Position numbers and translations under genes: made by a program. From Promethearchaeum syntrophicum (GTDB lineage Archaea; Asgardarchaeota; Lokiarchaeia; Sigyniarchaeales; Promethearchaeaceae), in the NCBI RefSeq assembly GCF_008000775.2, contig NZ_CP042905.2:1830001-1862000 (forward strand): a stretch of 32,000 nucleotides of DNA. Direction: 5' to 3'. The notes beneath the pieces are model-generated. The model had not been told where the DNA came from. It did not search any database and worked only from the letters and a program-made list of their open reading frames with translations. Positions 1 to 32,000 of this stretch are shown here, one piece after another. Position 1 is the first letter of the stretch. Each line of letters begins with the position of its first letter.

Positions 1-978
1 GTCTTAAGAGCGGGAGATAGGGCTGCAAAGCTGACAAAGGACGTACTCACTTTCAGTAGAAAACAAGTTTTCCAATCGCAAATCGTGAACCTTAATAAAT
101 TACTTAAAAATAATAAGGATATGTTAGCGAGGGTGTTGGGGGAAAATATTTCTTTTAATTTAAAACTGGATCAGGAGAATAAAAGCATTGAAATTGATCC
201 AAACCAGATGTCATTGGTTATCTTGAATATGGCAATTAATTCACGTGATGCAATGCCAAATGGGGGAGATTTTACAATAGAAACTTCTAGAACTTATTTA
301 TCAAAAGGATTAAAAGGTTTTAACTTAAAACCAGGAAATTATATTAAGATTTCATTACGGGACACGGGCATTGGAATGGATGAAACTCACAAGCAGCATT
401 TGTTTGAACCATTCTTTACAACTAAAGAAAAAGGGAAAGGAACAGGGTTAGGATTATCGATTGCGTTTGGAATCATAAAACAATACCATGGGGAAATAAA
501 AGTAGAATCAAAATTAGGAACGGGAACTGTTTTTCATATTTATCTTCCAGAGATTGATGTGATCGATCCTCAAGATGATGAGATTATACTAAAAAAACAA
601 GAAACTCTGAATGGGAAAGAAACTATTTTACTTGTGGAAGATGAAGAAATGGTTAGGAAATTTGCGTTTAGAGTATTAAATTCTCATGGTTATAATTGTT
701 TGGAAGCTAAAAGTCCAAAAGAAGCCATTAAAATTTCACAAGAATATCATGAGAAAATTGATTTATTATTGAGTGATGTAATAATGCCAGATTTTTCTGG
801 GCTTGAACTTAAGAAGAAAATTGAAAAGAGACATCCCGATATGATAATATTGTTTATTTCAGGTTATGATGCAAACATAATAAGCAATAATGGAGAATTA
901 GAAGTGGGTATTAATCTACTTAAAAAACCGTTTTCATCAATTGAATTATTAGAGAGAATTCATTTATTACTAAATTAA
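1..978 (+). CDS. Hybrid sensor histidine kinase, C-terminal part (HATPase catalytic domain plus receiver domain); 5' end lies outside the window
   Basis: Frame 1 is open from nt 1 (VLRAGDRAAKLTKDVLTFSRKQVFQSQIVNLNKLL, a typical HisKA-to-ATPase junction), so the GTG at 85 is not the true start. N-box-like NMAINSRDAMPNGG, G1 DTGIGMD and G2 GKGTGLGLSIAFGI are present. A REC domain follows (ILLVEDEE...DLLLSDVIMPDFSG...LKKPF). Confidence 0.85.
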   Translation, partial: VLRAGDRAAKLTKDVLTFSRKQVFQSQIVNLNKLLKNNKDMLARVLGENISFNLKLDQENKSIEIDPNQMSLVILNMAINSRDAMPNGGDFTIETSRTYLSKGLKGFNLKPGNYIKISLRDTGIGMDETHKQHLFEPFFTTKEKGKGTGLGLSIAFGIIKQYHGEIKVESKLGTGTVFHIYLPEIDVIDPQDDEIILKKQETLNGKETILLVEDEEMVRKFAFRVLNSHGYNCLEAKSPKEAIKISQEYHEKIDLLLSDVIMPDFSGLELKKKIEKRHPDMIILFISGYDANIISNNGELEVGINLLKKPFSSIELLERIHLLLN

Positions 979-1057
979 CCTAGTAATAAATTAAATTTCA
1001 ATTTCTTTTTAAATTCCTTTTTCTTAAATAAATTATAAGAATTTTGGTGAGATTTTA

Positions 1058-1306
1058 ATGTCTAATGATGCAAGTAAACAAGCGATTGAATTTTTTGTTA
1101 AACGCGGGGATTTAGCAAATACTACAGCAGATCATCATGTGCGTGATAATGAATTTGCAAAGGGAGTAAAATTATATCATCAAGCATATAGTTTTTATAA
1201 GAAAGCACTTCAAAGTATGCCAGATGATGAAGAATTGAAGCAGAAATTGGAAAATGTTCGGGAAAAATACCAGAATGCAAAGGAAAAAGATAAACTTAAA
1301 GGATAG
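1058..1306 (+). CDS. Small helical protein, MIT-domain-like (tentative)
   Basis: 82 aa. By eye it aligns to the Vps4 MIT three-helix pattern (QAIEFF..., FAKGVKLYHQAYSFYKKAL, ELKQKLENVREKYQNAKEK). No profile search was possible. Confidence 0.4.
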   Translation: MSNDASKQAIEFFVKRGDLANTTADHHVRDNEFAKGVKLYHQAYSFYKKALQSMPDDEELKQKLENVREKYQNAKEKDKLKG

Positions 1307-1331
1307 CTGTATCAATGATATTTTTTTTATT

Positions 1332-1715
1332 TTAGAAAAATTGTTCCTCTAATTGGTTTTTAAAATAAGTGAAGAAAGTTAAATCTCCCTCCCATTTCTC
1401 GATTATAATCGAGAATTCTTCGAGAAACATGTCTCTAATTTTTTGCAGTTGCTTTCTAATTGCACTATCTTTTTCTTTGGTTTTTGAACGACCGATAACA
1501 AAAAATGGAATTGGCTTCTTGACTGGGATTATCATGATTTTTGAATTTCTCATTTTTATAGCGTCGATAGAGTCTTCTGCCAAGTTTTGAACAGCCGACA
1601 TGAATCCTGAAAAGATCATTGGGTTTATACCTTCACCAATATCCTTAGATTTAGCCGATAGGTAAGGTAAACCGTTTTTATTAATGATCCATAGTTCTTC
1701 TAGTTTTAACGCCAT
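1332..1715 (-). CDS. Longin/roadblock(LC7)-like small regulatory-fold protein (tentative)
   Basis: 127 aa. The N-terminus ELWIINKNGLPYLS, followed by FSGFMSAVQNLAEDS and a beta-hairpin-like KIMIIPVKKPIPFFVIG, fits an alpha/beta longin/roadblock-type pattern. It shares this pattern with ORF 2421-2978. Confidence 0.45.
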   Translation of the reverse strand: MALKLEELWIINKNGLPYLSAKSKDIGEGINPMIFSGFMSAVQNLAEDSIDAIKMRNSKIMIIPVKKPIPFFVIGRSKTKEKDSAIRKQLQKIRDMFLEEFSIIIEKWEGDLTFFTYFKNQLEEQFF

Positions 1716-1774
1716 ATAGTGCCCCGTTTTTTAATTATTAAAAAATTTTGTACCAAATTGGCTAAAAAAGTGTG

Positions 1775-2239
1775 CTAATTCGAATCTATATCAATATCTA
1801 TAATCTTAACTTCTCTCACACGTTGTACGTGTAAAAACTCATCTCTAACTTTTTCAATTGAGATATTTTTTTCACGCAGTGTGGCTGCATCAATATAAGT
1901 TTCATAAAAGCAGTTTATAGCTTCAAAACATAATCCTGTTGTGTGAATTGTCCCAATATCTAAATTGAATTTCTTGAGTACATCAGAAATTCCTTTAACT
2001 AAGTCTGGGGAAAATTCTTTTAACCGAATTAAAATCTTTTTTACATCACTATTTTGGCAAGGAAATATACTAAGCTTGATGAGATCGTCAGCAGGTATAA
2101 ATATGAAAAGGTAAAACGGAGTATTTTTTATTTTTTCTCGAACTGAATTTGGAATGAATGTATTTTCATCAAAATCTTTTTTTTGCATTAATTTACCATA
2201 GGAAATTTGTTTCTTTTCTTCTTGTTCGTCTTGTTCCAT
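1775..2239 (-). CDS. Hypothetical protein, possible ACT-like domain
   Basis: Intact 154-aa ORF in AT-rich DNA. The segment FSPDLVKGISDVLKKFNLDIGTIHTTG resembles an ACT beta-alpha-beta ligand-binding loop. The functional assignment is weak. Confidence 0.3.
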   Translation of the reverse strand: MEQDEQEEKKQISYGKLMQKKDFDENTFIPNSVREKIKNTPFYLFIFIPADDLIKLSIFPCQNSDVKKILIRLKEFSPDLVKGISDVLKKFNLDIGTIHTTGLCFEAINCFYETYIDAATLREKNISIEKVRDEFLHVQRVREVKIIDIDIDSN

Positions 2240-2420
2240 TCAAAAAGCCACCTAATATCTTATTAATGTATGAGGCTAAAAAGTTTTCTTAAAAATAATT
2301 TGGCACTGCTTATTAGATATCTTCTATTGAATTTCAAACTACAACTGGAATATTCGAATGATATCTGGATCTTGATCTGGATAGTAGTACTGTTGAATAA
2401 TTTAAGAAAAGGGGATTAAG

Positions 2421-2978
2421 GTGAGGAAAGCCATTTTGAGAGAAATTTTAACAAAAAATTCAATTCCATTCCATTCAATTTATTTAATTGACGGAGAAAC
2501 TGGTGTAGAATATGTATCAAAAAATTATTCTGAGAATAGTTATGATGTTAATGTGATTACTGGAATGTTTAAGGCATTAGAGACTTTCATTAATCATTTA
2601 GCATATAGTGACAAATATGAACACCTTCAAGAAGTCAACTTTAACGAATTAAGAATTGTTTATGAGCGTTATAATCCTGCTTTTGGGAAGAAATCTCTTT
2701 TATGCGTAGGTATTTCCAAAAAAGATGAAGATCCCAAGATTGAACATGCTTTCTTACAGAAAATTGTTATAGATTTTTACAATGTATATGAACAGGTTAT
2801 TCAGCATTTCCAAGGTGATGTAATGCCATTTCAGTGTTTTTTTAATAGACTGGAGGAATATCAATATAATTGGAATTCCGATCAAAAAAATCCCTCTTTC
2901 CAAGGATATAGTTCCCCTCAAATTGTGAAAACTCAGTCTTTCCCCGAGTTTCGTGGATTTCAACGTATTTCGGATTAA
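2421..2978 (+). CDS. Longin/roadblock-like domain protein with a C-terminal extension (tentative)
   Basis: 185 aa with a GTG start. SIYLIDGETGVEYVSKNY ... ITGMFKALETFINHLA parallels the WIINKNG...FSGFMSAVQNLA pattern of ORF 1332-1715. Confidence 0.4.
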   Translation: MRKAILREILTKNSIPFHSIYLIDGETGVEYVSKNYSENSYDVNVITGMFKALETFINHLAYSDKYEHLQEVNFNELRIVYERYNPAFGKKSLLCVGISKKDEDPKIEHAFLQKIVIDFYNVYEQVIQHFQGDVMPFQCFFNRLEEYQYNWNSDQKNPSFQGYSSPQIVKTQSFPEFRGFQRISD

Positions 2979-3029
2979 ATATTATTGTATCTTACTTTTT
3001 TTACTGGAATAGATCTTCGAAATTATTAC

Positions 3030-3782
3030 TTAGGAAGGGAATAATTGTGAATATAAATCTCTATTTTTATTATCGGTGGCTAAAGATATTGCAGTAAGGG
3101 TGATGTCGAGCAAATCTTGAGCATCCATTAGAATTTGATTAAATTCGCTAGATTTTTCGCTGAGTTTAAATTCATGAGCATAATACGATACTTTTTTATT
3201 TAATTCTTTTTTCGAATCTTCAATTGCTTTAAGATCATTTTGTTGTAACCCCAAATTTTTAATCCAATTTTCAATTTTTAACTTGATTTGCTTCACAATG
3301 TTATCATCCTTATCTTCAATATTCTCCTTTTTTGTTTCATAATTGTTTGTATAATTACTTTGTGAAAAGATTGGTTTTACAATGGTACAAAGATTTATAA
3401 TTAAGGCAGAAGGTGCTAATCCAAGTAATGATCGCGATAGAGTTGCGATTATTTTTTTCTTATCAGTAAGTTGGGAATTTATAATGTAAATTTCAATAAT
3501 TCGTAGAAGTATATCAATCAGGAGAATATCGTTCAACTCCTCAAGATTTTTTGCTCTGTTTAAACTTTCAAGTAATGTTTGGTAAATTATTTCACGTAAG
3601 GGAATAACATCCCTAAAGGATGCAAAATAGAGAATAAAATCTAAAACAATGCGAGCCGCTTTTACTCTTTCTTCTATACTCGCAAAATTTTTCTCTAAAT
3701 ATTTAGATATTGAAGAATTTGCTGATTCTACTTCAAGAAATTCACCGATTTGGCTTAAAATTCCATAATATTTTTCTGACAT
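3030..3782 (-). CDS. Hypothetical all-helical protein
   Basis: Uninterrupted 250-aa ORF in stop-rich AT-rich sequence. No recognisable motif. Confidence 0.5.
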   Translation of the reverse strand: MSEKYYGILSQIGEFLEVESANSSISKYLEKNFASIEERVKAARIVLDFILYFASFRDVIPLREIIYQTLLESLNRAKNLEELNDILLIDILLRIIEIYIINSQLTDKKKIIATLSRSLLGLAPSALIINLCTIVKPIFSQSNYTNNYETKKENIEDKDDNIVKQIKLKIENWIKNLGLQQNDLKAIEDSKKELNKKVSYYAHEFKLSEKSSEFNQILMDAQDLLDITLTAISLATDNKNRDLYSQLFPS

Positions 3783-4218
3783 TGGATTTGAAACCCCTAA
3801 AGATCAAGAATATCTACACAACTAAATAATATATAAGTTTCTATTAATGTAATATTTTTATAATGCTACGAACATCATTTGTAGCTATTCTAACTCTCCA
3901 AGAAAAAGATATAATTAACCGGGAAAAATTAAATGAAAATTTTCCTTTATCTTTTCTTTATTTTTATTACTTTTTGTAAATGTTTGATCTTTTTTTCAGT
4001 TTTACCTTTATTTCTATGCGTTTAAGGCAATCTAATTTAGGAACAAATGGAAATTTTGTGATTACATTACCTTTATTATTCAAATAATAATTTTTTGAGA
4101 TTTTTTTCTTTCAATTTGAATATTTGAAGTTAAATTCCCCTTTTTTTTGTTTCATTCTATTGATAAATTTTTTGAAACATCAAATCTACTAAATATATGC
4201 ACATATGGAGAAAAAAAA

Positions 4219-5325
4219 ATGTCAAAAGTAATGCATTTCAGTCGGGAATTTAAACCCACTAATACTATTGTTAAGATAAATAATGTGAAAATCGGAGGTA
4301 AGTTTTTTGCGATTATTGCGGGACCATGTGTTATTGAAAGCCCAGAGCAGTATATAGAAACTGCTAAGATTGTTAAAGAAGCAGGAGCAAATATTATTCG
4401 CGGATCTGTATTCAAACCTCGCACTTCACCTTATTCCTTTCAAGGATTAGGGCGTGAAGGATTAAAACTTATCAAAGAATTGGGAGAAGATTTGAAAATT
4501 GCAACAATTACTGAGGTGATGGATCCTCGAGATATTAAAATAACCGCGAATCACGTAGATATAATTCAAATTGGAGCTCGAAATATGCAAAATTATGATC
4601 TCTTAAAAGAGGCTTCTAAATCAGATGTGCCAATTTTACTTAAAAGAGGAATGTCGGCTACGATTGATGAATGGCTATATTCTGCAGAGTATTTAATGGT
4701 CGAAGGCAATGAAAATATTATCCTATGTGAAAGGGGAATTCGTACATTTTCAACTACAACTCGAAATACATTGGATTTATCTGTAATTCCCTTACTAAAA
4801 ATGCGCACACACTTACCAATTATTGTTGATCCAAGCCATGCTACTGGAAATCGTGATTTAATTGCACCAGTTAGTAAAGCAGCCATCGCTTCCAACGCTG
4901 ACGGAATTATGATTGAAGTTCATTATAATCCAGATATTGCAAAGTGCGATGGGGCACAATCGCTTCCTCCAGAAATGTTTATTGAGTTAATTGAACAAAT
5001 TAAACCGATTTTAGAGATTGAGAAAAAAGTGGTAACGGGAACATCAATGAATTTAGAGGAAGTTAGGAGGCGAATTAACTATGTTGATGAAGATATTATT
5101 GATTTAATTGCCAATCGTTTACACCTTGTTCCTGCTTTAATAGAATTTAAAAGTAAAAATTCTATCCCAGTATATCAACCTGAAAGAGAACAACAGTTAC
5201 GTGAGAAATATGAACATTTAGCTAAGAAATACAATATCAGTCCTGAATTAATCCAAAAAATCTTCAATTTAATAATCGCAGAAATGCGTTCATTACAAAA
5301 ACAAAAGATGAACTCAGATGATTAG
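4219..5325 (+). CDS. Bifunctional 3-deoxy-7-phosphoheptulonate (DAHP) synthase, class I-beta, with a C-terminal AroQ-type chorismate mutase
   Basis: DAHP synthase motifs IIAGPCVIES, KPRTSPYSFQGLG, IQIGARNMQNYDLL and DPSHATG. The C-terminal ~90 aa (RRRINYVDEDIIDLIANRL...YQPEREQQL...IFNLIIAEMRSLQ) match the AroQ chorismate mutase pattern. The ATG at 4219 follows GGAG at 4207-4210, so it is preferred over the TTG at 4147. Confidence 0.9.
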   Translation: MSKVMHFSREFKPTNTIVKINNVKIGGKFFAIIAGPCVIESPEQYIETAKIVKEAGANIIRGSVFKPRTSPYSFQGLGREGLKLIKELGEDLKIATITEVMDPRDIKITANHVDIIQIGARNMQNYDLLKEASKSDVPILLKRGMSATIDEWLYSAEYLMVEGNENIILCERGIRTFSTTTRNTLDLSVIPLLKMRTHLPIIVDPSHATGNRDLIAPVSKAAIASNADGIMIEVHYNPDIAKCDGAQSLPPEMFIELIEQIKPILEIEKKVVTGTSMNLEEVRRRINYVDEDIIDLIANRLHLVPALIEFKSKNSIPVYQPEREQQLREKYEHLAKKYNISPELIQKIFNLIIAEMRSLQKQKMNSDD

Positions 5326-5425
5326 ATATGGAAGATAAAAAAACGATGAATTGTGCAGTAAAAGAAATTCATATTTTGAGAAATGATATTGGATTTTGAT
5401 AGATTAAGAAAAAAAGTGAAACAAT

Positions 5426-6529
5426 TTGAAAGATAACCTGATCAAGATAAAATGTCAATCAAATTTACAATCTTATGACATAGTCATTCAAAAAAATTCT
5501 TTCTCCCAAGTTGTCAAAGATCTTTCTCAATTCAGGAAAATAGTTATCATTTGTGATTCTAATGTGAGAAAATATTATGGTGAATCCCTTTTGCAGGCTA
5601 TCACTGCTGAAAAGAAAATATGCGATCTGATTTCCTTTCCTGCTGGTGAATCAAATAAAAATCTTAATACTTTTTTATATCTTCATGAACAGATTGCTCT
5701 CCGTCTTGATCGAAATTCATGTATCATTACTCTTGGGGGGGGTGTTACTGGAGATATGGGAGGATTTGTGGCTTCAACATATATGCGGGGAATTTCGTTT
5801 ATTCACATTCCAACTTCCCTTCTTGCCATGGTGGACAGCTCAGTGGGTGGAAAGTTGGGTGTGAATACTTCTATTGGTAAGAATGTTGTGGGTGTTTTCA
5901 ATAATCCAAAAAAAGTTATTATTGATCCTTCTCTTTTAAACACTCTCCCGACAAAATTCATAATTGACGGAATGGCTGAAGTAATAAAACATGCGTTTTT
6001 ATCAGGAGAAGAATTCGTTTCATTCTTGGAAACGAATACTGAAGGAATTTTTGACCTTAATCTCACCTTGTTAACTCAAATTATATCGCATTCTTTACAT
6101 TTTAAGGTGAAGATTGTTGAACAAGATGAACGAGATTTAGAAATCCGTAATATTTTGAATTATGGGCATACAATTGGCCATGCTCTTGAAGAAACTCTTG
6201 GATATCAGAATATTTCTCATGGGAATGCCGTAGCAATCGGAATGAATGCGGTGAATTATTTATCATTGAAGGAGGGATTTTTATCAACTATGACTTTTGA
6301 TCGCATGCAACAATTGATACGACAATATAAACTACCTACCTTCCTTTCTGATTTAGGTTTACAAGGAGATCCAGAAAAAATCTTACAGTTTTTGAACAAT
6401 GATAAGAAAAATCAAGATGATCAAATCGTAATGGTCTTATTACAAGAAATTGGAAAACCAATAATATCAAGAACACAGACTATTATCCAAATGAAAGAAG
6501 CAATAAATTATATTTTAAAAAGCAATTAA
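5426..6529 (+). CDS. aroB: 3-dehydroquinate synthase
   Basis: LGGGVTGDMGGFVASTYMRGISFIHIPTSLLAMVDSSVGGKLGVN and NYGHTIGHALE are classical AroB motifs. TTG start. It lies directly downstream of the DAHP synthase gene. Confidence 0.9.
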   Translation: MKDNLIKIKCQSNLQSYDIVIQKNSFSQVVKDLSQFRKIVIICDSNVRKYYGESLLQAITAEKKICDLISFPAGESNKNLNTFLYLHEQIALRLDRNSCIITLGGGVTGDMGGFVASTYMRGISFIHIPTSLLAMVDSSVGGKLGVNTSIGKNVVGVFNNPKKVIIDPSLLNTLPTKFIIDGMAEVIKHAFLSGEEFVSFLETNTEGIFDLNLTLLTQIISHSLHFKVKIVEQDERDLEIRNILNYGHTIGHALEETLGYQNISHGNAVAIGMNAVNYLSLKEGFLSTMTFDRMQQLIRQYKLPTFLSDLGLQGDPEKILQFLNNDKKNQDDQIVMVLLQEIGKPIISRTQTIIQMKEAINYILKSN

Positions 6530-6592
6530 ACGTCCTGGAAGCATATTTTTCAAGAGGACTTGTGTTCTTTCTTCTACTTTCTAATTTTTTTT

Positions 6593-7846
6593 TTAAATTT
6601 CTTCTGAATTTTTGGAAGATGGTAACCATTTAAAAGCAATCAAAGTTACAACAACAGATATTACAATTGCAACTATTACCGGTATTTTCCAATTTAAAAT
6701 TATTAAAATGGGTATAATTAAAGTGAATCCAAAGGAAAATATGCTTGGAATTGTGCCTATTAATCCCCATATATATTCTGTTTCTTCCGAATTAAATAAT
6801 GAAAAGAAGTAATCCATGCTAATTGGCTTAATGAAATCACGTCCGATAAATAAAATTATTGCTATTGATATAATTATCAGATTTCCGTTAGAAAAAAGAA
6901 TTAACCCCAGAGGTATTATGTCAAAAATTATATCAATTATATAAATATCTTTCTTCTTAGATTTAGGTGCAATAAATGCAAGTGCAATACTAAGAAATGC
7001 GACTATTATATATCCAATACTGAAAGATTGGAAAATATTGATGACATCTAATCCAGTAAAGAATGTTAAAGTAGGGAGAAATACAAATAACGTTCCTATG
7101 AAGGAATTAAGGCACGAAATCACTAAGAATACTATTAAATATTTCCTATTTTTAACATCCTTAAATCTCATCTTATTATGGGATTCATTTTTTTCTTCTT
7201 CGACTTCTTGAGGTTCAAGTTTTGATTTTTTAGGCTTAAAACCAAGAAACAATATTGCTAATAAGAGTAAAATAATACTTGCACTTACTTGGAAAAGGAA
7301 TTCATATAATGGATTAATTTTTTTTAGAAATGTTCCAATTAATGCACCAAGTCCACACCCAAGATACAAGAAAAAATCCCGAATTGCAAATACTTTACTT
7401 AAGTTATCTTGGAGAGAATTAGAATTTTTAGATTTTTTAATCATAAACGGGTTGAGGCTGTTATTTATAAAACGAATTATTACCGGAAAAGTAAAAAGAT
7501 ATAGATAAATGAATCGATCATCAAAAAAAATCAAGATTCCGAATATTGTAAGTGCTATCACTGCTATTCTAGCTACCCAAATATTTCCAATTTTTGTACT
7601 CAATCGAACGATTAAAATTGGTAGAAAGATCAAAGAAATTGTTCCAAACATTTTGAGAGCAGACAAAATTATAAATTCTTCATTTTCCGTAAAAAAGAGA
7701 TCACCTCCTAAACCAATTATCTCATTTAACATGAAAAACAAGCAAAATGTTAGATATAATAATACTAAATCTTTAGAAAATAATTTCGAAAAAACTCTCT
7801 TTCTCTCAGACATTTCTAAATTTTCATTTTTTTTTGTATCGGACAC
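6593..7846 (-). CDS. Polytopic membrane transporter, MFS-like
   Basis: 417 aa with roughly 10-12 hydrophobic segments split by a charged central loop (KPKKSKLEPQEVEEEKNESHNKMRFKDVKNRK), as in 6+6 MFS topology. No substrate can be inferred. Confidence 0.5.
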   Translation of the reverse strand: MSDTKKNENLEMSERKRVFSKLFSKDLVLLYLTFCLFFMLNEIIGLGGDLFFTENEEFIILSALKMFGTISLIFLPILIVRLSTKIGNIWVARIAVIALTIFGILIFFDDRFIYLYLFTFPVIIRFINNSLNPFMIKKSKNSNSLQDNLSKVFAIRDFFLYLGCGLGALIGTFLKKINPLYEFLFQVSASIILLLLAILFLGFKPKKSKLEPQEVEEEKNESHNKMRFKDVKNRKYLIVFLVISCLNSFIGTLFVFLPTLTFFTGLDVINIFQSFSIGYIIVAFLSIALAFIAPKSKKKDIYIIDIIFDIIPLGLILFSNGNLIIISIAIILFIGRDFIKPISMDYFFSLFNSEETEYIWGLIGTIPSIFSFGFTLIIPILIILNWKIPVIVAIVISVVVTLIAFKWLPSSKNSEEI

Positions 7847-7957
7847 AATTATTCCTACTTTTTATAATATTAATAGATAGAAACCGCCAATAATTGATTC
7901 TGGGAGATATGGAAATTAAAAAAAAAAATGAAAATGTAAATTGAATATTCATACTAC

Positions 7958-9268
7958 TTAAGGGGTGTTTCTGTTCATAACTCTTGGATATGCTATGGTG
8001 TCACGAATATGTTCCAAATTACAAATCCATCTCATTACTCTCTCAATACCTAATCCAAAACCTGAATGTTGAACACTTCCAAATCGTCTTAAATCCAAAT
8101 ACCATTCATAATCCGCAATATCAGATCCATCTCTTAGTAAATTTTCTGTAATAATCTTAATATCTTCCTCTCTCTGGCTGGATCCTATTATTTCACCAAA
8201 TCCTTCAGGAGCTAATAAATCATTGCACTCAGCAGTTTTTCCATCTATCGTTTTCATATAAAATGCTTTAATTTCTCTAGGAAAATGGGTGACATGGATT
8301 GGTGATTTTAGATCTTTCGTAAGTGCTCTTTCATGACCTGTTCCAAAATCTTCTCCCCATTCAATTTTTACTCCTTTACTGTTAATAATATCCACAGCTT
8401 CATCATATTTAATTCTTTCAAATGGGGCTTTTATCGCAAGAAGATCTTTTGGATTTCTACCTAAAGCAATGAGAGATTTCTTTTCATCTCGGGCAACTTT
8501 GTGAATCATCGCCGTTACTAACCCATCTTCAAAATCCATGATTCCATTTAGATCAAGAAAAGCAGCTTCTGCTTCTAAATGCCAATATTCTGCCAAATGA
8601 CGAGTTGTTCGTGATTTCTCTGCACGAAAACTTGGAGTCAACGCAAAAACTTTTTTATGGGCAAAAATCAGTGTTTCTAAATATAATTGCGCACTTTGAG
8701 ATAGAAACGCAGGTTTTCCAAAATAATCTAGTTGAAAAAGCGTGCTACCTCCTTCACAAGAACTTCCTGTGATAATTGGAGGCCAAACTTCAAGATATCC
8801 CTCTTTTTTGAAGAAATTTCGTGCTCCTTCCATTAATTTTGCTTTGACCCTCGAAGTTTGAGTCAATTTTTGACTTCGAATCCAAAGATGCCTAATGTCT
8901 AATAAGAATGCATCGCTTTGGTCTTTAGTAATTGGAAAGGTATCGGCTAGATGAATGAGTTCAAAATCTTCTACATGAAGTTCATAACCGTTTGGAGCTC
9001 TGTCATCTTTTTGTAATGTCCCAAACACGATAATTGATGATTCATATTTAATATTGCAGAATTCTTCATACTTTTCTTCCGATAATTCACTTTTTTTTGC
9101 AGTACATTGTAATGTATCTGTACCGTCTCTTAAAACAATAAATGCAATCTTTTTTCCACTTCTTTGCCTGTGAACCCAACCACGAAGTTTAACTTTTTTT
9201 CCAGCAAATTTGGGTTTTATGATCTCATCTATCGAAGAGAACTTTGTTCCAGATTCAATTTTTTTCAC
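7958..9268 (-). CDS. asnS: Asparaginyl-tRNA synthetase (class IIb aaRS)
   Basis: N-terminal OB-fold region, then motif 2 FRAEKSRTTRHLAEYWHLEAEAAF. From memory this resembles E. coli AsnRS [24 protein letters not shown]. Motif 3 is GFGLGIERVMRWI. Archaeal AspRS is the alternative, but the W-x-LE-x-E pattern favours AsnRS. Confidence 0.75.
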   Translation of the reverse strand: MKKIESGTKFSSIDEIIKPKFAGKKVKLRGWVHRQRSGKKIAFIVLRDGTDTLQCTAKKSELSEEKYEEFCNIKYESSIIVFGTLQKDDRAPNGYELHVEDFELIHLADTFPITKDQSDAFLLDIRHLWIRSQKLTQTSRVKAKLMEGARNFFKKEGYLEVWPPIITGSSCEGGSTLFQLDYFGKPAFLSQSAQLYLETLIFAHKKVFALTPSFRAEKSRTTRHLAEYWHLEAEAAFLDLNGIMDFEDGLVTAMIHKVARDEKKSLIALGRNPKDLLAIKAPFERIKYDEAVDIINSKGVKIEWGEDFGTGHERALTKDLKSPIHVTHFPREIKAFYMKTIDGKTAECNDLLAPEGFGEIIGSSQREEDIKIITENLLRDGSDIADYEWYLDLRRFGSVQHSGFGLGIERVMRWICNLEHIRDTIAYPRVMNRNTP

Positions 9269-9325
9269 GTTTAATCATTAATGAAAACCTTTTATCAATA
9301 AAAAATTTTAACACTTTGAATTTTC

Positions 9326-10174
9326 ATGAATTTCGATCAATTTTCAGGAGCAAGTAAATACATTACAAGCCCAGAATTAAAATCAATTGTAAATGTGTCG
9401 ATTGCATTACAACGTCCTTTACTTGTAAAGGGAGAACCAGGCACTGGTAAAACATTATTGGCTCATGCCATTTCAGAAGCCTTAGAAAAACCATTATTGG
9501 TTTGGAATGTTAAATCCACTAGCAAGGCCATCGATGGTTGCTATACTTACGATACTGTTCAACGTCTTAATGATTCTAGATTTGGCTCTAAAAAACGAAA
9601 TGTCGATAATGTCGAGGATTATATTACTTTGGGCAAATTAGGGCAAGCATTTACGACTAAGGAACAAGTAGTACTGTTGATAGATGAAATAGATAAAGCA
9701 GATCCAGAATTTCCTAACGATTTATTACAAGAACTTGACATTATGGAATTCTATGTCAATGAATTGCAAAAAACCATTAAAGCTGTTCACAGACCTATTG
9801 TTATTATAACCAGTAATAATGAGAAGGAATTACCGGATGCTTTCTTAAGGCGATGTGTTTTTCATTATATTAATTTCCCTGATAAAGAACTGATGAGAGA
9901 GATAGTTCATGTTCATTTTCCAGATATCAAAGAAAAAATCCTTGAAAACTGTCTTCAGCAATTTTACCTCCTTAGGATGGTTAAACAAGTTAGAAAAAAG
10001 CCAAGTACATCAGAATTGATAGATTGGATAGGCGTTTTACTTAAAGCGGGATTATCAGAGGAAGATATTGAGCAAAAAATACCCTTTTTAGGAACTTTAA
10101 TCAAAAAAGAAGTCGATTTGAATTACTTAAAGCATTACCGAAAAGACATTTTCGAATCAGTTAAAGAGAAATAA
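9326..10174 (+). CDS. MoxR/CoxD-like AAA+ ATPase
   Basis: Walker A GEPGTGKT, Walker B LLIDEIDKA and sensor region ITSNNEKELPDAFLRRC. Size and motifs are typical of MoxR-family ATPases, and it is paired with the downstream VWA protein. Confidence 0.8.
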   Translation: MNFDQFSGASKYITSPELKSIVNVSIALQRPLLVKGEPGTGKTLLAHAISEALEKPLLVWNVKSTSKAIDGCYTYDTVQRLNDSRFGSKKRNVDNVEDYITLGKLGQAFTTKEQVVLLIDEIDKADPEFPNDLLQELDIMEFYVNELQKTIKAVHRPIVIITSNNEKELPDAFLRRCVFHYINFPDKELMREIVHVHFPDIKEKILENCLQQFYLLRMVKQVRKKPSTSELIDWIGVLLKAGLSEEDIEQKIPFLGTLIKKEVDLNYLKHYRKDIFESVKEK

Positions 10175-10209
10175 GCAATTGAAATTATTACATTGGTGAT
10201 AAAAAAAAG

Positions 10210-11388
10210 ATGTTCGTAGATTTCTATTATTTATTAAGAGACTCTAAAATTCCTGTTTCTATAACAGAATTCTTATCTTTGACCGAGATTTTTTCAAAAA
10301 ACCTTATTCAAAATACAGTTGAATTTTATTATATTACCCGGAGTCTCCTAGTAAAGGATGAAAAGTACTACGATATCTTTGATCAAGTATTTATGAAGTA
10401 TTTTAATGATGCATATGTCCCTGAAAAACTAAAAGATGAAATTTTGGATTGGTTAGACCAACCTACAGATTCCATATTTGATATGCTAAGTTTGACTGAA
10501 GAAGAAAAAAAAATCTTGGAATTATATGATTGGGAAGATTTACGTAAGAAATTTGAAGCACGAATGTTAGAGCAAACAAAAGAACATCACGGCGGAAATT
10601 ATTGGATAGGAACTCGTGGAACATCTCCATTCGGGTGGGGTGGTAAAAAACCTGGAGGTATTCGGGTAGGAGGGATTGGAGGTATGCGTTCTGCTATTCA
10701 AATTGCTCAAAAAAGGCAGTTTAGGGACTATCGATCAGATAGAATTTTAGATACAAGACAAATTCAAATAGCTCTGAGAAAATTACGAAAATTGAGCAAA
10801 ATCGGGGCACCTGATGTATTAAATTTGGACGAAACTATTCAAAAAACCTGTAAACTTGGGGGAGAAATAGAATTTGTTTGGGAAAAACAGAAAAAAAACA
10901 ACTTAAAATTACTGCTCTTAATGGACGTAGGTGGTAGTATGGATCCATTTACATACATGGTCGAACAGCTATTTTCTGTGGCTAATCGAGCCAATCACTT
11001 TAAAAAATTTAAATATTTCTATTTTCACAATTGTATCTATGATAATTTATATGAAAGTATGGAATTATGGAATAAAAACAAGATTCCTCTAGCAGAGATT
11101 TTTAAGAAATATGATAAAGATTATCGAGTATTTATAGTAGGTGATGCTGCAATGGCTTTTTATGAATTAACATCTAAATATGGTGCTATTGATTATTATC
11201 AGAGAAATGATACTCCTGGAATAGTATGGTTACAGAAATTTAAGGAACATTTTCCAAAGTCAATTTGGCTTAATCCAGAAGTTCCAGGACCTTGGTTATC
11301 AGAATCACGAAAAATGATTATGGACATTTTTCCAATGTATCAATTGAGTTTAGACGGATTGGAAAAGGCAATTAAAAAGCTCATTTGA
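10210..11388 (+). CDS. VWA-domain protein, CoxE-like partner of the MoxR ATPase
   Basis: N-terminus MFVDFYYLLRDSKIPVSITEFLSL...FDQVF matches the CoxE-like family pattern. A MIDAS-like LLLMDVGGSMD begins the VWA domain. The gene lies 35 nt downstream of the AAA+ gene. Confidence 0.75.
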   Translation: MFVDFYYLLRDSKIPVSITEFLSLTEIFSKNLIQNTVEFYYITRSLLVKDEKYYDIFDQVFMKYFNDAYVPEKLKDEILDWLDQPTDSIFDMLSLTEEEKKILELYDWEDLRKKFEARMLEQTKEHHGGNYWIGTRGTSPFGWGGKKPGGIRVGGIGGMRSAIQIAQKRQFRDYRSDRILDTRQIQIALRKLRKLSKIGAPDVLNLDETIQKTCKLGGEIEFVWEKQKKNNLKLLLLMDVGGSMDPFTYMVEQLFSVANRANHFKKFKYFYFHNCIYDNLYESMELWNKNKIPLAEIFKKYDKDYRVFIVGDAAMAFYELTSKYGAIDYYQRNDTPGIVWLQKFKEHFPKSIWLNPEVPGPWLSESRKMIMDIFPMYQLSLDGLEKAIKKLI

Positions 11389-11416
11389 ACATACTATTTA
11401 TTCATTTTATAATCCA

Positions 11417-12313
11417 CTAATAAAAATCTCTCATAAATTTCTCAACCTCAATCCTTGACTGTTTAAAAGGACCGGGAGTTTCAATTTTAAGAGATGTTAG
11501 AGCTGCAGATAATAGGGCAGCTTCTTCCATATTCTTATGTAAACGCTCTGAAACGTAAGCAGCAGTGCATGTATCTCCACGACCAGTTCTCCCATTAAGA
11601 TTTCGGTTTTTGAAGGAAGTAGTTATCCATTTTTTATCTGAAACAACCAATAATTCTGTATTGTGTGAGATAAGTACTTCATTTGCTCCCATTTTTTGTA
11701 AATATTGTCCTGCTTTTATTCTACCATCACGAGATGAGGTAGAGATCCCGGTAAGAATTTCCGCTTCTGCAGCATCAGCTTTAAAAAAATGCACAAATGG
11801 CATTATTTCTTTAAGATTTTCATAAGGAACAAGTTCCATATTATTAGAAAATAGTACTTTTCTTGTGAGACCTTGCGCGTCAACAACCAATTTGCCTTTT
11901 TTGCTAAGGAGTTTTAAAATTTTTGTATTTAATTCACCAGTGACTAAGCCATTATACATAATCACTTTTGCTTGAAAATCTGGTATTTCTTCTAAATGAA
12001 ACGGATCCGCTTGCCCTAAAATTGTGCAAATTCTCCTTTCTTTATCCTTTGTTAGATAATCATTAAGAATGGAAGTAGTTTTCTCTGAATTTATCCATTT
12101 GATATTCTCTGAACCAGAAAATTTAGGGAATTCTTTTATTCTGAATTTATCACTTCTGGAAGATTTAGTTAAAACTCCCACATTATTTCCAAGTTGATGT
12201 AAAACCCAAACTGCATTCAATATTGCACCTCCTGTAAAAGTGATCTCAGAAGAAGGGGTTCGAATTATATCTATCGAAATATTACCAATGCAAAAAAAAT
12301 CATAAATTTCCAT
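11417..12313 (-). CDS. PfkB-family sugar/nucleoside kinase
   Basis: N-terminal FFCIGNISIDII...GGAILNA and the C-terminal PfkB signature GRTGRGDTCTAAYV. The substrate cannot be determined. Confidence 0.7.
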   Translation of the reverse strand: MEIYDFFCIGNISIDIIRTPSSEITFTGGAILNAVWVLHQLGNNVGVLTKSSRSDKFRIKEFPKFSGSENIKWINSEKTTSILNDYLTKDKERRICTILGQADPFHLEEIPDFQAKVIMYNGLVTGELNTKILKLLSKKGKLVVDAQGLTRKVLFSNNMELVPYENLKEIMPFVHFFKADAAEAEILTGISTSSRDGRIKAGQYLQKMGANEVLISHNTELLVVSDKKWITTSFKNRNLNGRTGRGDTCTAAYVSERLHKNMEEAALLSAALTSLKIETPGPFKQSRIEVEKFMRDFY

Positions 12314-12342
12314 TAAATTCTTTATTCTTTGATCTTATTTTT

Positions 12343-13277
12343 TTATTTTGGTTTAGCAGTTCGATTTTTTTTTTCATCGAAATATAAAATGTAATTTTTA
12401 CCTAAAATCTCTTGGATCTGGGAAAAATATTCTGGATTTCTCGCTTTTAACCATCTCAATCCATGTTTAATTGTCCATATTAAATAAAAATGTTTTTCTC
12501 CTCGTTCTTTTTTAGATTTCGATGCTAATTCATTATTTACTTCAATATTTGCATTTTTAACCCATTTTTTTGTTAGTTTAAGGATTTTTTCAGGCATATA
12601 TTTTGATAGATCTTTAAGATTATTGCCTACAGATTTACGAACATATACTGAAGGATCTGCCCTCAATAAATCCAAAATTTCCAAAATTTCATCATTTTTA
12701 TCTGGATTTCTAAGCCATTTTACATCAGATAGTGGCCTAAGGCTTTCGGCAATAAGACGTTTTATATTTGGATGCTTTTCAGTGAAGACCCAATTTTTTA
12801 AGTTTGAAGTGTTTTTACAGGAAAATTTTTTAAGCTTTTTCTAATAATATAACCACTCATTTCTCTAATTTCCCATTCAGAATCATTAGCCCAAGTTTTT
12901 GCTTGATTTAGCACTTTATCAATATTTATGTCAGAATGTGATACTGTTTCCGCTAAAAATGCAATAGCAAAATTTTTTAGATTGATATCTTTTATTTCCT
13001 TTCCATGATTAAAAATCTGAATAGAGAAATTTGAATTATCGAAATTCTTTCTATCTTTTAAAATTTTCACAAATCCAGCTGCAGTGTTCATTGCTATATA
13101 TACACTTCCTTTTCCAATTCGTTCTTTATCAGGTATAATCTCATATTCATGTTGCAGAAATAATCGAATATTATTTATCTCTGAATTTTTAAGTGGTAAG
13201 TTGAATAATTCTGCTTTTTCAGAAAAAGATTTAATTGTTCGTTTAATTATTGCAGATTTTGAACTAATTGACACCAC
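12343..13277 (-). pseudogene. HEAT-repeat DNA-alkylation-repair-like protein (YhaZ/COG4335-like) split by a -1 frameshift
   Basis: The N-fragment (13277..12798) ends ...WANDSEWEIREMSGYIIRKSLKNFPVKTLQT*. The -1 frame is open from 12840 and reads LKKFSCKNTSNLKNWVFTEKHPNIKRLIAESLRP...LLRADPSVYVRKSVGNNLKDLSKYMPEKILKLTKKW. This is the continuation expected for the family (W..d.eW.iRe ... RP ... D.s.YVR.SV.N.L.D.sK..P). The two frames overlap at 12798-12840. Confidence 0.65.
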
Positions 13278-13630
13278 TTTCTTTAACCTCCAATTCTTTC
13301 TAATAAACTATTATTGTCTTCCTTTTTAAATAGGTTGAAAACAACTTTCTAAATAACACACACATCATTCTTTTTTTTAAGTAACACACACCCACTTTGT
13401 TCTGACCACACACCAGAACAAATTCTCTTTTTTCCTAATTTTCTTTAATTTCTTATCTAACTCTTAAATTTTCTTTTCGATTCTTTCTAATTATACTTCT
13501 TTTTAGGAAAAGAATGACTAAAATACATATAACCAAAAATTTACTATTATTTTTTAGTTATATACTTTAAAATTCACATACAAAATAAGACGAGTTGATA
13601 AATATTCACGTAGGTAAATCATTTTATATT

Positions 13631-14407
13631 ATGTTTGATGTTGCGGAAGGCGGGATTGTTGAACCCATTGAATTTCGCAAAGATCAATTAACTCCAGATA
13701 AAAGCATTATTGTAATGGACGAAGATAACCAAAAAGTGTGGTTATGGCATGGAAAAGGGCGCGGATTAGTACCAAGACGTACAGCATTGCGACAAGCTCA
13801 ATCCCTCAAAGGACATGGCTATCAAGCAGGAAATGCAATAATCGGTCGAGATTTAGATGCGATTATTGAGATAGACGATCGAAAAGTCGGCAGAGAACCT
13901 GAATCAACCCAGAATAATGAGAAGCTAATGCTCTTATTAAACAAAAATTTTGAAGGAATTGGAAATTTCGTATACATTATTGGCAAAGGAGGAGAAAAAC
14001 CTGCTCCTGCTCAAAAAAGTCAACCAGTAATTAAACAAGTTACCCCTACTCCCATTGCTTCTAAACCAAAAGCACAAGAACCTGAACATCCAAAATTAGA
14101 CACTCCTAAGATAAATGTCAATGTTTTAAATGAAGAATTAGCAAAAACCGAACAAACACCATCTAAACCCGCTTTAGATGATTCCGATAAATTATTAATT
14201 GGAAAGGCAATCGTTATCCTAATGGATCAATTTAAAGATTTATTGATTTCATCAAAGGATGATGGAACTATAAAAATTGAACAAATGGAAGGAAATATTT
14301 GTTCATTTTCAGTTGATAATCACAAAATTTCATTTACTCCTGATTCATTTTCTGAAATTCCATCTGAGAAAAAGGAAGCTATTGAAACTCAAATTTTAAA
14401 GATATAA
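13631..14407 (+). CDS. Gelsolin-like domain protein with a Pro/Lys/Gln-rich linker and an unknown C-terminal domain
   Basis: DKSIIVMDEDNQKVWLWHGKGRGLVPRRTALRQAQSLKGHGY follows the gelsolin-repeat pattern (D.fIld....iy.W.G..s...er..A...a..l). The linker is PAPAQKSQPVIKQVTPTPIASKPKAQEPEHPK. The ATG at 13631 is preferred over the in-frame TTG at 13595. Confidence 0.5.
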   Translation: MFDVAEGGIVEPIEFRKDQLTPDKSIIVMDEDNQKVWLWHGKGRGLVPRRTALRQAQSLKGHGYQAGNAIIGRDLDAIIEIDDRKVGREPESTQNNEKLMLLLNKNFEGIGNFVYIIGKGGEKPAPAQKSQPVIKQVTPTPIASKPKAQEPEHPKLDTPKINVNVLNEELAKTEQTPSKPALDDSDKLLIGKAIVILMDQFKDLLISSKDDGTIKIEQMEGNICSFSVDNHKISFTPDSFSEIPSEKKEAIETQILKI

Positions 14408-14464
14408 TATCGATTTTTTCAAAAAATTTTTATTTTTCTTATTTTAAAATCAATAGTGTGAACA

Positions 14465-16267
14465 ATGGATTTTAACAAAATAATTTCCTATTATGAAAAG
14501 CTTGAATCTACTAGGAAAAGACTGGAAATGATAGAAATACTGGCACAATTATTTTCAGAATGTATTAAAGAAGAAAATCGTAAAGATTTTCGAAAAATTA
14601 TTTATTTAACGCAAGGTAGACTAGTTTCCGAAATTGATGATTTTCCAACTTTTGGTATTGCGGAAAAAATGGTGATACAAGCAATATCAAAATTTACAGG
14701 AATTGCAAATTCCAATGTAAAAAATTTAATCAATAAGAAAGGGGATGTAGGAGAAGCTCTAGAATCAATTCTTAAGAGAAGAGAGGGGAAAAAACAGACA
14801 TATTCTTTAGATACTTTTGTAAAAGAAACAAAAACTGAAAAAATATTGGAAATTAGTCGTTTATACAGTGAGCTCGAAAAATTATCAAAGATTAAAGGTG
14901 ATGGAAGCCAAGATCAGAAAATAAATTTGCTTACAGGGATTTTCCGATTAAGTTCACCTCAAAGTGCTAAATTTATTGTAAAAATCATCTTATCTGATTT
15001 ACGAATGGGTATCGCGGATAAGACAATTTTAGATTCTTTATCATTAAGTATTACTGGATCTAAAAACAATCGTTCCTTTATTGAACATGCCTATAATATT
15101 CATCCTGATTTGGGATATATTGCAGAAAAATTAATGAAGGAAGGATTAGAAGGAATTAAATCCATTACAATTCAAGTTGGAATCCCAATCCGTATGATGT
15201 TAGCATCGAGAATTCAATACACTGAAATCCAGAAGAAACTTGGAGGTGGAGATTTCATTGCTGAATATAAATATGATGGGGAGCGTGTCCAAGTCCATAA
15301 AAAAGGGCAAAAAATTTCTCTTTTTTCAAGGAGACTCAAAGATATCACTCACCAATACCCTGATATTGTTGAATGTGTAAATAATCAAGTTAAATCAGAA
15401 AATGCAGTATTTGAAGGTGAAATTGTCGCCATGGATGCTTTCTTTGAGAAAATGCTTCCTTTTCAAGTAGTTAGCACAAGAAGAAGAAAATATGATATTG
15501 AAAAGATGAAAAAAGAAGTTCCAGTATGTTTGTATAGTTTTGATTTATTATTTGAAAATGATGAATCTCTCCTAAATTTATCACTAAATGATAGAAGAAA
15601 ACGTTTAGAAAAAATGATTACTCCTTCAGAGACAATTCAATTCTCCAATAAAAAAATGATTCATAATACTCAAGAAATGGTTGAATACTTTAATGAAGCA
15701 AGAAAAAAAGGTGCTGAAGGTATTATGAATAAAGCAATTGGACCTGATTCAGTTTATAAATCCGGAAATCGAGGTTTTCTTTGGATTAAATTGAAAGGAT
15801 TAGAAGGAGGAAAAATGCTTGATACCATAGATATTGTAATTATTGGTGGTTCTTGGGGAAAAGGGAGAAGAAAGGGATTATTAAGCCCATTTTATGGTGC
15901 CGTCTATAATAAGGAAACAAATATGTTTGAATTTTTTACTCGAGTTGGATCTGGGTTTTCTGATGATGATTTGGAACAATTTACGGATCGATTAAAGAAA
16001 CTTGAAATCAAAAAGCCTCCGAAGAATATTATCTGTGCCGATACTCCCGATGTTTGGTTCCAACCCGAAATAATAATTGAGGTGATGGGAGATGAACTTA
16101 CAATATCGAATAAATCAGATGTAGGTGCAAGTTTAGGAGATCCGAGAGGATATTCTTTAAGATTTCCCGTCTATCAAAGAATTCGGGAGGATAAGAATAT
16201 ATATCAAATTACAACAACTCAGGAAATTCTCGAACTCTTTGAAATTCAGAATTCTCAAACCCTTTAA
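14465..16267 (+). CDS. lig: ATP-dependent DNA ligase (archaeal/eukaryotic Lig1 type)
   Basis: Motif I AEYKYDGERVQVH (adenylated Lys), motif III FEGEIVAMD, motif IV AEGIMNKA and motif V LWIKLK. The 600-aa length is typical. Confidence 0.95.
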   Translation: MDFNKIISYYEKLESTRKRLEMIEILAQLFSECIKEENRKDFRKIIYLTQGRLVSEIDDFPTFGIAEKMVIQAISKFTGIANSNVKNLINKKGDVGEALESILKRREGKKQTYSLDTFVKETKTEKILEISRLYSELEKLSKIKGDGSQDQKINLLTGIFRLSSPQSAKFIVKIILSDLRMGIADKTILDSLSLSITGSKNNRSFIEHAYNIHPDLGYIAEKLMKEGLEGIKSITIQVGIPIRMMLASRIQYTEIQKKLGGGDFIAEYKYDGERVQVHKKGQKISLFSRRLKDITHQYPDIVECVNNQVKSENAVFEGEIVAMDAFFEKMLPFQVVSTRRRKYDIEKMKKEVPVCLYSFDLLFENDESLLNLSLNDRRKRLEKMITPSETIQFSNKKMIHNTQEMVEYFNEARKKGAEGIMNKAIGPDSVYKSGNRGFLWIKLKGLEGGKMLDTIDIVIIGGSWGKGRRKGLLSPFYGAVYNKETNMFEFFTRVGSGFSDDDLEQFTDRLKKLEIKKPPKNIICADTPDVWFQPEIIIEVMGDELTISNKSDVGASLGDPRGYSLRFPVYQRIREDKNIYQITTTQEILELFEIQNSQTL

Positions 16268-17262
16268 TTTTTTTTTCGCATTCTTTGAAAAAGAGCCGTC
16301 ATTAGAAGTGGAAATCCAATGGTACTGTCCACCCAAACACTAACGCTCTTGTCAGCTATTTCCTTTGAATACTTACCCCATGAGACACTCTCAGAAACCG
16401 TACACCCTGAGAGCCCTCCATCATATTCTGTTGCGGTATGTAGTCTAACTGCATAATTGTATCCACTGTTTCTTTTATTCTTTATTTGCTCAAGGTAAGG
16501 AAAAATTTGTTGAGACCAATTTCGAGGAACACCACCTCCAATGATAACAATACCATATTTATCATATTGTTCAATTTTCTCAGCGAAATTATCTATATCC
16601 CCGATTTCATCTAATATAATATTGTAATTATTAAATTTTCTATATTTTAATAAATTTATACTCAATTCAGAATCAGAGGTTGCACCACAAAAAATTGGAA
16701 TATTTTTATCTGCTGCAGTTCGTAAAAAACTTGTTTTTTTCATATTTTTCCCAATTATTTTAAATAGTTCAGATGGATAAATGATATGCAGAGTATTCTT
16801 AGAATATACTGTTGATATAAGTTTTAAAAGGTGGTTTTCAGCATTTTTATAATTATTTTCAGGAAGATAAGTATCATATATCCGATTAATACTTAAATTA
16901 TAAAGATCTTTATCACTGACATTCTTGGAACCAAGATAATGAGCTTGATTAGTTACATCATAACTATTAACAATTGAATGAATAATATTGGCTCCTGTTG
17001 TAACTATTGCATCAAACACATTGTTTTCAATTCCTTGACATATGATTTCTTCCATTCCTGCAGGAACCATCGCGCCACTCAAAGATAGTACTTTAAAACA
17101 TCTTGGAACACTGAGCATTTCCGTTAATATTTCCAGAGCTTTACCTAAATTACGTCCTTGAAAAGAACAAGATTTAAGCGCGTTTAATGCATTTTCCACA
17201 GTTTCAATTTTATTAGGATTAAAATTTTTTATTTTTTCTTTTAGATAATTATTATTTTTCAT
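16264..17262 (-). CDS. dhs: Deoxyhypusine synthase
   Basis: IGGGVPRNW...AVRLHTATEYDGGLSGCTVSESVSWGKY aligns with eukaryotic DHS (IGGGV...[23 protein letters not shown]), including the catalytic Lys in the WGK motif. Confidence 0.9.
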   Translation of the reverse strand: MKNNNYLKEKIKNFNPNKIETVENALNALKSCSFQGRNLGKALEILTEMLSVPRCFKVLSLSGAMVPAGMEEIICQGIENNVFDAIVTTGANIIHSIVNSYDVTNQAHYLGSKNVSDKDLYNLSINRIYDTYLPENNYKNAENHLLKLISTVYSKNTLHIIYPSELFKIIGKNMKKTSFLRTAADKNIPIFCGATSDSELSINLLKYRKFNNYNIILDEIGDIDNFAEKIEQYDKYGIVIIGGGVPRNWSQQIFPYLEQIKNKRNSGYNYAVRLHTATEYDGGLSGCTVSESVSWGKYSKEIADKSVSVWVDSTIGFPLLMTALFQRMRKKN

Positions 17263-17312
17263 TCATCTCGCCCTATATTGATAGATTTAAAACTTAAAAA
17301 AAAAATGACAAA

Positions 17313-17864
17313 TTATTCTAAGATAAATACCGCAGCAGCCAATACTGTTGTAAAAATTCCATCATTCTCAACGATACAAGTCGATGTTGTTGATTTGGTT
17401 TCAACAATTTTATCACTCATATGGAATATTGCTCGTTTTTCATCATAATCAGCATCTATATCAAAATCTATTCCAAGAGTGCTAGCTAACATACTTGCAG
17501 CCAAATCTTCTGCAAAATTTCCCGCAGTTCTTTCATCTTGACCGAAGCTATGATGTTCACTTAGAAATCCATAATGATTTTCATCTTTTGGTTTGGCTAC
17601 ACCTATTGATGCAGAAATCAATCTGTTTCTTTCATATGAACAATGACGAGCTAAAACTACGAATGTAATTTGACCAGGTTTTAGCATCTTGAGTCCTTCT
17701 TCTCTTGATATTTCTTTGCAATTAGGGGGAAATATAGAAGAGACTTGGACAATATTCAATTGTGAAATTCCAGCGTCTAAAAGAGCTGATTCAAATGATT
17801 GAAGTTCTTTTTTATCTGATCCAACTCCTTTCGTAAAGAATACATATTTTGGGACTAAATTCAT
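17313..17864 (-). CDS. pdaD: Pyruvoyl-dependent arginine decarboxylase
   Basis: FESALLDAGISQLNIVQVSSIFPP contains the PdaD self-cleavage Ser-Ser site. Length (183 aa) and overall pattern match PdaD. Confidence 0.9.
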   Translation of the reverse strand: MNLVPKYVFFTKGVGSDKKELQSFESALLDAGISQLNIVQVSSIFPPNCKEISREEGLKMLKPGQITFVVLARHCSYERNRLISASIGVAKPKDENHYGFLSEHHSFGQDERTAGNFAEDLAASMLASTLGIDFDIDADYDEKRAIFHMSDKIVETKSTTSTCIVENDGIFTTVLAAAVFILE

Positions 17865-17880
17865 TGTAATCTCCTTATTT

Positions 17881-19098
17881 TTATATCTTCAGAACAAATT
17901 TTGGGAATAATTTTCCAACAATATTACCTAATTCTAAGTTTACAGTCCTATTAACAATTTTTTTTCCTCTATAGATATATGAAGTCTCAGCTACATCAGA
18001 AAAAATGGTGAATCCTTCTTGTATTTCCTGTTCACATACAAAATAGTGTTCATTTTCAATTTCTAAAACCTCAATAACACTATTAATATGGGGTAAATCG
18101 TAACCTCCACCATGTGGTAATACATTAAATTCTTTCAAATTTTTTAAAATTCCAAATTTTTTCGCTCGATTTTCAAATCCTAAATCATCAATTTGCTCTT
18201 CTGACAAACTTTTCACCCCGTGCATTAAATATATAGGAAGATCAGAACGTAAAGCTATAGGGAAAATTTTTTGTTCATCACTTGTAATATGTTGAGCACC
18301 TAAGACTAATTCTCCATAACTTAATAATCCTTGATGCAATGGATTTGAAATTTCTTTAAAATTTCCAAACAGCATTTCTGCTGCTTTTCTTCTTTTATCT
18401 GCTGCAAATTTTTTTGCAAAATTAAAAAATTCAAAATATTCTTTTGCATTATTTCCTTCTAAATATTTAATTTCTCCAAAGGGAGTATTTATAGAATTAC
18501 ATATATTCATTAAATTTTTAGATTTATCATAATATAATCCCACTCCTTTATCATTTTCTTGTTGTAACTCTGGAGCAGAACCATGAATAACAAACATATA
18601 TTTTGGAAACTTTTGAGAATTATAAGAATCTAAATCTGTTTCCATGATATCAATGAAGTGATTTCCTTTATGATAATCCCATTCAACTTTTATATTATCA
18701 ATATAAACTTCGCTTGATACAATATTTTTTACTTTTTTTAAAATATCATCAGGTTTAGGTAATTCATCTAAACCTCCAACTAACATACCGCAAGCATTTG
18801 GTTTTGTATCCACAAATATTAATGGGTCATTTTTATGACCCCAAATCAACTTTCCCCCATAACCATAACCAGAGTTCCATCTTCTTTTATTTCTAGATAT
18901 AGTTTCATCAGGAGTAGATATAAAGGTTGCATTTGGCTTAAGTCCCAAATGGTTTTGAGCAAAATGTATCTTTGCCAATCCAAAACGAAAATTTGATTTA
19001 CAAAGTTTTGCCGCGCCATCATCAATCCCAAGAGAGAAATAATGTTTCTGCGCGTATTTTAGCATTTCCGTTTTTTCCAAGGTATTTTTATATTTCAT
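17881..19098 (-). CDS. Uncharacterised protein with remote RtcB-like metal-site motifs
   Basis: 405 aa. VDTKPNACGM (compare RtcB D-x-x-C-G), KGNHFIDIME (compare RtcB GGGNHF[IL]E[IV]) and VIHGSAPEL (compare H-S/T-GSRG). It is shorter and more divergent than canonical RtcB. It ends 16 nt upstream of pdaD on the same strand. Confidence 0.4.
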   Translation of the reverse strand: MKYKNTLEKTEMLKYAQKHYFSLGIDDGAAKLCKSNFRFGLAKIHFAQNHLGLKPNATFISTPDETISRNKRRWNSGYGYGGKLIWGHKNDPLIFVDTKPNACGMLVGGLDELPKPDDILKKVKNIVSSEVYIDNIKVEWDYHKGNHFIDIMETDLDSYNSQKFPKYMFVIHGSAPELQQENDKGVGLYYDKSKNLMNICNSINTPFGEIKYLEGNNAKEYFEFFNFAKKFAADKRRKAAEMLFGNFKEISNPLHQGLLSYGELVLGAQHITSDEQKIFPIALRSDLPIYLMHGVKSLSEEQIDDLGFENRAKKFGILKNLKEFNVLPHGGGYDLPHINSVIEVLEIENEHYFVCEQEIQEGFTIFSDVAETSYIYRGKKIVNRTVNLELGNIVGKLFPKFVLKI

Positions 19099-19400
19099 AA
19101 TTACAATAACCTCTAAGCTTTTATTTTCTTATTTGTAGTCAATTAATGCCAATAAGGAATTTCATTAGATTTATTTTATATTTTGGATAAATTTATCGTG
19201 GAAAAATTAATTTAATTACATTTTTTTATAGGATTAATAATTAATTTTTTCATAATAGTAAATAAAATCTCAGTTAATAATGTATCGAAACTGCTGAATC
19301 CCTTTTTCTCTCTTTAAATGATGAAAACATGTTCTGTATAAAAATATTTTTTCCTAATTGATACGTTTAAATTTTAGGATTAAAGAGAGATGGCGTATTT

Positions 19401-19480
19401 CCAAAACCTTTATTTTACAAAAAAATATATAATATGTCAAATAAAAAAAAAATTTTTGTTGTTTTTATCTCTATCGCAAG
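19401..19480 (+). promoter_or_regulatory. Conserved promoter/5' leader block of the 138-aa ORF, with a TATA-like ATATATAATA about 50 nt before the ATG
   Basis: CCAAAACCTTTATTTTACAAAAAAATATATAATATGTCAAATAAAAAAAAAATTTTTGTTG..CAAGATG is clearly better conserved with copy B (23304-23380) than the sequence further upstream. The promoter role is inferred. Confidence 0.35.
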
Positions 19481-19897
19481 ATGAAAAAATCAGAAATAAT
19501 AATCAATAATTATAATAATTTGAAGAATATTGGTGATTTACTTGAAAAACTTGAGATATTAACTAAATGGGCTTCAGAAAACTCCATAATTGCCATTTTT
19601 TTTTATCCATCTGATCTGAGAAATAAAATGCAATCAATTGTATTTGCTGCTTATTTCTTAGGATTTTTTGAATTTTGTTATTTTTCCTTATTTTTTAGGA
19701 ATATTGGATGTTTATTATTACAAATACAAGAAACTGATTTATATAATGTATTTAAAACCAGGATTAATGTATCTTTAAATGATCATGACACAATATATGG
19801 ATTTAATACTAACACTAAAAAAGAGTATACGAACAAAAATAAGAGAGATATTTCACTTAATCTACATATTTCTTATCCTATTGGGTGTTTGACTTAA
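19481..19897 (+). CDS. Hypothetical protein, paralog A of a duplicated pair (C-terminus SYPIGCLT)
   Basis: 138 aa, about 49% identical by hand alignment to ORF 23381-23806. Start, stop and frame are conserved. Conserved blocks are MKKS.III, DLL...E.LTK, GFFEFCY.SL.F.NIGC...IQE, RIN, EEYTNKN.RD and SYPIGCLT*. Two open ~140-codon frames in stop-rich AT DNA argue for coding. Confidence 0.65.
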   Translation: MKKSEIIINNYNNLKNIGDLLEKLEILTKWASENSIIAIFFYPSDLRNKMQSIVFAAYFLGFFEFCYFSLFFRNIGCLLLQIQETDLYNVFKTRINVSLNDHDTIYGFNTNTKKEYTNKNKRDISLNLHISYPIGCLT

Positions 19898-19946
19898 AAA
19901 GAGTGATATAATAAAGAAAAATCATATAGAAATTGGAGGTGAAAAA

Positions 19947-20033
19947 ATGCCAAAAAAAACAGTAAAAAAAAAAAAAAAACTTAAAAAAACAACACAAGTA
20001 GTAAAAAAAAACAAAAAAAAAAATGAAAATTGA
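19947..20033 (+). CDS. Lys-rich micro-ORF A (28 aa): MPKKTVKKKKKLKKTTQVVKKNKKKNEN
   Basis: Translated by hand. It is preceded by GGAGGTGA (19935-19942), an 8-nt match to the canonical SD, with 4 nt of spacing to the ATG. Position, SD spacing and a KKTTQ motif are shared with the copy B micro-ORF. It contains a 16-nt A run (19964-19979). Confidence 0.45.
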   Translation: MPKKTVKKKKKLKKTTQVVKKNKKKNEN

Positions 20034-20083
20034 AAGAACAAAAAAGAATTCTTTTATACAATATAATTTGTCTTTAAAAATAC

Positions 20084-20129
20084 GAATCCTGGTTCTAAAT
20101 TGAATCATGTATTTTTTTAGAATTTTTTC
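20084..20129 (+). terminator. Conserved repeat tail: small hairpin (GGTTC-N6-GAATC) followed by a T7 run; possible terminator
   Basis: GAATCCTGGTTCTAAATTGAATCATGTATTTTTTTAGAATTTTTTC is about 85% identical to 24015-24060. Oligo-T tracts act as archaeal termination signals. The hairpin is short and weak. Confidence 0.3.
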
Positions 20130-20177
20130 AAAATAATTCAAAAAACCACAAAGAAGAAGAGGTATTACAAAAAAATT

Positions 20178-21308
20178 ATGGAATTCGATATAAATGTTGT
20201 AAATTCTGAAAATGATCAAAATATATTAGATCGATTTGATGCTAATTATAGTGAATTAAAACTGCTTTCTAGGATAAAACTTCCCTCTAAAATAAGACGA
20301 GTGGGATTAACATTTAATGCTCGACCAGATGATAATATTCCAGAGAGTGATAATGTCTCATTAGAATATGACGAACCAGAGACAATATTTGCAATTCGTG
20401 ATGCACTTCAAAGTGGAGGATATGATGTAGTTCTTTTAGAAGCCGATCAAGATTTTATGGAAAAATTAAAACAGAATCAAGTTGATTTTGTTTTTAATAT
20501 TGCGGAAGGGATTCAAGGTGAATCGCGAGAGTCCCACATTCCTGCAATGCTTGAAATGATGGGTATTCCGTATACAGGTTCTGGCGTGTTAAGTCAAGCA
20601 ATATCCTTAAGTAAAACTCGAACCAAGGAGATTTTAACATACTATAAAATACCCACTCCGAAATATCAATCTTTTAGCAATTCAACAGAAAAATTAGAAA
20701 AGAAGTTTAAATATCCTGTAATTATTAAACCCGATGCAGAGGGATCTAGTGTTGGTATCACTAATGGATCAGTTGTACTCAATGAAAAGCATCTTAGACA
20801 ACAAGTTGAAAAGGTTATTCAAACATTTCCAGGTCCAGCTTTAGCAGAAGAATTCTGTTCTGGGCGAGAATTTACGGTTGGAATAATAGGTAACAATCCT
20901 CCGAAAGTTTTACCGATCATTGAAGTAACTTTCGATCATTTGCCCTCAAACATGGTAAAAATGGATTCCTATGAATCAAAATGGATTTTTGACACAATAG
21001 ATAATGTGAATGATCCTCTTCGATGTCCTGCAAAAATAACACCAAAACTTAAACAAATAATTGAAAATATTGCAATAAAAACTTATACTGTATTGGGTTG
21101 CGTAGATTTGTGCCGAATAGATATTCGTTTGAATAAAAGGGGAATTCCTAATGTTTTAGAAGTTAATGCTCTACCTGGATTAAATCCTAATCCTAGCTTT
21201 CATTCTCGATTTCCCTATGCATGTGCCAAAGCAGGAATTTCTTATGATCAGATGATTTTAACAGTCTTTCAGGCAGGATTAGATCGTTATCGAAAAAAAA
21301 ATATGTAA
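20178..21308 (+). CDS. ATP-grasp ligase of the D-alanine-D-alanine ligase (Ddl) family
   Basis: It aligns by eye to E. coli DdlB. GESRESHIPAMLEMMGIPYTGSGVLSQAISLSKTRTK matches [35 protein letters not shown]. Further matches are PVIIKPDAEGSSVG, SGREFTVGIIG and LGCVDLCRIDIRL...VLEVNALPGLN. Confidence 0.85.
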   Translation: MEFDINVVNSENDQNILDRFDANYSELKLLSRIKLPSKIRRVGLTFNARPDDNIPESDNVSLEYDEPETIFAIRDALQSGGYDVVLLEADQDFMEKLKQNQVDFVFNIAEGIQGESRESHIPAMLEMMGIPYTGSGVLSQAISLSKTRTKEILTYYKIPTPKYQSFSNSTEKLEKKFKYPVIIKPDAEGSSVGITNGSVVLNEKHLRQQVEKVIQTFPGPALAEEFCSGREFTVGIIGNNPPKVLPIIEVTFDHLPSNMVKMDSYESKWIFDTIDNVNDPLRCPAKITPKLKQIIENIAIKTYTVLGCVDLCRIDIRLNKRGIPNVLEVNALPGLNPNPSFHSRFPYACAKAGISYDQMILTVFQAGLDRYRKKNM

Positions 21309-21321
21309 ATTGAAGGTAATT

Positions 21322-22887
21322 ATGTTGAGAATTGGAATTTTTTATAATATCGTTGAACAGTTGGATCGTGGATTTGAAAGCGATAAAATAGCTGATAATG
21401 AAATTATCCAAACTGTTGATTTAGTTTTTAACGCACTTTCAAAGGATCATGAAGTTATTCTTCTTAGGCTTTCCAAAAAAACCATTTCATTAATAACCGA
21501 ATCATACTTTGATATAGTATTCAATCTCTGTGAAGGTTTTGAAGGCAATGTTGAAGCCGAAGCTTATATTCCTGCTTTGTTAGAATTACTTCATATCCCT
21601 TATACAGGTTCCAACTCATTTACTTTAGCTCTTTGTCTGGATAAAGTTCGCACCAAGCAAATTTTAAAAGCATATGATATATTAACACCACGATTTCAAT
21701 TATTCTCGAATAACAATGAAAAAGTCAATGATGATTTGTCTTTTCCATTAATCGTTAAACCAGTCCATGAAGATGCGAGCATTGGGATTTCAATTAATTC
21801 AGTAGTAAAAAATAATGAAGAATTAAAATCTCAAATACATTTTGTTTTAGATAATTACCATCAACCTGCTTTGGTTGAAGAATATATTGATGGGAGAGAA
21901 ATAAATGCTGCAGTAATTGGAAATGGTAACGATCTTGAAATTCTTCCTCTTTCAGAAATAATATTTGATATAGATCCCTATATACCTCGAATAATGGATT
22001 ATAAAAGTAAATGGGTAGAAGATTCATATATGTTTCAACGAACTAAAGGGATATCTCCAGCTGAAATTGATGATTTTTTATCTGAAAAAATACAAGATAT
22101 TGCTAAACGTGCTTATCAAGCTACTGGATGTCGAGATTACGCAAGGGTTGATTTTCGCATTAAAAACGAGGAGATTTTTGTTTTAGAAGTTAATCCAAAC
22201 CCAGGAATTAATTCGGATAGTGGCTTTTTTCGTTGCGCAATAACTTCTGGCATGAATTATAAGCAATTTATTAAAAAAATTCTTTCAGTAGCAGTTAAAC
22301 GATATCAAATAAGAATCGATAAAACACAAATGGAATCTCAAAAAGAAAATCCTGTTCATTCATCTGAAAATTTAGATTTTTATTATGTTCGGTTAAAAAA
22401 TATTCCCTTATTACAAGAATGGTTTAATAACCCCGCGATTGCTCAATTTATGTCGGATCCTGATACTAAATCTGAAAAAGACCCTCTTATCGCTTCATAT
22501 ATCCTTAAATCTAACCCGAAAGATTATACAATCCCTAAAGATGGTATTTATTTCATAGTAACAGATAGAATTTCTCAAAAACAAATGGGTTATTGTGCAA
22601 TTTACGATATTACTTGGTGGAATAGCACAGCTGAGATTTCTTATTTAATTGGAGATGAAAATTTTTTAAAAAAAGGTTTTTCAAAGGAAATTATAAGTGG
22701 ATTACTCTACTTTGCTGAAAAAGAATTAAAATTGTGCCGTCTTGAAGCCTCAGTTACTCAAAAAAATATAGCTTCCTGGATATCTTTAGAAAAAACGGGA
22801 TTCGAGCGTGTTGGTTATAGAACATGTACTCATCGTTTACACGGTGAATCATATGACGAATATATTTATGAATATGTGTTTGAATAA
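21322..22887 (+). CDS. Fusion protein: Ddl-family ATP-grasp ligase (N-terminal) plus RimJ/RimL-type GNAT N-acetyltransferase (C-terminal)
   Basis: ATP-grasp part: FNLCEGFEGNVEAEAYIPALLELLHIPYTGSNSFTLALCLDKVRTK, PLIVKPVHEDASIGIS, DGREINAAVIG and GCRDYARVDFRI...VLEVNPNPGIN. GNAT part (from about aa 355): LDFYYVRLKNIPLLQEWFNNP...EISYLIGDENFLKKGFSKEII...LCRLEASVTQKNIASWISLEKTGFERVGY. The ATG at 21322 follows GAAGGT, and the gene starts 14 nt after the upstream stop. Confidence 0.85.
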   Translation: MLRIGIFYNIVEQLDRGFESDKIADNEIIQTVDLVFNALSKDHEVILLRLSKKTISLITESYFDIVFNLCEGFEGNVEAEAYIPALLELLHIPYTGSNSFTLALCLDKVRTKQILKAYDILTPRFQLFSNNNEKVNDDLSFPLIVKPVHEDASIGISINSVVKNNEELKSQIHFVLDNYHQPALVEEYIDGREINAAVIGNGNDLEILPLSEIIFDIDPYIPRIMDYKSKWVEDSYMFQRTKGISPAEIDDFLSEKIQDIAKRAYQATGCRDYARVDFRIKNEEIFVLEVNPNPGINSDSGFFRCAITSGMNYKQFIKKILSVAVKRYQIRIDKTQMESQKENPVHSSENLDFYYVRLKNIPLLQEWFNNPAIAQFMSDPDTKSEKDPLIASYILKSNPKDYTIPKDGIYFIVTDRISQKQMGYCAIYDITWWNSTAEISYLIGDENFLKKGFSKEIISGLLYFAEKELKLCRLEASVTQKNIASWISLEKTGFERVGYRTCTHRLHGESYDEYIYEYVFE

Positions 22888-22932
22888 AGAAATATTTTAT
22901 AATAGCATAAAAATTTTCTTGAAAGAAGGAGC

Positions 22933-22993
22933 AATAATGTTTCTATGCATATTTTAGCATTTCCAATTTTTCCATATTAACTTTTTATTTCAT
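22933..22993 (-). pseudogene. Decayed 5' fragment of an RtcB-like gene paralog
   Basis: The reverse complement reads ATG AAA TAA AAA GTT AAT ATG GAA AAA TTG GAA ATG CTA AAA TAT GCA TAG AAA CAT TAT, which is MK*KVNMEKLEMLKYA*KHY. The intact gene at 19098 begins MKYKNTLEKTEMLKYAQKHYF. There are two in-frame stops, and similarity ends at about 22933. Confidence 0.7.
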
Positions 22994-23303
22994 AAAAACA
23001 ATAACTTCTAAATCGTAATTTTCTTATTTTTGGTCAATTTATGCCAATAAGGGATATAATTAGATTCAAATCGCATTTTGGGTAAAATTTTCATTAAAAA
23101 AAAGATTTAATACTATCTTTTTATAAGATTAATACCCATTTTTTCAACTTGAATCAAGAAAATCTTAGCTATGAATATTTAAAACTGCTCAACATGATAA
23201 ATTCCTTTTTCTTCCTTTATTGGATATGTAGAAGTCCAGTTTAAACATATAAATTTCAAGCTTCTACGCACATAATTTAGAATTAAAGCGATGTAATGTT
23301 TTT

Positions 23304-23380
23304 CCATAACCTTTATCTTATACAAATATATATAATCTTCAAATAAAAAAAATTTTTTTTGTTATTATCACTACCACAAG
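23304..23380 (+). promoter_or_regulatory. Conserved promoter/5' leader block of the 141-aa ORF (TATA-like ATATATATAAT about 50 nt before the ATG)
   Basis: CCATAACCTTTATCTTATACAAATATATATAATCTTCAAATAAAAAAAATTTTTTTTGTT..CAAGATG is the counterpart of 19401-19480. Confidence 0.35.
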
Positions 23381-23806
23381 ATGAAAAAATCAAAAATAAT
23401 AATCAAATATTGCAAACTTTTGAAGAAAATTAGTGATTTACTTGATATAATTGAGAGATTAACTAAAAATGCTTTAAGTATCTCAAAAAATACTGTTTTT
23501 TATAATCATTCTGATCAGAAATATAAAATACAATTAATTTTATTTGATGTAAATTTTATAGGATTTTTTGAATTTTGTTATCTTTCTTTATGTTTTAACA
23601 ATATTGGATGTTATTTTGTGGAAATTCAAGAAATTGAAGCAAGGTGTATATCTAAAATTAGGATTAATGCAACTTTCAATGTTCAAAATATATTTTTTGG
23701 AACTATATTTAATTCCAAAGAAGAGTATACAAATAAAAATCAGAGAGACAAATTGATTTGTCCGAATAATATTCTTAAGTCTTATCCTATAGGGTGTTTG
23801 ACTTAA
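23381..23806 (+). CDS. Hypothetical protein, paralog B of the duplicated pair (C-terminus SYPIGCLT)
   Basis: 141 aa. See ORF 19481-19897 for the conserved blocks. It has the same start context (CAAGATGAAAAAATC) and an identical final 8 residues. Confidence 0.65.
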   Translation: MKKSKIIIKYCKLLKKISDLLDIIERLTKNALSISKNTVFYNHSDQKYKIQLILFDVNFIGFFEFCYLSLCFNNIGCYFVEIQEIEARCISKIRINATFNVQNIFFGTIFNSKEEYTNKNQRDKLICPNNILKSYPIGCLT

Positions 23807-23857
23807 GAAAAAGGAAAAATTTGATGAAATATCAAAATTGAACTAGTAGGTGAATAA

Positions 23858-23962
23858 ATGCAAGCAAAAAAGTCAAAAAAACAGAAAAAAAATAAGCAAA
23901 ACAAAAAAACAACACAGAAAAAAAGTGAAGAAAATTACAATGTTAATTTGTATATAGATTGA
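23858..23962 (+). CDS. Lys-rich micro-ORF B (34 aa): MQAKKSKKQKKNKQNKKTTQKKSEENYNVNLYID
   Basis: Translated by hand. TAGGTGA (23847-23853) lies 4 nt before the ATG, the same spacing as in copy A. It shares the KKTTQ motif (AAAAAAACAACACA at DNA level) and ends in a Ser/Glu/Asp-containing tail. Confidence 0.4.
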   Translation: MQAKKSKKQKKNKQNKKTTQKKSEENYNVNLYID

Positions 23963-24014
23963 AAGACAAAATAAAATTTATATAAGTGCTTTAAAAAAGA
24001 GTTTTTGAAGATAT

Positions 24015-24060
24015 GAATTCTGGTTCTATATTGAATCACATATTTTTTTTGAGTTTTTCC
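24015..24060 (+). terminator. Conserved repeat tail, copy B: hairpin (GGTTC-N6-GAATC) plus a T8 run
   Basis: GAATTCTGGTTCTATATTGAATCACATATTTTTTTTGAGTTTTTCC is the counterpart of 20084-20129. It abuts the stop codon of the convergent AMP phosphorylase gene. Confidence 0.3.
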
Positions 24061-25601
24061 TAAATTTTTTCTAACGTCATCCCCCCTAATATCTGAGGTG
24101 GATGTGAATTATAAAATTCTACGGCTTCTTTCAGTCTTTTTTCATTATATGAATAGATTTTAAAAATGATTTCTCCTTTTTTGGTATTTTGCCCGATTTT
24201 TCGCTCAATTACAATTCCTGCTTCCTTCACACCTGGACATCCTGCAATCTTTGCAATTCTGTTAACATATTCATTCCTAACTGCTGTTATAAAGCCATTA
24301 TCAGTTGATTTCATCTCTGCAACAAACGGGCCTATCTTTATATCTTCTGGTTTAATTTCAGGATCTCCTCCTTGGGCTTTAATAATCCTCTTCATAGCTT
24401 TATATGCTTTTCCAGAGTTCAAAATTTCTAAAGCTAACTCCTTACCTTCACCTTCCTGTGCTTTTCCCGCCATCTCGAGTAAGATTCCCGCTAATTCACA
24501 AGATTTATTCCGAAGGCTAGAAGGGCCAAAAGAAGGATCAATTAATAATTTTAAAGCTTCTTGAGCTTCTAAGGCTGGTCCAACAGCATGTCCGATTGGT
24601 TGAGATGCATTTGTGAGTAAGCAGATACATTCAACACCCACTCTTCTTGCAATTTCTTTAAATTTATTGGCGAATTTCCTTCCATCTTCAAGCATTGGGA
24701 ATTTTGTTCCTTTTCCACAAGGAATATCTAAAACTAATTTCCGAACACCAAGAGCTTTTTTCTTACAAAGTATGCTAGCTATCATTAAAGGTAGAGGGTC
24801 TAATGTTAATGGTTTTTCAACCCTTATTAGGGCATTATCGGCTGGAGCTAAGTCTAATTCTCCCCCCCAAATAATTCCTGCTTTTTCTTTTTGTAATAAT
24901 TTCACTACTTCTTCTTTTGGAAAAGTCACAGGTGCAAGAACTTCAAAACTATCAGCTGTTCCCGATGGGCTGGTAATTGCACGTGTTGATGTTTTTGGAA
25001 TGAGTAATCCTGCAGCAGCGACAATAGGAACAATAATTAATGTAACTTTATTTCCTGGAACTCCTCCCGTGCTGTGTTTATCATAACATTCTGGACCAAA
25101 ATCTAAAACTTCTCCTGAATGTGTCATAGCCTCGGTCAAATCAACAATTTCATCATTTTTAGCACCCATAGTTTCCAATCCAACAATAAATGCTGCTTTT
25201 TCAATTGCTAGTAAGTTATCATGAGTACAATCCTGAATAATCTCTTGAATTTGAGTTGTAGTAAGTTTTTTTCCCTTAACTTTCTCTTTAATAGATAAAA
25301 ATGATTTCGGTCGTGAAGATAATTGAATTTCTATCTCTTTTGTTTTAGAACTTAATTCTAATTTCTTTGCAACTTCATCATATAAACCAACTTCTCCTCG
25401 CTTTAGCATTTCTTCTCCGGTAGCTATGTCGATAATTGTAATTATCCCGGGTTCAATAATGCTACCATTTTCTTCATCAATATGAAATATTCTCACCCTA
25501 TCTCCGGGTTTTGCCCCCAATTCAAATGCGTCATCATCATCCATGATGATAATCCGAACGGCACCCGTGCTAATTCCCAGTTTTTTAAATTTAAATCTCA
25601 T
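24060..25601 (-). CDS. deoA: AMP phosphorylase (archaeal thymidine-phosphorylase-family enzyme with an N-terminal extension)
   Basis: 513 aa. The N-terminal domain MRFKFKKLGISTGAVRIIIMDDDDAFELGAKPGDRVRI is typical of archaeal AMP phosphorylases. The core has DKHSTGGVPGNKVT and TSTRAITSPSGTAD (glycosyl transferase family 3 / pyrimidine nucleoside phosphorylase motifs). Confidence 0.85.
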   Translation of the reverse strand: MRFKFKKLGISTGAVRIIIMDDDDAFELGAKPGDRVRIFHIDEENGSIIEPGIITIIDIATGEEMLKRGEVGLYDEVAKKLELSSKTKEIEIQLSSRPKSFLSIKEKVKGKKLTTTQIQEIIQDCTHDNLLAIEKAAFIVGLETMGAKNDEIVDLTEAMTHSGEVLDFGPECYDKHSTGGVPGNKVTLIIVPIVAAAGLLIPKTSTRAITSPSGTADSFEVLAPVTFPKEEVVKLLQKEKAGIIWGGELDLAPADNALIRVEKPLTLDPLPLMIASILCKKKALGVRKLVLDIPCGKGTKFPMLEDGRKFANKFKEIARRVGVECICLLTNASQPIGHAVGPALEAQEALKLLIDPSFGPSSLRNKSCELAGILLEMAGKAQEGEGKELALEILNSGKAYKAMKRIIKAQGGDPEIKPEDIKIGPFVAEMKSTDNGFITAVRNEYVNRIAKIAGCPGVKEAGIVIERKIGQNTKKGEIIFKIYSYNEKRLKEAVEFYNSHPPQILGGMTLEKI

Positions 25602-25702
25602 AATTGAAGTATCTTTTCTGCGCTTAAATTAATTTGCCTACGAATACAGTAAAAGAAAAAATAATTTGAAAAAGGTAGAAAAAAAGATTTTTCTTGATTA
25701 AA

Positions 25703-27031
25703 TTAAAGATTAATCATCAAAGGAAATATCACTTCAAACGGTCCCCGAGAATTTCCATCTCCATCTTTGAAGGAAACAATAGTTTTAATGGGGAGTTCAC
25801 CAACATCAGACGCTTTGATCAAAATTTGCCATTTGATGTTTTCATTAGGACTCAAGGCATATATTTTCTTATCCAAGGTCCCCCGCATCATACGTATATT
25901 TTCATCTGGAAATTCAAAAATTATATCGATTTCCATTGCATCGCCGTCGCTGTTATTTGAAACAACCACTTGTAGGGGAAAAGATTGATTTATAACAGGT
26001 GTTTTCTGGGGAATTAGATTTATTCCCAATATTGCTGCTGGAGAAGTTATTTTAAGTTGTTTTATATCTGACACTGCATAAAATTTTAATAATTTATTAA
26101 TCTCAAGTGTCAATTTAATAGGTCCGATATGTGCTTTACCAGGAAAATTGGTTCGGAATTTGAAAGGAAGAGTATTGACTTCTTTTTTATTAAACTCTAA
26201 TTCGGTAGGTAAAGACGGCTTTTCTTTCAATGAAACATTCTCACTAAGATTGAATTCAATGTTTGTGATTGAAAGTGAATCAATTTTACTTGGGACTTTT
26301 TTATGTTTCTCAATTTCTTTAATTTTGACAATATTTAACTGACTAGGTACTTCTACAATTGAATCGCGTTCAAATTCATTTTCTGTTAGATTTAATGAAA
26401 AATCTGTCTCTAAGGTGGCGTAAGTTACTAAAAATGCTTGTTGGATTAATCTACTTTCCGCTAAACTGTATTTATCCAATTGAATATTTTTTATAATTTT
26501 TTTAATATATTGCTCGTTTTTATTTAGAACAGCATTTGAAAGATTATGAACAAGTTTCATTAGGATATGTTCTGTAAAAATATCAGTCTCAAATAAATTT
26601 CTGAACCTTTTTATTGAATCTATTGCTTCCTCTTGTTCTCCTACAATAAAATGACACATAAATCCAAAACACACGTTTTCTGTGGCGATTTCCTCTTTAT
26701 TCTTCATATCTGATTTCATTATTGATTTTGCCGTAATATCAAAATAATCGCGAGCTTTTGAAATATCTTTTAGAAGAAGACAACAGTTTGCTGCTTTTCT
26801 TTGCACTACTGCCGCTCGATGATAATTCCTATCTCCACCAAGTCGAGAAAAATTCTTACTCGTAAATCTATAACACTGCTCAGAAATTTTCCATTCTTCT
26901 AATTCAAAGAATAAATCACCAGCTTTTAAGAAATTCTCTGCAGACCTTTTAAAATCGTGATTATCCATGTAGCGTTCGGCCTTAGCGAGTAATACTTCGC
27001 CTTTTTCCCGAATTTTTTCTTCTTTCCCCAT
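25703..27031 (-). CDS. Two-domain protein: N-terminal alpha-SNAP-like TPR helical domain plus C-terminal beta-sandwich (CARDB/Ig-like) domain
   Basis: The N-terminal ~200 aa parallel alpha-SNAP/Sec17 by eye: EVLLAKAERYM, SAENFLKAGDLFFELEEW, YHRAAVVQRKAANCC, FGFMCHFIVGE and FRNLFETDIFTEHILMKLVHNLSNAVLNKNEQ. The C-terminal ~150 aa are beta-rich (FPLQVVVSNNSDGDAMEIDIIFEFP...WQILIKASDVGELPIKTIVSFKDGDG). Confidence 0.4.
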   Translation of the reverse strand: MGKEEKIREKGEVLLAKAERYMDNHDFKRSAENFLKAGDLFFELEEWKISEQCYRFTSKNFSRLGGDRNYHRAAVVQRKAANCCLLLKDISKARDYFDITAKSIMKSDMKNKEEIATENVCFGFMCHFIVGEQEEAIDSIKRFRNLFETDIFTEHILMKLVHNLSNAVLNKNEQYIKKIIKNIQLDKYSLAESRLIQQAFLVTYATLETDFSLNLTENEFERDSIVEVPSQLNIVKIKEIEKHKKVPSKIDSLSITNIEFNLSENVSLKEKPSLPTELEFNKKEVNTLPFKFRTNFPGKAHIGPIKLTLEINKLLKFYAVSDIKQLKITSPAAILGINLIPQKTPVINQSFPLQVVVSNNSDGDAMEIDIIFEFPDENIRMMRGTLDKKIYALSPNENIKWQILIKASDVGELPIKTIVSFKDGDGNSRGPFEVIFPLMINL

Positions 27032-27173
27032 TGGTTCAAGATTTATGTTTTTGCTAAAAAAATTTTATGGTTTTATGGTTTATTTTTTATATTAAAATGG
27101 CTCTAATTAGTTCCTTAAAACCTACTTTAAGAAAATTAATCTAAAAAAATAATGAGGTAACACAAATATTCAG

Positions 27174-27229
27174 AAAAAAAACCACACCTCTTTATTATCG
27201 TTTTTTCCTATTTTTTTCTTAACATGAAT
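27174..27229 (+). promoter_or_regulatory. Conserved upstream element, copy 1 (A-run, CCACACCTCTTTATTA, TTTTTTCCTATTTTTT)
   Basis: About 85% identical over ~55 nt to 31391-31447, with two invariant 16-mers. It lies about 190-240 nt upstream of the secreted-protein gene starting at 27415. TTTATTA could serve as a TATA box. Confidence 0.45.
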
Positions 27230-27414
27230 AAATCAAGTAGAAATTATTTATGGGAAAATATTAAACCAATATCAATAATATTTAAAAAAATGACTTTAAT
27301 ATCTCCCACTTTATTTGGTTTATGGTGGATAAAGAAAGTAATAGATTTTATTCACTAAATTCTTGATATAAATTAATTAAGAATTCATGCAAAAGAGATA
27401 AAAATGGAAAAAAA

Positions 27415-29577
27415 ATGAGCAAGATAAAACAAAAATTACTGATATTTTCGGCTTTAATACTAATAAGCTTTTCAAGCATTATTTCCTCAAATCAAGTTCA
27501 AGATCCAAAGGGGGAAAATATACCGATTGCAGCAGATATAAATACTGTATTACATTGTGGGTTTGAAGAATCTATAGATAGTTCTACTGGAGAAACTGGA
27601 GTAACAAATGGAAATTGGGAATATGATACAAACAATCCAATCAATGAAACTTCTTCGGTAAAGTTAGCTGGTGATAATCAAAATAGCATTAAATGGAATT
27701 ACGGAAGTGCCTTAGCGGAAGGAACCATTGAATGCCTTTTTCAAATTATAAATCTCGATTCTATTGATTTTGTTGCACAGATATTACAAGCTGGTAGCAA
27801 TAACAATTGGCACTTGGCTGTATATGTAAACCCAGGGGGTGCTTTATCTTGTATGATAACTGATGAGTATGGTTCACATGGATTTGGAGGAGGTTCTATT
27901 ATATCTGGAAAGACTTATCATGTAGCTGCAACATGGGGTTCACGTGGACTTGAGTTATGGTTGAATGGAGTTCTTGTTGGTTTCAGTCTGGCTCTCACCA
28001 TGGGTTTAGAGATTGACACTCCATATTATGGAATTGGAGAAATTGCGGGTGAAAGTCTTAACGTACATTCAGTATATGGTTATTTTGATGAATTTCGCTT
28101 GAGTAATATCCAACGAAGCACATTCCCTAATATTGATGATGTAATTGGAGCAGTTCCTGCTGCTCCAACTTTAGATCCAATTTCTTCACCAGATGAAGAT
28201 GGAAACATCCCAATATCATGGAGTGCCGTAAACGGTGTTTCAGGATATGAAATCTATCGATCTTTATATCCAATTACTGAAATTAATTCGACGCACACAT
28301 TATTGGATTCAACCACTCAATTAACTTATGAAGATTTTAATTTAGATAATGATACATATTATTATTCTATTGTAGCGAAAAATGCAAGTGGGGCATCAAT
28401 TCCATCTAATTTTGAATCTGTATTGGTTTCAATCCCCCCTATTCCAGAAGAAATTACCTTATTATATTGTGGATTTGAGGGAACTATAGATAGTTCTACA
28501 GGAGAAACTGGAATAACAAATGGAAATTGGGAGTATGATACTATCAATCCAATTATTGGATCATCTTCGGTCAAGTTAGCTGGAGAGAATCGAAATAATA
28601 TTAAATGGGATTATGGAAGTACTTTATCTGATGGAACAATGGAATGCCTATTCCAATTAATAAATCTTGACTCCATTGACGGTGCTAAATATATACTGGA
28701 GGCAGGAGATTACTATAATAGTTCATCAGGAGTGTATTTTTACAAGAATGGCAGTTTATATGCTCAGTTTAGAGTTGAAGGGACAATGCATATAATTGAA
28801 TCTACAACAAATATTACATCAGGAGAAACATATCATGTTGCTCTTACATGGGGTACTCGGGGTATTCAATTATGGCTAAATGGAGAAATTGTAGCTTATG
28901 ATTTAGCAATCACAGATGGTATGGAAAGTTGGACTCAATATTATGGGATTGGGGACACTCCAATGGGTTCTACAAACCAATCAGGATATGGTTACTGGGA
29001 TGAATTTCATTTGAGCAATATCCAAAGGAGCACATTTCCTAATATTGGAGATGTATATACAAATGGCACATGGCAGGATTTGGTAGAAGGAATTAATACT
29101 GTACAATGTATTGATCAATCAGATAAAATTTGGATGTTGGTTACGGTTGCTAGTTGTGAGAAGTCTCAAATTAAATTAACATATTTTGATTCAAATCCCA
29201 CTTCCATTAATGAACCAAATAATTTGGACTTAAATTATTTCTATTTATTAGAAGTAGAAAATATAAGTAAAATTCAATCTGTTTCAGTGACCTTCTATTT
29301 TGGAGATGCTAATTTATCAAGTGATCAACTTTCAACTATGTGTATGTATCAGTATAATATATCAAATTGGTTTGAACCTAATAAAGATCAAAGGAAGGAA
29401 GTGAATAGCATCTTTATAATTGGAATCGAATTAAATACTTATTATGCTTTGGGGAATGATCTTTCACCTGAGACATCAACATTTAATATTCCAGGTTATG
29501 ATTTACCTATTATGTTTGGATTCATGGCTATTGTTATAGTGTTCTTGATCCAGTATAGAGGTAAATTTAAAAAATAA
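27415..29577 (+). CDS. Secreted, C-terminally anchored surface protein with two LamG/concanavalin-like modules, an Fn3-like domain and a C-terminal sorting-signal-like TM segment
   Basis: Signal peptide MSKIKQKLLIFSALILISFSSIISS. Two ~195-aa modules share CGFE..IDSSTGETG.TNGNWEYD...SSVKLAG...YHVA.TWG.RG..LWLNG...YYGIG...DEF.LSNIQRSTFPNI (LamG-like YHVA..W....L.L..NG). An Fn3-like segment (ISWSAVNGVSGYEIYRS...YYYSIVAKNASG) lies between them. The protein ends IPGYDLPIMFGFMAIVIVFLIQYRGKFKK, which is PGF-CTERM-like. Confidence 0.7.
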   Translation: MSKIKQKLLIFSALILISFSSIISSNQVQDPKGENIPIAADINTVLHCGFEESIDSSTGETGVTNGNWEYDTNNPINETSSVKLAGDNQNSIKWNYGSALAEGTIECLFQIINLDSIDFVAQILQAGSNNNWHLAVYVNPGGALSCMITDEYGSHGFGGGSIISGKTYHVAATWGSRGLELWLNGVLVGFSLALTMGLEIDTPYYGIGEIAGESLNVHSVYGYFDEFRLSNIQRSTFPNIDDVIGAVPAAPTLDPISSPDEDGNIPISWSAVNGVSGYEIYRSLYPITEINSTHTLLDSTTQLTYEDFNLDNDTYYYSIVAKNASGASIPSNFESVLVSIPPIPEEITLLYCGFEGTIDSSTGETGITNGNWEYDTINPIIGSSSVKLAGENRNNIKWDYGSTLSDGTMECLFQLINLDSIDGAKYILEAGDYYNSSSGVYFYKNGSLYAQFRVEGTMHIIESTTNITSGETYHVALTWGTRGIQLWLNGEIVAYDLAITDGMESWTQYYGIGDTPMGSTNQSGYGYWDEFHLSNIQRSTFPNIGDVYTNGTWQDLVEGINTVQCIDQSDKIWMLVTVASCEKSQIKLTYFDSNPTSINEPNNLDLNYFYLLEVENISKIQSVSVTFYFGDANLSSDQLSTMCMYQYNISNWFEPNKDQRKEVNSIFIIGIELNTYYALGNDLSPETSTFNIPGYDLPIMFGFMAIVIVFLIQYRGKFKK
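27541..28134 (+). repeat. Intragenic repeat, LamG-like module 1
   Basis: The DNA is similar to 28463-29046. The first ~230 nt are about 80% identical by eye (TGTGG.TTTGA....CTATAGATAGTTCTAC.GGAGAAACTGGA.TAACAAATGGAAATTGGGA.TATGAT). Confidence 0.8.
28463..29046 (+). repeat. Intragenic repeat, LamG-like module 2
   Basis: Counterpart of 27541-28134, offset by about 922 nt. Confidence 0.8.
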
Positions 29578-29579
29578 TT

Positions 29580-30383
29580 GTGGAGAAATGTTACTTCATG
29601 AAAACAATATTTTTTTTTCTTTTTTGGAAAAAATCCATGTTCAGATATAATATTAAGAGGAAATTCGGAAAATATCTGATATTGGTTATTTTATTTAGTG
29701 GGCTTTTTCCTATTTTTTATTATCAAAATGATAATCATTCTCCTGATAAAAATTACATTTCATCTGAGCCTCTGAATTCTATAGAAAATACAACTACTTC
29801 TTTTGAATTTTCTCTTTCAAATTATACTAAAATTCCTTTAAATGATGAAAGATCAATAAATATTAATATTCTAAATGGAGAAGAAACAATTCTTTTAATA
29901 TGGATTAATGAAAATTTATTTAATCATACTGAAATTAATGATTTTTTTTATAGTATTGATATTCCTGTAGAAGATTTACAAAATGGGGAAAATCATCTAA
30001 AAATGGAACTTTATTCCAAAAATTCTAGTGGATCAAATCCATTTCTAATGCAATTAACATTAATTCTCATAATTGAAGAACCATTTGATATCAATTTAGT
30101 CCTTCTATTAATTGGAGGATTTACAGTAATAACTTTAGCATTTCTATTCCTTAGAAATAAATTACAAATTTTATCCATATCTAAGACTTTTAAAACTTCA
30201 ATTATTGGCTTAGATCCTTTAGGAATACCCTCCTTATTCGATAATAGTGATGATCTTCCAATGATTTCAAAGAGAAATTATCGAAAAATGCAACGATTTA
30301 TTGTAAAGGACATTCTTTATTCAAATATTGACATTAACCAAATGGATGATTTAGAATTTTGTAAAACCTTGAAAAAAATTTAA
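29580..30383 (+). CDS. Bitopic membrane protein of unknown function, likely co-transcribed with the surface protein
   Basis: It begins 2 nt after the upstream stop. It has an N-terminal hydrophobic anchor (KYLILVILFSGLFPIFYY), a ~110-aa probably extracellular region, a second TM segment (LVLLLIGGFTVITLAFLFL) and a cytoplasmic tail. The true start is uncertain (GTG 29580, ATG 29598 or ATG 29637). Confidence 0.5.
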   Translation: MEKCYFMKTIFFFLFWKKSMFRYNIKRKFGKYLILVILFSGLFPIFYYQNDNHSPDKNYISSEPLNSIENTTTSFEFSLSNYTKIPLNDERSININILNGEETILLIWINENLFNHTEINDFFYSIDIPVEDLQNGENHLKMELYSKNSSGSNPFLMQLTLILIIEEPFDINLVLLLIGGFTVITLAFLFLRNKLQILSISKTFKTSIIGLDPLGIPSLFDNSDDLPMISKRNYRKMQRFIVKDILYSNIDINQMDDLEFCKTLKKI

Positions 30384-30426
30384 TTTAGTTTGTCAATATA
30401 CAATATTATATTTCTTCTAATCAATT

Positions 30427-31179
30427 ATGGGGGATTATTTGTTCCTATTTATTATAACTGAAGATCCAAATATCTTAGAAAATTTAAAACAAGGTTCCGA
30501 TGTAAATCAAGAAAAATATGGCCGTTACTTTGATTACATATGTAAACTTTGCCCTCAACGAACACAAAAACATATATATTCAGATCAATTAAAATCTCGG
30601 TTGAGAAAAAAGTTTCGAATTGATGATCTAACAGTTAAGGCAATTATTGCATATTTTGTTAATAAAAATGCCCTTATTGTAGCATTTGATGATTCTGTTA
30701 GTATTAATCTTTTATCTAATACTACTCGTAAGAAAATACATGATTTAATTGAAGAATATCCAGGAGTTTACTCAAATATTTTTATTAAATTTCTGGGGCT
30801 TGGCTCTAGACAAGTATTATGGCATATTTCCTTTCTATTGGAGTTTAATATAATTGAATATCTGAGTTTTGGAAAAATCAAAGCCTATGGTCTAATAGAA
30901 ATAGATAAGAAACTAATTATGATTGGATATGTAATATTAAAGGATTCACTTCGAGAATTGTTAAAATGCCTTTTAGATCATCCAAATGGATCATATCTAG
31001 GTGAAATTTCGGAATTATTAGGAAAACCGAAAAATTCGACTCTTTATACTTTGAACAAATTAAAACAACTGAAAATTCTTATTCTATCACAGGATAATAA
31101 GAAAAAATATTCAGTAGATAGGAAATATATACAAATAATGAACCAAACTTTAGAAAGACATAAAAAAAAATTTCCGTAA
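30427..31179 (+). CDS. Putative transcription regulator with two winged-helix-like domains
   Basis: KKIHDLIEEYPGVYSNIFIKFLGLGSRQVLWHISFLLEFNIIEYLSFGKIKAY and LLKCLLDHPNGSYLGEISELLGKPKNSTLYTLNKLKQLKILI both follow the ArsR/TrmB-like wHTH pattern. Assigned by eye only. Confidence 0.45.
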   Translation: MGDYLFLFIITEDPNILENLKQGSDVNQEKYGRYFDYICKLCPQRTQKHIYSDQLKSRLRKKFRIDDLTVKAIIAYFVNKNALIVAFDDSVSINLLSNTTRKKIHDLIEEYPGVYSNIFIKFLGLGSRQVLWHISFLLEFNIIEYLSFGKIKAYGLIEIDKKLIMIGYVILKDSLRELLKCLLDHPNGSYLGEISELLGKPKNSTLYTLNKLKQLKILILSQDNKKKYSVDRKYIQIMNQTLERHKKKFP

Positions 31180-31390
31180 TTCTAGGCTTTATTCAATTAA
31201 TCTAGAGCATTTTTTTTCTTTTTACTTAATAACATATCCAAAATTATATTTATCTTTATTTATTTTTAATTCTGAACGAATTTCGATTTAATTTATAAAT
31301 ATTAGGATAAAAAATCATATTTCCCAGAATATCACTTTTTATCACTTAATATCGTCCTTCGTAGTGAAATAGTTAAATTAGTCAATATTC

Positions 31391-31447
31391 AAAAAAAAAA
31401 CCACACCTCTTTATTACATTTTTTTCCTATTTTTTGTTTAAGATGAT
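31391..31447 (+). promoter_or_regulatory. Conserved upstream element, copy 2
   Basis: AAAAAAAAAACCACACCTCTTTATTACATTTTTTTCCTATTTTTTGTTTAAGATGATT is the counterpart of 27174-27229. It lies about 120-175 nt upstream of the secreted-protein gene starting at 31568. Confidence 0.45.
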
Positions 31448-31567
31448 TTTTTGTAAGAAAAATGGTCTAACATCAAAGAAATGATCATATTTGATGATTT
31501 TTTAAAAAAATGAAAAAAAATACAAAATTGTTGAAATTTTGTATCAATAAATATAGGTTAGAAAAAA

Positions 31568-32000
31568 ATGAAAACTAAACAATTAAAAAACTTTGGAATT
31601 GCAGTTATTATGATTGCTGTAGTGTTGGGGAGCTTACCAACTCAAGTACTCGCAGGTGTGCCCGGTGATCCTGATGATGATATACCATACGTTTACAGCC
31701 CTTCCATAACAGCGCGGCCAGCAAATGTTATTTATCAGAGAGCAGATCAAGGACAAACTCTATATTGGAAAGCTTATGTTGCAGGTAGTAATAGTCTTAC
31801 GTCTTCTAAACTGCAACGTGATACCACTGGGGGCTCAAGTTATAGCAATTATCTATCTAGAGGCAATTGGGCTGATGGGGTAAATATTGGATATTCTGTT
31901 TCAACTCCAAATATGGTTCCAGGAGCACCTATATGGACTTATAACTATCGATTTTATGCATATAACTCCTACAAGTATGCCTATGATTATGTGACTGTCA
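31568..32000 (+). CDS. Secreted protein of unknown function, 3' end outside the window
   Basis: Hand translation is open from the ATG at 31568 to the window end: MKTKQLKNFGIAVIMIAVVLGSLPTQVLAGVPGDPDDDIPYVYSPSITARPANVIYQRADQGQTLYWKAY... It has a clear signal peptide. It is absent from the ORF track because no stop codon falls in the window. Confidence 0.7.
   Translation, partial: MKTKQLKNFGIAVIMIAVVLGSLPTQVLAGVPGDPDDDIPYVYSPSITARPANVIYQRADQGQTLYWKAYVAGSNSLTSSKLQRDTTGGSSYSNYLSRGNWADGVNIGYSVSTPNMVPGAPIWTYNYRFYAYNSYKYAYDYVTV

Follow-up and report, generated by a model that had tools for sequence, protein, structure and literature searches.

Several described systems resemble one part or another of the locus reported here. 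In the Shine-Dalgarno (SD)-led internal cistrons of archaeal operons, a first gene without an SD is followed, about 50 nt behind it, by an SD complementary to the 16S rRNA and, after the cistron, by an oligo-T terminator; oligo-T alone is what archaeal transcription termination needs. Lokiarchaeial proteins such as ProRS, RadA-like and wHTH proteins carry Lys-rich tails that are encoded by runs of AAA in the style M-[AP]-KK-T..KKKK..KKTT..VVKK, often behind the start context AGGTGAA(A)nATG. In leader-peptide attenuators, a short ORF rich in one codon lies ahead of a hairpin with a T-run and an operon, and ribosomes of E. coli and eukaryotes are known to slide and stall on runs of AAA codons (PMC4363877). 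Graspetide precursors, finally, are small peptides accompanied by the ATP-grasp ligases MdnB/MdnC and the GNAT protein MdnD (PMC8939145). SD sites themselves are scarce in Lokiarchaea (PMC7531240, PMC12993045), and this applies also to the genome analyzed here, a single 4.32-Mb contig of 31% G+C whose 16S rRNA is archaeal and ends in ...GGATCACCTCC. The window, a stretch of 32,000 nt from this genome, contains two Lys-rich micro-ORFs that we compare below with each of these systems.

Micro-ORF A (19947-20033, plus strand) encodes MPKKTVKKKKKLKKTTQVVKKNKKKNEN, a peptide of 28 aa of which 14 are Lys, every one of them specified by AAA. Micro-ORF B (23858-23962, plus strand) encodes MQAKKSKKQKKNKQNKKTTQKKSEENYNVNLYID, which has 34 aa and 11 Lys. 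The SD of micro-ORF A, GGAGGTGA (19935-19942, plus strand), is an 8-nt complement of the 16S 3′ end, and that of micro-ORF B, AGGTGA (23848-23853, plus strand), is a 6-nt complement; both are perfectly complementary to the genome's own 16S rRNA and both are spaced 4 nt from the ATG. The two peptides share the core KKTTQ, whose codons form the identical string AAAAAAACAACACA in both copies (19983-19997 in A and 23903-23917 in B, plus strand), and are very different outside it. Acidic residues are few: peptide A has one Glu and no Asp, and peptide B two Glu and one Asp. Neither peptide has a match in Pfam, PHROGs, NCBIfam or PADLOC. Micro-ORF A also contains a homopolymer of 16 A residues (19964-19979, plus strand), which comprises five AAA codons and the A that closes the GTA codon before them, whereas the longest A-run of copy B is A8 at most. 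A run of 16 keeps the frame of micro-ORF A, and one of 15 or 17 would lead it into a stop within 1-8 codons. The gap from the stop of the upstream orphan gene to the micro-ORF start is 49 nt in copy A (138-aa gene) and 51 nt in copy B (141-aa gene), and 144 nt separate the end of micro-ORF A from the first of two ATP-grasp genes. A previous, sequence-only reading of this DNA had already located the micro-ORFs, their SDs 4 nt ahead of the ATG, the common KKTTQ and the A16 tract correctly, and its estimates of about 50 nt to the paralogous 138/141-aa ORFs and about 145 nt to the first ATP-grasp gene agree with our measurements. The ends of the micro-ORFs depend on the genetic code. An alternative code (table 25 or 4) would lengthen both past their common TGA-AAG; real genes are no longer under table 25, so the code is standard, TGA is a true stop and both micro-ORFs end as given above. 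Fusion of the orphan genes with the micro-ORFs by read-through was likewise rejected, since stops intervene and the frames differ (+1 in A, 0 in B).

Both micro-ORFs belong to one segmental duplication of about 1.09 kb, a direct repeat that is ~72-75% identical by pairwise alignment and of which a BLASTN search of the genome recovered two copies only. The micro-ORFs come as a pair because the whole 1.09-kb cassette was duplicated, and the two are therefore not independent observations. Copy A (19040-20130, plus strand) extends from the 5′ end of a 405-aa RtcB-like gene to a hairpin with a T-run and spans in between an intergenic and promoter region, the orphan gene P0001 and micro-ORF A. Copy B (22935-24065, plus strand) has at its left end a dead stub of the RtcB-like 5′ end (minus strand, ATG AAA TAA), whereas the 405-aa gene is intact beside copy A. 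The order of elements in the cassette is a divergent RtcB-like 5′ end, an intergenic region with a BRE/TATA-like box, the orphan gene, a spacer of ~50 nt, the SD with its micro-ORF, and the hairpin with a T-run. The box reads AACCTTTATTTTACA in copy A, 5′ of P0001 (19405-19419, plus strand), and AACCTTTATCTTATA at the corresponding place in copy B (23308-23322, plus strand); it is a conserved block in the alignment of the copies, and its resemblance to the archaeal consensus points to a role as promoter. Identity between the copies ranges from 62 to 85% by segment (RtcB-like stub segment 81%, intergenic region 68%, promoter and 5′ UTR 80.5%, orphan gene 75%, SD-ATG block 79% or 15/19, remainder of the micro-ORF 62%, hairpin and T-run 85%), except for a 36-nt spacer at 53%.

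The hairpin with T7 that forms the terminator-like end of cassette A (20076-20118, plus strand) has a folding energy of -13.3 kcal/mol (z = -3.3), and its counterpart in cassette B (24007-24050), which is flanked by an A-run and T8, one of -13.9 kcal/mol (z = -2.5). Between them, one pair has changed on both sides in a compensatory way (C-G to U-A) and another on one side only (G.U to G-C). The hairpin of cassette B is a predicted bidirectional terminator, shared by the cassette on the plus strand and a convergent AMP-phosphorylase gene on the minus strand. In both copies the hairpin begins 43-45 nt past the micro-ORF stop, and hairpin and T-run are found only downstream of the micro-ORF, with none ahead of it. 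Rfam and tRNA scans of the window gave no match; a scan for sigma-70 promoters and intrinsic terminators is uninformative for an archaeon.

The first cistron of cassette A, P0001 (138 aa, 19481-19897, plus strand), has no SD, and its sole homologue, at 50% identity, is its paralogue P0002 (141 aa, 23381-23806, plus strand), the first cistron of cassette B. No homologue besides each other was found for either in a database of 5.8 billion proteins, in 40 relatives or in metagenome and genome contigs, nor any match in PADLOC, PHROGs, NCBIfam or Pfam, and no confident model was obtained for the fold of P0001 (AlphaFold2 pLDDT 46; ESM Atlas model 0.36). The changes between them are spread evenly across codon positions (31, 37 and 37) and dN/dS is 0.97. 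When 105 neutral substitutions were simulated in frames of matching length and composition, 0.065% of them remained open (P = 6.5e-4). P0001 and P0002 are real, fast-evolving genes whose frame is held open by selection, and the pattern of change points to selection that is diversifying or very relaxed. Blocks invariant between the two include GFFEFCY, NIGC and the C-terminal SYPIGCLT.

The SD of micro-ORF A stands out in this genome. Of the intergenic ATG-ORFs of 20-60 aa, 1718 in all, just 20 are preceded by an SD match of at least 6 nt; micro-ORF A is the sole one with 8 nt as well as the most Lys-rich of all. The 8-mer GGAGGTGA occurs 35 times genome-wide and is followed by an ATG at four of these places, while about 185 long ORFs carry GGTGA 2-8 nt ahead of their ATG, 4 nt being the commonest spacing. 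SD-like 5-mers precede 17% of the genes that lie at most 100 nt behind a gene on the same strand, compared with 8% of divergent first genes. In this genome the SD may thus chiefly serve operon-internal cistrons, and the difference fits a micro-ORF that follows, as an SD-led second cistron, a first cistron without SD. Each micro-ORF has, as internal cistrons do, an SD complementary to the 16S rRNA at a working distance from the ATG (8 and 6 nt of pairing, 4 nt of spacing), and its position close behind a same-strand gene, with a predicted terminator after rather than before it, is consistent with the same class. The micro-ORFs differ from known internal cistrons in their size of 28-34 codons, their low complexity and the lack of orthologues among the genomes searched, and their co-transcription with the gene upstream is presumptive.

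An alternative is that the A-rich tract separating the orphan gene from the terminator is untranslated, as a spacer or a 3′ UTR, and that its SD, ATG and open frame are accidents that the copies hold in common by recent duplication; such a tract might keep histones off or add T-runs to the opposite strand. In agreement with this, open frames arise readily in such A-rich DNA: shuffled sequences are open in 18% (A) and 5% (B) of trials, and the micro-ORF frames remain open after neutral substitution in about 15-30%. The same tract holds a second open plus-strand frame over copy B (23850-23957), which is probably spurious, and an antisense 113-aa poly-Phe ORF over copy A (19878-20219, minus strand), which has no counterpart in copy B and was treated as spurious; the two show how cheap open frames are here. 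Intergenic AGGTGA, at 161 sites against ~145 expected from a rough composition estimate, is not clearly commoner than chance; 24% of the sites lie ahead of a long ORF, and half have no start codon behind them. On the minus strand, moreover, repeated runs of T6-T8 follow the AMP-phosphorylase terminator in copy B. Against an untranslated spacer, the strongest SD among the 1718 small ORFs precedes the most Lys-rich one, the SD-ATG block is better conserved than the adjoining spacer, and no T-rich zone of this kind follows the same terminator in a same-genus genome (G002). The lengths of the micro-ORFs also argue for a reading frame. The interval between ATG and KKTTQ measures 36 nt in A and 45 nt in B, and that between KKTTQ and the aligned TGA 48 and 57 nt, so that each differs by 9 nt, a multiple of 3; nucleotide aligners break these differences into indels that are not multiples of 3, and the net values alone count. 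A further argument comes from where extreme A-tracts occur. Within genes across the whole genome, A-runs of at least 10 nt number 313 in the mRNA sense and 29 in the antisense (U-runs), and 80-nt windows with at least 70% A number 17, of which 10 are in coding sense and 4 are intergenic. Two of these four are the micro-ORFs, and the remaining two contain no ORF. On balance we regard an untranslated spacer as unlikely, though as an explanation to be taken seriously.

The sequence-only reading had taken the conserved translation signals as a sign of real peptides. The SD-ATG block is indeed conserved, with 79% identity against 53% in the spacer, but the argument carries less weight than was claimed, because the copies stem from one young duplication and non-coding parts of the repeat are themselves 68-81% identical. 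The comparison of orthologous loci for retention of SD, ATG and KKTTQ that had been proposed found nothing to align: no orthologue of the cassette was detected in 40 relatives at the protein level, in 20 relatives at the DNA level, in the 5.8-billion-protein database or in metagenome and genome contigs, and DNA matches to the micro-ORF region are low-complexity Lys tails of unrelated genes. With two young, related copies and no orthologues, tests of conservation have little power. That the micro-ORFs yield real peptides is nonetheless plausible, if unproven, given the strong SD, the canonical spacing, the place behind a same-strand gene, the frame-keeping lengths and the Lys-tail-like composition. 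The evidence for translation is moderate; we lean towards translation of the micro-ORFs, and somewhat less towards a function of the peptide itself.

Both peptides score like the Lys-rich N-terminal tails of genuine host proteins. Genuine long ORFs share the start contexts TAGGTGAAAAAAATG and TAGGTGAATCATAATG, and several of these then encode K/T-rich tails. The Lokiarchaeial tails, in the host and in its relatives, resemble the micro-ORFs in composition, in style, in their coding by AAA runs and often in start context; in contrast to the micro-ORFs, they are fused to a folded domain of at least 120 aa, whereas the micro-ORF frame ends at 28 or 34 residues and consists of the tail alone. The ProRS of the host genome (829586-831148, minus strand) has a Lys-rich N-terminal tail of about 33 aa, MQAKKNKKTQSS..., which starts MQAKKNKK, and the tail of the ProRS of a relative (G001, L021:38-1603, minus strand), MNANTKKKTQSSKKTVKK..., contains KKTVKK..VVKKN. 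Both tails bear a superficial resemblance to the micro-ORFs. Descent of the micro-ORFs from a ProRS 5′ end was considered and rejected, as other K-tailed genes score equally well or better against them.

Alternatively, each micro-ORF could be what is left of a longer gene, its ribosome-binding site and its Lys-rich N-terminal tail, the gene body having been lost before the duplication; such a remnant may still be translated but would itself lack a function. Start context and peptide style match those of real K-tailed genes, both ORFs stop soon after the tail at an aligned TGAAAGA, and the island in which they lie is a rearranging one that also contains the truncated RtcB-like stub. No trace of a gene body, however, is present downstream in either copy, and the likeness to the ProRS tail is no better than that to other K-tails. 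The survival of an unselected SD, ATG and frame through ~25-30% divergence would moreover need luck, and we consider such an orphaned gene start distinctly unlikely.

The reading that we tentatively favor, at a little short of an even chance, is that the micro-ORFs encode free, disordered, polycationic peptides, each as the SD-driven second cistron of a two-gene cassette that is small, strain-specific and fast-evolving. The BRE/TATA promoter would drive a bicistronic transcript, from which the orphan 138/141-aa gene would be translated without SD as the first cistron. Ribosomes would then restart at the strong SD, on an unstructured A-rich stretch, to make a disordered polycation of 28-34 aa, and transcription would stop at the hairpin and oligo-T. 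By analogy with the tails of host proteins, a probable role of the peptide is in binding nucleic acid or an acidic partner or surface, possibly together with the orphan protein. The Ddl-type ATP-grasp operon between the copies would be functionally untied to the peptides. If the micro-ORFs are translated, they would be unusually clear small proteins in a Lokiarchaeon, where SD-led initiation is rare, and a Lys-rich tail of the kind common on Asgard proteins could exist as a separate peptide.

The cassette copies flank two ATP-grasp genes of the Ddl type (20178-22887, plus strand), of which the second carries a fused RimJ/L-type GNAT domain. The place of these genes between the micro-ORFs is reminiscent of microviridin clusters, and one reading is that the peptides are RiPP-type, graspetide-like precursors or substrates of the two ATP-grasp enzymes and the GNAT domain. 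The likeness lies in a small Thr/Lys peptide beside two ATP-grasp genes and a GNAT, and the peptides do contain Thr-Thr, Lys and a few Glu/Asp. In contrast to the graspetide systems (PMC8939145), with ligases of the RimK-related MdnB/MdnC clade, both proteins here have D-Ala-D-Ala ligase as their best Pfam, NCBIfam and PDB matches, structure matches are to Ddl only, and a match to RimK was obtained for the second protein alone and is weak (5e-6). Ligases of the Ddl type act on small molecules. Several core Asp/Glu that pair with Thr/Ser/Lys side chains would be expected of a graspetide precursor, and acidic partners are almost absent, peptide A having a single acidic residue; no leader/core organization is apparent, and no protease or exporter gene is present. 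G005 and G010, two genomes from a different genus of this family, have an orthologous pair of ATP-grasp genes, kept as a unit, with 53% and 48% identity (loci L018 5232-7966 and L019 4748-7457). At the loci in G005 and G010 there is no cassette and no Lys-rich small ORF within several kb, so that precursor and ligases are not co-conserved, and the micro-ORFs move with the orphan gene and not with the operon. A role of the peptides as RiPP precursors is therefore unsupported, and we hold it to be extremely improbable. The ATP-grasp/GNAT pair looks, from its family assignment, like a small-molecule ligase system, perhaps for an acetylated dipeptide, and is better studied as such; a link to the micro-ORF peptides is unsupported. 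The idea that micro-ORF A is a lost N-terminus of the first ATP-grasp gene was also discarded: the frame is shared, but the two are separated by three stops and by DNA that is part of the repeat.

The two cassettes, with the ATP-grasp pair between them and the RtcB-like gene next to cassette A, make up an island of ~6.2 kb (17881-24006), among neighbors that encode deoxyhypusine synthase, a pyruvoyl arginine decarboxylase and an AMP-phosphorylase-like enzyme. These neighbors point to a Lokiarchaeon-like Asgard host. The island is missing in three same-genus genomes, where the AMP-phosphorylase gene adjoins pdaD (gaps of 34-180 nt). In a further genome (G008) the RtcB-like gene adjoins pdaD, with a kinase-like gene upstream of it. 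A hairpin similar to that of cassette B lies 3′ of the AMP-phosphorylase gene in G002. We read the hairpin of cassette B as the ancestral bidirectional terminator of the AMP-phosphorylase gene, later copied into cassette A. With that terminator as part of the cassette, a single cassette would once have lain between the RtcB-like and AMP-phosphorylase genes, and the ATP-grasp operon would have come to stand between the copies only later. The locus exemplifies strain-specific islands, here one that carries a direct repeat of 1.1 kb and orphan genes at dN/dS ~1.

This history bears on a further suggestion of the sequence-only reading, namely a leader peptide rich in Lys codons or a ribosome-stalling sensor; translation of micro-ORF A would then control read-through into the ATP-grasp operon. 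In copy A the layout is indeed that of an attenuator, a short ORF rich in one codon followed by a hairpin with T7 immediately 5′ of the first ATP-grasp gene, and sliding and stalling on AAA runs have precedent in other systems (PMC4363877). Copy B has the same layout, but a convergent gene lies ahead of it instead of an operon, whereas an attenuator would always stand upstream of the operon that it regulates. Nor is there an alternative pairing over the micro-ORF of the kind that attenuators have: folding of the whole region gave no significant alternative structure overlapping or abutting the leader ORF (z = -0.7 and -0.9), and the hairpin, at 43-45 nt past the stop, is beyond the reach of a terminating ribosome. 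If the hairpin is an old AMP-phosphorylase terminator, the cassette is older than the arrival of the operon, and the orthologous operons have no such leader. Taken together, these observations leave the leader or sensor without support, and we judge it highly improbable.

The A16 tract can also be considered by itself as a possible stalling element. In copy A the in-frame run is long enough for the sliding seen in E. coli and eukaryotes (PMC4363877); a poly(A)-track element would have about 11-12 or more consecutive in-frame A residues in both copies, and copy A has A16 whereas copy B has A8 at most, so the run is not conserved. Similar runs are common in ordinary host genes, and no regulated target was identified. 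The A16 tract is one of nine A/T runs of at least 16 nt genome-wide, six of which are in coding sense, with lengths of 16-19 nt, and ordinary genes bear A16-A19. This archaeon routinely translates poly(A) tracks that are known to stall or slide other ribosomes. It is conceivable, though we think it rather doubtful, that the micro-ORFs are free-standing poly-lysine micro-proteins with an A16 in the message, and that the Asgard ribosome either reads through poly(A) and poly-Lys or uses sliding to tune output. Were this true, the cassette would be a compact natural reporter of how a eukaryote-like archaeal ribosome behaves on poly(A) tracks, and the A16 coding run offers a simple test of the Asgard ribosome on them. 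Elsewhere in the host genome, near 2319321 on the minus strand, an intergenic small ORF of 43 codons led by the SD AGGTGA encodes LVKKQSMSKKASKRIQSAQDRKGSKGDQGFKARAQRAASKNSK, which looks like a genuine small basic protein.
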